A stretch of 64,000 bases of DNA from Methanobacteriota archaeon (GTDB lineage Archaea; Thermoplasmatota; Thermoplasmata; SG8-5; JAGLSY01). The position numbers and the translations under genes were made by a program. The notes under the pieces were generated by a model, which did not search any database, had not been told where the DNA came from, and worked only from the letters and a program-made list of their open reading frames with translations. Location: assembly GCA_020696385.1 (NCBI GenBank), contig JAEHCQ010000001.1, positions 288,001 through 352,000 on the forward strand. Reading direction: 5' to 3'. Of this stretch, positions 1 through 64,000 are shown piece by piece. Positions within the stretch are counted from its first letter, which is position 1. Each line of letters opens with the position of its first letter.

Positions 1-117
1 ATTTATACCATGTTAATCATTTATTTTATATCCTATATGCAGTGAACATATTATCTACAGTTTACATTTTCGGGCATTTGCTAAGGCCCCTCGATGTGTA
101 GGGAAGGAGAAGGTAAA

Positions 118-3100
118 ATGGAATTTAAAAAATTGAATATCATGGGTGTTTTGATATCGATCATAATCGCTATCAGCATGGTGATGCCGGTAAGTCTAGC
201 CACGGATAATGATCAGAAAGCGTATACTGACGTGGAGGACATATACTATATTGATTTCACTGGGCCAGTCCTCGAGGAATGGTCCGACGCCCTGGACAAC
301 ATAGGTGTGAATGTTATCACCTATGTTCAGGGGAAAGGCTATGAGGTCAAGATGACGGACGCGAAAAAGACAATTGCCGAGGCATTGCCATATGTCAAAT
401 CCGTAATTATCCTGCCAGATGATGCAAAGATATCGCAAGACATAGCTACAAATGGAAATGATGTTGCCATATCCTTGATGCAATCCGCCAGTATGATGGA
501 CACCGTGCAGGAGATAGCGAATTATGTCGATGTCTTACAGGAAGGAGTGACATCAAATGGCTATGTCGTAAGAGGAACATTGAAGGATGTGGGAGTGTTG
601 AGCACACTGGCATCTTTTAAGGATGTTCATTACATTTCACCACACATTGAAGATGAACTCAAAGATGAAGCTGGCATGCAACAAATTGGTGGCTTCCTTT
701 GGGTTGATGATCCGGATAATGATCCCGACACACCATACAGAGACACAGGAGGCGGATTCGGAACATATGTCAATCATCTGGGATGGACAGGTGATGGAGT
801 TATCGTGGGTATTGCGGATACTGGTTTAGGCGACGGAACCACTGGAGATGCTAACCATATTGACTTTGAGAATCGAGTGATCGGTGGAACTGAATATGGA
901 GCTGGTGACTGGGCAGATGGACATGGTCATGGGACACATTGTGCAGGTCTTATAGTTGCTAATGGTTTCGAAGGAACAGGTGTGACTCACAGTGGATTCG
1001 GCAACTACTACGCTGGAATGGGATTGGCATATGATGCTGAAATATATGCACAGAAAATATTCACTGATGCTGGCGGTTGGTCTGGTCCAGCAGATTATTA
1101 TACAATTTTAGAAGATGCTCAAAGAGCTGGCGTGATGGTACACTCTAATTCATGGGGTGCTTCAACATATGGATCATATGATGGTCATGATGAAGCATAT
1201 GACCATGCGGTCAGAGATGCGGATGACAATGCAGCTGGAAACCAACAATTGATAATCACCGTTGCTGCGAGCAATGATGGATCAGGGACCAATACCATAG
1301 GCAGCCCTGGTAATGCGAAGAATGTTATAACCGTAGGAGCAACAGAGAATTACTGGCCAGATATGGCTAACTATGGAAATAATATTGATCCAAACACAGA
1401 TGCTGACAATCCTGATCAGATCATTGATTTCAGCTCAAGAGGCTGGACTGATGATAACAGAATCAAGCCAGATGTGGTCGCAGCAGGTTCTGGAACACTT
1501 TCTCCCCGTTCTACAGATGCTTCCATAGATTGTCTTTATGGAACTTACGACGATGATAACAGATACGAATGGTGCTCTGGAACATCCCAAGCCAACCCAA
1601 CAGTGGCTGGCGGTGTTGCAGTGATATACGAATGGTATCTGGCCACATACGGTCAGATCATAACACCTTCCATGGCCAAGGCATTGACAATAAACACAGC
1701 AGTGGACATTGGCGCAGCGGACATACCAAACAGAAATGAAGGGTGGGGAAGGATGTATTTGCCCACGATGATGGATCCTCCTGCACCATTTATCTTAAAG
1801 GACGAAGTGGGGGAATTAACAACAGGCGTGACAGATTCCTTCACATTCTCATATGCTGATGCATCAGAGCCAGTCAAGATCACTCTGGCATACACAGACC
1901 TATATGCACTGGATGGTGCGAACCCAACGCTTCAGAATCAAGTTAACCTTGAAATAGAAAGTCCATTGGGTGACATATACCATGGTAATGCATTCGCAGC
2001 TGGCTGGACACCGGCAAATACAGATCCGCAAGCGATTTGGGATACCACAGGGGATGGATATGATAATGTGAACAATGTAGAATGTGTTTACATACCACCG
2101 GGAAGTCTTCAAGTTGGCCAGTATACAGTCAGGGTCATTGGAACTAACATACCGGCAGATTGTGATTTTGATGGATCAGATGACCAGGATTACTCACTGG
2201 TCATTTACAATGGACTGGACGTATCAAGCACTGGAACTTGCGACCTGGATGCCCCCTTATACATGGGTGAGGACACAGCAACCATCACGGTGAAGGATGC
2301 TGACCTGAACACAAATGTAGCAGTCCAGACACATGGCATAACAGTTGACAGCGACACAGAACCAGGTGGAGAGAGCGTGACACTTACAGAGACCGGTGGG
2401 GACACTGGCATCTTCGTTGGAACGATCGATCTATCATTAACTGATGCAATTGGTGATCTTCATGTATCGCATGGTGACACAATAACCGCAACTTACACTG
2501 ATTTGGACGATGGCTTTGGTTCTCTGCAGGTTGTTACAGATACAGCTGTGATAGATGCCCAGGTCGGACCACCATCCAGCCTCACTGTCGATTGGTGGGG
2601 TGTGTCAAGTTTGACACTATTGGATGATGATGTCGAAGGTGGAGACCTCGGCTATACAACAGGAGGGGACCTGGAGAGCTTCGCGATCCGAACATTGGGT
2701 TCAAACTCTGGTGCCAGCTCCTGGGACTTCGGCAATGGCAATTATCAAGAATCTGGTGGAGAGAACTCGTGGCTCATAACACCGGCCTTGGCAATACCGG
2801 CCGGTGCGACCTCTGCTTCTCTGAGCTTCTGGCATTGGTGGGACTTCGAGACCACCAACTGGGATGGTGGTAATCTAAAGATATCCACCACAGGTGTTGG
2901 AGGCGCATACAGCTTGATGACCCCAAGTGGAGGACAGGCATATACTGGCACTATCCAGACAGGATACAATAATCCTATGGCGGGTCAGCAGGCTTGGACC
3001 AATGCCCAGGCAAGCTTTGTGGAATCCACCTTTGATCTATTTGCATATGCAGGACAGACCGTGCACATCAAATGGGATGCTGGAGTGGATGATTATGCCA

Positions 3101-3972
3101 CTACAGATGCTGGATGGAGAATTGATGATATCCTCGTCCAGGCGACTGGAAGCGGTGCGAACAATGACAATCTGCTCAACTGGACACTGTCCGGAGATGA
3201 TGGTGCTGGAGCCAATGATGTTGACCAGTATAACATATACAGATCAGCGGACAACCCTACAGGCCCATGGGTCGATGTAGCTAGCGTTCCAGCAGGAACC
3301 GATACCTACACAGACGCAGGCCGCGGTGAGTTCGATGGAACCACATGGTGGTACATCGTGCGCGCGCAGGACGCTGTGGGAAATGAGGACACTAACAACA
3401 ATGCAGTGCCAGAACCTGGTGGAGTGGCAGCAGTTCCATATGACATCGACACTAGCGCGGCCGCACCAGGTGATTGGGTCTTCGTATCCTTCCCTATAAC
3501 AGCGTCTGGAGATGTACTAACAGTTCTTGATGATGCGAACTGGGGCAATGGTGACACCACATGGGAGATCGTTAGCTGGTACGATCCGGTAGACGCAGAT
3601 CATTGGAAGACCTATGACAAAGCACAGTTCGCTGCAGGATTGGCGCAGGATATGCCAACCGTGGACAATGCGAAGGGTATGTGGGTGAAGCTCACAACAG
3701 CAGGATCACTCCTGAGTGTTGGAGAAGGACAAGAGCCAACAACCACAGATATCACTCTGAGCACTGGCTGGAACCTAATAGGCTATCCCGCCCAGGATGA
3801 TTCAACCTACGATGTTGGTGATCTGAAGACAGCGACAGGTGCGACCATGGTTGAAGGTTACGGTGCTGGACCATACAATATCGTCACACTCGCAGACAAC
3901 TATGTCTTGCAGCGTGGAGAGGCGTACTGGGTCAAGGTCGGCAGTGGAACAGTATGGACTGTGAACTGGTAA
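118..3972 (+). CDS. Secreted subtilisin-like S8 serine protease with propeptide, beta-sandwich/FN3-like modules and shared C-terminal domain
   Basis: Signal peptide; catalytic motifs GIADTG, DGHGHGTHCAG, AASNDG (oxyanion Asn) and SGTSQANP; KPDVVAAG. The ORF track starts at 94; ATG 118 after GGAGAAGG is preferred. Confidence 0.93.
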   Translation: MEFKKLNIMGVLISIIIAISMVMPVSLATDNDQKAYTDVEDIYYIDFTGPVLEEWSDALDNIGVNVITYVQGKGYEVKMTDAKKTIAEALPYVKSVIILPDDAKISQDIATNGNDVAISLMQSASMMDTVQEIANYVDVLQEGVTSNGYVVRGTLKDVGVLSTLASFKDVHYISPHIEDELKDEAGMQQIGGFLWVDDPDNDPDTPYRDTGGGFGTYVNHLGWTGDGVIVGIADTGLGDGTTGDANHIDFENRVIGGTEYGAGDWADGHGHGTHCAGLIVANGFEGTGVTHSGFGNYYAGMGLAYDAEIYAQKIFTDAGGWSGPADYYTILEDAQRAGVMVHSNSWGASTYGSYDGHDEAYDHAVRDADDNAAGNQQLIITVAASNDGSGTNTIGSPGNAKNVITVGATENYWPDMANYGNNIDPNTDADNPDQIIDFSSRGWTDDNRIKPDVVAAGSGTLSPRSTDASIDCLYGTYDDDNRYEWCSGTSQANPTVAGGVAVIYEWYLATYGQIITPSMAKALTINTAVDIGAADIPNRNEGWGRMYLPTMMDPPAPFILKDEVGELTTGVTDSFTFSYADASEPVKITLAYTDLYALDGANPTLQNQVNLEIESPLGDIYHGNAFAAGWTPANTDPQAIWDTTGDGYDNVNNVECVYIPPGSLQVGQYTVRVIGTNIPADCDFDGSDDQDYSLVIYNGLDVSSTGTCDLDAPLYMGEDTATITVKDADLNTNVAVQTHGITVDSDTEPGGESVTLTETGGDTGIFVGTIDLSLTDAIGDLHVSHGDTITATYTDLDDGFGSLQVVTDTAVIDAQVGPPSSLTVDWWGVSSLTLLDDDVEGGDLGYTTGGDLESFAIRTLGSNSGASSWDFGNGNYQESGGENSWLITPALAIPAGATSASLSFWHWWDFETTNWDGGNLKISTTGVGGAYSLMTPSGGQAYTGTIQTGYNNPMAGQQAWTNAQASFVESTFDLFAYAGQTVHIKWDAGVDDYATTDAGWRIDDILVQATGSGANNDNLLNWTLSGDDGAGANDVDQYNIYRSADNPTGPWVDVASVPAGTDTYTDAGRGEFDGTTWWYIVRAQDAVGNEDTNNNAVPEPGGVAAVPYDIDTSAAAPGDWVFVSFPITASGDVLTVLDDANWGNGDTTWEIVSWYDPVDADHWKTYDKAQFAAGLAQDMPTVDNAKGMWVKLTTAGSLLSVGEGQEPTTTDITLSTGWNLIGYPAQDDSTYDVGDLKTATGATMVEGYGAGPYNIVTLADNYVLQRGEAYWVKVGSGTVWTVNW

Positions 3973-4028
3973 GCAAAAGACCAAAGAAAAATGAGAGAGC
4001 TTTCGGGCTCTCTCCCATTTAACTTTTT
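3439..4028 (+). repeat. Copy 1 of a duplicated C-terminal-domain plus terminator cassette (copy 2 at 44776-45365)
   Basis: 177-aa C-termini are 148/177 identical by hand count. A 38-bp identical block lies at 3880-3917 and 45217-45254. Similarity continues past the stop codon into the hairpin. Confidence 0.95.
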
Positions 4029-4030
4029 AT
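3993..4030 (+). terminator. Hairpin plus T-rich terminator
   Basis: GAGAGAGC-TTTCGG-GCTCTCTC followed by CCATTTAACTTTTTATTTTTT, just downstream of the stop codon. Confidence 0.75.
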
Positions 4031-4394
4031 TTTTTCAAACTTTTACAAATAGTATAGGGGTTGATCCGTTCTTGAACTTTAGCCAGTAACTATTGTTAAA
4101 TGATGAGGGGGGGAAAAATATATATATGAATGATAGAAAAATATATATACTATAATAAAATGATATTATAAATAATTTTCATTCTTTTGAATTCAAACAA
4201 ATTAACAATATCATATCAAAAATTATATATATGCCAAATGGAAACATATATATAGTAAAAAAAACTCATAATATTTTAAGTGAATACTTATTTATAGCCC
4301 TATATCCAATATATATTTTTAACTTCGAAATCAAGATTTGAGATTAATAAAAACAATATCACATATTTTTTGTGATATCTTGGAGGGAGTAGGA

Positions 4395-7300
4395 ATGGAT
4401 ATAATGGGCATGCATACAAATAAGAAAATTGGAGCGAGCATATTGATCACCATGATGCTACTGGCATCACTTACAGGACTTATCGGATCAGGTGTTATGG
4501 ATTCGGATCCATTAGTGAGTGCTGAGCCGATCGACCTTTCACGGCAGATAACCTCAGACAGGATACCTATGAAAACTGGAAGCACTGTTTTGGATTCCAC
4601 ACCTGGGATAAGACAACTGACCGAGTACAGAGCGGATTATAAAGCAAGTGAGGGAGAAAATGTCATATTGGCAGCAGCAGAACCTCTGCAAATTAATTCC
4701 TTATTCCCGGATGTGGATACAGGAAGAACCGTTCTGCTTGAGATAGCATCTGGAATTGACAATGGTTCCTTCGTACCAGCGTATCTATATGCAGGTAATC
4801 AGGCCGCGGCTTATTCCAGAAATGATGTCGCACTCATGGAGCTGAACAGCTGGATGGATGGAAATATTGTCGCTGCAACCTACTGGGGATTGCAGGACAA
4901 GGAATTCGCTCCAGGGGAGTTCAATTGGCTTCTTGGAGGAGATCCAGCAGATGATGCCGCCATGAGGGAATATTATACAGCTCCTTATGGTCTGGACACC
5001 TTCCCCGCTTACCTTAATTCAGATACAGCAGGAGATCCAAATGATCTGATGAATGCTGGTGGTTTCGCAATAGACGGTGGATTTGCTGGAAAATACGACG
5101 GCAGTGGTGCTTTTTATTCAGATTGTGATTCAACTTCAACAGGAAGATGGGATGGCGCAGGAGGTGCAGTTCCAGAGTTCATTCAAGATGACCTGGACGC
5201 GAGGATCGCGACACCAAGTGATCTGACAATGACATTGAATGGTTCATATGACGATGTACTTGAGGAGGGAACTTTCTCATTGGCTATATCATCAATTGGG
5301 AACATGGGAGACCTTGGTTATGATTCAAACAAGTTCGTTACCACTTTCTTCATAGTTGATGATTACAACACTGTGGTTACCAGGAACAATGCCCTGGGGC
5401 CAACAGGTCCAGGATACACTGTCAAGGATTATAACATAAGATATTCCATGCAACAGTGGGTGGGAACTGATGAGGCACTTGATGGTTCACTAGACAGCAG
5501 AGGTGAAACGGTAACCTATCAGGACGTGGCCTTCTCCAGGAACCCGACAGTTAGAGCTGCAAATCTCGGCGGAGGGGCGATGCCCGCATGGAACCTGAAT
5601 GAACTGGGTGTCATAGCCGCGATATACGATGAAGAGACAATGGAAGTTCACCAGGCAGTTTACTATGACTTCGCAGACAATACACCAGATATTGCCATTC
5701 AGGCTACAGATGTTTCATACGGTCTACCACCGGTAGCGGTGGTCAATGAGACTGTGTTTGGTCCTACTTCAGTTGGCCAGACTACCTTCAATATAGGGTA
5801 CACTAACATAATCGATTGTACTCTTTACGTTGATGAAGATGAATTCGCTTCAACACCCTTCGACTGGTACAAATTATGGGAGGTCGGAGCTGGTGGCTGG
5901 GATGATTACACATTGGACTATGACACTGGTGACGTTTACCTAGAATACGAATGGTGGGCGGACACATCATACATCCACGGATGGCTCAATTATTCCGCAA
6001 CACCAAATAGTGGAGATATTGTTCCGGTTCACATATCGATCGATAATGCCGGGCGTTCATCTTCAGGATCAAATGTCAATGTAGGTATCTATGATGGAGA
6101 CCCGACCAGTGGTGGTGCTTTATTAGGTACACACGATGCAGGGGTCATGGCCTCTGGATCCACGGTTGATTTCACATATAATTGGGATTCCACAGGATAT
6201 CAGGGATACTACTCACTATGTATAATCCCAGATTATCTGGATGCAATATCCGAGTCAAATGAGAACAATAATATTGCTCCTGTGGACGTGTATATCGCAC
6301 CACCAATGGATGTCGGAGCCTTCGCGATCAGTTCACTGGTCGACCAGGCCACATATGAATGGGGGCCACGAAATATCAATGCCAACATTGGGAACATGGG
6401 AACAACATCTCAAGGACCCTTCCCGGTAAAGATCGAGATCAATCATCTCGGTTCTACCACATACCTACTCAATGATGATTGTGAAAGTGGAATACTACCA
6501 GGTTGGACACCAGATGGACCAGTCGCACCTGGCTGGGATCTAAGAGCTAATGCAGCCAACAGTCCTGCAACATCATGGGACTTCGGAGACGGTAATTATG
6601 GGGCTGGACCGCATGATTATAAACTGGAATTCGGACCTTTCGATCTGACAGGGGCTTTCACAAGTGCGGAATGGAAATGGTTCCATAACTACGATTGGGA
6701 AGCTGGCTGGGACGGTGGAGTTCTGGATGTCAGTGCCGATGGAGCCGCATGGACAAGGGTCGTATCGGCCAATGGCTATGATGCGGCTTTGGGAACTGGA
6801 TACTTCAATCCGATCGATGGAGATGCGGGTTCTGATGCTTTCACTGGGGCCAGTGGAGGATTCGTGGAGGATTCTGTGGATCTGACACCATGGCTTGGTG
6901 ACGGGACAGTCTGGGTAAGATACTGGGCTGGTGCTGATGATTTCGCAGGTGGAGGAACTGGCTGGAATGTCGATGATATCAGAATATCGAAGAAAACTGC
7001 TGCAGGTGGTTCTTTATTCACAGATGTCAAGGACACCACCCTCACACTGGGTCAGGGCGAGGGCGAGGAGATGACCTGGAACTATGACTTCAATGATGAG
7101 GCAGAATACCAGATATCTGTGATGACCATGCTACCAGGAGATGCAGTTGCAACCAACAATGAATCTGTTGTGAACATCTTCACCATGAACAGCATGCCGC
7201 CAGGACCAGCGACCGATGTGGCAACAGAGGTTGGAGGATCAGGCGGAGCCAGTGTGTACCAGCAGACCACGAGCGACATTGCTGTTGAGAACAACGGTGG

Positions 7301-9758
7301 AATCATAGACCATACCCGGACACATATGCCGGTTGACGGAACATCCGAGCAGATCGTGGAAGCAGTAACTCCCCCAACTCCGGATACCTGGAACAACTAC
7401 ACTGTGGCTTCAGATATGGCTGTTGAAGGAACAGTCACAAATGACTGGTCTTTCATCGATGAGAATCCTCCAACAGGAGACACCGAGACCATCGAGGAAG
7501 TACTCGGTCCTGCCTTGGTCAACATTATAAATGGCGAATCCTTTGAATCCGCCTGGCCAGCAGGCTGGACGGTCGGGGGCGCCTGGACAAGAAGTGCCAT
7601 TGTGACACCTCCATATCACTTAACCGTAAATGCGGAGTGTGATCCAGATTCAGGAGCTGGCGACCTCACCACTAATATAATGGACACATCCAGCTACGAC
7701 CCTCTTCAGTTGGATTTCGGATATATCGATTCAGGTGTAGAAGCTGGTGAAGGAACTGTCTGGGCTTACACAAGCACTGCAGGTGGTACATGGGTGCAAC
7801 TTTTAGATGCAAATGGAGCAGCCACGTTCACAAAATACAGTAATACCTGGACCTTTGGAGCAAACCCAGAATATTTCTGGACAGGATTCCAACTTGAATT
7901 CAGGCTGGGCGGTGCACAAGGCAATGACGAATGGGCCATTGATTATGTTTGGCTCAATGGTACGGGCGTCGGCGCACCTTCACTCGAGCACAAGTGGACA
8001 ACCGACAGCATCCCGGCAGGATATGATGCATTGAATCTCTACGTAAGGGGTCTTTCATCAAACCCGGCAGATGATGTCTTCAGTGTGTTCTGGTCAAACG
8101 ATGATGTGTCATACGCAGATACTGGAATCAACATAGACCAGGCTGGAATGTCAACATATCCATCATACAGTTTCCCACTTGGAGAATCTGGGGTATTGTA
8201 CATACAGGTCATTGATGACAATACCGGAGATGCTGTTTTGACAACATGTGAGATCGACTCGATACGGCTTGAGTGGTATGAGAATACAGCAACACCAGCG
8301 TCTTACAGCCTGGAACACCAATGGCAGTTCGAGGACGTAACAGCAGCAGACAGCCACACCTTCCACGCCTTTGTTGGGTGGGATGGTGCAGGAGCGGGCG
8401 ATGATACATTCGCCTACTATGGCTCTGCCACAGGTGCATTCGCAGGTGAGGAATTCCTGATGTTCACGGACACCACAGCGGCAATAGACGAATACACATA
8501 CCCACTGGGTGCCGGATACACTGGTGCTTTCTATGTAATGGTGGAAGATACAGCCACAGGAGATGCTGAAGACACTGTTTACATAGACACGATGTATGTG
8601 GATTCCGCAACCGGCGGTCTTGGAACGGCCAATGATATCGTACTCAGATGGACTCTATCATCAGACGATGGAGCAGGAGCGGACGATGTTATTGGTTATG
8701 ACATCTACAAGGCAGATGCAGCAGTAGGCAACTACTACGAAGGCGCATATGTACTTGAGACAACCATACCCGCTGGCACGAACAACTTTATTGACACCAA
8801 TGAGGCACTGGACCCAGAGAACTGCTGGTACTACGTAGTTGCTACAGATGGCACATACGATAGTGTGGCATCAGGAATCGTGTCCAAGTTCGACACACTG
8901 CCCGCGGCCATAAATGTATTAGCAAACGGAGTGACACCACTCAGTATATCGATAGGAACAGGCATTATCACCCTGACCGCGGATATACTGGACAATACCA
9001 CCATTGACGAGAATGTATTCCCATTCCTGATAGGAGCGGAATGGTTCGACACTACCGATCCGGGTGTTGGTTTGGCCAATGCAATAGCCTCTCCAATTGA
9101 TGTGTTCTGGGATGGACCTCTAGATAGCATATCTGTGGTCATTGATACATCAAGCTGGGGAGCTGGCGATCATATCGTGAGTGTTCGTGGTAGATCACCA
9201 AATGGTTGGGGACCTGTAACTACGGTTACAGTCACCGTATCAGCACCAGAATATCTGATACCTGTGGTAGCTGGATGGAACCTCGTATCGCTTCCATTAT
9301 TGCCTGGAGATACATCTCTGCCAAATGCATTGATGGATATTGACGGAGATACTACCTGGAACATGTTCCATCACTATGATGGAGCTGCAGCCTATCACTG
9401 GAAGACCTACAACTCGGCCTTCCCCGGACTTAACCACAATTACGTGGATGAGGAAATGGGAGCTTGGATATTCGTGGACACTGTGGGAGATGGCTTCATC
9501 AAGGTAACTGGCACAGATCCATCAGGTACTACGATAAACCTGGTGGCTGGCTGGAACATGGTCGGCTTCCCATCGCAGGTCGAGGGATATACCGCAGGTG
9601 ATCTGAAGACGGATTCCGGAGGATTGGTCACATCGGTGGAGCGCTTCAATGGAGCAGCAGCCTATGATATCGAAGTCATGCCGGACATCGACCAATTCCA
9701 GATCGGTGAGGGGTACTGGGTGTTCTCCACAGGAGCATATATCTGGACAATACCTTAG
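4395..9758 (+). CDS. Very large secreted modular protein (degenerate Omp28-like region, CARDB, MAM/immune-inhibitor-A-like sandwiches, FN3-like, C-terminal GWNL domain)
   Basis: Signal peptide; CARDB end motif (ISESNENNNIA); WDFGDGNY...WDGG...GWNVDDI sandwich; WTLSSDDGAGADDV module shared with the S8 protease; C-terminal GWNLVSLP...GWNMVGFP...GEGYWV. ORF track start is 4338; ATG 4395 after GGAGGGAG is preferred. Confidence 0.8.
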   Translation: MDIMGMHTNKKIGASILITMMLLASLTGLIGSGVMDSDPLVSAEPIDLSRQITSDRIPMKTGSTVLDSTPGIRQLTEYRADYKASEGENVILAAAEPLQINSLFPDVDTGRTVLLEIASGIDNGSFVPAYLYAGNQAAAYSRNDVALMELNSWMDGNIVAATYWGLQDKEFAPGEFNWLLGGDPADDAAMREYYTAPYGLDTFPAYLNSDTAGDPNDLMNAGGFAIDGGFAGKYDGSGAFYSDCDSTSTGRWDGAGGAVPEFIQDDLDARIATPSDLTMTLNGSYDDVLEEGTFSLAISSIGNMGDLGYDSNKFVTTFFIVDDYNTVVTRNNALGPTGPGYTVKDYNIRYSMQQWVGTDEALDGSLDSRGETVTYQDVAFSRNPTVRAANLGGGAMPAWNLNELGVIAAIYDEETMEVHQAVYYDFADNTPDIAIQATDVSYGLPPVAVVNETVFGPTSVGQTTFNIGYTNIIDCTLYVDEDEFASTPFDWYKLWEVGAGGWDDYTLDYDTGDVYLEYEWWADTSYIHGWLNYSATPNSGDIVPVHISIDNAGRSSSGSNVNVGIYDGDPTSGGALLGTHDAGVMASGSTVDFTYNWDSTGYQGYYSLCIIPDYLDAISESNENNNIAPVDVYIAPPMDVGAFAISSLVDQATYEWGPRNINANIGNMGTTSQGPFPVKIEINHLGSTTYLLNDDCESGILPGWTPDGPVAPGWDLRANAANSPATSWDFGDGNYGAGPHDYKLEFGPFDLTGAFTSAEWKWFHNYDWEAGWDGGVLDVSADGAAWTRVVSANGYDAALGTGYFNPIDGDAGSDAFTGASGGFVEDSVDLTPWLGDGTVWVRYWAGADDFAGGGTGWNVDDIRISKKTAAGGSLFTDVKDTTLTLGQGEGEEMTWNYDFNDEAEYQISVMTMLPGDAVATNNESVVNIFTMNSMPPGPATDVATEVGGSGGASVYQQTTSDIAVENNGGIIDHTRTHMPVDGTSEQIVEAVTPPTPDTWNNYTVASDMAVEGTVTNDWSFIDENPPTGDTETIEEVLGPALVNIINGESFESAWPAGWTVGGAWTRSAIVTPPYHLTVNAECDPDSGAGDLTTNIMDTSSYDPLQLDFGYIDSGVEAGEGTVWAYTSTAGGTWVQLLDANGAATFTKYSNTWTFGANPEYFWTGFQLEFRLGGAQGNDEWAIDYVWLNGTGVGAPSLEHKWTTDSIPAGYDALNLYVRGLSSNPADDVFSVFWSNDDVSYADTGINIDQAGMSTYPSYSFPLGESGVLYIQVIDDNTGDAVLTTCEIDSIRLEWYENTATPASYSLEHQWQFEDVTAADSHTFHAFVGWDGAGAGDDTFAYYGSATGAFAGEEFLMFTDTTAAIDEYTYPLGAGYTGAFYVMVEDTATGDAEDTVYIDTMYVDSATGGLGTANDIVLRWTLSSDDGAGADDVIGYDIYKADAAVGNYYEGAYVLETTIPAGTNNFIDTNEALDPENCWYYVVATDGTYDSVASGIVSKFDTLPAAINVLANGVTPLSISIGTGIITLTADILDNTTIDENVFPFLIGAEWFDTTDPGVGLANAIASPIDVFWDGPLDSISVVIDTSSWGAGDHIVSVRGRSPNGWGPVTTVTVTVSAPEYLIPVVAGWNLVSLPLLPGDTSLPNALMDIDGDTTWNMFHHYDGAAAYHWKTYNSAFPGLNHNYVDEEMGAWIFVDTVGDGFIKVTGTDPSGTTINLVAGWNMVGFPSQVEGYTAGDLKTDSGGLVTSVERFNGAAAYDIEVMPDIDQFQIGEGYWVFSTGAYIWTIP

Positions 9759-9782
9759 GGACATAAAGAAGTGCAACGTAAT

Positions 9783-9830
9783 GGGGAAGGTTCCAAGCCT
9801 TCCCCCCTTTTACTTTATTTTTACTTTTAT
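9783..9830 (+). terminator. Hairpin plus T-rich terminator
   Basis: GGGGAAGG...CCTTCCCC stem followed by T tracts, after the stop at 9758. Confidence 0.7.
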
Positions 9831-9943
9831 TTATTACTGCCTTCCAGATAGGAGATGGATATTGGATCTATTCAACTGGAGTATATCCGTGGATGATACC
9901 CTAACCTTAACAGATTTATACCCGCCTCTCTATTCCACTTCCA

Positions 9944-11728
9944 ATGCTCGAAGTAAAATTGCGAGATGCGACCATCAGGTCAGGGACTTATACTGGTGAT
10001 GGATGGAAGCTTCCAATTCCAAACATCCTGTTCCCGGAAAGCCACAGGATGGATGCACCTGGCTATGCGGGAGGGATACTGAAGGAAAGCGATGGGAAGG
10101 ACGGTCTGCAAATGGAGATAGGTGGAACATCTATCTCCCTACCTGCTTATTCTGGAGTTCCAAATGGATATGACCCAAAAGGCTGTGAATTGCCCAATTT
10201 TACGATTAAGGATAAGATCGCGGTCATCAGAGCCAGCATAACCGATGAAGAGATGATCGGCCTTCGCGAGAAGGCGGATATATTCATTCTCGAGGGAGCC
10301 GCCGAGCTGTATCAGAATCCCTTTAGATTTGTCGAGATCATGCTTCGCATCAGAGAGGGGATCGGCTATCAGGGCATTCTTTACTTGCCCGGTGTGGCCA
10401 TGCCTCACAATATCGGAGTCTTACTTTACCTTGGCGCGGACCTGCTGGATGCCACTCGTGTGGTATTCCTAACACGCAAGAAAATGTTCCTCACATCTGA
10501 TGGAACTGTACCCAATGAGGATATCGATGAAGGGGAATGCGCATGCCGTGGCTGTGATCTCGATGCCTCGGCGAACGATAGGTTACGGGAGCATAATTTC
10601 CTCGCACTCCAGACAGAGCTTCAACAGGTCAGGGGTAAGATCGCGAAGAGAGGCCTAAGGCAATTTATCGAATACCGGGCGAAGACCTCGCCAGATCTGG
10701 TGGCCATGCTCAGGCTGATGGATAAAAGATATCCGGATTTTGAGGAAAAGAGATTTCCAGTTATTGGACCCGAATTCCAGGCCACCACGAGGCTTTCACT
10801 TGAAAGACCGGATGTCAAGAGATTCCGCGAGCGCATGTTGACAAGATACTGGAAACCATCGGATCCAGATATTCTTCTGATATTGCCATGCTCTGCCAGA
10901 AAGCCCTATTCCAAGTCAAAGAGCCATCAGAAGTTCAGGGAAGTGATCGGCAATTCCAGGGTCGGACACAGGGTGCATGAGCTTATCATCACATCGCCCC
11001 TTGGCCTCGTGCCAAGGGACCTGGAGCTTACCTATCCCGCCCAGCATTATGATATTCCAGTTACCGGTCACTGGTACGAGGATGAGAAGAAGATGATCAA
11101 TGTACTTCTCAAAGAATACCTGGCCATAAACAAATATGATCACATCATCATTCATTTTGGTGATGATGAGATATTCGGCGACCAGGAATATCTGGATGGC
11201 GCTATATCCACGGCTGGTGAAAGACCAACAGATGCACAGTCCCTTGTGAATCTCCAGGACGCACTGGATAATATTCCACTATTGGACAGCAAGCCAGATT
11301 GGAAGAAAAGAACATTGGAAGAGGTCACCAATATGGCCAGATTCCAATGGGGTGAAGATGCAACCGATATCTTCCACGGTTGCAATGTCAAAGGTCGCTA
11401 TCCGATCCTCAAGATCAGGAAAGGAAATAAACAACTGGCCATGGTATCCGAGGCCAGTGGATTCCTTATTCCCACCCTGGACCTGGCGGAGCTCATGGTG
11501 GAGAAGGATCTGTACACGGTGAAGATGCATGATTTTGATCTGATTGGCAATCTGTTCGCGGTTGGAGTGGAGGAAGCCGATCCCCGGATAAGGATTGGGG
11601 ATGAGATCTGCATAATCGACCAGGACGGCTTATTAAGAGCAGCTGGCACTGCGAAGATGAATGCGGATGAGATGGTGCAGAGCACGAAAGGCGAAGCAGT
11701 GCGAGTGCGGCATAAAGCTAAGGTCTGA
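9944..11728 (+). CDS. arcS: Archaeosine synthase subunit alpha (TgtA2)
   Basis: TGT-like N-terminal region, LPCSARKPYSKSKSH motif, YPAQHYDIPVTGHW motif and a C-terminal PUA domain. Confidence 0.9.
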   Translation: MLEVKLRDATIRSGTYTGDGWKLPIPNILFPESHRMDAPGYAGGILKESDGKDGLQMEIGGTSISLPAYSGVPNGYDPKGCELPNFTIKDKIAVIRASITDEEMIGLREKADIFILEGAAELYQNPFRFVEIMLRIREGIGYQGILYLPGVAMPHNIGVLLYLGADLLDATRVVFLTRKKMFLTSDGTVPNEDIDEGECACRGCDLDASANDRLREHNFLALQTELQQVRGKIAKRGLRQFIEYRAKTSPDLVAMLRLMDKRYPDFEEKRFPVIGPEFQATTRLSLERPDVKRFRERMLTRYWKPSDPDILLILPCSARKPYSKSKSHQKFREVIGNSRVGHRVHELIITSPLGLVPRDLELTYPAQHYDIPVTGHWYEDEKKMINVLLKEYLAINKYDHIIIHFGDDEIFGDQEYLDGAISTAGERPTDAQSLVNLQDALDNIPLLDSKPDWKKRTLEEVTNMARFQWGEDATDIFHGCNVKGRYPILKIRKGNKQLAMVSEASGFLIPTLDLAELMVEKDLYTVKMHDFDLIGNLFAVGVEEADPRIRIGDEICIIDQDGLLRAAGTAKMNADEMVQSTKGEAVRVRHKAKV

Positions 11729-11758
11729 TTCATCAAGGATTTAAAAATACCCGAGCGA

Positions 11759-11852
11759 GCAGGCTCATGCGAATTTTTCTTTGTCACCCCTCTCTTTCTT
11801 TTAGAGCATGAGCCAGCACAGCGAGGACAAAAGAAAGAGTGGGGGGCGAAGC
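11759..11852. repeat. Structured intergenic element with interleaved inverted repeats
   Basis: GGCTCATGC (11762-70) pairs with GCATGAGCC (11806-14). CCCC-T-CTCTTTCTTTT (11787-802) pairs with AAAAGAAAGAG-T-GGGG (11829-44). GCGAAGC mini-hairpin at 11846-52. Confidence 0.6.
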
Positions 11853-11872
11853 AGTGCGAGTTAGGCATAAGG

Positions 11873-12778
11873 TCAAAAAGTAGTGATCTTTTTTGACCTG
11901 GATCTTCTGACTTTACCTCTTGTACGGACCTTTCTCACCGTCAATAGAATTCCTAGAAGAGTTAATGCGCCTCCAATTATCACCAGAATGGATCCAGGTG
12001 TTTCTCCGAGCAAAAGAAAGGCCAGAGCTGTTGAACCTATGGGCTCGGCCAGTAGACTTACAGATACGACTGATGCTGTCACATGTTTGAGCGCCCAGTT
12101 GTACAAAGTATGACCCAATAAGCCAGGTATGGCGGCCATGGCGATGAACAAGTAAAAATCTTCTTTTGGATAGGGGTAGAATTTCGTGGACGTGGTCAGG
12201 CACATGATAGCCAGGAATATGGCACAGAATATGTAGACCAAAAATGCATAGGAAAGAAGAGATACATCACGGCGCATCCTTCTTCCAGCCAGTATGTACA
12301 GACCTGCACACATTCCGGCAATGAGGGCAAAGACATTACCAATTATATTTCCTGCACCCATATCACCCCATGACAGAATGATTATTCCGAGAATGGCGAC
12401 GGTTATACCTAAGGCATTGGTCTTGGACACTGGCTCCTTCCACAGATAGTAGGATAATCCAGCCACCAGGATTGGATGGGCAGTTACAAGGATTACTGAA
12501 CTGGCCACCGTGGTTAATTCCAGAGAGCGTATCCATAGAGAAAAATGAGTTGCCAGCACTAAGCCAATGAGTGCTGTCTTGCCTATGCCCTTCCAGCCCA
12601 GTGATCTTATCTCATCCCGCTTGTAAAACAAGGCGAATGGTAGAAGGAACAGGGTGGTGAAAAAAAGCCTCCAGAAAGCGATGGCCAGTGCGGGAGCTGT
12701 GGCCCACCTTATGAGTATCGCTGAAAAGGATACTGAGATAACGGCGATCATGACCGCGAGCTCTGGCTTTTTCATCAT
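11873..12778 (-). CDS. EamA/DMT family transporter
   Basis: About 10 hydrophobic helices in two EamA-like halves; GHTLYNWAL and LAEPIG motifs. Confidence 0.9.
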   Translation of the reverse strand: MMKKPELAVMIAVISVSFSAILIRWATAPALAIAFWRLFFTTLFLLPFALFYKRDEIRSLGWKGIGKTALIGLVLATHFSLWIRSLELTTVASSVILVTAHPILVAGLSYYLWKEPVSKTNALGITVAILGIIILSWGDMGAGNIIGNVFALIAGMCAGLYILAGRRMRRDVSLLSYAFLVYIFCAIFLAIMCLTTSTKFYPYPKEDFYLFIAMAAIPGLLGHTLYNWALKHVTASVVSVSLLAEPIGSTALAFLLLGETPGSILVIIGGALTLLGILLTVRKVRTRGKVRRSRSKKITTF

Positions 12779-12811
12779 TGATGGATTGATAAGGTTGTAT
12801 ATATAGGATAT

Positions 12812-12856
12812 GAAAAAAGAAAGTAAAAGGGAAAAGGCCGCCTATGAGCGGCCTTT
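12812..12856 (-). terminator. Terminator of the acn-aclB-aclA-icd operon
   Basis: AAAGGCCGC/GCGGCCTTT stem (12833-12856) followed by a T-rich tract on the minus strand. Confidence 0.7.
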
Positions 12857-12876
12857 CATTCTATGCTTCCGCCTGA

Positions 12877-15111
<2,235 letters not shown>

Positions 15112-16974
15112 TTACTCCTTCATGTAAAGGATATCATCCCACGGATGCCTGTACATCGGTTGCTTCAATCTCTTCTGGTCCATATGATGACCCATGAAAC
15201 CAATGCTTCTTCCGAGAACGAAAAGACCGTTCAATGCACCCATATTGATGTATTCATCCGCCACATTCTTGGGGAATTCATTCCTCAGCATATCGGCGAA
15301 GCATATTCCAATGACACCATCCACATTCAATATGAGATTGTCACGCTTGGAAGTAGTTAATTTCTCAACTTCCAACGCATAGTCCAGCAATGGTGATTTC
15401 TTGAAGTTCTTCTTCACGTAGTTCTTCATCACTGTCACCCTCATATCCGGATTGTGCACGCTCTTCACACGGTGCCCGATACCCTGGATATTGACACCTT
15501 TGGCTTTCATCTCATCGATGAATTCCTGAGGCGTGAGTCCCCTATCATAAGCTGATGAGAACATCTGGGCAGCTCCGTCTATCGCGCCTCCGAACCTTGG
15601 CCCGATACATAGCAGGCCGCTCACAAGCGAAGAAATTAGATCCTTGCCAGCTCTTGTTGCGACGATCGTATTATGTGCACCGGAAACAGCTGGTCCATGG
15701 TCGGCTACGACCATGAGCACGTTCTCGATGAATTTGCAAGCGTATCTTGGCATCAATTTCTTGAACCACAGTATACTGAGAACACCGCCCAGACCGATAT
15801 CTTTCTTGAACACATCGGATATCGCCATGTCGCCATAGAATAGCTCCTCACCCCTCTCATCAGAGATGGTGGAGATAAAGCTGGATGGCTTTCTTATTTC
15901 TCCAGCCTTCATAGCCTTGGCATAATCTGCTGGCATTATCGGAGCAACTGGTTCTGGGCCTGGTTTTATCTTACCATTCTTGACCAGTTTCTTGTAGGTT
16001 TGATTGATCTTCAGAGCATAGTCATCGAAAGAATTTGGCACGATCGCGCCTGCTTTCTTCAATGCCTTGTTCTTGGCATCGGCTGTCTCGGCTTCCGCAT
16101 CCGCCTTGGCGCCCGCATGTCCGAATTGAACATCGGTCTTGAAGGCCTTGGCGCAGGTGCCAGTGACCCACATTACCAGTGGCTTCTTTATCTTCTTCTT
16201 ATCGAGAGCCTCGACGATATTATATTCATCAACTCCGCCGACCTCTCCCAAGCATACCAGCATCTTGACCTTCGGATTCTTCTCATATCTCATGAGATGA
16301 TCCATCAATGTGCTTCCTGGGTACATGTCGCCTCCGATGGCGATCCCTTCGTAGAGACCGTCGGTGTTACGGGCGATGATATTGTAAGCCTCATTGCTCA
16401 GACCGCCGGATTTGGATACGAAACCAACAGAGCCAGGTCTTCCGAGCTTGGACTCGATGATATTGTCGATCGTTCCCGCGGTATTACCTATCTTGAAAGC
16501 TCCGGCCTGAATTCCACCAACAGTGGCTGGTCCGATTATAACACGGTCCAGTTTCTTGGCCTTGGCGATAAGCTCCTTCATCCTACGCTCTGGCACGCCT
16601 TCTGCAATTACGACGATTGTTTTCAATTGCTTTATCTCGAAGGCTTCCTCAACAGATTTAGGTGCAGACCTGAATGATGCGAAACTGATCATCACATCCA
16701 CGTTTTTGTGCTTCTTTGCCGCGTCCTTCATGGACTTGAACACAGGGATCAATATCTCCTTTGGTCCGAAGAAGAACTTCTCCAGACCATCCTTGCCAGT
16801 CGGGTTGATGATAGCCGCGACCGATGGTGTTTCCCTGTCGCTTACATAATCGAAATCAAGCATTCTCTGGGTCGCTGCCACCTGCCTGTTGTAGATGAAG
16901 GCCTGTGTTGTTTTATCGAAAAGCTCGTATGATTTCTTTTCGGTCTTTTTCTGAGTTGTCTTTTTAGCAGCCAT
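15112..16974 (-). CDS. aclA: ATP citrate lyase alpha subunit
   Basis: [17 protein letters not shown], phospho-His QFGHAGA, and a citryl-CoA lyase domain ([30 protein letters not shown]). Confidence 0.95.
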
Positions 16975-16975
16975 C

Positions 16976-18253
16976 TTATTTACCTCCTTTCAAAGCCATG
17001 GAAACAATGTTCGTCATGTGAGTCTCCGGTCCATAGACCTCGATGTCCAGACCGATCTCTTCCTTTAGGGCTCCGATGTTCTTCAATCCAGCTGCATAAT
17101 TCGGTCCGCCCCTTCTGACATATATCTTGACATTCTGTTTCTTCAGTCTGTCACCGTATTCGCGAAGTGCTCGAATGATGCCAGTGAAAGTTTTAGCAAC
17201 ATCTGTGAAGTTGGCGATACCTCCGCCAACTATCAGGTACTTGCCCTTCTTATTCGGTTTCTGGGTCATCAGGTCCAGTATGGTCTTCGCATAAAGGTAA
17301 GTGAATTCCTCATTGGGATTTCCAGAGTATTCACCATAATTGGCCATCTCATCCATGAAGCCCAGATCGGTGATCGTGTCAGCGTAGATAACGGAAGCTC
17401 CGCCACCTGCGACCATGGTCCATATCCTTCCTTCTGGGTTCAATACGGTTAATTTCAGGGAAGAGCCGGTCTTTCCATCCAGCATGTCGATATACTCCTC
17501 CTCCGGAGTCCTTATTCTGCCAAATGGTGATGGGAACTCGACATCGCCCCATTTCTTGCCAGAAACAAATCGAGCAGTATCATCCAGCTTGGCAGCCAGA
17601 TCAAGTGGGTAAACATCCTTTCCCACGACAACCACTGGGTTTATCTCCAGATAAGCGAAGTTCAGGTCTGCGTAGAACTTGTACATGCCCTCGAAGAACT
17701 CTGCCAGCATCTTCTTGCGATCCTTTGGAGCCTTGGCCACGAGCTTCTTCTCAAACTCAGCGGCTGTTGGCATTTCACCCACTGGCACGAGCATCTTGGT
17801 CGCCTTCGCATCAATATCTCCAACATCCACTCCTCCTTCATGGTAGAAAAGAACAAGGTCGCCTTCCAATACCGAGGTAATGGCGAAGTAATACTCATCC
17901 TTCTGCTCATGTGGTATGAAGGGCTCGACAATGAAATGATCCAGTATGCCAGTTGTCTTTCCAACTGTGACTTTCTTGCTCATCCTTGCCTTGATCCATT
18001 TCTCGGCTTCTTTCCAGTCCGTATTAAGCAAAAGCAGCTTGCTCTTGCCTCGCCTCTTGATAAGCTGGTCTGGCTTCACGACCAACTTCTCCTTCAATAA
18101 CCATTTGTACTTATTTGGTAATTTCTTCATATCAGTCTCTGGTCCGATGGTGATATACCTGTCCTTGACAGGGTATTTACCGCCAGTGTAATCTTTCAAT
18201 AGGCGGGCCATCATCTTCTTTCCGTCCGCCTCTCTTATTGCTTTTTGTGCCAT
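16976..18253 (-). CDS. aclB: ATP citrate lyase beta subunit
   Basis: [48 protein letters not shown] and RRGGPNY motifs; abuts aclA. Confidence 0.95.
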
Positions 18254-18341
18254 TCTTTATTCCTCCTCTTTTTATTTTCTCTCGATATTCATTATTTTTT
18301 GGATATGTATATCTCATTCCTTAACGGGTAGGGCAATAGCC

Positions 18342-20276
18342 CTACTCCTTCACGGTGTAGGCCAGTAGTCCACCCTCGCATAGGATCTCCTTCTGTCTGT
18401 CCGATAAACTGTAGACCAATTCCAGTTCAATTCCCTTGGTCTTATTGACAAGGATAACTGGCTCACTGGCCATGATCTTCTGCTTGATACCAGGCATCTC
18501 GATCTCATCGCCCTGATCGACCTTGTCATAATCAGCCTCATTCTTGAAGGCCAGTGACACTATCCCGAAGTTCACAAGATTAGCCGCATGGATCCTCTCG
18601 ACGGATTTCGCGATAACGGCTTTCACACCAAGATACATGGGGCAAAGTGCCGCGTGCTCTCGTGAACTACCCTGGCCGTATGATTTCCCGGCCATGATGA
18701 TATTGTGTCTGCCTTTCTGCTTGTTCTCCATCGATCGTGTTGGGAAAGTGGTGTCCACTGGCTCGAAAACATATTCAGAATATTTTGGAACATTGGATCG
18801 ATACTTCAACCTGGCTCCTGCTGGCATGATATGGTCGGTGGTTATATTGTCCCCGACCTTGAGCATGATGTCTCCGATGATATCATCGGACATCCGATCA
18901 TTGCTTGGAGGGTTACCGATATTCGGACCCCTGTACACCTCGACATTGGATGGAGCATCCTGTGGGAATATGAACATGGAATCATCGATCAGGAAATTAT
19001 CTGGCATGTCCACATTCGGGAAATCAAGACCTGCAGTTCGGGGGTCTGTGAAAGTACCAGCTACTGCGGAAACAGCCGCGACCTCGGGGCTTATCAGATA
19101 AACCTGCGCGCTCTTTGTCCCGCTCCTTCCCTCGAAATTCCTATTATTCGTCCTGAGGGATATGGCATCGGTCTTCGGGCTCTGGTGATTTCCAATGCAA
19201 AAGCCGCATGCGGATTCCAATACCCTGGCACCACTGTCAATAAGGTCTGCCAGATATCCTTCCTTGGCGATCATCTGAAGCACCTGTCTTGAACCAGGGG
19301 CTATTCCGAATGATGTGTCTGGATGGGCTCGCTTGCCCTTCATTATCTTGGCAACCGTCACCATGTCCTTGTAGGATGAATTGGTGCATGAGCCAACGAG
19401 AACCTGATCCACTTTGGTGCCTGCCATCTCACTCACCTTGATGACCTTTCCCGGGCTATGAGGAGCGGCGGCCATTGGCTCGATCGTGCTTAGATCGAGA
19501 TCGATGACCTTGTCGTATTCCGCGTCATCGTCTGCGGCCATCGCTGTCCAGTCGCCTTCACGACCCTGTGCTCGAAGAAACTTGCGAGTTTCTTCATCTG
19601 AAGGGAATAAAGAAGTGGTGACTCCCATTTCGGCTCCCATATTCGTGATGGTAGCTCTCTCGGGAACTGATAAGGTGGCAACTCCAGGGCCAGCATATTC
19701 CATTATCACACCAACATTGCCCTTGACACTGAATATCTCCAGCATTTTCAGAACTACGTCCTTCGCGCTGACCCAGTCTGAAAGCTTGCCCACCAGGTTT
19801 ATCTTGTACACCCTGGGGCATGTGATGTAAAATGGTCCACCACCCATGGCGACTGCGACATCCAAACCGCCAGCACCGATGGAGATCATACCAATTCCAC
19901 CGCCTGTTGGAGTGTGGCTGTCCGAGCCAGTCATGGTCTTGCCTGGCTTTCCAAATCTCTCAAGGTGTACCTGGTGGCAAATTCCATTGCCAGCCTTTGA
20001 ATACACGATTCCGAACTTGGCGGCTACGGATTGCAGATATTTATGATCATCCGCATTCTCGAAACCTACCTGGACCGTGTTATGATCGACATAACTTACC
20101 GAAAGCTCGGTCTTGACCTTGTCAAGGCCCATTGCCTCGAATTGCAGATAAGCCATGGTACCTGTCGCGTCCTGGGTCAATGTCTGATCGATCTTGATGC
20201 CGATCTCGTTCCCAGGCACATATTCGCCCACTACCAAATGTTCCTCTAAAATCTTACGTGTCAAACTTCTACCCAT
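18342..20276 (-). CDS. acn: Aconitate hydratase (short ~640-aa type)
   Basis: TQDATGT, DHN, GICHQVH, DSHT, GSCTN, CGFCIG, NRNFEGR, TTDHI and GSSREHA motifs. ORF track start is 20285. Confidence 0.92.
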   Translation of the reverse strand: MGRSLTRKILEEHLVVGEYVPGNEIGIKIDQTLTQDATGTMAYLQFEAMGLDKVKTELSVSYVDHNTVQVGFENADDHKYLQSVAAKFGIVYSKAGNGICHQVHLERFGKPGKTMTGSDSHTPTGGGIGMISIGAGGLDVAVAMGGGPFYITCPRVYKINLVGKLSDWVSAKDVVLKMLEIFSVKGNVGVIMEYAGPGVATLSVPERATITNMGAEMGVTTSLFPSDEETRKFLRAQGREGDWTAMAADDDAEYDKVIDLDLSTIEPMAAAPHSPGKVIKVSEMAGTKVDQVLVGSCTNSSYKDMVTVAKIMKGKRAHPDTSFGIAPGSRQVLQMIAKEGYLADLIDSGARVLESACGFCIGNHQSPKTDAISLRTNNRNFEGRSGTKSAQVYLISPEVAAVSAVAGTFTDPRTAGLDFPNVDMPDNFLIDDSMFIFPQDAPSNVEVYRGPNIGNPPSNDRMSDDIIGDIMLKVGDNITTDHIMPAGARLKYRSNVPKYSEYVFEPVDTTFPTRSMENKQKGRHNIIMAGKSYGQGSSREHAALCPMYLGVKAVIAKSVERIHAANLVNFGIVSLAFKNEADYDKVDQGDEIEMPGIKQKIMASEPVILVNKTKGIELELVYSLSDRQKEILCEGGLLAYTVKE

Positions 20277-20378
20277 GATAATCAATCCTCTGTCTATTCG
20301 ATACTATTTTCAAACCCCCCTTTAACTGTTAATTAAAGGTTATCTATGCTAAGATATCACTGGGTAAAGTAAAAGAGG

Positions 20379-20409
20379 TTATTAAGAGTTTTTATTAAAC
20401 TCTTAATAA
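20379..20409. promoter_or_regulatory. Perfect 13-bp inverted repeat upstream of acn (candidate operator)
   Basis: TTATTAAGAGTTT-ttatt-AAACTCTTAATAA, about 100 bp upstream of the acn start. Confidence 0.5.
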
Positions 20410-20447
20410 TCTATAACTTTCTAAGAAAAATATTTAAAATGAAAGGT

Positions 20448-20474
20448 CGGAGGCCGAAATCACAACGGCCTCCG
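20448..20474 (-). terminator. Terminator hairpin
   Basis: CGGAGGCCG/CGGCCTCCG stem 10 bp past the stop at 20485; T-rich tail on the minus strand. Confidence 0.65.
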
Positions 20475-20484
20475 TTTATCTGTT

Positions 20485-21834
20485 TCATAGATCGCTGACA
20501 AAGGCCCCGGACATAGCGGCATCGTCTTTGAATTCGTCTGTCCAGTCATATCTGGAATCATACTCCTTCTTGTGATGCTTGTCAAAGTTCGAAAGGAAGC
20601 GGTTCTGATGCTTCTTCCAAATCTCTGGGCTGGTCAATCTCGTTGTGGCCATCTGATTGGATATGTCATACGATGTCACACTGTCCATGTCCTCGAAGGC
20701 CATCTTGGCGAAATTCTGGACAGCCTTCCTTGATTCTGCCAATACGGATACCAATAGGTCATCCTCCCCAAGAGTGTATGATACATAGGTAAGGTAAACA
20801 TTGTCTGGATACGCATATCCCGTGATCTTGGAGCGAATTGCTTGGTAATGCTTTGGAAGAACCCGTAAAGTTATGAGGAACCTGAACAGGCCTTCAGGAT
20901 GTTGTTTGGGCATCAGAAAATACGTTGGTTCGAGCATGGGTATGGTCCTTGTTTTGCTGACCGAGCTCATGTTCTGCATATTGTCCACAACGAAGTTCTT
21001 GAGATCTTCGAAATTGTTCACTTCAAAGATCACTGATGAATAATTCTTCTTCTCTGGCCTTGAAGCATAGAGCGGTTTGATATGCTCTGTTTCGAACTTG
21101 GGAACATCTGTCTTTATCTCATCCCATAATTTGGTCATTCCAGTCTTGCCAAACATCCTCACTATGACCGTGAAGGAATCTTTCTCGCTGGCATATTTTT
21201 TGAAGAGATCTGGGTTCTTTAAGGATCCGCCCTCTCCCGCAGGAGCTGAATAAATGAACCTGTCCGTATGGGCATTCATCTCGTTCTGAGGGAGCATAGG
21301 CAACCTTCGAACTATCTTCGAGATATCCATAGCATTGACTCCTTTGATGGAATTTATCTTATCATTAGCAAACTTATTTGCAGCTTCCCTGTCCTTTGCG
21401 AACATTGAAACAATAATGTCATCGTCCCCAAATGAATAGGAAACATAATTGACGAAGGCATTGCCATCTGTCTTGGTTGCCGCGATATTATCATATACTG
21501 ATTTGTAATTTTCAGGGTCCACCCTCAGAACGGCTATGTATCGATCCATATCTTCTGGATGTCCCTCTGGAAGTGGGAAATATATCGGGCTCATAATTGG
21601 GATGGTACGGGTCTGGCTAACTGAAGCCATGGCCATAACGTCCTTCAGGAAAACATTCTCCACAGCCTCGAACTTCTTCACATCCAGAAGTATGCTGACA
21701 TATCTCTTGCCTTCCTGACGAAGAGCATACAGGGGCTTTACATCGTCCCAATATAGATTTCTCTTCTCGCTCTCAAACACATTACAGAAATTACTCAATC
21801 CACCTTTTGGAAATAATCTAACTAACACTAACAT
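20485..21834 (-). CDS. Internally duplicated protein of tandem Lrp/AsnC ligand-binding (RAM)-like domains, no HTH seen
   Basis: The two halves align (KPLYA, SVS.TRTIP, HPE, LRV.P, YVSY..G.DD). The GDDDII...KINSIKGV pattern resembles AsnC C-terminal domains. Confidence 0.65.
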   Translation of the reverse strand: MLVLVRLFPKGGLSNFCNVFESEKRNLYWDDVKPLYALRQEGKRYVSILLDVKKFEAVENVFLKDVMAMASVSQTRTIPIMSPIYFPLPEGHPEDMDRYIAVLRVDPENYKSVYDNIAATKTDGNAFVNYVSYSFGDDDIIVSMFAKDREAANKFANDKINSIKGVNAMDISKIVRRLPMLPQNEMNAHTDRFIYSAPAGEGGSLKNPDLFKKYASEKDSFTVIVRMFGKTGMTKLWDEIKTDVPKFETEHIKPLYASRPEKKNYSSVIFEVNNFEDLKNFVVDNMQNMSSVSKTRTIPMLEPTYFLMPKQHPEGLFRFLITLRVLPKHYQAIRSKITGYAYPDNVYLTYVSYTLGEDDLLVSVLAESRKAVQNFAKMAFEDMDSVTSYDISNQMATTRLTSPEIWKKHQNRFLSNFDKHHKKEYDSRYDWTDEFKDDAAMSGAFVSDL

Positions 21835-21960
21835 ATCATAATCCTCCCTTATTGACTATGTATATCACAATGGCATTTGTACTATATATATATTCTCATT
21901 TTTGATATATTGTAAATTAATAATTGTTATTTTTTCGCATCCTATAGAAGATATACTGGC

Positions 21961-21974
21961 ATTGCGTAAATTAT
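21961..21974. promoter_or_regulatory. 14-bp motif ATTGCGTAAATTAT, copy 1
   Basis: Exact copy at 27421-27434. Both copies are intergenic and upstream of minus-strand genes in the TCA cluster. Confidence 0.35.
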
Positions 21975-22027
21975 GGGAGATGATGATGAAGAAGACCCTC
22001 GTCCAAAGGGCAAGGGTCTCATACACC

Positions 22028-22897
22028 TTAACCTTCCAATATCCTCTTGGCCGTGACGCCCACATCTGCCGGTGAATCCGCAACCGCGACACCCGCGGCC
22101 CTGAGAGCTTCCTTCTTTTCTGCTGCGGTTCCTTTTCCTCCAGCGATGATGGCACCTGCATGACCCATTCTCTTACCCTTTGGGGCTGTGGATCCGGCTA
22201 TAAATGCGACCACTGGCTTCGTCATGTGGTTCTTGATATATTCAGCTGCAATTTCCTCGTCAGTTCCACCGATCTCACCGATGAGCGCGACCATGTCGGT
22301 GTCTGGGTCATTATTGAACATCTCGAGAGCGTCCCTGTGTGAGGTTCCTATTACGGGATCTCCTCCGATACCGATGCAAGTGCTCTGGCCGATGCCAACT
22401 GCCGTAAGCTGAGCCGCGACCTCGTATGTGAGAGTTCCAGATCGGGATATGACACCGCATTTGCCAGGCATGAAGATACTAACTGGCAAAATACCCATCT
22501 TGCCAACACCTGGTGTGATGATACCAGGGCAATTAGGGCCTATAAGATTTGTCTTGCTGTTCTTCAGCTTGTTCTTGACCTTGACCATGTCCAATGTTGG
22601 AATTCCTTCGGTTATCAGAACCACCAGTTCGAGCTCCGCGTCTATGGCCTCCATGACCGCATCGGCCGCGAAGGGCGATGGAACGAATATGATGGAAGCA
22701 TTGGCGCCAGTCGCGGCTTTTGCATCCGCAACTGTATTGAAACATGGTATTCCCAGAACATCCTGGCCTGCTTTTCCTGGTCTAATGCCAGCGACTACCT
22801 TTGTTCCGCACTCCAGCATCTTCTCCGCATGGAACTGGCCTTCCTTGCCAAGTCCCTGAACCATTACTTTCGTGTGCTCTTTGAGTAATATTGCCAT
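22028..22897 (-). CDS. sucD: Succinyl-CoA synthetase alpha subunit
   Basis: [22 protein letters not shown] and RMGHAGAI motifs. ORF track start is 22906. Confidence 0.95.
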
Positions 22898-22898
22898 A

Positions 22899-24074
22899 TC
22901 ACGCACCTCCTATGCCTTCTGCAAGATCTGCAGCTTTCTTGGCCGCATCCGCAAAGCCCTGGGCTGTGTGGAAGTTCAATCCTGAATTGTTGATTATTTC
23001 CAGGCCCTCTTTGGCATTGGTCCCTTCCAATCTGACAACTATCGGAACTTCAACATTTCCGATATTTCTAATAGCTTCCACAACTCCATTGGCCACCTTG
23101 TCACATCGGACAATTCCACCAAAGATATTGATCAACACGCACTTGACATCCTTGTCGCTCATGAGAATGCGAAAAGCATTCTCCACTCCCTCGGCAGAGG
23201 CGGATCCTCCGACATCGAGGAAATTGGCTGGCTCGCTGCCACACTGCTTGATAAGATCCATGGTGGCCATTGCCAATCCCGCTCCATTCACCATGCAACC
23301 GACCTTGCCATCCAGCTTGATATAATTGAGATCGAACTTGGAAGCCTCGACCTCCAATGGATCTTCCTCACTGATATCACGGAGTTCCACATGGTGCTTT
23401 TGCCTGAATGCGGCATTGTCATCAAAGTTAACTTTCGCATCCAGTGCCATGGCTTCTCCTTCCTTTGTAACGATCATTGGATTGATCTCCGCCATGGAAG
23501 CATCCTCTTCGACGAACATCCTGTAAAGGTTCTGGAGCATCTTCACACCGCCCTTGAAGGCAGTTCCTTCAAGGCCCAATTTGAAGCAAACTTCCCTTGC
23601 CTGGAAAGGCATGAGACCAACAGCTGGATCGATCCAGATCTTGATAATCTTCTCTGGAGTTTCAGCAGCGACCTTTTCAATCTCCACGCCGCCCTCGGTG
23701 GAAGCGATTATCGCAACTCGTGATGTTTCACGATCCATCACGAATCCCAGGTACATCTCGCGGTCGATATTGGCTGCTTTTTCTACAAGAAGACGCTGGA
23801 CCAATTTTCCTTCTGGCCCGGTCTGATGGGTGATCAATGTCATGCCCATTATGTCCTTGGCAGCCTGTTCAGCCTCCTCCACGGTTGGAGTGAACTTCAC
23901 GCCCCCGCCCTTACCCCTGCCGCCGGCATGGATCTGAGCTTTGACAACAACTGGTCCGCCTTTCTCTTCGAAAAATCTTCTTACATCGCCCACTTCTGTG
24001 ACCATTTGTCCTTCTGGTACGGGTATTCCGTACTTGGCAAATATCTCCTTGGCCTGATATTCATGGATCTTCAT
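22899..24074 (-). CDS. sucC: Succinyl-CoA synthetase beta subunit
   Basis: [35 protein letters not shown] and [10 protein letters not shown] motifs. ORF track start is 24092. Confidence 0.95.
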
Positions 24075-24153
24075 TTTATCACCGTCAAACACAGACTAAA
24101 TAGTCCGCATGTACATTTGCAAGGGTAGTGAAAAGTCACTAATAAAGGTTTAT

Positions 24154-24216
24154 GAGTTCATAGAGTTAGGGAGTTCGTGGAGTTAACTCTACAAACTCCA
24201 AAAACTCTACAAACTC
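24154..24216. repeat. Palindrome of tandem ~9-bp units, (GAGTT)x4 then (AACTC)x4
   Basis: GAGTT at 24154, 24163, 24171 and 24180; AACTC at 24185, 24194, 24203 and 24212; centre GAGTTAACTC. Confidence 0.8.
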
Positions 24217-24813
24217 TTAGACACCCAGCGTTTCCTTGAATATCTTCTCCATCTGCGCTTTTGTCTTGGCATTGACCACGTCGTATATCGAATCACCATG
24301 CGCGTCCATGGACACGACCAGTGGACCGAATTCCTTGGCCTCGAAGACCCAGACGGCCTCAGGCATGCCCAGTTTATCAAGATAATAAACTGTCTTCACC
24401 TTTCCAAGACCTTTAGCGGCAAGAGCTCCGGCTCCTCCAGTGAATGAAACGTATGCGACATTGTGCTTCTTGAGTGCGGCCAGTGTGAGCGGTCCCATGC
24501 CGCCCTTGCCTATTATCAGCTTCACCGGGAACATGTCCAGGAACTTGGGCTCCAGGGTTTCCATCCTGTAGCTGGTCGTTGGTCCAGCGGATACAACTTG
24601 CCACTCATCGCCTTCCTTTTTCATCACAGGTCCTGCATGATAAAGCCCAAGGCCAGTCATGTCAAAACCCTCGACACCGCCGTCCTCCATCAGTTCCATG
24701 TGAGCCTCGTCACGAGCGGTGAAAACAGTACCGCTCAGGTAAACGACATCATTGACTTTCAACTTGGCAATTGTCTCTTCATCAACTGGTGTGGTTAATC
24801 TGTATTCGGTCAT
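24217..24813 (-). CDS. Class I fumarate hydratase / tartrate dehydratase family, beta subunit
   Basis: TARDEAH, AGPTTS.RM, IIGKGGM and LGMPEAVW motifs. Confidence 0.9.
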   Translation of the reverse strand: MTEYRLTTPVDEETIAKLKVNDVVYLSGTVFTARDEAHMELMEDGGVEGFDMTGLGLYHAGPVMKKEGDEWQVVSAGPTTSYRMETLEPKFLDMFPVKLIIGKGGMGPLTLAALKKHNVAYVSFTGGAGALAAKGLGKVKTVYYLDKLGMPEAVWVFEAKEFGPLVVSMDAHGDSIYDVVNAKTKAQMEKIFKETLGV

Positions 24814-25674
24814 TTATACCACCTCGCCATTCTTGTCAATTTTAATGCTCTGGCGTCTGTCGCACCAACACTGAACCACCATCCCGACCGGGAAAGTTGC
24901 CGGATGCCTATTTGTATATTCGATCTGAACCGCGAGAGATGTCGTATCTCCGCCCATTCCCATCGCTCCCACACCAAGTGAATTTATCATATCGAGAAGT
25001 TCCTTCTCCATTGCCGCGATCTCGGGCATTGGATTTGGCTCATCCAGTGGTCGGAGAAGTGCCTTTTTTGCCAGCTTGATCGCGATGTCCGCCCCTCCGC
25101 CAATTCCGATACCGATGACTGTTGGCGGACATGGTTTGCCACCCGCAAATTGAACCTGCTCGATTATCTTCTGTTTCATGACCTTGAAACCCTGCGCCGG
25201 TGTCAGCATCCAGAGCTTGGACATGTTCTCGCTTCCACCGCCTTTTGGGAAGACATAGACAGTTGCTCCATCGCCTTCCACCATGTCGATGGTCATAGCG
25301 GGCATATTGAACCCCAAATTGTTCTTGGGATTAGTGCCATCAAATGGATTCACCGTGTTCGGCCTCAATGGAACATCCATCGTGGCCTTCGCTATGGCCT
25401 TTGGAACGAGCTTTACCAGTTCCTTCAGGTATGGGAAATCATAGCCAGCTTTTATGAAGAATATCTGCACACCAGTATCCTGGCACATGGGAGCTTGTCC
25501 ATCGTGGGCCAGTTGGATATTTGTCAGTATGGCTTCTAATTGATTTTTAGCTGTTTCGTTCGTCTCTTTCGCATGCGCTTCCTTGATCTTCTCGTGCACA
25601 TCTGGCGGAAGCTCGATCACTCCATCCCTCATGCCCTTAACCAGAGCCTTCAATACTTTTTCTTCATCAAACAT
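24814..25674 (-). CDS. Class I fumarate hydratase / tartrate dehydratase family, alpha (Fe-S) subunit
   Basis: PMCQDTG, PKGGGSENMS, GGKPCPP and VQCW motifs; adjacent to the beta subunit. Confidence 0.9.
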   Translation of the reverse strand: MFDEEKVLKALVKGMRDGVIELPPDVHEKIKEAHAKETNETAKNQLEAILTNIQLAHDGQAPMCQDTGVQIFFIKAGYDFPYLKELVKLVPKAIAKATMDVPLRPNTVNPFDGTNPKNNLGFNMPAMTIDMVEGDGATVYVFPKGGGSENMSKLWMLTPAQGFKVMKQKIIEQVQFAGGKPCPPTVIGIGIGGGADIAIKLAKKALLRPLDEPNPMPEIAAMEKELLDMINSLGVGAMGMGGDTTSLAVQIEYTNRHPATFPVGMVVQCWCDRRQSIKIDKNGEVV

Positions 25675-26933
25675 TATGCATCACCTTTTACAAGTGGTAT
25701 AGTAAGGCTACCGGCTGGCATTATCACGAGATTAGGTTCCCTGCCCTTGCCTTTCATCTCCACGATCGCGGCTTCCAGTGCTTCCTGCACAGTTCCGAAA
25801 GGCTTCAGATGTGCCTTTCGCATCATCTCATCTGGCAGATCGGTAACCCCGTAAATACTGGCCCAGGTTCCTATCTGAGCCATCTTCGCCGCCTTGTGGT
25901 ATCCTAACTTGTACTCGCCCTCCAGCTTCTTCATTATTTCCTGTGGAGTGGCGGCACTTCCAAGCAGGTCGAGGAAGGCTTCTTCTCCCACTCCCATCCT
26001 GCACTTGGAGACAATGATGGTAACGCCGCCATCCTTCAATGCCAATTTACTGTTATCCAGTGCTTTCTGGCTCTGATAAAGATCGATGTCCATCGGATAC
26101 GGAGCTACGGAAATGACGATATCTGCTTTTTCAGCCAGTGGCACGCAGAACACTTCGTTCGCGCGCTCGATAGCCGCGTCGAAGCTCTGGAAAAGATCTC
26201 CAGCAGTAACTGCGTAAATACTGTGGTCGCCAGTCAGTACAGTCTGAATGGAAAACACATTGATATCCTTCAGCACGTTCATCGCATCTATCATGTCCTC
26301 ATGAACTGGATTTCCCTCAAGAGCCAGTGAGCGAGCGGAATCACTGAGCGCGGCCTTGTGGTTCATCTCGATTGTTTTGTAAGAGGCGACACCCGGAAGG
26401 AATGCTTTCCGACCCCCGGTGTACCCTGCGAAATAATGCGGCTCCACACTTCCAATAACTAGAACATTCTTGATCTCCGGCACGATCTTATTAAGGTACA
26501 TCTCGGTGCCATTTTTGGAAACACCCAGATACACCATATCTTCATCTTTTCGCGCATCGTGCGCGATTATTTTATCTTTAACTTCTTCGTACATGTCCCC
26601 GAATATGAATTGGTATTCCTCGTCAGTAGGTGCGCGGTGTACGCCAGTCGCCACAATGTAAGTGACATCCGCATGCGCGGTCAAGTCCTTCCGAAGAAGT
26701 TCCAACACCTTCTTCGTCGGTGTTGGTCTTGTCGCGTCATTCACGATGACCAGCATTCTCTCGGACTTCTTTGCAAAATCAGAAAAGGTATCCGTTCCTA
26801 TTGGATTCGCAAGCGCGTTATCCAGCACTTTGGCCTCGTCCTGAACATCGACCGAATTCGGCATCAGGATCGTATGCGGTAAATCAAAATCGATCTCAAC
26901 ACTTTCCTTTCCATATGGAATATTGAATTTCAT
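25674..26933 (-). CDS. larA: LarA-family nickel-pincer 2-hydroxy-acid racemase (substrate uncertain)
   Basis: NDATRP, ATGVHR, EPHYFAGYTGGRK, IEMNH and DLYQSQKA motifs; TAATG overlap with the fumarase alpha start. Confidence 0.88.
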   Translation of the reverse strand: MKFNIPYGKESVEIDFDLPHTILMPNSVDVQDEAKVLDNALANPIGTDTFSDFAKKSERMLVIVNDATRPTPTKKVLELLRKDLTAHADVTYIVATGVHRAPTDEEYQFIFGDMYEEVKDKIIAHDARKDEDMVYLGVSKNGTEMYLNKIVPEIKNVLVIGSVEPHYFAGYTGGRKAFLPGVASYKTIEMNHKAALSDSARSLALEGNPVHEDMIDAMNVLKDINVFSIQTVLTGDHSIYAVTAGDLFQSFDAAIERANEVFCVPLAEKADIVISVAPYPMDIDLYQSQKALDNSKLALKDGGVTIIVSKCRMGVGEEAFLDLLGSAATPQEIMKKLEGEYKLGYHKAAKMAQIGTWASIYGVTDLPDEMMRKAHLKPFGTVQEALEAAIVEMKGKGREPNLVIMPAGSLTIPLVKGDA

Positions 26934-27037
26934 CTTATTTCTCCCTGTGGGAAGGGAGAAAGAGAATGAGATTTATAACCGTATCTGTTAGATTCGAGTA
27001 GGAGGGCTGCGTTATTCAAGCCCCCTATACCAAAACA

Positions 27038-27340
27038 CTATTCCCCAGCAGGTCGCATGATCCTGGTATTCACATTGAGTACAAGCTGGTTCAGATGTTC
27101 CAATCCTTTCTGCCATTCTGGATCTTCGAACAATCGGTCATAGTCCTTGGTTGTCTCGAACTCGATAGTGAAAATAATATGACTCGAATCATCGCACCAG
27201 ACATTTAACTTCGCATCTATTTTCTCGCATATGTCCATCACCATGCAACTGTATTCTTCATCAAAAATATAGTTCATGTATTTCTTACTGGCTTCTTCAT
27301 CTTTGGGAATATCATATTCCATAAACCAAAGTACTGGCAT
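27038..27340 (-). CDS. Small protein, probable dimeric alpha/beta-barrel (NIPSNAP-like) fold
   Basis: 100 aa; GAGGTGA SD; the pattern IIFTIEFET...Y..LF.DPEWQK...NTRIMRP is typical of such barrels. Fold is inferred. Confidence 0.6.
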   Translation of the reverse strand: MPVLWFMEYDIPKDEEASKKYMNYIFDEEYSCMVMDICEKIDAKLNVWCDDSSHIIFTIEFETTKDYDRLFEDPEWQKGLEHLNQLVLNVNTRIMRPAGE

Positions 27341-27420
27341 CTGTCATCACCTCTTCTGAATTTCAGTATGTTCATTTGTCTTAATAGCCTTAACACAATT
27401 CGCATATATATACATTCATT

Positions 27421-27434
27421 ATTGCGTAAATTAT
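27421..27434. promoter_or_regulatory. 14-bp motif ATTGCGTAAATTAT, copy 2
   Basis: Exact copy of 21961-21974, in the divergent promoter region between 27340 and 27506. Confidence 0.35.
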
Positions 27435-27505
27435 ATATCATCTTCAGCAATAGGTTTAGGCTATAGTTTAGGGGCTTGGCTCCTATGATTAAGAGGATGA
27501 TGTAA

Positions 27506-28942
27506 ATGTCCGAAGAAATGTTCAAGGAATTGCAGGAGCTTTTAGGAGAGAACTTCACCACCAGCACGGCCGCCAGATATGCTTATTCATCAGATGCCAG
27601 CATATACAGGGCGATGCCCGATGCGGTGGCAAGGCCGATGAATACCGAAGAGGTATCCAAAATTGTGAAACTGGCCAATAAGTACAAGGTGCCGATCACA
27701 CCGCGAGGAGCGGGAACTGGCCTCTGTGGAGCAGCAGTTCCTATCAAGGGTGGCATCACCCTGGACATGCAAGCCATGAACAAAATTAAAAGTATAACAC
27801 CCGAGAATTTATTCTGTATAGTCGAGCCAGGTGTCATTTACGATCACCTGAACAATGAGCTGAAAAGCGCGGGATACCAGTTCCCTGGTTCTCCAGGCAG
27901 TGCGGAAGCCGCGAATATCGGTGGCATGGTGTCACTGAATGCCAGCGGTATGAGAGCCATCAAATACGGCGCGACAAGGGATTATGTTCTCGGCCTGGAA
28001 GTGGTTCTTCCAACCGGAGAGATCATGAGGGTCGGCACGCACACTCTGAAGAACAGCTCCGGCTACCAATTGGAGAAATTATTCGTGGGCTCCGAGGGCA
28101 CACTGGGTATCATTACCGAAGTTACTTTGAAGATCGTCGCTTTACCAAAGGCAGTGGCCGCGGCTTTGGTCAGCTTTGACAAGGTGGAGAAAGCGGGCCA
28201 GGCAATTTCCAATATAATCGCACATCCTATTATTCCAAGTTCCATGGAGATCATGGATAATACCTGTATCACCGCGGCAAACCGCGGGATCGATGCCGGA
28301 TTGCCAGATGTCCCAGCAATTCTGATAATCGAGGTTGATGGTCCCATCGAGGAAGTCGGCCGTGAGATCCGACAGGTCGAAGAGGTCTGTAAAGCAAGTG
28401 GAGCCACCCATATCATCGTATCCGATGATAAAGCCGTTTATGGCCTCTGGCACGAGGCCAGAAAGTCCGTCCTGCCAGCTCTGGGAGGATTCAGCCCGGA
28501 TCTGAAGATCGTATCACTTGCGGATGACATGGGTGTTCCGATCTCCAGGGTGGCTGATGCGGTCATAGGCTTCAAGGAAATATCCGATAGGAACAAGGTC
28601 ATAATTGCCACTTACGGTCATGCCAGTGATGGTAACCTTCACACTAAATTCCTCATCGATCCGAGCAAGGAAGATGACTGGAAAAGGGCGGAAAAGGCCG
28701 TGGAGGAGATCTATGATCTAGTTCTTTCCCTCGATGGGACAGTGACTGGCGAGCACGGTGTGGGAATGGCCAAAGCCCCTTACATGAAGAAGGAAAGGGC
28801 CACCGCGATCAAGACCATGAAGGCCATCAAGGACGCTCTCGATCCGAATAATATCATGAACCCAGGCAAGATGTTCGAATGGGAGAGCGATCACATAATT
28901 ATGAATCTCAGATACCCCGCGGAGGTGAACTTCGATGAGTGA
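27506..28942 (+). CDS. FAD-linked D-2-hydroxy-acid dehydrogenase, GlcD/Dld family
   Basis: PRGAGTGL, GSEGTLGIITE, GHASDGNLH, GEHGVG and DPNNIMNPGK motifs. Confidence 0.9.
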   Translation: MSEEMFKELQELLGENFTTSTAARYAYSSDASIYRAMPDAVARPMNTEEVSKIVKLANKYKVPITPRGAGTGLCGAAVPIKGGITLDMQAMNKIKSITPENLFCIVEPGVIYDHLNNELKSAGYQFPGSPGSAEAANIGGMVSLNASGMRAIKYGATRDYVLGLEVVLPTGEIMRVGTHTLKNSSGYQLEKLFVGSEGTLGIITEVTLKIVALPKAVAAALVSFDKVEKAGQAISNIIAHPIIPSSMEIMDNTCITAANRGIDAGLPDVPAILIIEVDGPIEEVGREIRQVEEVCKASGATHIIVSDDKAVYGLWHEARKSVLPALGGFSPDLKIVSLADDMGVPISRVADAVIGFKEISDRNKVIIATYGHASDGNLHTKFLIDPSKEDDWKRAEKAVEEIYDLVLSLDGTVTGEHGVGMAKAPYMKKERATAIKTMKAIKDALDPNNIMNPGKMFEWESDHIIMNLRYPAEVNFDE

Positions 28943-30113
28943 TGAAAAGAAGTATATCAAGGGCGATAAGCTGAAGGCATTGTATGACCAAACACTCCTC
29001 TGCACGTCCTGTGGATATTGTAAATCCGTATGCCCGGCCTTCAAGGGCACATTATGGGACCACAATACAGCCAGATCGAAGATGGTGCTGGCCTATGGTC
29101 TGTTGCAAGGCGACATACCAGTGGATGATTCAGTTGTTCAATCCATATTCGAATGCACCACCTGCGGAGATTGTATGCGCAGGTGTCCTTCCAATGTCAA
29201 GACAGTCGATGTGCTCATGGCTGCCAGGCAGGAACTGGCAGGCTTACATGAGGTTCCAGAGACCATGGAATTGGCTCTGGAAAATATTGAGAAGTTCGGC
29301 AATCCACAGGGAGAGCCAGCATCAGCCAGGGAGGAGTTCCTTCCAGATGAGGCAAAGGCCAAGCTGAGAACTGGCGGAGATGTACTGGTATTCCTGGGAT
29401 GCGTCGCTTCCAATACGGATATGAAGGTGACATCCGCCATTTTCAAGATACTGGAAAGGGCAGGAGTGAGCTACACCACACTTGGAGAGAAGGAGCCATG
29501 CTGTGGCTTCCTCAATTATCTGGCTGGTTACGAATCCGATGCCTTTGGAAAAAGTCTTCTGGAGCAGATCGAGACATTGAACCCGAGACCGAAAATGGTG
29601 GTCACGCCCTGTCCCGGATGCTACAGGACACTCCATCACATCTATCCCGAGAGCGGAGTGGATCTCGGCCTGGATTCCAGGCACATACTGGAATTCTTTG
29701 ACGAGCTTATCGAGAAAGGCGATCTCATTGTTACCAAGAAGCTAGAGGGGAATGTCCTTTACCACGACCCTTGTGATCTCGGTCGCCATGCGGAGATGTA
29801 TGACGAGCCCAGGAAATTGCTTTCACATTTTGCCGAAGTGAAGGAATTCAAATTCAATAGAGAACAAAGCCATTGCTGTGGAGGTGGGGGCGGTCTGCAA
29901 TCCACCAATTATGATATTTCATCATCCATGGCAAAAGCCAGACTTACCGAGGCCAATGAATTGGAGGGGGACTTCATTGTTTCCGCATGCCCGGCATGTA
30001 AATCCATGTTCTCCAATGCCGCATCTGATTTCAAAAAGGAGACTGGCAAGAAGTTCAAGGTCAGGGATCTGGTCGAGATAGTTCACAAGAACACCAAAGG
30101 CAGAGAAAGTTGA
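28935..30113 (+). CDS. Fe-S oxidoreductase with 2x[4Fe-4S] and two CCG domains (GlcF/HdrD-like)
   Basis: CTSCGYC..VCP, CTTCGDC..RCP, EPCCG, YHDPCDLGR and CCGGGGG motifs; overlaps the GlcD-like gene. Confidence 0.9.
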   Translation: MSDEKKYIKGDKLKALYDQTLLCTSCGYCKSVCPAFKGTLWDHNTARSKMVLAYGLLQGDIPVDDSVVQSIFECTTCGDCMRRCPSNVKTVDVLMAARQELAGLHEVPETMELALENIEKFGNPQGEPASAREEFLPDEAKAKLRTGGDVLVFLGCVASNTDMKVTSAIFKILERAGVSYTTLGEKEPCCGFLNYLAGYESDAFGKSLLEQIETLNPRPKMVVTPCPGCYRTLHHIYPESGVDLGLDSRHILEFFDELIEKGDLIVTKKLEGNVLYHDPCDLGRHAEMYDEPRKLLSHFAEVKEFKFNREQSHCCGGGGGLQSTNYDISSSMAKARLTEANELEGDFIVSACPACKSMFSNAASDFKKETGKKFKVRDLVEIVHKNTKGRES

Positions 30114-30277
30114 ATTATCTGTGAATGGCCACAAAGCATAAATAGGGTATATACGAAAAGATAAATATACTGTTCAGTATTACTGGGCATTATTCATATC
30201 AAGTTTGACAGACATACTGTGAAGTATAGTGGGCATACCCATGGTCATGTTTCGACTTGAATAAAAGGCGGAGGAAA

Positions 30278-31918
30278 ATGGCAGAAGCGGAAACAAGTGG
30301 TAGAATATGCCCCGTGTGCGATGAGAGCGTGCCGCTTGACTCAAAGTCATGTCCTTCCTGCAAGACCGATCTAACACTTTTTCAGGTTGATGGAGAAAGA
30401 GTGGAAATTGGAGAGGATGTCGAGATGGTGGGTCAGATTGACGGCCATATGGGCGACCTTATGAAGGCCGCGAATGGAGATCCTTATGCAACTCAGGCAC
30501 CTCAGGCAACTGCAGAAATGTTCGAATGTCCAGAATGTAATAAATTAATTCCAGAAGATGCCGCTGCTTGCCCAAATTGTGGCGTGGAATTTGCAGATGG
30601 AGATGTCTTCGAATGCCCATTATGCAAAACCCTGGTAGATATCAACACAGATGTGTGCCCCAGCTGTGGAGCGGAGTTTGGAGAGGATGAGGTTGAAGGG
30701 ACCGATGAAGTGGCCACTGAACCCATACCGGAACCAGTTACAGAGCCAATACCAGAGCCTGAGCCAGCAAAGGAACTGAGCTTTGCTGAAAGAATGAAGG
30801 CAATGAAAGAGGGCGGCTCCTCTGAGCCTGCTGCTGTTGCTGATCCCGTGGTCGCAAAAGAACCAGAGCCAGCTCCAGCAAAGGAACTGAGCTTTGCTGA
30901 AAGAATGAAGGCAATGAAAGAGGGAAAAGCACCCGATATCACACACACACCAGAGCCAGTCAAAGCACCAGTGGAAGAGCCAAAGGCGGAGCCAGTAGTA
31001 GAAGAATCGAAACCACAGCCAGTTGTTCAAGATAATATTCCTGCAAAGGTGGAACCAGCCCCGCAGGCACAACCTCAGCCCAGCCCGGAAAAGTCCCAGG
31101 CACCACCTGCGAAAGTGATATCCGCAGAGGACAGAGCCAATCTGAAACAGAAATACAAAGAATTACCAAAGCTCATTGGGGAAGTGAAGAGATATCTCGC
31201 TGTCGCTAAAAGATGCGAGATCAATGTGTCCAAAAGCAGAGGTCTCATTAACCAGGCTGTCGCGGCTGGAAAGAACAAGGATCTGGAAACCGCGGTAAGA
31301 TTGGTCGAAGAGGGAAAGGCAGGAATTAAAAAGATCATCTCCGAGCATATGGAAGAGAAGGTGCAAACTCTCAAGATCAAGGTCGATGAAGCAGCGACCA
31401 GTGGACAAACTTCGCCAATAATCCCAACCAGTATGGCGAAGATCCAGGAAGCTATGTCCGCATATGACTTTGACACTGTCCTTACAGAGGTCGAAAAGAT
31501 AGACTCATTGCTAAAAGAGACCGTGGGCGAAGATGTTCTGGATGCGAAGAGCGTTATCAGAAAAATGGGAATGACCATGGAGGATGCCCATGCGATGAAT
31601 ATCGAGATGGGAGAAGCTCTAAGCCTTTACAATGAGGCAAAGAAGGCTGCGGATAAGGAAGATTGGAACTCGGCCGCCATATTCGCGAAACAAGCCCAGG
31701 ACAGCCTGAATGAGATACTTCCCGTTCATATCAATACAGCCATGAAGAAGGCGAAAACAAGCTTGCTGGAAATAAAGATGATGAACATCGATATCGCCCA
31801 GCCAGTTGAGTTTCTGAAGAAAGCGAATATTGCAATGAAGGATAGGAACTATCCCGAGGCTCTACATTCGGTCAAGGAGTTCAAAGATTACCTTGACAAA
31901 GAGAATTATATTATGTGA
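30278..31918 (+). CDS. Zinc-ribbon (DZR) protein with Pro/Glu-rich linker and helical repeats
   Basis: Six CxxC motifs (three ribbons), a low-complexity linker and a helical C-terminal half. ATG 30278 follows GGAGG; track start is 30257. Confidence 0.8.
   Translation: MAEAETSGRICPVCDESVPLDSKSCPSCKTDLTLFQVDGERVEIGEDVEMVGQIDGHMGDLMKAANGDPYATQAPQATAEMFECPECNKLIPEDAAACPNCGVEFADGDVFECPLCKTLVDINTDVCPSCGAEFGEDEVEGTDEVATEPIPEPVTEPIPEPEPAKELSFAERMKAMKEGGSSEPAAVADPVVAKEPEPAPAKELSFAERMKAMKEGKAPDITHTPEPVKAPVEEPKAEPVVEESKPQPVVQDNIPAKVEPAPQAQPQPSPEKSQAPPAKVISAEDRANLKQKYKELPKLIGEVKRYLAVAKRCEINVSKSRGLINQAVAAGKNKDLETAVRLVEEGKAGIKKIISEHMEEKVQTLKIKVDEAATSGQTSPIIPTSMAKIQEAMSAYDFDTVLTEVEKIDSLLKETVGEDVLDAKSVIRKMGMTMEDAHAMNIEMGEALSLYNEAKKAADKEDWNSAAIFAKQAQDSLNEILPVHINTAMKKAKTSLLEIKMMNIDIAQPVEFLKKANIAMKDRNYPEALHSVKEFKDYLDKENYIM
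30764..30924 (+). repeat. Perfect 50-bp intragenic direct repeat, 2 copies
   Basis: 30764-30813 is identical to 30875-30924; encodes PAKELSFAERMKAMKEG. Confidence 0.95.
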
Positions 31919-31985
31919 GAACCGGACCTCTAGGCCTAAAAGTTCTCAAAATAAATTATTTATTGATACCATATCAATAATCAGA

Positions 31986-34292
31986 TCACATAAAAGATAT
32001 GACTTCCATTTCCCTTTCCAATATCTTAAGGTCCTGTGGGTCAAGTGTGCCAGGTGTCACAGACATCAGGAATATGGAATCACTTTCTGAAACATCATCT
32101 ATCAATCTTCTAAGGAATCTAAGGACAGCATCAAAACTGCTATTGCTTATGAGATATTCCAGGCCATCTATCAAAAGTATGCCTTTCTTGCCAGTATTCA
32201 GAATATCCTCGATCTTGTAAATGATCCTCTCAAGTGCTGGCTGTATCGTGTCCTCCGTGCTTTCCCTGTCAGTCAACCATAATAATTCCGCTTCGCCAAA
32301 ATCATAATCTCCCTTGAGGCGTCGGGGATTGGTCCTGCTTATACACATACCACCATATCCAAGGTCAAGTGTTTCGACAAATATCTCGAAACATTTTTCG
32401 GGACGATCCTCCTCCACCAAATAGCTTCTGGATATCTTCAAACTCTCTGATTTGGCTGTATTATCAAAGATCTCCGCCTCCTTTTCTTTGGGCTCTTCTT
32501 TGACAGGTTCTATATCTTCATCCTTCAGAACAGATTCCGCAAGGGATACGGTCGGGTTTGTGTTCATCAATTCACAATATGCTATGACCTTGTTCAGGGC
32601 TCCTTCGAGGAGTCTCACATTGCTGGTGTATATCTTGGCGATGAATTTCAATACATCATCCCCGATAACAAAACCAGCAACCTCTGACTTTTGCCTCAAT
32701 ATACTAACCCTGGTTTCAAGATCCGGAGCCTGCATATCAGTCACCAGGCCAGATTCAAAACGCGATACAAGTCTATCCTTTAGACCAGATATTTCTTTCA
32801 ATGGGCAGTCACTGGTCATGACTATCTGCTTATCCTCCTTGTGAAGGGCATTGAAGGTATGGAACAGCTCGTCCTGAACGGCTTCCTGATCTGCAATGAA
32901 TTGTATATCGTCTATCAAAAGAATGTCGAGCTTTCGATATCTGCTTCTGAAGGCCTTCATCTTATTGGATTTGGTAGCCTCGATGAATTCCTGCATGAAC
33001 TTCTCAGTGGTTATATAAAGGACCTTTCTGTCCTCATTATTACTGGCCACGTAATTCCCTATGGCATTGATCATGTGGGTCTTACCCAGGCCAACTCCAC
33101 TGCATATCAATAATGGATTGTAAACTGAAGAATCTGCTTTGGCAACAGCCAGTGAAGCTGCTTGTGAGAATCTGCTATTATCCCCGACAACGAAATTCTC
33201 AAAAGTGAATGTGGATATGAGCCCAGTATCCTTTGTCTTGAGGATATCGTCGAGCTTTCCCTTGTCTGTTTTCGCATTCTTGACAGCTCCGCATATTGGA
33301 CATTCATCAAGGCCACCCATTTCTCCACCACAGATACTGCATATATCCTCAGGTTCTCCGGCAGATGTTCTCTTCTTATTCATGACAATGGGGTCTGGCT
33401 CAGGGGTGGATTTGAATACTGGTTCTATGCTGGGAGCAGGTTTCTCAATTACTGGTTTGTCAGCAACCACAGGTTCTGCTTCCATAACCTGTTCTTTCTC
33501 TGGTTCTATGATCTCAGGTTCCACTGGATCATCCAATAGGTGTATCTTATCACTGAGATCCTCCATAGCGGCCTCTATGGCGGTTATCTTCATTGGATTC
33601 ATGAAAAGAGCCTGGAGCTTTTTCACCTCGGTCCCATGACCGATGGTGTCCATACTTTCCAGATCCCCCTTGAAAAATTCTATCTTCTTTATGTTCTCGG
33701 TGAATTCATCAAATATATGTTTCGCATCTACCATCGAGCCTTCAAGAGCATCCTGAAGGTTGTTCACGATATAACCTTCAGATTTCCATCCCTCCATTCT
33801 ATTTTGAAGGGCTTTCAATTCCTTGCTCGAACCTGTTTTCTTTGGTTCTTCATTATTGGTATCTCCCCACGAGATCCCCACTTTAGCTCGTGGTTTTTTC
33901 TTTGCAGATGGTTTCAGAACAGTGATGGAAGATTCTGGATGGGTAGAGATAAACTCATCCACCTCCAATCTACCTCTAACCTCTATCTCGCATTTATCAT
34001 CATAAGAATCCACCCAGGAAAGCTTGAGGGCCTTCTCGCCCTGCTTTGTTATTTGCAGGTCGGATCCGTCTCTTCTACCATAAACTGCTGCTGCTGGCAC
34101 TCCATTCTTGATTATCAGATATCCCTCAGATATCTGCCCATCTCTCTTCAGCATGCTCTTGACATAGCCCGTGAACTCATATTTCTTGAGCTTGATGAGA
34201 CTTTTCTTTAGAGTATCCTCTCCGCCATGGATGGTTCGGATCAACTTGCCCTCGGGCAGGAAATCATTAGACGTTAACAGCACCTCGCTCAA
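31986..34292 (-). CDS. DnaA-like AAA+ ATPase fusion: DUF2226-like, helical, Zn ribbon, DnaA domain III, DUF835
   Basis: aa 357-591: FTFENFVVG, YNPL..SGVGLGKTH, LLIDDIQF, ELFHTFN, TSD, RLVSRFESGL, PDLETR, SNVRLLEGAL. aa ~620-766: SYLVEE, CISRTNP, LWLT, LLIDGLEYLI, ILERE (DUF835 pattern). No domain IV. Confidence 0.88.
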   Translation of the reverse strand: MSEVLLTSNDFLPEGKLIRTIHGGEDTLKKSLIKLKKYEFTGYVKSMLKRDGQISEGYLIIKNGVPAAAVYGRRDGSDLQITKQGEKALKLSWVDSYDDKCEIEVRGRLEVDEFISTHPESSITVLKPSAKKKPRAKVGISWGDTNNEEPKKTGSSKELKALQNRMEGWKSEGYIVNNLQDALEGSMVDAKHIFDEFTENIKKIEFFKGDLESMDTIGHGTEVKKLQALFMNPMKITAIEAAMEDLSDKIHLLDDPVEPEIIEPEKEQVMEAEPVVADKPVIEKPAPSIEPVFKSTPEPDPIVMNKKRTSAGEPEDICSICGGEMGGLDECPICGAVKNAKTDKGKLDDILKTKDTGLISTFTFENFVVGDNSRFSQAASLAVAKADSSVYNPLLICSGVGLGKTHMINAIGNYVASNNEDRKVLYITTEKFMQEFIEATKSNKMKAFRSRYRKLDILLIDDIQFIADQEAVQDELFHTFNALHKEDKQIVMTSDCPLKEISGLKDRLVSRFESGLVTDMQAPDLETRVSILRQKSEVAGFVIGDDVLKFIAKIYTSNVRLLEGALNKVIAYCELMNTNPTVSLAESVLKDEDIEPVKEEPKEKEAEIFDNTAKSESLKISRSYLVEEDRPEKCFEIFVETLDLGYGGMCISRTNPRRLKGDYDFGEAELLWLTDRESTEDTIQPALERIIYKIEDILNTGKKGILLIDGLEYLISNSSFDAVLRFLRRLIDDVSESDSIFLMSVTPGTLDPQDLKILEREMEVISFM

Positions 34293-34383
34293 TGTACATC
34301 ATGCTTCTTATTTAAATAATTATAATATGGATGAGCATCCATTAGACCATAAATTACTGATATCATAGCTTATTCCATCAATA

Positions 34384-35184
34384 TCAGCCATACATATGCT
34401 GTGATACATCAGACACTGCTGGAGGTCGGGTAAGAGCTGGCTGTGCTTGCTTGACAGCCTTCTTGAGCTGACTTTCGAGAAGCTCTGCTTCATCGATAAG
34501 TGGCTGAGGATCTAGTTTGATCTTTGGCAGGAAATGGTCAAGAGACACTATCAGTCGAGCCGCAGCTCTGGCATCCGGGTAATCTGAATGAGCGTCGGCC
34601 AATAGACATATGACATCTCCACCCAGTCTTTCTGCCTCATACAGCAATACACCGGAAATACCGGTTATCACACCATTTTCAAGTGGTGTGAGACTTTTCA
34701 GGCCTTTTAATATCTCACGACTGGCATTCGAACTTGCAACACCGTAGGTATTACCATCATTATTGTCAGGGACACCATCCACCGTACTGGCCTTCGTGTT
34801 CACTATGCCTTCCACAGATATGATCTGCTTGATGCCCACTTTATCGGACCATTCGATTATATTATCAACAAGGGGCTTCATTAATTCGGTAGGGGGTGGA
34901 AATTCAGATGTCAGAACGACCACCTTGCTGCAGATATTACCATCCTCACACATAGGCTTTCCAGCATATATCCTAAGAGGAGGCATTGGAATAGAGTCTG
35001 TTACTATCGCAGTTGGATAGAAATGTCTGGATGAGACAGATCCCACATAATCAAGCTTGAGGATCTTTATCAGATAATTGGAAACAATAGTGCTGACCAT
35101 TCCAACACTCGGGAAACCTTCGATCAGTACCGCACCTTTCATATCGAATTCTTTTCTATTTATGATCTTTATATCATCTTCCAA
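34384..35184 (-). CDS. PAC2 family proteasome assembly chaperone
   Basis: EGFPSVGMVSTI, PPLRIY, GVITGISGVLL, YPDARAAA and terminal HbYX-like MYG. TTG 35184 after GGTGA is preferred; track start is 35265. Confidence 0.88.
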   Translation of the reverse strand: MEDDIKIINRKEFDMKGAVLIEGFPSVGMVSTIVSNYLIKILKLDYVGSVSSRHFYPTAIVTDSIPMPPLRIYAGKPMCEDGNICSKVVVLTSEFPPPTELMKPLVDNIIEWSDKVGIKQIISVEGIVNTKASTVDGVPDNNDGNTYGVASSNASREILKGLKSLTPLENGVITGISGVLLYEAERLGGDVICLLADAHSDYPDARAAARLIVSLDHFLPKIKLDPQPLIDEAELLESQLKKAVKQAQPALTRPPAVSDVSQHMYG

Positions 35185-35331
35185 AATATCACCACGCCAG
35201 GATATTGATTTCAGATACTTAATTCTGATGACATGAAGATTATCATCATAATATGGGTCAAGCACATGAAATTAGGGATAGAAAAGATACCAATCTTTAT
35301 CTACATGATGTCAATAAGACCATGATACAGG

Positions 35332-36222
35332 ATGGTGAGTGAATTGTCCGATGTTCAGAGCCAATTACTAAGAGGAAGTTTCAAGCTAACAAGAGTGGGC
35401 GTCACAGACGTCAAGAAACCTGTGATAATAAAGAGAGATAACAAGGAAGTGATGCTAGCCGCCAGCTTCGATATTTTTGTCGATCTCCCGGCCGAATTGA
35501 AGGGGTCTCATCTTTCCAGGAATCTAGAGGTTCTCTCCCGGGTATTGGATGAGAGCGTGAGGGATCATGCTGACAGCCTGGAAATACTGGCTGCAAAGAT
35601 ATGTTCCGAGCTTCTGGTCAGGCATGAATATGCAACCTGTTCCGAGGTGAACATCACAGCGGATTATTTCATGGAAAGAGAAGTGAATGGAGGTGCCAGT
35701 AGCCTGGAATCTTATCTTCTCAAGGCAACTGCCATAAGCTTCCGAAATGGTGAATCCAACAAATCCATAGGTGTGGAGGTCATCGGTATGACAGCCTGCC
35801 CATGTGCGATGGAAGAAGTGAGAGACAGATACCTTTCTCGCTACCCGGAGAGTGAGGAATTGCTTAGAGCAATTCCAATCATCACCCATAATCAGAGAAA
35901 TATCAGTAGTCTGGAGATAGATGTTCCGGTGAACTTCGATGTTGAAGCCGAGGATCTCATAAACATCCTCGAAGATTCATTAAGTAGCCCAACCAGAGAG
36001 ATATTGAAAAGAAAGCATGAGGCTGATATTGTCGAAAAATCTCATGCCAATCCAAAATTCGTGGAAGATGTCGTTAGAGACATACTCAGCGCGGTACTGG
36101 ATAAATATCAGGATATGCCAGACAATGTGAAGATAATGGCAAAGAGTGAAAGTCAGGAATCCATACACAAGCACAATGCATTTGCCGAAAGGGTCACAAC
36201 ATTGGGAGAGCTCAAAGCATGA
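35332..36222 (+). CDS. mptA: GTP cyclohydrolase MptA (FolE2/GCH-IB family)
   Basis: KGSHLSR, GMTACPCA, THNQR, NPKFVEDVVR and ESIHKHNA motifs. Confidence 0.9.
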   Translation: MVSELSDVQSQLLRGSFKLTRVGVTDVKKPVIIKRDNKEVMLAASFDIFVDLPAELKGSHLSRNLEVLSRVLDESVRDHADSLEILAAKICSELLVRHEYATCSEVNITADYFMEREVNGGASSLESYLLKATAISFRNGESNKSIGVEVIGMTACPCAMEEVRDRYLSRYPESEELLRAIPIITHNQRNISSLEIDVPVNFDVEAEDLINILEDSLSSPTREILKRKHEADIVEKSHANPKFVEDVVRDILSAVLDKYQDMPDNVKIMAKSESQESIHKHNAFAERVTTLGELKA

Positions 36223-36356
36223 AGCTCATGGGAGTATGTCATTTTTGTGGAAAGCCTGCGATGACAAGCTGTTCCTTATGCGGAAAAATATCCTGCAAGA
36301 GTTGTCTGGATTCACTCACAGGCGGATGCAGGAGTTGCACCAGCGGAAAAGAATGA
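36219..36356 (+). CDS. 45-aa zinc-finger microprotein (4 CxxC), absent from the ORF track
   Basis: MKLMGVCHFCGKPAMTSCSLCGKISCKSCLDSLTGGCRSCTSGKE; ATGA overlap with the mptA stop. Confidence 0.8.
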   Translation: MKLMGVCHFCGKPAMTSCSLCGKISCKSCLDSLTGGCRSCTSGKE

Positions 36357-36398
36357 GCTGAAGCTGGTAGCTTTAAAAATGTCAGATTAATAGAATAT

Positions 36399-36893
36399 CT
36401 AATCTGAGAGAAGTTCCATTGCTTCTTTCTCATCCATGTTCAGAGCTTTTAACATGTATGTCAAAGATTTCTTCTTTATCATACGTGTCGTGGTCTCATC
36501 AAGGAACTTTTCCATGGCGATCGGAGCCCTTGTGAAATAGCCCATTGCGAACTCGGAGAAATACAGGCCAGCATTTTCCTCATCTATCTCAGTGGCCTTG
36601 TTATAATATTCCTCGGCCTCATTGAAGCGTCCCATATCATTGCAGAAAGATGCGAGAGAAGTGACATAATAAACCTCTTCAGGGTCCAGCTCAGCAGCTT
36701 TCAGGTAGAGTTCCTGTATCTCCTCGGGCTTCACCTTGTGTACTCCCAGAGAAGCTTCAGCCTTACCGAAGTAAGCCCTTGCATTCTTCGGATCTTTTTT
36801 AATGATGTCATTGAACTTCTTTCTGGCTTTTTCATGTTCAAATTCCGCTAGTAGTATGTCCGCTTTGACCAGTTCGTCTTCAATGGTTGCCAT
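36399..36893 (-). CDS. Tetratricopeptide repeat protein
   Basis: DPKNARAYFGKA, YLKAAELDP and GRFNEAEEYYNKA TPR patterns. Confidence 0.85.
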   Translation of the reverse strand: MATIEDELVKADILLAEFEHEKARKKFNDIIKKDPKNARAYFGKAEASLGVHKVKPEEIQELYLKAAELDPEEVYYVTSLASFCNDMGRFNEAEEYYNKATEIDEENAGLYFSEFAMGYFTRAPIAMEKFLDETTTRMIKKKSLTYMLKALNMDEKEAMELLSD

Positions 36894-37129
36894 GATATAT
36901 CTCCATTGTTATATTGACAGGGCATTTAAAAAAGATTTTGGGATAGCTTTATAATCTAATACTTTAAATTGTCATAATGAGCTTGTGTGCCCAGGTTGCG
37001 CATGACCATGTTTTTCATCAAATATTCTATCAGTATATTGTCCACTGCCAGACATCGATTGTCTCGTATGTCAATTGCCGATTTTCAATAGCAATTTGAA
37101 TTATCTCACTTAAATCCGAATTATCCGAT

Positions 37130-40100
37130 TCAATATTCGGGAGGTATGACCTCTTCAGGTGAGACCGGAGGAGCTCCCTCTGGAGACATAGGAGGTGCAT
37201 CCTCAGGTGGCATTGAAGTACCATCTGCAGGCTGAGCGACGAATGCCGGCGGTGGTGGAGGAGGTGGTTGTTGGTACTGTTGCTGTGGTGGCTGATTGTT
37301 CTTTTTCACTATTATGACGATGATCAATAAGATGACCATTGCCAGAATTATCAACAATATCCACCACCAGTTCGAAGCACCATTATCGACATCGAGTTCG
37401 ATGGGATCCAGATCATTGGTCTGGCCATCTGAGACCGTGACAGGAATGGTGGTATCGTAATCTCCCTTAGATACCAGAAGATCATGGGTACCAACAGGAA
37501 CATCTAGCAGCTCGAACTCACCATTTTCATCGGTGATCTGTGAATATGTATCGCCATCCACTACGACCTGTACTAGGGCTCCCTCGATAGGGGTGCCATC
37601 AGCATCAATGATCTGGCCTCCGATATCGCCAGTTGGTGGAATGGGTTCATCTTCGGTGGTAAAAGCCCCGATCATATCATTATCCATCTTGTTACCTATC
37701 AGATCTCTGACCGCGCCCTCGAACATCACATTGTATTCCGTACCATAGGACAGCGAGTGATCTGGTGTGAAAGCGACCCTTGAGCCATCGGCATCCCAGA
37801 TGAAGGTTCCTGTGATCGTGTCATCCTCGACAAATACTTCACCATTTTTCCTGTATATCCTCATGCCAGCTTCCACACTGTCACGATCCATTTCTTCATT
37901 GAAAGTGAATGCGATATCGGTATCGACCGAAATATCATCTCCGGATGGAGCTATGGTGACCATGGGGGACTTGGTATCCCAGATCAGAGTGAATTCATCA
38001 TAAGCACTGTTACCCGCAAGGTCAAAGACAGTTAGCCTAATGACAAAGGTACCATCTATGTCGGATCTTATCGTGGTCTTATTATCATCATTAGATCCGA
38101 AATCGATATGATTGGCAAAGCCACTTTCTGTTGTCCAGGAATAGTAATCGATCCCACTGCCATGTTCTATGACCGTACTGAATTGTGTGAACTGCTTGTT
38201 CTCGGTCCTATTGGGTCCTATGTCGATAAATGGGATAACAGTATCCCAAACAAGTATGAAGGAATCAGTGGCATTGTTCCCTTCGAAATCATAGGCCAAG
38301 AAACTTATCTCGTATGTACCATCGATATCAGCTTCCATCTGGGTATACATATTATATGGATCCCAAAAGCTGATGGAACCAGGACCAGATACCTGTGCCC
38401 ATTCATATCCATCAACACCAGATTCTGTATCAATGGCTACACCATATTGTGTAAAAGCCGAGCTCTCCCATCTGTCAGGACCAGCTTCAACATCAGGTGG
38501 TGTCGAGTCCGGGACAAAGGTTGTGAAACTCCATGTATGAGTTGGAGGTGAATTTCCATAGATATTTGTGCCCCCACTTACCCGCATGCCGATCGTCTCG
38601 GCATATGTCCAATCACTGTGGGTCCAGGTAGCAGTATCAGACACTACATTGGTGGTGGACCAGCCCGAGAATGACCAGCCACCTGGATCAGTACCTGAGG
38701 TCTGTACCAATGCAGGATTCGAACCTGTGTTCATAGTCCCATCATATACGACACTGACACTCTGGTCAATAGCAATTCCAGCGGAGCCGCTAGCTGGGGT
38801 AGTGGATATCACCTCTGGAATTGGATGTCCAACATAGACATCGTCAATATGCCAGTAATCCATACCAGCACCGCTACCACCAGTCTGTGAGAATCTGAGT
38901 TGGAAAGATGAGTGTATGGCATCAGCAGAAAGGAGATAAGTACGATCATACGTCGCCCCCTCGGATGCTCCACCGAAGAATGTCTCCAGCCATACCCATG
39001 TTCCAATATCATTCATATAATACAGTTCAAGGTCTTCGCCGCCATCGGGGTTCTCACTGAAAATACCACTGCCTTCCTGTATCCAACATTCTACTTCCAC
39101 TATTGAAAGGCCGGATGTGTCAATGAACCAGGAATCCACATTTACCAATCCACCTGACGTGTACATTGACCATGATCCAGAGTTCGAGATCTGGGTTCCA
39201 ACTCCTGAGAATGTGGGATTATCCGATGTCCAGTTCAAACCAGTGCTACCACCGAATACACCGAACTCAAAGTCATCAAGCCATGGAGCTGTGAAAAATA
39301 CGTCTGTGGTTATCTGTGCCGTATCCAATCTCATGGAATCATTCTGAGAGATAATAGTTATGAGAGAAGTGTTTGAATCACCTGGAATCGCACCCCCTGG
39401 AATAGTAACACGGACAATTACCTGGACTGATGCATTGACCGGTACCATGACATTGGATATGTCCATGGTATCTGCCGCGTTCCTGAGAGTCACTGGCCAT
39501 GTACTTCCAGATACTGAAAGATTGTATGTGTCATTTAATAATCCAGTATTTGTGATCGTTATAGTGTAATCCAATACGCCACCTGCCGAAGATGCGTCAG
39601 TTTGGTAACTGGGGGATACATCCAATCGGTATGGTGGTGTGACATTACCATTGAGAAGCCAGTATATGATATCATCCAGAAGCACAGCCCTATCACCTGT
39701 GCTATCATCAACAGCAGTCAGATCAAAGGCCGTGTATACCACCCTGTAAGTTCCTGTATCCGCCCTGGTCGCGATATTTGCAGTGGATGTGGTAGTGAAT
39801 ATTGTATGACCATCATTTATAGGATCATTATCTGTCCTGTATGCCCATATACCTGGATTGACAGTACCTTGATCCCCAAGGTATGTGTCATTATCCGTGA
39901 TGATGTCTCCTGGAACACCATTTATAGTGAAAGGGGAAGCTGTGTTTCCCTCAAAAGCAAGGTAATTCGAATGCAGATAGGTATTGTACCAGGGTGTCCA
40001 CGTAGCTCCATTAACAGAATCATAACCTGCCAGACAACTGGATAAATACAATTTACCACCAGCATCCAGATATGTTCCGATATTGGCTCTATCGGTCGGA

Positions 40101-41659
40101 CTGAAAGTTCCGTCATTTGGGGATACCGCACTATCATCATAGGAATTACCTGTTGCCCAGATAATTATCTCATAGACGAGTAAGTCAGCCGCAGATGGAA
40201 CTCCATCGACCGCGTATTCCCACACATCGTAGGAATAACCTGTCGAATCCAATGCAGCCATTATCTCGACCTCCGTATTTAGGCTAGTGATCGCACCACC
40301 ATCATCATCCACATACAGTATCATTCCAGGAACAATCGTCATGATCATTTCCATATCAGATATAGTACTGTTACCCTGAGAAGTGGCTGTTATATTGGCA
40401 TAGTCTATATCTCCTTTAGCTGCCGCGCCCGGTATGTTCACGCGAGCGATGAATTGTGAATTATTACCAGCAGATATGGAAATAGTGGTTATATTTATTG
40501 TATCGCCGGCATCGCGGAATATCACTGGCCATGAATTATTCTGCGCAGATAGATCATAGGTATCATTGCTCGACCCATTGTTCCATATTATGAATCCATA
40601 ATCTGCAGAGGCACCAGGACTTTCCCGTTGAATGGTTGATGTAACCGGAGTCATATCGAAATCATAAGGAGGCAATGCCTGTGTCTGTATCTGGACCATA
40701 TCAGAATCAGTAGTATTACCCTGTGATGTGGCTGTTATGAACGCTGCATCCACTTGCCAGGACGTAGCTCCACCTGGGATGCTCACACGGGCAATGAAGC
40801 TGCCAGTGCTTCCATTTGTTATAAAAATATTAGATATATTAGTGGTGTCGCCAATGTCCCTGAATATTACAGGCCATGCGTTTCCACCTACTGAAAGATT
40901 ATAAGTGTCATTGCTTGTGCCGATATTATCGATGCTGAGAATATGATCCACATCTGATCCTGGACCACCGGCAGCACTTTGGAGATCGGGGTATAGATCC
41001 AAGGAAAAGGCAGGAGGTGGCCCTACATATACATCGTCTATATGCCAGTAATCAAAACTTCCCCCACTTCCACCTGTTTGGTAGAATCTTATTTGGAAAT
41101 TTGAATGGCAGGCATCTAATGGCAATATATGATCCACATTATAGACAGTACCAGGAGCGTCCACATTGCCAAAGAAAGTATCCAGCAAGACCCATGAAGA
41201 TACATTGTTAAGATAATATATTTCAATATTCTCGGTAAGTGTATCTGGAGCTTCGCTTCCCCCAAAGGCCCCTCCTTTACGAATGTAGCAGCTGAATGAG
41301 ATGTTGAGATAGGCACTCGTATCTATACTGGAAGAATTCAATGTAACTGTTCCACCCTGTGTGTACATGGAGTAAATGCCTGACTGGGATGTTGATGTAT
41401 CCACACCATAAGTTCCTGTGCCAAGTACACCGGTCCAGTTGAACCCCGTACTTCCACCGAAGTTACCGGTTTCAAAATCATCCAGCCAAGGAATAGGAAA
41501 AGCCATAGGGGATCCGGCATTACCATTGTCTTGAGAAATCGTATTGCCTGAATATCCCGCCATGATAGGTCCCGCGCTCATGAGGAGCAATAACCCTACC
41601 AGTAGAACCGAAATCATTCCCCTAACTTGCCCACTTTTCATATTATCGAATGAACTCAT
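37130..41659 (-). CDS. Large membrane-anchored surface protein with repeated beta-sandwich and Ig-like modules
   Basis: Signal peptide; 2x PWLDDFE...YWHIDDVYVG; 3x NDTY.LS...WPV..R modules; PKD-like, Big_5-like and carboxypeptidase-regulatory-like modules; C-terminal TM helix and P/Q-rich tail. Confidence 0.82.
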   Translation of the reverse strand: MSSFDNMKSGQVRGMISVLLVGLLLLMSAGPIMAGYSGNTISQDNGNAGSPMAFPIPWLDDFETGNFGGSTGFNWTGVLGTGTYGVDTSTSQSGIYSMYTQGGTVTLNSSSIDTSAYLNISFSCYIRKGGAFGGSEAPDTLTENIEIYYLNNVSSWVLLDTFFGNVDAPGTVYNVDHILPLDACHSNFQIRFYQTGGSGGSFDYWHIDDVYVGPPPAFSLDLYPDLQSAAGGPGSDVDHILSIDNIGTSNDTYNLSVGGNAWPVIFRDIGDTTNISNIFITNGSTGSFIARVSIPGGATSWQVDAAFITATSQGNTTDSDMVQIQTQALPPYDFDMTPVTSTIQRESPGASADYGFIIWNNGSSNDTYDLSAQNNSWPVIFRDAGDTINITTISISAGNNSQFIARVNIPGAAAKGDIDYANITATSQGNSTISDMEMIMTIVPGMILYVDDDGGAITSLNTEVEIMAALDSTGYSYDVWEYAVDGVPSAADLLVYEIIIWATGNSYDDSAVSPNDGTFSPTDRANIGTYLDAGGKLYLSSCLAGYDSVNGATWTPWYNTYLHSNYLAFEGNTASPFTINGVPGDIITDNDTYLGDQGTVNPGIWAYRTDNDPINDGHTIFTTTSTANIATRADTGTYRVVYTAFDLTAVDDSTGDRAVLLDDIIYWLLNGNVTPPYRLDVSPSYQTDASSAGGVLDYTITITNTGLLNDTYNLSVSGSTWPVTLRNAADTMDISNVMVPVNASVQVIVRVTIPGGAIPGDSNTSLITIISQNDSMRLDTAQITTDVFFTAPWLDDFEFGVFGGSTGLNWTSDNPTFSGVGTQISNSGSWSMYTSGGLVNVDSWFIDTSGLSIVEVECWIQEGSGIFSENPDGGEDLELYYMNDIGTWVWLETFFGGASEGATYDRTYLLSADAIHSSFQLRFSQTGGSGAGMDYWHIDDVYVGHPIPEVISTTPASGSAGIAIDQSVSVVYDGTMNTGSNPALVQTSGTDPGGWSFSGWSTTNVVSDTATWTHSDWTYAETIGMRVSGGTNIYGNSPPTHTWSFTTFVPDSTPPDVEAGPDRWESSAFTQYGVAIDTESGVDGYEWAQVSGPGSISFWDPYNMYTQMEADIDGTYEISFLAYDFEGNNATDSFILVWDTVIPFIDIGPNRTENKQFTQFSTVIEHGSGIDYYSWTTESGFANHIDFGSNDDNKTTIRSDIDGTFVIRLTVFDLAGNSAYDEFTLIWDTKSPMVTIAPSGDDISVDTDIAFTFNEEMDRDSVEAGMRIYRKNGEVFVEDDTITGTFIWDADGSRVAFTPDHSLSYGTEYNVMFEGAVRDLIGNKMDNDMIGAFTTEDEPIPPTGDIGGQIIDADGTPIEGALVQVVVDGDTYSQITDENGEFELLDVPVGTHDLLVSKGDYDTTIPVTVSDGQTNDLDPIELDVDNGASNWWWILLIILAMVILLIIVIIVKKNNQPPQQQYQQPPPPPPPAFVAQPADGTSMPPEDAPPMSPEGAPPVSPEEVIPPEY

Positions 41660-41740
41660 CTGTATCTCTCCATTATGGATATATCTTGATTGGTATCGTT
41701 GACTATATAATTGACTACTTATTTAAAAAATCGTACAAGA

Positions 41741-42241
41741 TCATTCCTGGTAAAAAGTAATGGTCTTCACATCACTAACTGTTTTGATCTTCTCTATGAT
41801 CTTCGCTGGGATCGGAGTATCGGTTATGATATAGAGCAAGCCAGCAGAAGTAGCAGGGCATTGTGCCTGTCTAATAGAAATACCGCCTTCGCCGATTATG
41901 CTGGTGATCTCACCCATGGTCCCTGGCTTTCCAGTATAACAGATATCCAATCCAATAACACCCCAACCCATGTTCAGAGCCATATTGGCAAGATTACATG
42001 TAGGACTCAATTTAGAATATATCTCGTACAATCGTGGATTGTCATTGATGGTCTTGACAGTGGATGTCACCACTCTCTTGTCCTTATCAAGCGCGGTGGC
42101 CAACTGAGAATGTGACATGGCGACCTTGTCGAAATATAATTTCATCTTATCGACCTTTATGCCAGTTTCCAGCATGTACTTTGCCACAATAGCCTGCGAT
42201 GGCAAGCGGGAAAATTCATCCTCTATCTTTCTCCACATCAT
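41741..42241 (-). CDS. ACT-domain regulator of amino acid metabolism (COG2150-like)
   Basis: PSQ..VA..ML..G N-terminus and C-terminal ACT pattern PG.MG.I...I...GISIRQ, LYIIT. Confidence 0.8.
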   Translation of the reverse strand: MMWRKIEDEFSRLPSQAIVAKYMLETGIKVDKMKLYFDKVAMSHSQLATALDKDKRVVTSTVKTINDNPRLYEIYSKLSPTCNLANMALNMGWGVIGLDICYTGKPGTMGEITSIIGEGGISIRQAQCPATSAGLLYIITDTPIPAKIIEKIKTVSDVKTITFYQE

Positions 42242-42495
42242 ATGATGAAACAGGATGATGATATATAGGGATTTCTGTTGATCTTAAAATATGGTAACAA
42301 CTAGGCATAAATAATATACCATATCATTGAATCGAGTTGAATAAGTAATAGATAAAACATAACAAAATATTAATTCATTGTGCTAGATTATTGCAATAAA
42401 TGTTATATATATTAACTATATTAATATGTGCTAACATCTAACATTAATGTATCAAAATAGTACAATTGAAGTTAGAGACAAAGAGGAGGAATAAG

Positions 42496-45309
42496 ATGAA
42501 ATTGAAATTATTAGCAGTCACAGTGACTGCCATGTTGATAATGAGTGGGTTTGGACTATTAGCTGTTAGTGGTGACACTGGAGAATCGGTCCAACTGAAT
42601 AGTGGAGTAACTGCCAGTTATGGCCTCATTCCAGATTATGAGCCAAATGCATTCGTACCCAGGACGATCCTCATGGAGGACTTCACGAATTGGGGATGTG
42701 TTCCCTGTGCGGATTACGCCACATATTTGGACCCGGCACTGGACAATTACAATTATGAAGAGATCGCACCAATTTACTATCATTGGTACTTCCCAGATCC
42801 AGAAGATGCAGTAGACAATTACATGGAACTGGAGCAGGATCCGACAGAGGTCGAGGTCTACTATTCGAGACAGAGGAATGATAACAACTATGCGCCCAAC
42901 ACATACATTGATGGTTGGGACTATCCTGAGACCCGGGATCAAGCTGCACTCGAATCGTATTTTGACGGGCGCTTGAACCAATCAGCATACCCTGCCAATA
43001 TTACAATAACCACTTCAGGTGCTATTGACGATATTGGGCTGACTGGCTCAATTGACATCAATGTCATGATAGAAGAGCCTATTTCAAACGCTGGGGACCT
43101 GAGATTGTTCGCTCAATTATGGGAGAATAACATCACAAGGACCGTTCAGGGAGATGCACCACCATATCCAAATGGTGAAACGTGGATGAGATGGGCATGC
43201 TGGGATATGGTGCTGACCGAGGACGGATATGATATTTCAGCATTGGATACCCCTGGGGAATATATAGACCTCAATGTGCCTTTCGACATTGAAGCGGAAT
43301 GGGATCCTGACGAGATTGGAATGACGGTGTTTGTAACACATGCGACTATTGACAATTACTTGGTTGAACAGGCCAAAGTCGAGCTCTTTGACAATGCTGC
43401 TCCGGCAGTGACATTGGTGTCTCCAGCCCCCGCAGTTGCCGAGCAGATCTTGAGCGGTTCTGTGGACATTGAATGGACAGCTTCAGATCTTGAAGATGTG
43501 GATGATTCCACCCTTGATATCTCCATTGATTATAGTGCAGATGGCGGTTCATCATGGACAACCATTTATTCCGGAACTGACAACAATGTTGCTCCATACA
43601 CATACACGTGGGACACCACAACTGCAATAGAAGGTGACGGAATTGGCTACAAGATTAAAGTCATAGCTGTTGATTCAGGAGGTTTTACTGGCAATGGCGC
43701 AAGTCAGGAATTGCTTTCAATAGACAATGTCGTGGATGACACATGGTTCTTCCAGATGGATGGGCCTTTTGACCTTAATACGGCACCTGCAGAGACAAGT
43801 GCTAATATTGCAACGGTAATCGTACCTGACGGTGGAGATTATCTGGTAGGGGCCTGGGAGACCACACAGACCTTCTCAGGTAAGAGCATAAACGGCGATT
43901 GGACATTCAACGTATATGGAAAGAGCCCTGATCCTCAGTTACAAGGTTACCTGTATGCCAAGATGTTCACATCATCAAATCCTGGAACTCCATTGGATAC
44001 AACCATTCTTGACACAGAGGATGTAGGAACCTTCCAGGCAAGCAATCTTTTCACTTGGACAGATTCATTGACTGGAACAATTGGAGATGGAGACGGCGTG
44101 ATCGTAGAGATTTGGTTAAGTGCAGTAGGAGGCCCATGGCCACCATTATCACTCGAATCCGCCAATCCTGGATTTGATACTGGTACCACTTCATGGACTT
44201 ATGCCGATGTTGCAGACGGAAATGGAGATGTTACCGGGAATCATCAAACCTCCGCAGGGAATCCTGGTGGTTATGTTGATGTTTACATGACTCCCCCCAC
44301 AAGAGGTTCAGATCCAAGAGAGATAGGGTGTGGTTACTGGGAGATCCCAATAACTACAGGGTGCATACCTTCTGTAGCTACCTTGGAATTCGATTGGACT
44401 TGCTTGCAGGTGGGCAGTGATCTAGAATTCACTTATGCCTATGTCTTCCTCGACACATGGTCAGGCGGACCAGGTGGAGGAACCCCTGACCTTATTTCAG
44501 CTTCGGTTTGGAATCAAGCTGTAAGCTCAACCTCAGGCTGGGCTTCAGTTGGTCCCATTGATGTGAGTGGTATCATGAATGCTGACACCACATACTTCCT
44601 GAAGCTGGTGTGGAGAACTGCTTATCTTAGAGGTTCTGGCACTTATGAGTTAGGATTTGACAATGCCAAGGTATCCTGGGAACAACCATCACCATCGTTT
44701 GAAATGGAATACGATTATGGTACAACGCAGTCAAATGTTGAGCCAACCATCGGGACCGGAGCACCACCAGTGAACTACGATGTCGACACTAGCGCAGCAG
44801 TAGCTGGAGATTGGGTCTTTGTATCATTCCCAATAACTGCATCCGGAGATGTGTTAACAGTTCTCGATGATGCGAACTGGGGTAATGGCGACACCACATG
44901 GGAGACCATCTGCTGGTACGATCCAACTGAGGTCGATCATTGGAAGACCTATGACAAGGCACAATTCGCTGCTGGTATCGCACAGGACATGCCAAACGTG
45001 AACAATGCTATGGGCATGTGGGTGAAACTCACAACAGCAGGAGCACTCCTGACTGTTGGCCAGGGACAAGAACCAACAAGCACAGGTATCAGTCTGGATG
45101 CTGGTTGGAACCTAGTTGGTTATCCCGCACAGGATGATTCAACCTACGATGTTCTGGACCTGAAAACAGCGACAGGCGCATCCATGGTTGAAGGCTACGG
45201 TGCTGGACCATACGGAATCGTCACACTCGCAGACAACTATGTCTTGCAGCGTGGTGAGGCGTACTGGGTCTATGTCGGAGTCGGCGGAACCTGGACAGTC
45301 AACTGGTAA
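42496..45309 (+). CDS. Secreted Omp28/thioredoxin-like (CxxC) modular protein with shared C-terminal domain
   Basis: Signal peptide; LMEDFTNWGCVPC; APNTYIDG; C-terminal 177 aa nearly identical to the S8 protease. ATG 42496 follows GAGGAGG; track start is 42466. Confidence 0.82.
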   Translation: MKLKLLAVTVTAMLIMSGFGLLAVSGDTGESVQLNSGVTASYGLIPDYEPNAFVPRTILMEDFTNWGCVPCADYATYLDPALDNYNYEEIAPIYYHWYFPDPEDAVDNYMELEQDPTEVEVYYSRQRNDNNYAPNTYIDGWDYPETRDQAALESYFDGRLNQSAYPANITITTSGAIDDIGLTGSIDINVMIEEPISNAGDLRLFAQLWENNITRTVQGDAPPYPNGETWMRWACWDMVLTEDGYDISALDTPGEYIDLNVPFDIEAEWDPDEIGMTVFVTHATIDNYLVEQAKVELFDNAAPAVTLVSPAPAVAEQILSGSVDIEWTASDLEDVDDSTLDISIDYSADGGSSWTTIYSGTDNNVAPYTYTWDTTTAIEGDGIGYKIKVIAVDSGGFTGNGASQELLSIDNVVDDTWFFQMDGPFDLNTAPAETSANIATVIVPDGGDYLVGAWETTQTFSGKSINGDWTFNVYGKSPDPQLQGYLYAKMFTSSNPGTPLDTTILDTEDVGTFQASNLFTWTDSLTGTIGDGDGVIVEIWLSAVGGPWPPLSLESANPGFDTGTTSWTYADVADGNGDVTGNHQTSAGNPGGYVDVYMTPPTRGSDPREIGCGYWEIPITTGCIPSVATLEFDWTCLQVGSDLEFTYAYVFLDTWSGGPGGGTPDLISASVWNQAVSSTSGWASVGPIDVSGIMNADTTYFLKLVWRTAYLRGSGTYELGFDNAKVSWEQPSPSFEMEYDYGTTQSNVEPTIGTGAPPVNYDVDTSAAVAGDWVFVSFPITASGDVLTVLDDANWGNGDTTWETICWYDPTEVDHWKTYDKAQFAAGIAQDMPNVNNAMGMWVKLTTAGALLTVGQGQEPTSTGISLDAGWNLVGYPAQDDSTYDVLDLKTATGASMVEGYGAGPYGIVTLADNYVLQRGEAYWVYVGVGGTWTVNW

Positions 45310-45365
45310 GCAGGAGAAAGAAAGAAATGAGAGAGCCCTATGGGCTCTCTCCCATTTAATTTTTT
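44776..45365 (+). repeat. Copy 2 of the C-terminal-domain plus terminator cassette
   Basis: See 3439-4028. Confidence 0.95.
45329..45365 (+). terminator. Hairpin plus T-rich terminator
   Basis: GAGAGAGCCC-TAT-GGGCTCTCTC followed by CCATTTAATTTTTT. Confidence 0.75.
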
Positions 45366-45444
45366 AATAAAATCACCATCATAATCAAATATGAAAACAT
45401 ATTCACAGTTACATATCATTCAATAATTAACAGAGGAAGATAAA

Positions 45445-48123
45445 ATGAAGAAAACACAGCTCAGCATGATAATAGTAGGAATATTGACATTGGCCCTAAT
45501 GATGCCAATCTTTACTAGCTTAGTAGAGAGTAGACCTGCAGAGGAAAGCACACCGGCTTCTGTACCCATGCATCCCGACGATTTCGTTGTGGACTGGTGG
45601 ACCTCCCCAGAATACCCATTGGGAGCAAATTGGACAACAGGGCTCGGTGGGGATATCATAACTGTATATATCCAGTTCAACAGCAGCTATATCGATTATG
45701 CTGAATTGCAAAATGCAAAATGCACCACGATTTGTACTGTGAATCCTACTTGGGAAGTCATGACCTACACGGGCGCGGACAATATCTGGTCCTGCAACCT
45801 CCCCGGCGACTGGGACGTGGGATGGGACGTATACCAATATTCCACAAACTCAGGTGAATACACTGCTTTCCAAATATATGTCGAGAACTCAACATCTTGG
45901 GATTATGGAGTTTACCCTGATGAAGATGGTGATGGCAATTACCAAGCATACGACACGTGGCCACACATATATCCAGCAATCCCACCGACCCAGATCAATG
46001 CCACCACTCAAGTCTCCAAGGCGGTTCTGTACCCTGGAGAGACATTCGATGTTTTTGGAAGCGCGCATTACTGGCCAAGCACTTCATACCCTGGCAATTA
46101 TTCTAGGCTTATTCCTGTTACAGAGACCAATGTGTCTATAACTCTCAATCCGACCTACGATGGAAAGACCGATGCCAATGGTGATTATTCCTTCACTATC
46201 CAGGCCCCTACAACACCAGGATTCTACAATATCAGTACAGACATGACAAATGATACCAAGAACTGGGCTGGCAATGAATCAAGGAATGTGCCATGTGTGT
46301 CTGGTGATGTGATGATCCAGGTTCTGGATATCGATATCGATGTAAATGCAGTTCCCAATGCCACCTACCCGGACAAGAATATTTCTGTCAATGGAGATGC
46401 ATTATGGGAAGATGCCAGCGCAGTGGCGACCTCTCCGGTTAACATCACGATAGTGGAGACTGGCGACTATTGGAATACAAACACAGATGCTGCTGGACTC
46501 TATGATCAGATCATAACTGTTCCAAGCACTCCCAACACTTACACTGTGAATGTGGAAGTCGAGGATGCGGCTACTGGCCATATCAAGACTGGACAGACCA
46601 CGATAGAGGTCCAGACACCGACAATGAACCTGACAGCCGAGTCCAGTGCCAGCACAGCACTCCCGGATCAGACCCTGACCATAACTGGACATGCGGAGTA
46701 TGGGAACGGAGACAATGCGACAAATGCCGAGGTCAATATCACATTGAACGGTGTCGCTGATGTGTACTGGAACAGTACGACAGATGCCAATGGGGATTAT
46801 TCCATTGATATCACCACACCTTTGACCCCGGATACCTACACTATCAATATCACAGCAGAGAGCCCATTGTACACGGGCTTGATGGCCTACAATGAGACCG
46901 ACATTTTGGTAACGGCGGTTCCAGTGCCAGATCTTGTATTGGCAAACACGGACATAATCATAACAGCCGCAGATGGTCTATTCGATGGCGAGGACATTGA
47001 CATAACCGTTAAAATTAAAAACACAGGCATAGCCAATGCGACTGGCGTGTTGGTCACCTTTGATATTAATGACATCGAGATAGATAACAAGACCATTGAC
47101 GTATCACAGGGTGGAAGCACCAATATCACCATCACCTGGGAAGCTGTACAGGGCAATAACACACTCAATATCTCTGTGGATCCTCTGAATGCGATCGAGG
47201 AATCATTCGAGAACAATAACAATGCCTCAAAGATTCTGATCATAGACATCGACACAGATGGGGATGGAATAGGAGATTCATCAGATATCGACATTGATGG
47301 GGATGGATACAACAATACGGATGATGAATTCCCACTGGACGATGATGAATGGCTGGATACGGATGGGGACAGCGAGGGCGACAATGAGGACACCGATGAT
47401 GATAATGACGGTGTGCTGGATGTCGATGACGCATTCCCATTAGATGATACAGAGGACACGGATACCGATGGCGATGGTGTCGGAGATAATGCAGATACCG
47501 ACGATGATGATGACGGTGTGCTGGATGTTAACGACTCATTCCCATTGGACGATACCGAGACAGAGGACTATGATGGTGACGGTATTGGAGACAATGCAGA
47601 CACCGATGATGATGAAGATGGCTATCTGGATGCGACAGAGGATCCCGAACTGCATGACACGGACAATGATGGATTGACCAATGATATCGACAATGACGAT
47701 GATAATGATGGAAAGGTCGATACAGCAGACACCATGCCTTATGACACGGACAATGATGGATTGACCAATGCCGAAGACACCGATGATGATGGTGACGGAG
47801 TATTGGACAAGGACGAGGATCTGAACTGGAACGGAATAGTGGACGATGATGAGACCGACTGGACCAACTCCGACACAGATGGAGATGGGGTGAATGACAA
47901 GGATGACTATGCTCCACTTGATCCAGAGGTCATGTTCAGCACGGATGTTGAGGATGATAGCGGAAGCATAATGCCATTTGCCATTCTTGGAATAGTATTG
48001 ATAGTCGTGGCTGTCGTAGCTATAATGATGATGGGAAAAGGCAAGGGACCGAATAAAACAGGAGAAGAAGCACCTTCAGAGACCGAGCCAGAAGCTCAGA
48101 AAGAGGAAATACCAGAACAGTGA
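45445..48123 (+). CDS. Membrane-anchored surface protein with Ig-like modules, CARDB and thrombospondin type-3 (DxDxDG) repeats
   Basis: Signal peptide; TDANGDYS repeats; PDL...EESFENNN; many DTDGDG/DDDNDG repeats; C-terminal TM helix. Confidence 0.85.
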   Translation: MKKTQLSMIIVGILTLALMMPIFTSLVESRPAEESTPASVPMHPDDFVVDWWTSPEYPLGANWTTGLGGDIITVYIQFNSSYIDYAELQNAKCTTICTVNPTWEVMTYTGADNIWSCNLPGDWDVGWDVYQYSTNSGEYTAFQIYVENSTSWDYGVYPDEDGDGNYQAYDTWPHIYPAIPPTQINATTQVSKAVLYPGETFDVFGSAHYWPSTSYPGNYSRLIPVTETNVSITLNPTYDGKTDANGDYSFTIQAPTTPGFYNISTDMTNDTKNWAGNESRNVPCVSGDVMIQVLDIDIDVNAVPNATYPDKNISVNGDALWEDASAVATSPVNITIVETGDYWNTNTDAAGLYDQIITVPSTPNTYTVNVEVEDAATGHIKTGQTTIEVQTPTMNLTAESSASTALPDQTLTITGHAEYGNGDNATNAEVNITLNGVADVYWNSTTDANGDYSIDITTPLTPDTYTINITAESPLYTGLMAYNETDILVTAVPVPDLVLANTDIIITAADGLFDGEDIDITVKIKNTGIANATGVLVTFDINDIEIDNKTIDVSQGGSTNITITWEAVQGNNTLNISVDPLNAIEESFENNNNASKILIIDIDTDGDGIGDSSDIDIDGDGYNNTDDEFPLDDDEWLDTDGDSEGDNEDTDDDNDGVLDVDDAFPLDDTEDTDTDGDGVGDNADTDDDDDGVLDVNDSFPLDDTETEDYDGDGIGDNADTDDDEDGYLDATEDPELHDTDNDGLTNDIDNDDDNDGKVDTADTMPYDTDNDGLTNAEDTDDDGDGVLDKDEDLNWNGIVDDDETDWTNSDTDGDGVNDKDDYAPLDPEVMFSTDVEDDSGSIMPFAILGIVLIVVAVVAIMMMGKGKGPNKTGEEAPSETEPEAQKEEIPEQ

Positions 48124-48151
48124 GGTAAGCAAAGCGGAATAGGTAATACAC

Positions 48152-51100
48152 ATGCAGCTCAGCACTTACAGAAGGACATCGCAGATAGCATTCCTGATCA
48201 TCACACTGTCAGGAATACTCTTTGGGCTGAGCACGACTGGAATTATCTATCCTTATTTCTTCTGTTATTCATGTCCATGGGATGTGGGAGCTTGCCCTAT
48301 CGGAATACTGGAACATTCGGTCATTGATATTCAGATCGAAGGATTGTTCTGGACTGGTATGGCCATGCTTGGTTTCCTCATCGGATTCCTGGTCCTGATG
48401 GGAATGATGTTCGGAAGAGGATTCTGCGGCTGGGGATGCCCAATTGGCGCACTTCAGGATGTCACCAATAAAACTGGTATTGGCAAATACTTGAACAAAA
48501 AGATAGGTGGAGAGATCGATCACCGTGTCAAGTACATCAAATATCTCATATTGATAGCAATACCCTTCCTATCTTACTATTACATGGACCTGTTCTATAC
48601 CACGTTCTGTCCGGTAGGTGGCATTACTGGAACCGTACCGACACTGATCTTCTATGCCTCGGACTGGACCCTGGGAACCACCTTCCCGATAAAGATCACT
48701 TCCATCGTGCTTTTCGTTATACTGATACTATTGGTCGTTAGAGGATGGTGCAAGTACCTGTGTCCAGTGGGCGCATTCTTGGCTCCACTGAATTACAAAT
48801 CCGCTATTAACCTATCAAGGAATGAGGGATCATGTACCAACTGCAATCTCTGTGAAAGAGCATGCCCTATGGATGTAAAGGGCATGGGGAGACATGAGGA
48901 TGCGGAGTGCATCCTATGTGGCCGATGCGTAGACAATTGCAGGCATGGATCTCTGAAGCTGGGTTCCAGATTCGCAAAAGGAAAGATGGCTGGTTTCCTG
49001 CCATGGATCATCGTCGTATTGCTTGCATCATCACTCATGGTCGCCGGAGCCTACAATGCAGGCTATGAACGTGTGGATGCTATCAATGCCATACCTTGCT
49101 TGGGATGCCTGGCTCTTGATCCTGTGAGCCCGGATGAATGGTTCTTCAGTGATTCGGACACGATCAATGAGGATGGTACTGGAAATCATCAAGACTTTGT
49201 TATGGAGGATCTTGGCAATAGCCCCGTGTTCCTTCATTATCGAACCATAGTATGTGCGGCATGCGATGAGATGGAGCCGCATATAGAGGAATTGGAAGAT
49301 GAGTATGGGGAACAGATCAAGTTCATACACATCAATCTCGATCTCGCACCTGAGGATGAGGTGGACAGTTACTATGATTACGATGTACTGGGTGAGGTGG
49401 ATGACACTTCAGGAGTTCCACTTTTTGCCATAGTCACCCTCAATGAGACCGCGGACGGAGTTGTACCGGTATTCAAATCAGTATATGGTTCATCCAGTGA
49501 TGCTGGTGCTTCCAAGAAAGATGATCTGAAGATCGTCATAGAAGAAGCTATTGCAAGATACCAGGAAGCAGCTGGACCGATCTCTGTTGTAGATACAGGC
49601 AAGATGCCTTTTGTCGAGCTTTTCGTTGATGAGGCATGTGTCAATTGCCCGGTCACAGAAGAGGTCCTAATGGAATTCGAACATGATGGCATCTCCAACT
49701 ATGTGGCATACAATACGAATTCCCCGACCACATCAGGCAATTATTCCAGCTATATGGAAAGCTTTTATCAATTGGATATAAATGATAATCCAAATGGCAG
49801 TCTGGGTCACCCATGGGCCATCTTCAATGGAGGTCCGGTCAATAAACTTGGCGGGGGATCAATGGCAAACTTGGATGATGTCGCAGACCTGTATATGACG
49901 TTGATATCCAGCTCGGACATGGCAGATACAAATATCTCCATCGAAGGGGAATTGAGCGAGTCATCTGGAGCCTTAGAAACAAGCATGTCGATCCTCAATA
50001 TAGAAAACTCCACCCATTCGGTTCTTGTCAAGGCCATGCTTGTGGAGAAAGTATCCAGATTCCCAAATATCCATGGAGATCCAATACCAAATGCCTTCAT
50101 AGATCTCATAGTGAATCAGACCTATGATCTGGTAGGAAATGAGATAGAGTTCGTCAATATCACATGGGATGGAACTGATGCACTGGCTTATTCGGATTTC
50201 AGACTAAGCAATCTTGGTGTGGTCATAACCATCTGGCAGGATGGAGTGCTTGTGAACTCGAAGATGATAGATGCTGGCCTGGAGGAAGTACTTCTCTGGG
50301 AAGTTGATAAGGATGTCAAGGCCATAGAGACCAACAGTTCCGCAACATTCGACCTGACACTATGGAACTATCAGGATACTGCAATTCCAGTTAACCTTTC
50401 CAGCATACAGTTAACCTCCCTAAACCAATGGACCGTGGATCTATCTGATAATGATCTCACTATCCCGGCCATGGGATCTCAGATCTTGACAGTGGAAGTC
50501 GGCAATGTCGCCAGTTCTATTGGCGACATTGCCGAGTTCAACATCAGGGCTAGAGGGGTCTATGACAGCACCATTGACATTAGTCAAAAGCTCACACTTC
50601 TGGTAAAGGATGACATAATTCCTCCAATAATAGCCAGTACCGGACACACACCGGTGGATGCGAAATCCACCGACCTCATTGAAATGTCTGCAGTGGTCGG
50701 GGATCTATCACCTGTCGAAGTGAAGGTGCTTTATTACTCCTGCACTGACGAGGTATGCTCCGCCACCTTCGAGATCAATATGACAACGACTGACGGTAAT
50801 ACCTACACCGCCAGTGCTTATGCGATAGAAGATATACATAATATATTCCATTACAAGATAATCGCAGAGGATGAGGCAGGAAATATCCAGGAAAGTGAAT
50901 GGCTGGATGCACATCTCATACCTGTGGAAGAGGGACATCATGGAGAAGAAACCTCAGACCCAGAAGCCTTCAATACCATGGGCATCGCGGTATTGATATT
51001 GTTCGCAATGGTCGCTATTGGATTGAATATTGCAAGGATAGTTCGGAAACCGAAGAAGTCTGGCAAGACTGTTGAGAAGACAGATGATATCGAAGAGGAT

Positions 51101-51157
51101 GAAGAAGCGGATGAACAGGATATCGTGGAAGAAGATACATCAGATCAGGATGAGTAA
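48152..51157 (+). CDS. Membrane NapH/MauN-like polyferredoxin fused to thioredoxin and Omp28-like CxxC domains
   Basis: GRGFCGWGCP, RGWCKYLCP, CTNCNLCERACP and CILCGRCVDNC; then a TM helix, CLGC, CAAC, VELF....CVNCP and a final TM helix. Confidence 0.82.
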   Translation: MQLSTYRRTSQIAFLIITLSGILFGLSTTGIIYPYFFCYSCPWDVGACPIGILEHSVIDIQIEGLFWTGMAMLGFLIGFLVLMGMMFGRGFCGWGCPIGALQDVTNKTGIGKYLNKKIGGEIDHRVKYIKYLILIAIPFLSYYYMDLFYTTFCPVGGITGTVPTLIFYASDWTLGTTFPIKITSIVLFVILILLVVRGWCKYLCPVGAFLAPLNYKSAINLSRNEGSCTNCNLCERACPMDVKGMGRHEDAECILCGRCVDNCRHGSLKLGSRFAKGKMAGFLPWIIVVLLASSLMVAGAYNAGYERVDAINAIPCLGCLALDPVSPDEWFFSDSDTINEDGTGNHQDFVMEDLGNSPVFLHYRTIVCAACDEMEPHIEELEDEYGEQIKFIHINLDLAPEDEVDSYYDYDVLGEVDDTSGVPLFAIVTLNETADGVVPVFKSVYGSSSDAGASKKDDLKIVIEEAIARYQEAAGPISVVDTGKMPFVELFVDEACVNCPVTEEVLMEFEHDGISNYVAYNTNSPTTSGNYSSYMESFYQLDINDNPNGSLGHPWAIFNGGPVNKLGGGSMANLDDVADLYMTLISSSDMADTNISIEGELSESSGALETSMSILNIENSTHSVLVKAMLVEKVSRFPNIHGDPIPNAFIDLIVNQTYDLVGNEIEFVNITWDGTDALAYSDFRLSNLGVVITIWQDGVLVNSKMIDAGLEEVLLWEVDKDVKAIETNSSATFDLTLWNYQDTAIPVNLSSIQLTSLNQWTVDLSDNDLTIPAMGSQILTVEVGNVASSIGDIAEFNIRARGVYDSTIDISQKLTLLVKDDIIPPIIASTGHTPVDAKSTDLIEMSAVVGDLSPVEVKVLYYSCTDEVCSATFEINMTTTDGNTYTASAYAIEDIHNIFHYKIIAEDEAGNIQESEWLDAHLIPVEEGHHGEETSDPEAFNTMGIAVLILFAMVAIGLNIARIVRKPKKSGKTVEKTDDIEEDEEADEQDIVEEDTSDQDE

Positions 51158-51177
51158 GAATTAGACTGAAAACATCC

Positions 51178-51858
51178 TTATGATCCGGGCTTCCATTGCG
51201 CCTTGATCTTCTTGTATTCTTTCTGTGTCTTGATCATCCACTTGATCTTGTTCCTTTTGCCTTTATGATTACGCACAGAGGTTATGACCATGATGTCTGG
51301 ACATTGGACTGCTTTTGCTCCATGTACATCTCGCACCCTCACACTTAACTCGATATCCTCCAAGTAAGAGTCCTCACTGAATCCTCCAGTTTTCAAAAAG
51401 AAATCCCTGCGGTATGATGAGTTTCCCCCGAATAACATAGTGTACCGGGATTGCCGTGTTCGCCAGTTGAATATCCTAAATGAAAGCCTATTTCTGAAGC
51501 CATCCTCCATGGGCCACAGAAGCCCGCCAGCAGCCATGACAACAGGATCCTTGCGATACACTTCCATGTACTTCCTGATCCAATCCCCAGGTGCGGTGGT
51601 GTCAGCATCGATAAAAAGGATGACTTCGCCTTTGGCCTCCTTTACACCCACGTTCCTGGCATTCCAAACACCGCCCTTATCCAGATCCAGTACACGGTCG
51701 GCTAACTTACCAGCCACCTCGACCGTATTATCCGTGGTATTATTGACGACCACGATTATCTCATAATTCCCATCATAATCCTGATCCTTCAGAGCCTGGA
51801 GGGTCTTGGTTATACGACTGGCCTCGTTCATGGCCGGAATTACCACACTGCAATCCAT
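51178..51858 (-). CDS. Glycosyltransferase family 2
   Basis: SVVIPAMNE, ARNVG, FIDAD and GGF..EDIEL motifs. Confidence 0.92.
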   Translation of the reverse strand: MDCSVVIPAMNEASRITKTLQALKDQDYDGNYEIIVVVNNTTDNTVEVAGKLADRVLDLDKGGVWNARNVGVKEAKGEVILFIDADTTAPGDWIRKYMEVYRKDPVVMAAGGLLWPMEDGFRNRLSFRIFNWRTRQSRYTMLFGGNSSYRRDFFLKTGGFSEDSYLEDIELSVRVRDVHGAKAVQCPDIMVITSVRNHKGKRNKIKWMIKTQKEYKKIKAQWKPGS

Positions 51859-51914
51859 GCCATTGGTTAAGTCATGGGATTATTAAAAATGAGAATATGA
51901 AAATAAGAAAAAAT

Positions 51915-51944
51915 ATGAAAGGCGGGAAGAATATCGCCTTTCAT
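51915..51944 (-). terminator. Terminator hairpin
   Basis: ATGAAAGGCG/CGCCTTTCAT stem with a T-rich tail on the minus strand, downstream of the gene ending at 51977. Confidence 0.6.
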
Positions 51945-51976
51945 TTGTTGGGCTTTATCTTAATGTGTGGCCAAGT

Positions 51977-53434
51977 CTATGGCAATGTCCTGACCCGCTT
52001 GATGCCACGGTATGCGATAGCTCCAACTGCCACACCTGCTGTCGCTATCAGAGCAAGCTCGGCAATCGCATAAACAGGGTTGACAAAACCAATGCCGATA
52101 TCTAGGAACAGGGCATTTGCCACATAGCTGGGGTCATGGAAAATATCATGCCCCATCGGGTAGATATATCCGCCAAGGAATATGATGCCATTGACATATC
52201 CATCATCATTGTCCGATGGCCATTCTATATTCTCACCCGCATGGATCTGGAATGTCATGTTCTTCTCCTCCTTGTCCACTGTGACATTGCTCACCCAGCT
52301 CATGACACCTACTTTCTGCCAGTTATCCTTGAAGATCACCTCGTCCTTGGTCAATTGCTGTGCACCATCCGGAATGCCGTCCGTGGACATGATATCAGCA
52401 TGTCCACCTGTGAAGGTCTCGATCTCGGCTATCCCAGATGCGTTTTTTGTTGTAGCATTAAGGAATGCCACATCCAACCAGTCCTGAACAAAGGTGGGTA
52501 TGAAAGTTCCAAAGGCTGTGGCTGTCTCCAGCATCAGATAATTATCCTTGCTCTGATAATCCCAGTCCTTTATCCAATGGTCGAACTTGAATTCAGTTGT
52601 CAATGATTTACCAGCAAACTCTTTGGTCCCTGTCTCTTCAGAATTTATGACCTTGCTGCCATCATGCGTCACCCTGTACCACGGTATGCTGGCATTGAAA
52701 TCATCCACTCTGGTTCCCATGTGGAAAGTGAAGGCTACATCATGCGCTTTCCCATCTCTTTCCTCACCAGGCCTGGAGCCATCATCATTCACACCTGGCT
52801 CATTATCCCAGATCTTGGAGTAGAGCAAGTTCTTATTGCTCAGGGTGAATGTCCATTCCTTCTCTGTTGTTCCCACTGTGGATACTTCAGTTATTTCGGA
52901 TACATCCCAGCTCCTGTTAAGATCCAGGATCTTGTGTACTGGCTCGACAGATCCAATACTGAAATTAGAAAGACCACAGCCTGCATTGTCAAAGTCAAAA
53001 AGACCATTGTCAGCCCCGATCATCTCATTGTTCCAGGGATCGAGATATCCATCATCAGTGAACTCAATAAGAGCTGCCAATTTCTGAACATACACCGTCA
53101 GAACTGGAATACCTGTTTCTGGCATCATCATGCCACCACTCTCAGATCTTACTTCCGCTCCTCCCAGGAATCTTAGATGTGCTGATACTATGGTTATTGA
53201 ATTATTATGTGTCTCATTACCATACACGACACCGAACCATGCGAAAGCATTGCCCTTGGTCATATTGATCGCCACATAGTCTCCACCATCCCATTCCGTG
53301 GTTGTTCCAGTCTCTATCTCTATCATATCTTCAAGCTCTAGTGTCTCGGCCCTTGCCATCCCCGGAGCCAGAGCCCCAAAGCATAGAAGGAGGGAAAGGG
53401 ACATCACCGTAATTTTTGTCAACATCATTCTCAT
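51977..53434 (-). CDS. Hypothetical membrane-anchored beta-rich protein
   Basis: Signal peptide, beta-rich ectodomain ending IFHDPS, C-terminal TM helix and basic tail. Confidence 0.75.
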   Translation of the reverse strand: MRMMLTKITVMSLSLLLCFGALAPGMARAETLELEDMIEIETGTTTEWDGGDYVAINMTKGNAFAWFGVVYGNETHNNSITIVSAHLRFLGGAEVRSESGGMMMPETGIPVLTVYVQKLAALIEFTDDGYLDPWNNEMIGADNGLFDFDNAGCGLSNFSIGSVEPVHKILDLNRSWDVSEITEVSTVGTTEKEWTFTLSNKNLLYSKIWDNEPGVNDDGSRPGEERDGKAHDVAFTFHMGTRVDDFNASIPWYRVTHDGSKVINSEETGTKEFAGKSLTTEFKFDHWIKDWDYQSKDNYLMLETATAFGTFIPTFVQDWLDVAFLNATTKNASGIAEIETFTGGHADIMSTDGIPDGAQQLTKDEVIFKDNWQKVGVMSWVSNVTVDKEEKNMTFQIHAGENIEWPSDNDDGYVNGIIFLGGYIYPMGHDIFHDPSYVANALFLDIGIGFVNPVYAIAELALIATAGVAVGAIAYRGIKRVRTLP

Positions 53435-53541
53435 ACCTCTGATAAGGACATTGCCGATCAGGGGGTATATAAGGCCATGAAGCAGTTTTCCTGCCCATTG
53501 TTTCCTATGTTTTTAAATAGGATGTTTACAAATGAAATAGC

Positions 53542-54387
53542 ATGAAAAAGGATGTTGAAAATGCTATGGGCGATAATATGGAAAAAGATTCTAGGGCTGT
53601 GGAAAATCCCATATCTTCTATCTTCGATCTATCCGAAGATGTGGCAAAGCAGGCTCCTGTGATCAAGAGCATGGTGAAATACGCATCTGCTTTCATCTTC
53701 ATATGGCTATTTGTTAATTTCATCCTGATGCTGGTCTTTCTGGGTTCTAATTTTCTCTTATTCCTGATAATGGTAGGGGTTTTCATAACTGGTATCATGG
53801 CCATCATACTCCTTCGAAGGATGAGCCGCTTCTTCAAGTATTATGTTGCCAGGCACAGGTCCATAACTGCTGTGAGGGAGATGGATCCAATGGTGTATGC
53901 ACCCAAGGGAAACAATGCTATTGAGAGGTTCATGACATTCCTCAGAGGACATAATAAGGATCTCTATGGCACGAATGTCGAGGTCGCGATGCCCGGGATT
54001 GTACAAGGCCAACTGGGGAAAAGCTACAGCTTTGACACTTATATCAAGGAATCTCCTGGAACCCTATGGAATATCTTCGGTCTGGGAAAACACGGCTTCT
54101 CCATCTATGTGAAATATTTCGATCATTCACCCACTATCAATGAGATCAAGGCTTTCAAGGACGCGGTCGAGGATGTGACTGCCAGGACCAGGGTGCCACC
54201 ATCAAGGGTCGTCGCTCTCTGGGAGAGGAAAGAGGATGAGATCCTGAGTGACGATACTTACAAATTCGTTATGGAAAATATGGTCAAGGGAAAGCATAGG
54301 GTGAGGACATTCGCTTGCTCAATGGAGATCGTTTCCGAGACCGATGGCACTTATGATTTTATTCCATATATGCCGTACTCTGCCTGA
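53542..54387 (+). CDS. Hypothetical membrane protein (2 TM) with possible restriction-endonuclease-like C-terminal fold
   Basis: Two hydrophobic helices. VQGQLGKSYSFD...IYVKYF resembles Mrr-like folds (weak). Confidence 0.6.
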   Translation: MKKDVENAMGDNMEKDSRAVENPISSIFDLSEDVAKQAPVIKSMVKYASAFIFIWLFVNFILMLVFLGSNFLLFLIMVGVFITGIMAIILLRRMSRFFKYYVARHRSITAVREMDPMVYAPKGNNAIERFMTFLRGHNKDLYGTNVEVAMPGIVQGQLGKSYSFDTYIKESPGTLWNIFGLGKHGFSIYVKYFDHSPTINEIKAFKDAVEDVTARTRVPPSRVVALWERKEDEILSDDTYKFVMENMVKGKHRVRTFACSMEIVSETDGTYDFIPYMPYSA

Positions 54388-54429
54388 TGTATTATCAAAT
54401 GCCTCTTGGTTTTTGACATTTCAGTAGCT

Positions 54430-54825
54430 TCATTTTGAAAAATCGAACCAATAAGGCATTTTACGAAACCTATAATGATCCTTTATCTGCTCTCTGTAAA
54501 GCTCCTTGTAAAACTCATTGAACTTCCTGGCATGAAGCACACCTTCCCTGGTTATGAAGATCTTGTACCTGCCATCCACCTTCTCCATCTTGATAAAACC
54601 ATCTTCCAGAAGTGCCTGGATGACCTTTTCCGTCATGTAATGATTGGAGCGAATTTCATGCTTGATATCTTCCTTGGACAGGGGGTGTGTGAACTCCTCA
54701 AGAAGCATGTCCAATTTTTCTTCCAATCCTGTCTGATAAAGGTCTATGCCCAGCTCGGATACCAGGCGATTGAGAACAAAACAAGAATATATCTTTGAAT
54801 CCTTGTATCTTCTCTCTTCGGGCAT
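54430..54825 (-). CDS. Winged helix-turn-helix protein
   Basis: LSKEDI...LLEDGFI....GRYKIFITREG wing pattern. Confidence 0.65.
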   Translation of the reverse strand: MPEERRYKDSKIYSCFVLNRLVSELGIDLYQTGLEEKLDMLLEEFTHPLSKEDIKHEIRSNHYMTEKVIQALLEDGFIKMEKVDGRYKIFITREGVLHARKFNEFYKELYREQIKDHYRFRKMPYWFDFSK

Positions 54826-54905
54826 AACCCTTCAATGACATGCTTCGATAAAAGGATTATGGAATCATTTATTGAATATCTCCAAGCTTTATCATTTGGA
54901 AGACC

Positions 54906-55691
54906 TCATTTCAATTTCTTGACCCTTTTGCCTATCATCTTTTTGATATCTTCATAGGATGGGGGTGGCCCCTTTTGAGCGACCTTACCATCAATATACA
55001 CGGCATCCAGTATTCCCCATTCATGGAAGGTCGCCATATTGAAAGTATCGATTTCCTGAAAATCCACTTTATCACCGAATTCAACCGCCGCCCGCTTAGC
55101 TCTTTCAAAAACGATATTACTGGCTGGACACCATCCATTCTTGAATGCCATCACCGTGACCTTTCCTGGATCGGTCCGTGGCTTTTTCACCTGCTTGACC
55201 CATTTTGGAGGTTTCGCATCATCCGTGAAAGGCTTCCACAAGAGCACCGCCATGCCATCCTTGTCAACCGCCTTGTATCCCTGCTTCTTGAACCAACTGG
55301 CCTTCATCCAGAAAGGCATTGACACACCCCAGGCCGCAATACCCTTTGCGCCCTTCTGCATAGCATCTTCCTCGGCAGCTTTCAAAAGAGCCTTTCCCAT
55401 GCCCTTCTTCTGAAAATTTCCACGTCCTTCTTTGTAGCCATGGACCCAGACACACAAGATGAAGTAAAGATCATTGCCTTCGACATGAGATCTCTCGATC
55501 GGTAGATACTGGATCATTCCACCAATATTCTCCTCATCATCGGTGGCAAGCTTTGCCATGAAACCGGAATCCCTCATATTATTCAACCATTTTTCTTTGT
55601 GATTCCCAGATTCTTTCATCTCCTCGCTCCAGTCTTCAAGGCAGTTGCAGAACAGTTCTTCATGCTCAGATGATAGGTCAATGATCTTCAT
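54906..55691 (-). CDS. GNAT acetyltransferase with C-terminal thioredoxin-like/YoaP-like domain
   Basis: GMIQYLP, FQKKGMGKALL, NGWCP and VYIDGK....GPP motifs. Confidence 0.8.
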   Translation of the reverse strand: MKIIDLSSEHEELFCNCLEDWSEEMKESGNHKEKWLNNMRDSGFMAKLATDDEENIGGMIQYLPIERSHVEGNDLYFILCVWVHGYKEGRGNFQKKGMGKALLKAAEEDAMQKGAKGIAAWGVSMPFWMKASWFKKQGYKAVDKDGMAVLLWKPFTDDAKPPKWVKQVKKPRTDPGKVTVMAFKNGWCPASNIVFERAKRAAVEFGDKVDFQEIDTFNMATFHEWGILDAVYIDGKVAQKGPPPSYEDIKKMIGKRVKKLK

Positions 55692-55786
55692 TGGATGATG
55701 ATGTGTTTCCGGACTTAATAGTCTTTTGAATGGGGAAAGATATTAGAAAGTGGAGGCAATCTATGACCTATATTGGAGTTGAAATA

Positions 55787-56014
55787 ATGGAAATACATGA
55801 CAGAGTTGAAGCAGCCCTGGAAAAGGTAAGACCCGGATTGATGATGGATGGCGGAAATGTCGAGCTTGTCGAGGTAACTGACGATAATATCGTCAAAGTG
55901 AAACTTGTCGGAGCTTGCGGTGGCTGTCCAATGAGCCAGATGACCCTGAAAATGTTCATCGAAAAGGTTGTCAAGGAAAATGTTCCAGAGATCAAATCAG
56001 TAGAGAATATATAG
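55787..56014 (+). CDS. NifU/Nfu-type Fe-S cluster carrier
   Basis: VRP.LMMDGGNVE, GACGGCP.S.MTLK. Start is uncertain (55763 or 55787). Confidence 0.9.
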   Translation: MEIHDRVEAALEKVRPGLMMDGGNVELVEVTDDNIVKVKLVGACGGCPMSQMTLKMFIEKVVKENVPEIKSVENI

Positions 56015-56099
56015 GATTAATTTTCCATTTATTCAATTGGAGCATAAGCTAATATCGATAGATATGTACATTTATCATTATCATTTCTCATAATTGACA

Positions 56100-56462
56100 T
56101 TATACATCATTCATCAATTTCTTCAGCTTCCTGTAGAATTCTTCCTCATCTATTCGGCCTTCTGAATAATATCTGTAAAGTTCCTTTGTGGCCTGCTGTC
56201 TCAGATGGATCGCTCCAACAAAGACCACGATAGCCATTATTCCAAAGGATAATAGGGATATGATCCCCCCTATCCTTCCAGGGGTCAATTCCCATGATGG
56301 CTCACTGGTCTCTTCAATAGGTGTTCTCATAAAAAACCCCTCCTCTTCTACATTCTCCTGCGGCATTGGCATCATCAGATACATGCCAAGCAGGAATATC
56401 ACTGTACATCCGATCGCTGCTAAAGCGAATAGTATAGATCCTTTCTTCATCTCTATCACCAT
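56100..56462 (-). CDS. Small membrane protein with C-terminal SHOCT-like motif
   Basis: Two TM helices; LYRYYSEGRIDEEEFYRK. Confidence 0.7.
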   Translation of the reverse strand: MVIEMKKGSILFALAAIGCTVIFLLGMYLMMPMPQENVEEEGFFMRTPIEETSEPSWELTPGRIGGIISLLSFGIMAIVVFVGAIHLRQQATKELYRYYSEGRIDEEEFYRKLKKLMNDV

Positions 56463-56472
56463 AACCTACTAT

Positions 56473-56527
56473 AGTGGTCAAAGTTCATAACCAAAATGAG
56501 GAAAAATGACCACTTACTGGTCACTTT
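56473..56527 (+). repeat. Left 55-bp inverted repeat
   Basis: 48/55 match to the reverse complement of 62316-62370; outer 19 bp identical; contains TGACCA-N5-TGGTCA (56507-56523). Confidence 0.92.
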
Positions 56528-56581
56528 CACCCTACTCCCCCCTGTTCTTATTCTTATACCTCGGACGACTATCTTTACATA

Positions 56582-57805
56582 ATGGTGACATTAGATAAGA
56601 TAGTCCGATTGGCAAATGAAGGCCAATTCGATTCTTCTGGCCCGAAGATCTATGACCTGAACAATATCAATATGCAGAAGGTCAAGACACTGGGTGAGGG
56701 GACGAAACATGATATCTGCGCATCCACAGCATCAAAGCGGCAGGTGGCGGATGTCTCGGGCAGAATAGGAGATGTGGTGAAAGCTGGAGTATGCCATGCT
56801 TTCACTCCTGATGGTCGTTGTGTAGGGATGTTCAAGACCCTTTTCACGAACGCGTGCCAGCATGAATGTAAATATTGTCCAAATGCCACATTGAGCCATC
56901 GCCCGAAGATCCAGAAATACACACCTGAAGAATTGGCCAAGCTCACGCTCATGCTTTATCGCGGCAATTATGTAGAGGGTCTTTTTTTGAGTTCCGGTAT
57001 TGCTGGCAATGAGGATCAGACCATGGAGGATATGATCGAATCCGTTAGACTTCTCAGAGAGAAATATAGTTTCCAGGGTTACATTCATATGAAGATCCTC
57101 CCGGGCGCGTCCTATGAGCATATCAAGCAGGCCAGTGAGCTTGTGGATCGTGTCAGCATAAATATTGAAACACCTTCGAAATCATACATGAGCGAACTCA
57201 GCTCGACCAAGGATTATGACAATGATATTCTTCAGCGTCAGAAGTACATTCGCCATAATATTGGCAAGGGTCGATTTCCCGCTGGCCAGACAACCCAATT
57301 CATCGTAGGAGCGGCACAGGAAACTGACAAAGAGATATTCAAATCCATGCTGAATGAGTATGAGGAGATGGAGGTGAAAAGATCATATTTTTCAGCATTC
57401 AATTCAGTGAAGGGGACGGAGCTGGAGAACACGCCATCACAACCCCAATGGCGTGAGAATAAACTGTATCAAGTGGATTGGCTGCACAGGATATACAAGT
57501 TCCAGAATAAGGAGATAGAGCATGCCTTTGATGAGGATGGATTCCTTTTCAATAAGGATCCGAAACTGTCCATCGCTCTCAATATCATAGACTCAGCCAT
57601 AGATCCGAACGAGGCCACCCAGGAACAGCTTTTGAGAATTCCTGGTATTGGCCCAAAGAGCGCGTATGGCATACTGAAATTACGAAAAAGAGAAAGGATA
57701 TGGAAAAATGAGCAACTGGCTCGAATCGGGGTGGTGACCAAACGAGCCAGGTACTTCTTGAAATTGAACGGGTGGGAATACTCCTCGCTGGAGGATTGGT
57801 CATGA
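56582..57805 (+). CDS. Putative DNA modification/repair radical SAM protein (TIGR03916-like) with HhH motif
   Basis: GVCHAFTPDGRC, CQHECKYC, EGLFLSSG, GYIHMKILPG, AGQTTQFIVGA, RE.KLYQ.DWL.RIY and LLRIPGIGPKSA motifs. Confidence 0.92.
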   Translation: MVTLDKIVRLANEGQFDSSGPKIYDLNNINMQKVKTLGEGTKHDICASTASKRQVADVSGRIGDVVKAGVCHAFTPDGRCVGMFKTLFTNACQHECKYCPNATLSHRPKIQKYTPEELAKLTLMLYRGNYVEGLFLSSGIAGNEDQTMEDMIESVRLLREKYSFQGYIHMKILPGASYEHIKQASELVDRVSINIETPSKSYMSELSSTKDYDNDILQRQKYIRHNIGKGRFPAGQTTQFIVGAAQETDKEIFKSMLNEYEEMEVKRSYFSAFNSVKGTELENTPSQPQWRENKLYQVDWLHRIYKFQNKEIEHAFDEDGFLFNKDPKLSIALNIIDSAIDPNEATQEQLLRIPGIGPKSAYGILKLRKRERIWKNEQLARIGVVTKRARYFLKLNGWEYSSLEDWS

Positions 57806-57842
57806 AATTAATGAGTAATATGAATTTCATGGAGTTGGTAAT

Positions 57843-58436
57843 TTGATAAGCCATGTGCCAAACGAATTTCTTCAGTATCTCAAACTTCACAAGGACTGCT
57901 CCCCATCACTAATGAACAAAGCATCTGGCCTATGTTCGCAACAGCTGGATGTTTCTACAGATTTGGAGCATATCAGGATAAGGAAAATGGTGAATAGCGT
58001 ACTGACGGAGATACATCTCATGAGGGCTTTCGTGCGGCTTTCCCCCATCGGTGAGAAGGTGCTTTACGGTTATATCAAGCCCAAGCATGACATCGTTCCA
58101 AGGGTGGGATATTTTCTTTCCAGGAGATTCCCGAACACGATAATCATACTGGGAAACAATACCAGAAGCTGGATATCCATCAATAATAATGGCAAGACCA
58201 CCAGATCCAAGGGCGGTCCACTGTCCGAAACAGTGGAGCGCGTTAAGGATCAGATGGCGGATAATAAAGAGGCAGATACTGAAGACCTGTGGAAAACATA
58301 CTATTGGAGCCAGTACATCGATGATAGAAGGAATGTCAAGTATCACAAGAAGAATATGCCCAAAAAACACATGGATGCGACCGGTATCAAAGTGGCTAGA
58401 AATCAAAACAAAATAACATTGGATGATTTTGAATAG
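57843..58436 (+). CDS. DUF4130 / TIGR03915-like partner protein
   Basis: EIH.MRAFVR, P.HDI, F.RRF, LWKTYY.S....R.N......MPKK; usual position after the rSAM gene; TTG start. Confidence 0.82.
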   Translation: MISHVPNEFLQYLKLHKDCSPSLMNKASGLCSQQLDVSTDLEHIRIRKMVNSVLTEIHLMRAFVRLSPIGEKVLYGYIKPKHDIVPRVGYFLSRRFPNTIIILGNNTRSWISINNNGKTTRSKGGPLSETVERVKDQMADNKEADTEDLWKTYYWSQYIDDRRNVKYHKKNMPKKHMDATGIKVARNQNKITLDDFE

Positions 58437-58472
58437 GCCTAAATTCTAATACGATGCACACTTGTAGATAAT

Positions 58473-59309
58473 ATGATGAAAGGAAAGGTAGTTATCATAA
58501 CGGGAGCCACGTCCGGCATAGGAAAGGAGACCGCCCTCAGCCTGGCAGAGATGGGAGCTACCATCGTTATAGCGGCCCGGAATATCGAAGCTGGAGAGAA
58601 GGTCAAGAAGGAAATAATCCAAGCCACCAAGAACAACAATATCGATTGCTTTCAATGTGATCTGACCTCCCTGGATTCAGTAAGGGAGTTCTGCGATAGT
58701 TTCAAAGAAAAATATGAACGTCTTGACGTACTCATCAATAATGCTGGCACTTGGGATTTTGAAGGAAGAAAAGAAAGCAAAGACATGATAGAGAATATCT
58801 TTGCAGTGAACTTTGTAGCTCCTTTTCTCATGACCCATATTCTTATTGATATGCTAAAGAAAAGTGCTCCATCCAGAATTATCAGTCTTTCTTCGGGCCT
58901 TCATACGGGCACGATAAACTTTGATGATATCGAGTTCAAAGAGGACTGGTCCGGGTTCAAGGCCTACCGCCAATCTAAATTAGCGATCATCCTTTTCACA
59001 AGGAAGCTGGCCAATGATCTTAAAGATGCGAGTGTGACGGTCAATTGCATCCATCCAGGAATGGTATCGACCAAACTGGGAAGAGATGCTGGAGGGGTTT
59101 CAAAATTGTTCTTCAGGGTATTCGGCAAAAAACCCAAGGTTGGAGCAGAGACATCCATCTACCTTGCCAGTTCTCCAGATGGAGGAACGATCACTGGTGA
59201 ATATTGGTACAAATGCAAGGTGGGCAAGGCATCGGATGAATCCATGGATCTGGAGGCCGCTGAAAGATTGTGGAAGGTTGGATTGGATTATATTGGAGCT
59301 GTGAAGTAA
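58473..59309 (+). CDS. SDR oxidoreductase (retinol-dehydrogenase-like)
   Basis: TGATSGIG, LINNAG, YRQSK and HPGMV motifs. Confidence 0.92.
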   Translation: MMKGKVVIITGATSGIGKETALSLAEMGATIVIAARNIEAGEKVKKEIIQATKNNNIDCFQCDLTSLDSVREFCDSFKEKYERLDVLINNAGTWDFEGRKESKDMIENIFAVNFVAPFLMTHILIDMLKKSAPSRIISLSSGLHTGTINFDDIEFKEDWSGFKAYRQSKLAIILFTRKLANDLKDASVTVNCIHPGMVSTKLGRDAGGVSKLFFRVFGKKPKVGAETSIYLASSPDGGTITGEYWYKCKVGKASDESMDLEAAERLWKVGLDYIGAVK

Positions 59310-59310
59310 T

Positions 59311-59898
59311 ATGGAGATAACAGAGACATTCTATGCAAAGAACCGCAAAGAATGGCGGAATTGGCTAGAGACCAATCATGATTCCAAAAAGGAGATTTGG
59401 TTGATCAGATACAAGAAGCATACTGGAAAGCCAGTGGTGAGCTATGATGATTCCGTAGAGGAAGCATTGTGCTTTGGATGGATCGACTCCACTGTCAAAA
59501 GAGTTGATGATGAATATTATGTCCAGCGTATAACTCCAAGAAGAATGAAAAGTATCTGGTCAGTCCCAAACATCAAGCGGGTGAGGAAGATGTTGGACGA
59601 AGGCTTGATGACAGAACATGGGCTGGCCAAAATACCGGATGAGGTGATGGAAGCTGCTAAGACTGGCAATGTAATATCGTCGCAGACCGTGATACCAGAT
59701 GAGATACCGATGATTCGGGAGCTTGAAGAAGCACTGGCCGATAATAAGAAGGCCAGTGATACCTGGGACTCGCTGACACCGTCCCTGAGAAAGCGATATA
59801 TATACTGGATAAATGATGCAAAGAGGGATGAGACCCGCATTCGGCGTATCGATAAGTTGGTCAAAATGCTGGAAGATGGGAAACAAGAGTTGATGTGA
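59311..59898 (+). CDS. YdeI/OmpD-associated family protein
   Basis: WRNWL..NH, EALCFGWIDS, TPRR..S.WS and AKRDETR..R motifs. Confidence 0.9.
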   Translation: MEITETFYAKNRKEWRNWLETNHDSKKEIWLIRYKKHTGKPVVSYDDSVEEALCFGWIDSTVKRVDDEYYVQRITPRRMKSIWSVPNIKRVRKMLDEGLMTEHGLAKIPDEVMEAAKTGNVISSQTVIPDEIPMIRELEEALADNKKASDTWDSLTPSLRKRYIYWINDAKRDETRIRRIDKLVKMLEDGKQELM

Positions 59899-59902
59899 TA
59901 TT

Positions 59903-60460
59903 ATGACAGGCGAACCAATGATCGTGCCCGATATTCAAACAGAGAGAATGACACTTCGCCAGCTGACAGAAGATGATATGGATTTCATCTTCGACATGTT
60001 CAGCAGGCCGGAGACCAACCTGTATGTGGCGGATGATGATGTCAAGACCATGGAGGAAGCCGTGGAACTCTACGAGACCTTCATCAAACCAAAACCATAC
60101 CTTTTCAGACTGGGCATGGTGTTGAAAGAAGATGGCAATCTCATCGGAACCCTGGGCTTATATGGAATAAACATTGAAGATAGAAAGGGGAAGTTGGGAG
60201 TCGATCTCTTCAAGGAGCATTGGGGAAAAGGATTGATGAGCGAGGCCGTGCAGGCTCTGATACGATACGGGTTCGAGGAAATGAATTTGAACAGGATAGA
60301 GGCCTCGGCAGACCCGGGTAACCACAGATCTCTCAACCTCATCAAGAGAACTGGCATGGTCAAGGAAGGCGTGAAGAGGCAGGTGGATTGGTATGAGGGG
60401 AGATTCCACGATGATGTGTTATTTTCCATACTTCGAGAAGAATGGCAAGCTCGTAATTAA
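59903..60460 (+). CDS. GNAT acetyltransferase, RimJ/RimL-like
   Basis: TERMTLR, WGKGLMSEA and LNRIEA...N..S motifs. Confidence 0.9.
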   Translation: MTGEPMIVPDIQTERMTLRQLTEDDMDFIFDMFSRPETNLYVADDDVKTMEEAVELYETFIKPKPYLFRLGMVLKEDGNLIGTLGLYGINIEDRKGKLGVDLFKEHWGKGLMSEAVQALIRYGFEEMNLNRIEASADPGNHRSLNLIKRTGMVKEGVKRQVDWYEGRFHDDVLFSILREEWQARN

Positions 60461-60463
60461 AGA

Positions 60464-61084
60464 TCAAACCTTACCCCAGATGAACTTCCTGGCTCCATCG
60501 TCTGGAACAGTGGCGATGAAGGCATATAGGTTTCTCTTTTTTAGGTCTGGTAGGTCACCGATCTCCAATATCTTCCTTACAAATTTCAGAGCCGCGTAGA
60601 ATCTTGTTGTAAGCTCTTGTTGATGGTACTCATCCGCTCTCCTCGAACTGGTGATGATCGCGGCAAATATCTTGGGAGATCTGGCACTGTTCACCATCAG
60701 GAGTTTGGTAAGGTCCTGGGCGATCAGTCTTTCATCGTACATTCTCGGACCCTTCCATTCGACAAATATCGGAACATTATCCCTTATCACGAAATCAAAA
60801 TTACCAGCCTGTCCTCTATTCAGAGCAGCTCGTTGCGTTGTCTTCGGCCTGCCCAATCCGAATTCTTTCCAGGCATACTTCACAAGGGTCGGATGATTGG
60901 GTATGAGCATGGGTCTTTTCCACACATCGACCCCTTCCATCTCATAGTGCTTTGAAACATAATGCGAGAACTGGTGATGGAAATATTCTTCATTCAGTAT
61001 CAGTCCTCTCTTTCCAGCTCTGACGGTCTCTTCAGTATTGTCCAGTATCTGGTCAAAGATGGATTGTATGTCTCTTATCCTCAT
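60464..61084 (-). CDS. Hypothetical protein with possible PD-(D/E)xK nuclease fold
   Basis: LNEEYF helix, GNFDFVI...FVEWK and QDLTKL; antisense to its neighbours. Confidence 0.55.
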   Translation of the reverse strand: MRIRDIQSIFDQILDNTEETVRAGKRGLILNEEYFHHQFSHYVSKHYEMEGVDVWKRPMLIPNHPTLVKYAWKEFGLGRPKTTQRAALNRGQAGNFDFVIRDNVPIFVEWKGPRMYDERLIAQDLTKLLMVNSARSPKIFAAIITSSRRADEYHQQELTTRFYAALKFVRKILEIGDLPDLKKRNLYAFIATVPDDGARKFIWGKV

Positions 61085-61181
61085 GATATCACTGTCCCCT
61101 GTGACTATATGGCAATATTATTATTAAATCATACCGAAGCGATTCAATAAACTCTTTATCACATTACTACAATCACAACCC

Positions 61182-62231
61182 ATGGTCCAGGATTTCAAAT
61201 GCCAAAGCTGTGCCGCTCCCCTCAAATTCGATCCCAGTGAGAAAGGATTGAAGTGTGAATATTGTGGGTCCACAGAGGTCATCATGGTTGAGAGAAAGGC
61301 CATTCTGGAACATGACCTTTTTTCTGCCCCAGCCAACATTGGCTGGGGCACGAATACCAAGAGCATCACATGCGAATCCTGCGGAGCGAAGACATCGGCC
61401 GATCTGAAGATATCCGGGAATTGCGCCTTTTGTGGTTCCAATTTTGTCAAGGAATTGGAACCAGATCCAAACCTGATAAGGCCAGAGAGTTTGATACCCT
61501 TTTCAATAGAGAAGGACAATGCACTGTCTCTTTTCAAAAAATGGCTGGGTAAGGGATTTTTCCGTCCATCCAATCTAAAAAAGCTTGGTAGACTGAAGAA
61601 CATACATGGTATCTACATCCCCTTCTGGACATATGATTGTAATGCCCACTCAAATTGGACTGCCATGAGCGGTTATCATTACTACGTCACCGAGACCTAT
61701 AGGACAGATGAAGGAACAAAGACCAGACAGGTTCGAAAGACGAGATGGGTTCCATCGAATGGGAGAAGGCAGGGATTTTACAATGATGTTCTCGTGCCAG
61801 CTTCCAAAGGTCTGGATCATGATCTTGCAAGTAAGATATATCCATTCCATCTCCAACAATTGACACCGTACAAGTCTGAATTCCTCGCAGGCTGGATGGC
61901 CGAGGAATATGCAATATCATTGCCTGAAGGATGGCTGGTCGCACAGAAAAAGGTTCGAAGTTCAGAATACTCCGAATGCTCCAGAGATGTCCCAGGCGAC
62001 ACGCATACAGGGTTAAGCGTACACACGACCCTGACTGATCCAAAATACAAGCATGTTCTACTCCCTGTCTGGGTCGCCTCCTATCATTATAAGAAAAAAC
62101 TTTATCATTTTCTTGTCAATGGACAGACTGGAGAGGTACAGGGCGAGGCTCCGATATCTTGGCTCAAGGTCGCAGCTGTGATCCTTGCTGTAGCGGGTGT
62201 GGTCATGACTATCTGGCTATTATCGAATTGA
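61182..62231 (+). CDS. Zinc-ribbon protein with C-terminal TM helix
   Basis: Four CxxC motifs, P..LIPF, YIPFWTYD, LLPVW and VNGQTGEV.GEAP.S..K; C-terminal TM helix. Confidence 0.82.
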   Translation: MVQDFKCQSCAAPLKFDPSEKGLKCEYCGSTEVIMVERKAILEHDLFSAPANIGWGTNTKSITCESCGAKTSADLKISGNCAFCGSNFVKELEPDPNLIRPESLIPFSIEKDNALSLFKKWLGKGFFRPSNLKKLGRLKNIHGIYIPFWTYDCNAHSNWTAMSGYHYYVTETYRTDEGTKTRQVRKTRWVPSNGRRQGFYNDVLVPASKGLDHDLASKIYPFHLQQLTPYKSEFLAGWMAEEYAISLPEGWLVAQKKVRSSEYSECSRDVPGDTHTGLSVHTTLTDPKYKHVLLPVWVASYHYKKKLYHFLVNGQTGEVQGEAPISWLKVAAVILAVAGVVMTIWLLSN

Positions 62232-62315
62232 TGCTCCTCCTTCTTTATCATATATCATAATATGATCATTGTATTATGATTCAATGATACTACTGGCATA
62301 TATTTTTGATTCTGA

Positions 62316-62370
62316 AAAGTGACCATAAAGTGGGGATTTTTGCTCAATTTAGTTATGAACTTTGACCACT
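62316..62370 (-). repeat. Right 55-bp inverted repeat
   Basis: Reverse complement matches 56473-56527 at 48/55 positions. Confidence 0.92.
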
Positions 62371-62417
62371 CTATTTAGTATTAGACTTCGGGAAAAGGGG
62401 TCTAGGATGTGAAAAAA

Positions 62418-62546
62418 ATGAACTACAATAAAAAAGTCGTGCAGGCATTGAGAAAGGTTGGCCGAACGGTCAGATCAGAGCTAACAGCAGCAGAAAGAGC
62501 GAGCCCAGCTGTATTGAGACATGTGGCAGCCCACTGGGGCGGTTGA
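62418..62546 (+). CDS. Micro-ORF 1 (42 aa, basic)
   Basis: MNYNKKVVQALRKVGRTVRSELTAAERASPAVLRHVAAHWGG; GGATGTGA SD-like element upstream. Confidence 0.5.
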   Translation: MNYNKKVVQALRKVGRTVRSELTAAERASPAVLRHVAAHWGG

Positions 62547-62571
62547 TCAGGAAGATGATGGAGGTAAGAAC

Positions 62572-62691
62572 ATGATAAAAATATTGATAGATGCGATACA
62601 CAAATCTGTTAAGGACGATGATACAGTTGGAAAAGACAAGAAAATAAGCCCTTCGCTCAATTGCATCCCTCTTTACGATAGAGCAGTATAA
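62572..62691 (+). CDS. Micro-ORF 2 (39 aa)
   Basis: MIKILIDAIHKSVKDDDTVGKDKKISPSLNCIPLYDRAV; GGAGGT SD 6 nt upstream. Confidence 0.55.
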   Translation: MIKILIDAIHKSVKDDDTVGKDKKISPSLNCIPLYDRAV

Positions 62692-62708
62692 AGTGGGAGA
62701 GTGCCAAG

Positions 62709-62840
62709 ATGATCGTAACAGTAAAACATGACCTTTATGCTGATCTTCAGAGGATCGAGAATAGGGGGAAAAAGAATGCAAAGAAATTTTCTATCCTCAA
62801 TATCCTGAGCAGATCTAAAAGAAGAACTGGAGGGAGATAG
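62709..62840 (+). CDS. Micro-ORF 3 (43 aa, basic; similar to the N-terminus of the 63759 ORF)
   Basis: MIVTVKHDLYADLQRIENRGKKNAKKFSILNILSRSKRRTGGR; GGGAGAG SD; motif shared with 63759. Confidence 0.65.
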   Translation: MIVTVKHDLYADLQRIENRGKKNAKKFSILNILSRSKRRTGGR

Positions 62841-62948
62841 ATGAGTGATCAGGATGAATTTACAAACACCATTAGACTCCTTCTCTTTGGAGAGGATGAT
62901 GAAGATAAAATAGCAGATATTGAGATAGCAGACCATTCGCCAATATGA
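62841..62948 (+). CDS. Micro-ORF 4 (35 aa, acidic)
   Basis: MSDQDEFTNTIRLLLFGEDDEDKIADIEIADHSPI; GGAGGGAG SD; ATG abuts the previous TAG. Confidence 0.55.
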   Translation: MSDQDEFTNTIRLLLFGEDDEDKIADIEIADHSPI

Positions 62949-63032
62949 ATGGTCGACTATCTCCCCTCATTTTGATCATTATTACATTTTATACACCATG
63001 TTTAAAATATTTTCATCCACATATCCCGGCTC

Positions 63033-63575
63033 ATGCAGGGTTTGGAGATAAAAAGAATTCCCAGAGAAGAGCTGATTGACAGGGTTACGATATTTTCCTA
63101 CGAATCAGACAGCTATTATCGTGTGACCATCAATGAAAAGAATGATGGGTGGTCGATAGATCTTAAGCGTAAGGAGTTCCCCCAGACCTTTATAAAAAAT
63201 GATTCCACAGATAAGCTAGTACATGATTTCAAGGGAGATTCAGAGATATATCTGGCATACCTTGATGGAAAGGAAGCTGGTCAGTTGCAGATCGAGTTCC
63301 AAGAATACAATAAAAGCATAAGAGTTTGGGATATAGATATCTGGCCAGGATACCGTAGAAAGGGTATCGGAAAGGCTCTTATGGACCTGTGTAAGAAGAG
63401 AGCGGTGGATATCAATGCCAGACGTATAGTTCTGGAAGTGCAATCATCGAACTCAAAGGCAATTGAATTCTACCTGGCCATGGGCTTCAAGCTCATTGGA
63501 TTGGATGGAAGCCATTATTGTAATGATGATATGGATAGAGGAGAGGTCAGATTGGAGATGGCCATACACCTTTGA
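63033..63575 (+). CDS. GNAT acetyltransferase (streptothricin-acetyltransferase-like)
   Basis: YRRKGIGKALM and LEVQSSN..AI.FY..MGF.L.GLD motifs. Confidence 0.9.
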   Translation: MQGLEIKRIPREELIDRVTIFSYESDSYYRVTINEKNDGWSIDLKRKEFPQTFIKNDSTDKLVHDFKGDSEIYLAYLDGKEAGQLQIEFQEYNKSIRVWDIDIWPGYRRKGIGKALMDLCKKRAVDINARRIVLEVQSSNSKAIEFYLAMGFKLIGLDGSHYCNDDMDRGEVRLEMAIHL

Positions 63576-63650
63576 TCTTGATAATATATTTTACACTCGA
63601 GTAAAAGGCAAATATAAATGCCTTATTTTCTCAAGCAACAATCTATTGCT

Positions 63651-63685
63651 ATTATGTGACAATAGTGATGCATTATGTGACAATA
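63651..63685. promoter_or_regulatory. 14-bp direct repeat, 21-bp period, upstream of the 63759 ORF
   Basis: ATTATGTGACAATA at 63651-64 and 63672-85. Confidence 0.5.
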
Positions 63686-63758
63686 TTAGATTAGGCATTA
63701 AAAACATATTTATGATAGTTCCAACAATGGGCAATATGTATTTTGATTGGGTGAAGAC

Positions 63759-64000
63759 ATGGGTCGCGACATATACGCAGATTTGGAAAAGATAGAGGAA
63801 CGCGGAAAGCGTAAGAAAAAGGGATTCCTTTCTTTCATGGGCGGAAAGGAGCCAGGGGAAGAATCGCCCCCAGTTCACACAGTTTCTGCCTTCAGTGGTA
63901 ACCCGGACCCACCGACAGCTCCAACTCCCAAGCCAAAGCCTGTGGAGCAGGAGATCATTGAGACCGAGGAATGGATACCACTCAAGGGTCGAAAATTAAA
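63759..64000 (+). CDS. Partial CDS running off the window; basic N-terminal helix then Pro-rich linker
   Basis: GGGTGA SD; open frame MGRDIYADLEKIEERGKRKKKGFLSFMGGKEPGEESPP... to the window end. Confidence 0.7.
   Translation, partial: MGRDIYADLEKIEERGKRKKKGFLSFMGGKEPGEESPPVHTVSAFSGNPDPPTAPTPKPKPVEQEIIETEEWIPLKGRKL

What the first reader, a model, noticed from the sequence alone, without database searches (positions are those of the whole stretch)
62709..64000. Micro-ORF 3 mimics the N-terminus of the downstream protein
Seen: HDLYADLQRIENRGKKNAKKFSILNIL (ORF3) versus RDIYADLEKIEERGKRKKKGFLSFMGG (63759 ORF), giving D[LI]YADL..IE.RGK followed by a basic-hydrophobic stretch. The DNA differs at several synonymous sites, consistent with protein-level selection and supporting translation of ORF3. 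Known: KKGFL..F-type amphipathic helices are membrane-targeting sequences in MinD. Inference: a stand-alone decoy or competitor peptide for the larger protein's targeting or interaction motif.
Basis: partly seen in the sequence, partly recalled or inferred. Interest (0 to 1): 0.75.

Follow-up and report, generated by a model that had tools for sequence, protein, structure and literature searches.

The report
Mini-protein sharing a conserved archaeal peptide module
A 43-codon reading frame carries the same short, highly conserved helical motif as the start of a nearby 129-residue protein, because both belong to an undescribed protein-module family of one group of uncultured archaea whose genes sit next to acetyltransferase genes.

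Summary
ORF3 (62709-62840) and the 63759 gene share 12 of 20 residues (E 3e-8). A profile built without any sequence of this genome picks out only three places in its six frames: the big gene, ORF3 and a third copy on contig C48.

The big gene is only 129 aa. It has the N-terminal motif, a disordered linker and a C-terminal helical hairpin. Its family is conserved across one order of uncultured Thermoplasmata, and the motif is nearly invariant.

The motif is a reusable module of about 25-30 aa. It occurs once to three times per protein, and several conserved mini-protein subfamilies carry it.

ORF3 has no orthologue in the four nearest genomes. One 76%-identical homologue exists in a metagenome.

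Module genes lie beside two GNAT acetyltransferases: 9 of 13 and 15 of 17 loci. ORF3 sits upstream of one of them.

Most likely ORF3 is a paralogous module mini-protein, not a dedicated mimic. Its translation, a decoy role and a MinD-like membrane role are all untested.

The parts
62316..62390 (+). Repeated promoter/operator-like element upstream of the micro-ORF cluster. It contains an imperfect palindrome (GTGACCA..TGGTCA type) and an A/T-rich box.
   Evidence: 84-86% identical copies at C33:44379-44452 and C11:344470-344527(-); copies in G001, G002, G003 (77-92%); each copy in G000 lies just upstream of a small-protein gene. That it is a promoter or operator is inferred.
62418..62546 (+). 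Micro-ORF 1 (42 aa from ATG 62418; 45 aa from GTG 62409)
   Evidence: G001 has a 50-aa ORF whose N-terminus resembles ORF1 and whose C-terminus resembles ORF2. Neither form of ORF1 is in the 15-billion-protein collection.
62572..62691 (+). Micro-ORF 2 (39 aa from ATG 62572; 56 aa from ATG 62521), GGAGGT 6 nt upstream of 62572
   Evidence: A homologous 44-aa ORF follows the same repeat element in G003. The 56-aa form is a called gene in the collection.
62709..62840 (+). Micro-ORF 3, 43 aa: the finding. GGGAG lies 9 nt upstream of the ATG, and its TAG stop abuts the ATG of ORF4.
   Evidence: AlphaFold2 with alignment A2 gives a single helix over residues 9-40, mean pLDDT 73.9. The exact sequence is not a called gene in the collection.
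62730..62789 (+). The shared module core inside ORF3 (residues 8-27)
   Evidence: ORF3 keeps 8 of the 9 residues that are invariant in the N-terminal motif of the 129-aa family; the ninth, K19, is N in ORF3.
62841..62948 (+). Micro-ORF 4, 35 aa, GGAGGGAG upstream
   Evidence: It is homologous to residues 11-27 of a 41-aa ORF in G001 (10/17, E 9e-7). It is a called gene in the collection.
63033..63575 (+). GNAT acetyltransferase, 180 aa ('GNAT-S'), streptothricin/nourseothricin-acetyltransferase-like
   Evidence: Pfam Acetyltransf_1 at 8.8e-16. The closest solved chain is 5c82_A, nourseothricin acetyltransferase, E 1e-15 over residues 21-176. All NCBIfam hits are below their cut-offs. A module gene lies beside its orthologues in 9 of 13 genomes.
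63759..64000 (+). 5' part of the 129-aa module protein P0001; the gene continues 148 bases past the window, with its last codon at C11:352145 followed by the stop
   Evidence: AlphaFold2 model: helix 5-15, low confidence over 20-70, helices 78-100 and 105-118 with pLDDT above 90.
63768..63827 (+). The shared module core at the N-terminus of P0001 (residues 4-23)

Best explanation
ORF3 is a lineage-specific, probably translated member of an undescribed, order-restricted family of proteins built around one short helical module. The module has a core D-x-Y-x-D-L-x-x-I-E-x-R-G-K followed by a polybasic stretch with a few hydrophobic residues. Its likeness to the N-terminus of the 63759 protein is homology of that module, not mimicry aimed at that one protein.

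Shown: the module is real and strongly conserved. It is used alone, repeated, or joined to other parts. Module genes keep company with two GNAT acetyltransferases. ORF3 lies upstream of GNAT-S, the position that another module mini-protein holds in the sister family.

Inferred: the module is a docking and/or lysine-acceptor element for these acetyltransferases, or a basic binding peptide switched by them. On that reading ORF3, the C48 mini-protein and the 129-aa protein would share a partner, so competition between them is possible but secondary.
For: Homology and constraint:
- BLASTP gives E 3e-8.
- The leave-out profile gives ORF3 E 1.5e-7, with the next non-family hit at 4.4.
- pS is 0.95 against pN 0.30.
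- ORF3 keeps 8 of 9 invariant motif residues.

Module family:
- P0001 alone finds 37 hypothetical proteins, none with a Pfam domain.
- The profile finds 38 short proteins and 52 clusters among 1.84 billion representatives. Of these, 25 are under 100 aa and 12 of 52 carry 2-3 copies of the motif.
- The motif was found in 17 of 151 genomes of the class, all in the window's own order. Outside that order it was found in 0 of 133.

ORF3-type homologue: P0110 shares 25/33 residues (E 7e-16), including residues outside the core.

Gene-like layout: the four micro-ORFs are spaced 25, 17 and 0 nt apart, ORF2-ORF4 with purine-rich GGAGG-like boxes upstream.

GNAT linkage:
- GNAT-S orthologues were found in 13 of 22 order genomes.
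- A module gene lies on the same strand within about 400 bp in 9 of those 13: G000, G001, G004, G007, G011, G012, G013, G014, G018.
- An FR47-like GNAT is adjacent to the 129-aa-family gene in 15 of 17 loci. It is convergent in the window's family and divergent in the sister family.
- GNAT-S resembles enzymes that acetylate a lysine-type amine.
Against: - No ORF3 orthologue was found in G001-G004. G001 goes from the ORF1/2-like gene straight to an ORF4-like gene, G003 has only an ORF2-like gene, and G002 has no micro-ORFs between the zinc-ribbon gene and GNAT-S.
- ORF3 was not called as a gene in the public collection, although the shorter ORF4 was.
- The only ORF3-type homologue is a chimeric frame whose second half matches thermonuclease proteins. 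Only residues 1-33 are therefore shown to be conserved.
- GNAT-S was not found in 9 of 22 order genomes, including genera rich in module copies. G002, G005, G006 and G008 have GNAT-S without an adjacent module gene. GNAT-S therefore cannot be an obligatory partner.
- No acetylation, binding or expression data exist.
- The selection signal rests on 20 codons.
Confidence: 0.5

Rival explanations
1. Dedicated decoy. ORF3 evolved to compete with the 129-aa protein for the partner or target of its N-terminal motif, and so to damp that protein's function.
For: ORF3 is a single-module protein related to a larger neighbour and lies 1 kb upstream on the same strand. It keeps the conserved core but lacks the C-terminal hairpin. 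This fits the definition of microProteins given in the abstracts of PMC7584889 and PMC7534434 (seen in the listing).
Against: The module is shared by many protein types, so nothing ties ORF3 to this one protein. ORF3 groups better with the motif-only mini-proteins that carry a long basic helix than with the P0001 N-terminus. The closest relative, G002, keeps the 129-aa protein without any ORF3. ORF3 and the large gene are in separate transcription units, with GNAT-S and a hairpin plus T-run between them.
Confidence: 0.15
2. Non-functional remnant. ORF3 is an untranslated leftover of a module gene or of a rearranged cassette, and its good motif reflects past rather than present constraint.
For: It is absent from G001-G004. 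The micro-ORF cassette differs in every genome of the genus. ORF3 is not a called gene. Its only homologue is a chimeric frame. A 43-codon open frame is not rare in DNA of this composition (my estimate, not computed).
Against: The ATG is intact, a GGGAG box sits at a suitable distance, and the stop abuts the next start. All 8 core residues are kept while synonymous sites are saturated. Conservation with P0110 is 76% over 33 residues, including the first six residues, which lie outside the motif. ORF3 holds the same position relative to GNAT-S as conserved mini-proteins in six genomes of the sister family.
Confidence: 0.25
3. Peripheral membrane anchor. The polybasic/hydrophobic stretch after the core binds acidic lipids, as the MinD C-terminal helix does, and ORF3 is a free membrane-binding peptide.
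For: A basic run followed by G-F/L-x-S-F type residues recurs in the family, and in one mini-protein subfamily it is at the very C-terminus. One module protein also has two predicted membrane spans. MinD binds membrane through a C-terminal amphipathic helix that is weak as a monomer (PMC8155659, passages read).
Against: ORF3's best hydrophobic moments are matched by 292-786 of 2000 shuffles. The largest moment in P0001 falls in the conserved core helix, not in its tail. AlphaFold2 leaves residues 16-30 of P0001 without a helix. The invariant core residues argue for a specific protein partner, since mere lipid affinity would not need them (inference). This rival is not exclusive of the best explanation.
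Confidence: 0.15
4. Toxin-antitoxin-like pair. GNAT-S is a GNAT toxin and the upstream micro-ORFs are its antitoxins.
For: Small genes lie directly upstream of a GNAT of about 180 aa on the same strand.
Against: The micro-ORFs have no ribbon-helix-helix or other antitoxin domain, and neither GNAT nor micro-ORFs match a PADLOC model. GNAT-S is closest to antibiotic or polyamine-type acetyltransferases. It is single-copy at a conserved position in the sister family. In G002 it stands without any upstream small gene.
Confidence: 0.04

Closest known systems
microProteins (miPs) of plants and animals
   Same: A small protein consists of one interaction module that is sequence-related to a larger protein encoded in the same genome. 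The definition comes from the abstracts of PMC7584889, PMC7534434 and PMC5381583 (listing).
   Different: No target binding or dominant-negative effect is shown. The module is shared by many proteins rather than one target family. The organism is an archaeon. The larger protein is itself only 129 aa with no known activity.
MinD C-terminal membrane-targeting sequence
   Same: It is a short basic stretch followed by a few hydrophobic residues near a protein terminus. MinD's is an amphipathic helix (PMC8155659).
   Different: There is no ParA/MinD ATPase domain. The stretch is preceded by an invariant acidic-hydrophobic helix that MinD lacks. Amphipathicity is not above shuffles. In P0001 it is N-proximal, not C-terminal.
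Lysine-rich acceptor tails of GNAT substrates (histone-tail-like or Pat-substrate-like; recalled, not from a call)
   Same: An invariant Gly-Lys sits within a polybasic stretch, and the genes are adjacent to GNAT genes.
   Different: No acetylation is shown. The GNATs here are not members of the histone acetyltransferase or Pat families by any test run.
Streptothricin/nourseothricin N-acetyltransferases (for the neighbouring GNAT-S)
   Same: GNAT-S aligns over almost its full length to 5c82_A (E 1e-15). NCBIfam STAT/Sat models are among the top hits.
   Different: Scores are 52-59 bits against cut-offs of 360-420, so it is not an equivalog. The substrate is unknown.

Membership tests
Module family defined here (core D-x-Y-x-D-L-x-x-I-E-x-R-G-K plus basic tail) | Significant match to a profile built without the candidate | tested here: met
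   ORF3 scores E 1.5e-7 (33.4 bits) against a profile of 16 sequences from other genomes. The next non-family segment scores E 4.4.
Module family defined here | Invariant core residues Y, D, L, I, E, R, G, K | tested here: met
   ORF3 has Y10 D12 L13 I16 E17 R19 G20 K21. The ninth invariant residue of the 129-aa family (K19) is N23 in ORF3.
129-aa family (P0001 orthologues) | C-terminal helical-hairpin domain (W-x-P-L...Y-K...C...K-E-x-E-L-G) | tested here: not met
   ORF3 ends after 43 residues and has no such domain. ORF3 is therefore a module-only protein, not a member of this family.
microProtein | Small single-module protein related in sequence to a larger protein | tested here: met
microProtein | Binds the larger protein or its partner and interferes with it | not testable with these tools
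   No tool here gave an answer on what ORF3 or the module binds. A binding or interference assay at the bench is needed.
MinD-type membrane-targeting sequence | Amphipathic helix with a clear hydrophobic face | tested here: inconclusive
   for ORF3, 292-786 of 2000 shuffles reach the observed moment. predicts a helix over 9-40 in ORF3, but predicts no helix over 16-30 in P0001.
MinD-type membrane-targeting sequence | Attached to a ParA/MinD ATPase | tested here: not met
   no Pfam domain of that kind in ORF3, P0001 or 29 family members.
SHOCT domain (considered for the C-terminal hairpin; resemblance recalled) | Match to Pfam SHOCT | tested here: not met
   0 of 29 members match it at E up to 1.
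GNAT toxin / small antitoxin pair | Antitoxin-type domain in the upstream small protein; toxin-type GNAT | tested here: not met
   no such Pfam, NCBIfam or PADLOC match.

The most novel reading that the evidence does not exclude
An order-specific peptide tag system. The invariant helix docks on dedicated GNAT acetyltransferases (GNAT-S and the FR47-like enzyme), and the invariant Gly-Lys in the polybasic tail is acetylated. This would switch the binding of module proteins to membrane or to another anionic partner. Free mini-proteins such as ORF3 would then act as competing substrates or regulators of the larger module proteins, which would make them an archaeal counterpart of microProteins coupled to an acetylation switch.
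Probability: 0.15. Interest if true: 0.7.

Novelty: new variant of a known kind. Interest (0 to 1): 0.45.

Why it matters
Small proteins of archaea are poorly charted, and uncultured Thermoplasmata have almost no characterised lineage-specific systems. This case offers a rare, sharply conserved peptide module of 25-30 residues. It has only 52 clusters among 1.84 billion representative proteins, with no Pfam, NCBIfam, PDB or literature match in the searches run.

The module occurs both as free mini-proteins and inside larger proteins, and its genes lie beside two acetyltransferase genes in most loci examined. That yields a concrete, testable idea: a peptide substrate or docking tag for GNATs. 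It also gives a natural set of long and short forms for asking whether prokaryotes use microProtein-style competition.

For annotation, it shows that at least some of the tightly packed micro-ORFs in these genomes are real gene families that gene callers miss.

Tried and rejected
- Complex prediction of the P0001 C-terminal domain (residues 66-129, alignment A1) with ORF3 (alignment A2): no verdict, score 0.02 against a mark of 0.32, controls not run. I do not use it either way. Separately, genomes G005 and G008 carry a module mini-protein but no detectable C-domain. That argues against the C-domain being the module's general partner.\n- Public sequencing runs: none was listed for 62300-64000, so no RNA holder is listed, and read laying was not used.\n- ESM Atlas: no usable hit.\n- Earlier findings of this scan: nothing near the place or by sequence.\n- Foldseek against the PDB with the P0001 model: no match at E up to 0.001, only generic helical hairpins.\n- SHOCT idea for the C-domain: rejected.\n- JGI metagenome scan for ORF3-type relatives: 288 pattern matches, none confirmed.\n- Viral contigs: 2 weak matches that lack the R-G-K part, judged chance. 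I therefore found no sign of a viral origin.\n- PADLOC: nothing.\n- Bacterial-type promoter scan: no more sites than in shuffles. It does not cover archaeal promoters.\n- ORF4 against the 57-aa partner ORF of the C48 cluster: no similarity.\n- The 41-aa ORF of G001 against ORF3: no BLAST alignment. The likeness of its first six residues to those of ORF3 and P0110 is too short to test. So there is no dN/dS and no gene context for the only ORF3-type homologue.
Full report
THE OBSERVATION

ORF3 (62709-62840, 43 aa) and the frame that starts at 63759 are present as described. BLASTP aligns ORF3 residues 8-27 with residues 4-23 of the other protein: 12/20 identical, 16/20 similar, E 3e-8.

A pattern scan of all six frames of the genome finds the combined motif at three places only. 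The genome is G000: 2.28 Mb, 50 contigs, 45.5% G+C, and the window is C11:288001-352000. The three places are ORF3, the 63759 gene, and a 60-aa frame at C48:109441-109623.

To avoid circularity I built a profile from 16 motif sequences of other genomes and searched all 64,718 stop-to-stop segments of at least 20 aa in G000. The 63759 gene scored E 1.1e-18, ORF3 1.5e-7 and the C48 copy 2.8e-7. The next segment scored 4.4.

At the DNA level the 20 codons share 35/60 bases. Of the 12 identical residues, 8 use different codons. Nei-Gojobori counts are 10.5 synonymous differences on 11.0 sites and 14.5 non-synonymous on 49.0. The two copies are therefore old, and the peptide, not the DNA, was conserved. 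The sample is small, and the constraint may belong to ancestors of ORF3.

THE LARGER PROTEIN

Reading past the window end shows that the gene encodes only 129 aa (P0001). It has no Pfam, NCBIfam-relevant or PADLOC match.

A search of 5.8 billion proteins found 37 relatives at E up to 0.001 among 48 candidates. All are hypothetical proteins, none has a Pfam domain, and a few are misnamed after their proline-rich linker. The record titles of relatives call them Thermoplasmata or Methanomassiliicoccales archaeon MAGs. G000 has no mcrA at 94.5% completeness.

I aligned 29 of the 37, leaving out P0004, P0009, P0010, P0012, P0015, P0030, P0033 and P0037 as near-duplicates or fragments. The alignment shows three parts:
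- An N-terminal motif with Y6 D8 L9 I12 E13 R15 G16 K17 K19 invariant.
- A Pro/Glu-rich linker of very variable length.
- A C-terminal domain of about 55 residues with W72 P74 G77 A83 Y90 K91 C108 K115 L119 G120 invariant.

AlphaFold2 with this alignment gives a short helix over 5-15 (pLDDT about 60), low confidence over 20-70, and a confident helical hairpin over 78-100 and 105-118 (pLDDT above 90). Foldseek found nothing specific. A SHOCT-like reading that I recalled was not borne out: 0 of 29 members matched.

THE MOTIF IS A MODULE

Six-frame searches of relatives show the motif and the C-domain apart from each other and in varying numbers:
- Three motif copies followed by one C-domain (L009; P0075, P0076).
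- Two motifs and nothing else in about 100-aa proteins (L045; P0038, P0039).
- One motif in a 441-aa protein with two hydrophobic spans and a zinc ribbon (L040; P0103).
- Four C-domains without a motif in a 1498-aa acidic zinc-ribbon protein (L038).

A profile search for short proteins gave 38 hits at E up to 0.01 among 769 candidates. Their sequences fall into conserved mini-protein subfamilies:
- Subfamily A: 44-57 aa, motif at the N-terminus followed by an acidic tail.
- Subfamily B: 66-79 aa, motif and basic-hydrophobic tail at the very C-terminus.
- Subfamily C: 49-72 aa, beginning M-R-N-Y-E. The C48 copy (P0044) belongs here.
- Subfamily D: double-motif proteins.

An exhaustive HMMER search of 1.84 billion representatives found only 52 clusters at E up to 0.001. 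Of these, 25 are shorter than 100 aa and 12 have two or three motif stretches.

Among 151 genomes sampled from the class, the motif was found in 17. All are in the window's own order (families f1 4/4 plus G000, f4 9/9, f2 2/2, f3 1/2). It was found in 0 of 133 genomes of other families.

ORF3 ITSELF

Evidence for a real gene:
- An ATG start.
- GGGAG 9 nt upstream.
- Spacing of 25, 17 and 0 nt between the four micro-ORFs, with the ORF3 stop abutting the ORF4 start.
- 8 of the 9 invariant motif residues kept.
- A predicted single helix over 9-40, mean pLDDT 73.9.
- One homologue, P0110, with 25/33 identical residues (E 7e-16), including the first six residues and the K-K-N-A-K stretch that lie outside the shared core.

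Evidence against:
- DNA and protein searches of the three congeners and one confamilial genome found no ORF3. They found only the N-termini of the 129-aa orthologues.
- The cassette differs in every genome. G001 has the repeat element, one 50-aa ORF that looks like ORF1 joined to ORF2, then directly an ORF4-like gene. G003 has the element and an ORF2-like gene only. G002 goes from the zinc-ribbon gene straight to GNAT-S.
- The exact ORF3 sequence is not a called gene in the public collection, although the 35-aa ORF4, the 56-aa form of ORF2 and the C48 mini-protein are.
- P0110 comes from a 731-bp contig, and its second half matches thermonuclease (PF00565) proteins. It is therefore a chimeric frame, and only residues 1-33 are shown conserved.

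The first refutation test ('absent in relatives') is thus met for the four genomes at hand but not in general.

THE NEIGHBOURS GIVE THE BEST CLUE

The gene between ORF4 and P0001 (63033-63575) is a 180-aa GNAT, here called GNAT-S. Its closest solved relative is nourseothricin acetyltransferase (5c82_A, E 1e-15 over nearly the full length). NCBIfam hits to STAT/Sat and RimI models are far below their cut-offs.

Orthologues were found in 13 of 22 genomes of the order.
- In six genomes of the sister family (G007, G011, G012, G013, G014, G018), a subfamily-C module mini-protein lies just upstream on the same strand. In three of them (G007, G013, G014) a conserved 49-50-aa ORF sits between.
- In G001 and G004 the 129-aa-family gene lies just downstream.
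- In G000 both hold: ORF3 upstream and P0001 downstream.
- G002, G005, G006 and G008 have no module gene beside GNAT-S.

That makes 9 of 13.

The 57-aa ORF that follows the C48 mini-protein in G000 is homologous to that 49-50-aa ORF (31% identity, E 1e-8). So in G000 the typical subfamily-C pair sits elsewhere, and ORF3 occupies the position upstream of GNAT-S.

A second GNAT, FR47-like and about 250 aa (Pfam), is adjacent to the 129-aa-family gene in 15 of 17 loci, the own locus included. It is missing in L008, which ends at a contig edge, and in L017, which is not a canonical member. It is tail-to-tail in the window's family and head-to-head in the sister family.

These genomes are related, so the counts are not independent events. 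Still, adjacency kept through rearrangement, for a motif with one to five copies per genome, is unlikely to be accidental.

GNAT-S is not universal. It was not found in 9 of 22 genomes, among them two genera rich in module copies.

MECHANISM

Shown: a conserved helical core with an invariant R-G-K, followed by a basic stretch; modular use; linkage to two GNAT genes.

Inferred: the core helix is a docking surface for a conserved protein partner. The most likely candidates are the adjacent acetyltransferases, with the lysine-rich tail as acceptor or as a charge-dependent binding element. I recall that GNAT acceptor lysines often follow a glycine; no call supports this. Under this reading ORF3 and P0001 share a partner, and competition follows naturally, but no result shows it.

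The MinD-type membrane reading is not excluded. However, helical-wheel numbers do not support it, and the invariance of the core points to a protein partner.

A remnant reading keeps about a quarter of the probability.

COMPARISON AND NOVELTY

The nearest concept is the microProtein: a small single-module relative of a larger protein (abstracts seen). Membership beyond the sequence criterion cannot be tested here.

The module family has no match in Pfam, NCBIfam or PADLOC. No paper in the held library contains the three motif strings searched. I rate it a new variant of a known kind, of moderate interest.

Noticed in passing
window 62316-62390; also G000 C33:44379-44452 and C11:344470-344527 (window about 56470-56527, minus strand): A repeat of about 74 bp with an imperfect palindrome and an A/T-rich box precedes three different small-protein units in G000. 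Copies at 77-92% identity occur in G001, G002 and G003. It looks like a shared promoter plus operator of a small regulon. One downstream gene encodes a 120-aa two-span membrane protein.
   Followed up: partly
window 62409-62691: ORF1 and ORF2 look like paralogues of one ancestral small gene. G001 has a single 50-aa ORF with an ORF1-like head and an ORF2-like tail, and G003 has only the ORF2-like form.
   Followed up: partly
G000 C48:109201-110219 (locus L042:1256-2217): This is a second cluster of tightly packed micro-ORFs. It holds a 54-aa ORF with an internal 11-residue tandem duplication, the subfamily-C module mini-protein (P0044), a conserved 57-aa partner ORF that overlaps it by ATGA, and then a 132-aa protein of no known family.
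   Followed up: partly
L038:3831-8327 (G017:C99): A 1498-aa, extremely acidic protein carries four copies of the C-terminal hairpin domain, many zinc ribbons and two hydrophobic spans. It lies downstream of a CDC48-type AAA ATPase and a 410-aa zinc-ribbon membrane protein.
   Followed up: no
P0110 (81 aa, metagenome contig of 731 bp): The only ORF3-type homologue is fused in frame to the last 45 or so residues of a thermonuclease-like protein. This suggests a rearrangement at that locus.
   Followed up: partly
window 59903-60460, 63033-63575 and just beyond the window (L001:3397-4164, minus strand): Three different GNAT acetyltransferase genes lie within 4.5 kb: a RimJ/RimL-like Acetyltransf_3, GNAT-S and the FR47-like GNAT.
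   Followed up: partly
window 61182-62231: A 349-aa protein has two N-terminal zinc ribbons and a C-terminal hydrophobic span and belongs to no family. It is conserved directly upstream of this region in G002 and G003.
   Followed up: no
G001 C74:3697-3822 (L043): A 41-aa ORF has first six residues that resemble the heads of ORF3 and P0110, while residues 11-27 match ORF4 (10/17). This would fit an in-frame deletion that removed the motif in G001, but the head match is too short to test.
   Followed up: partly
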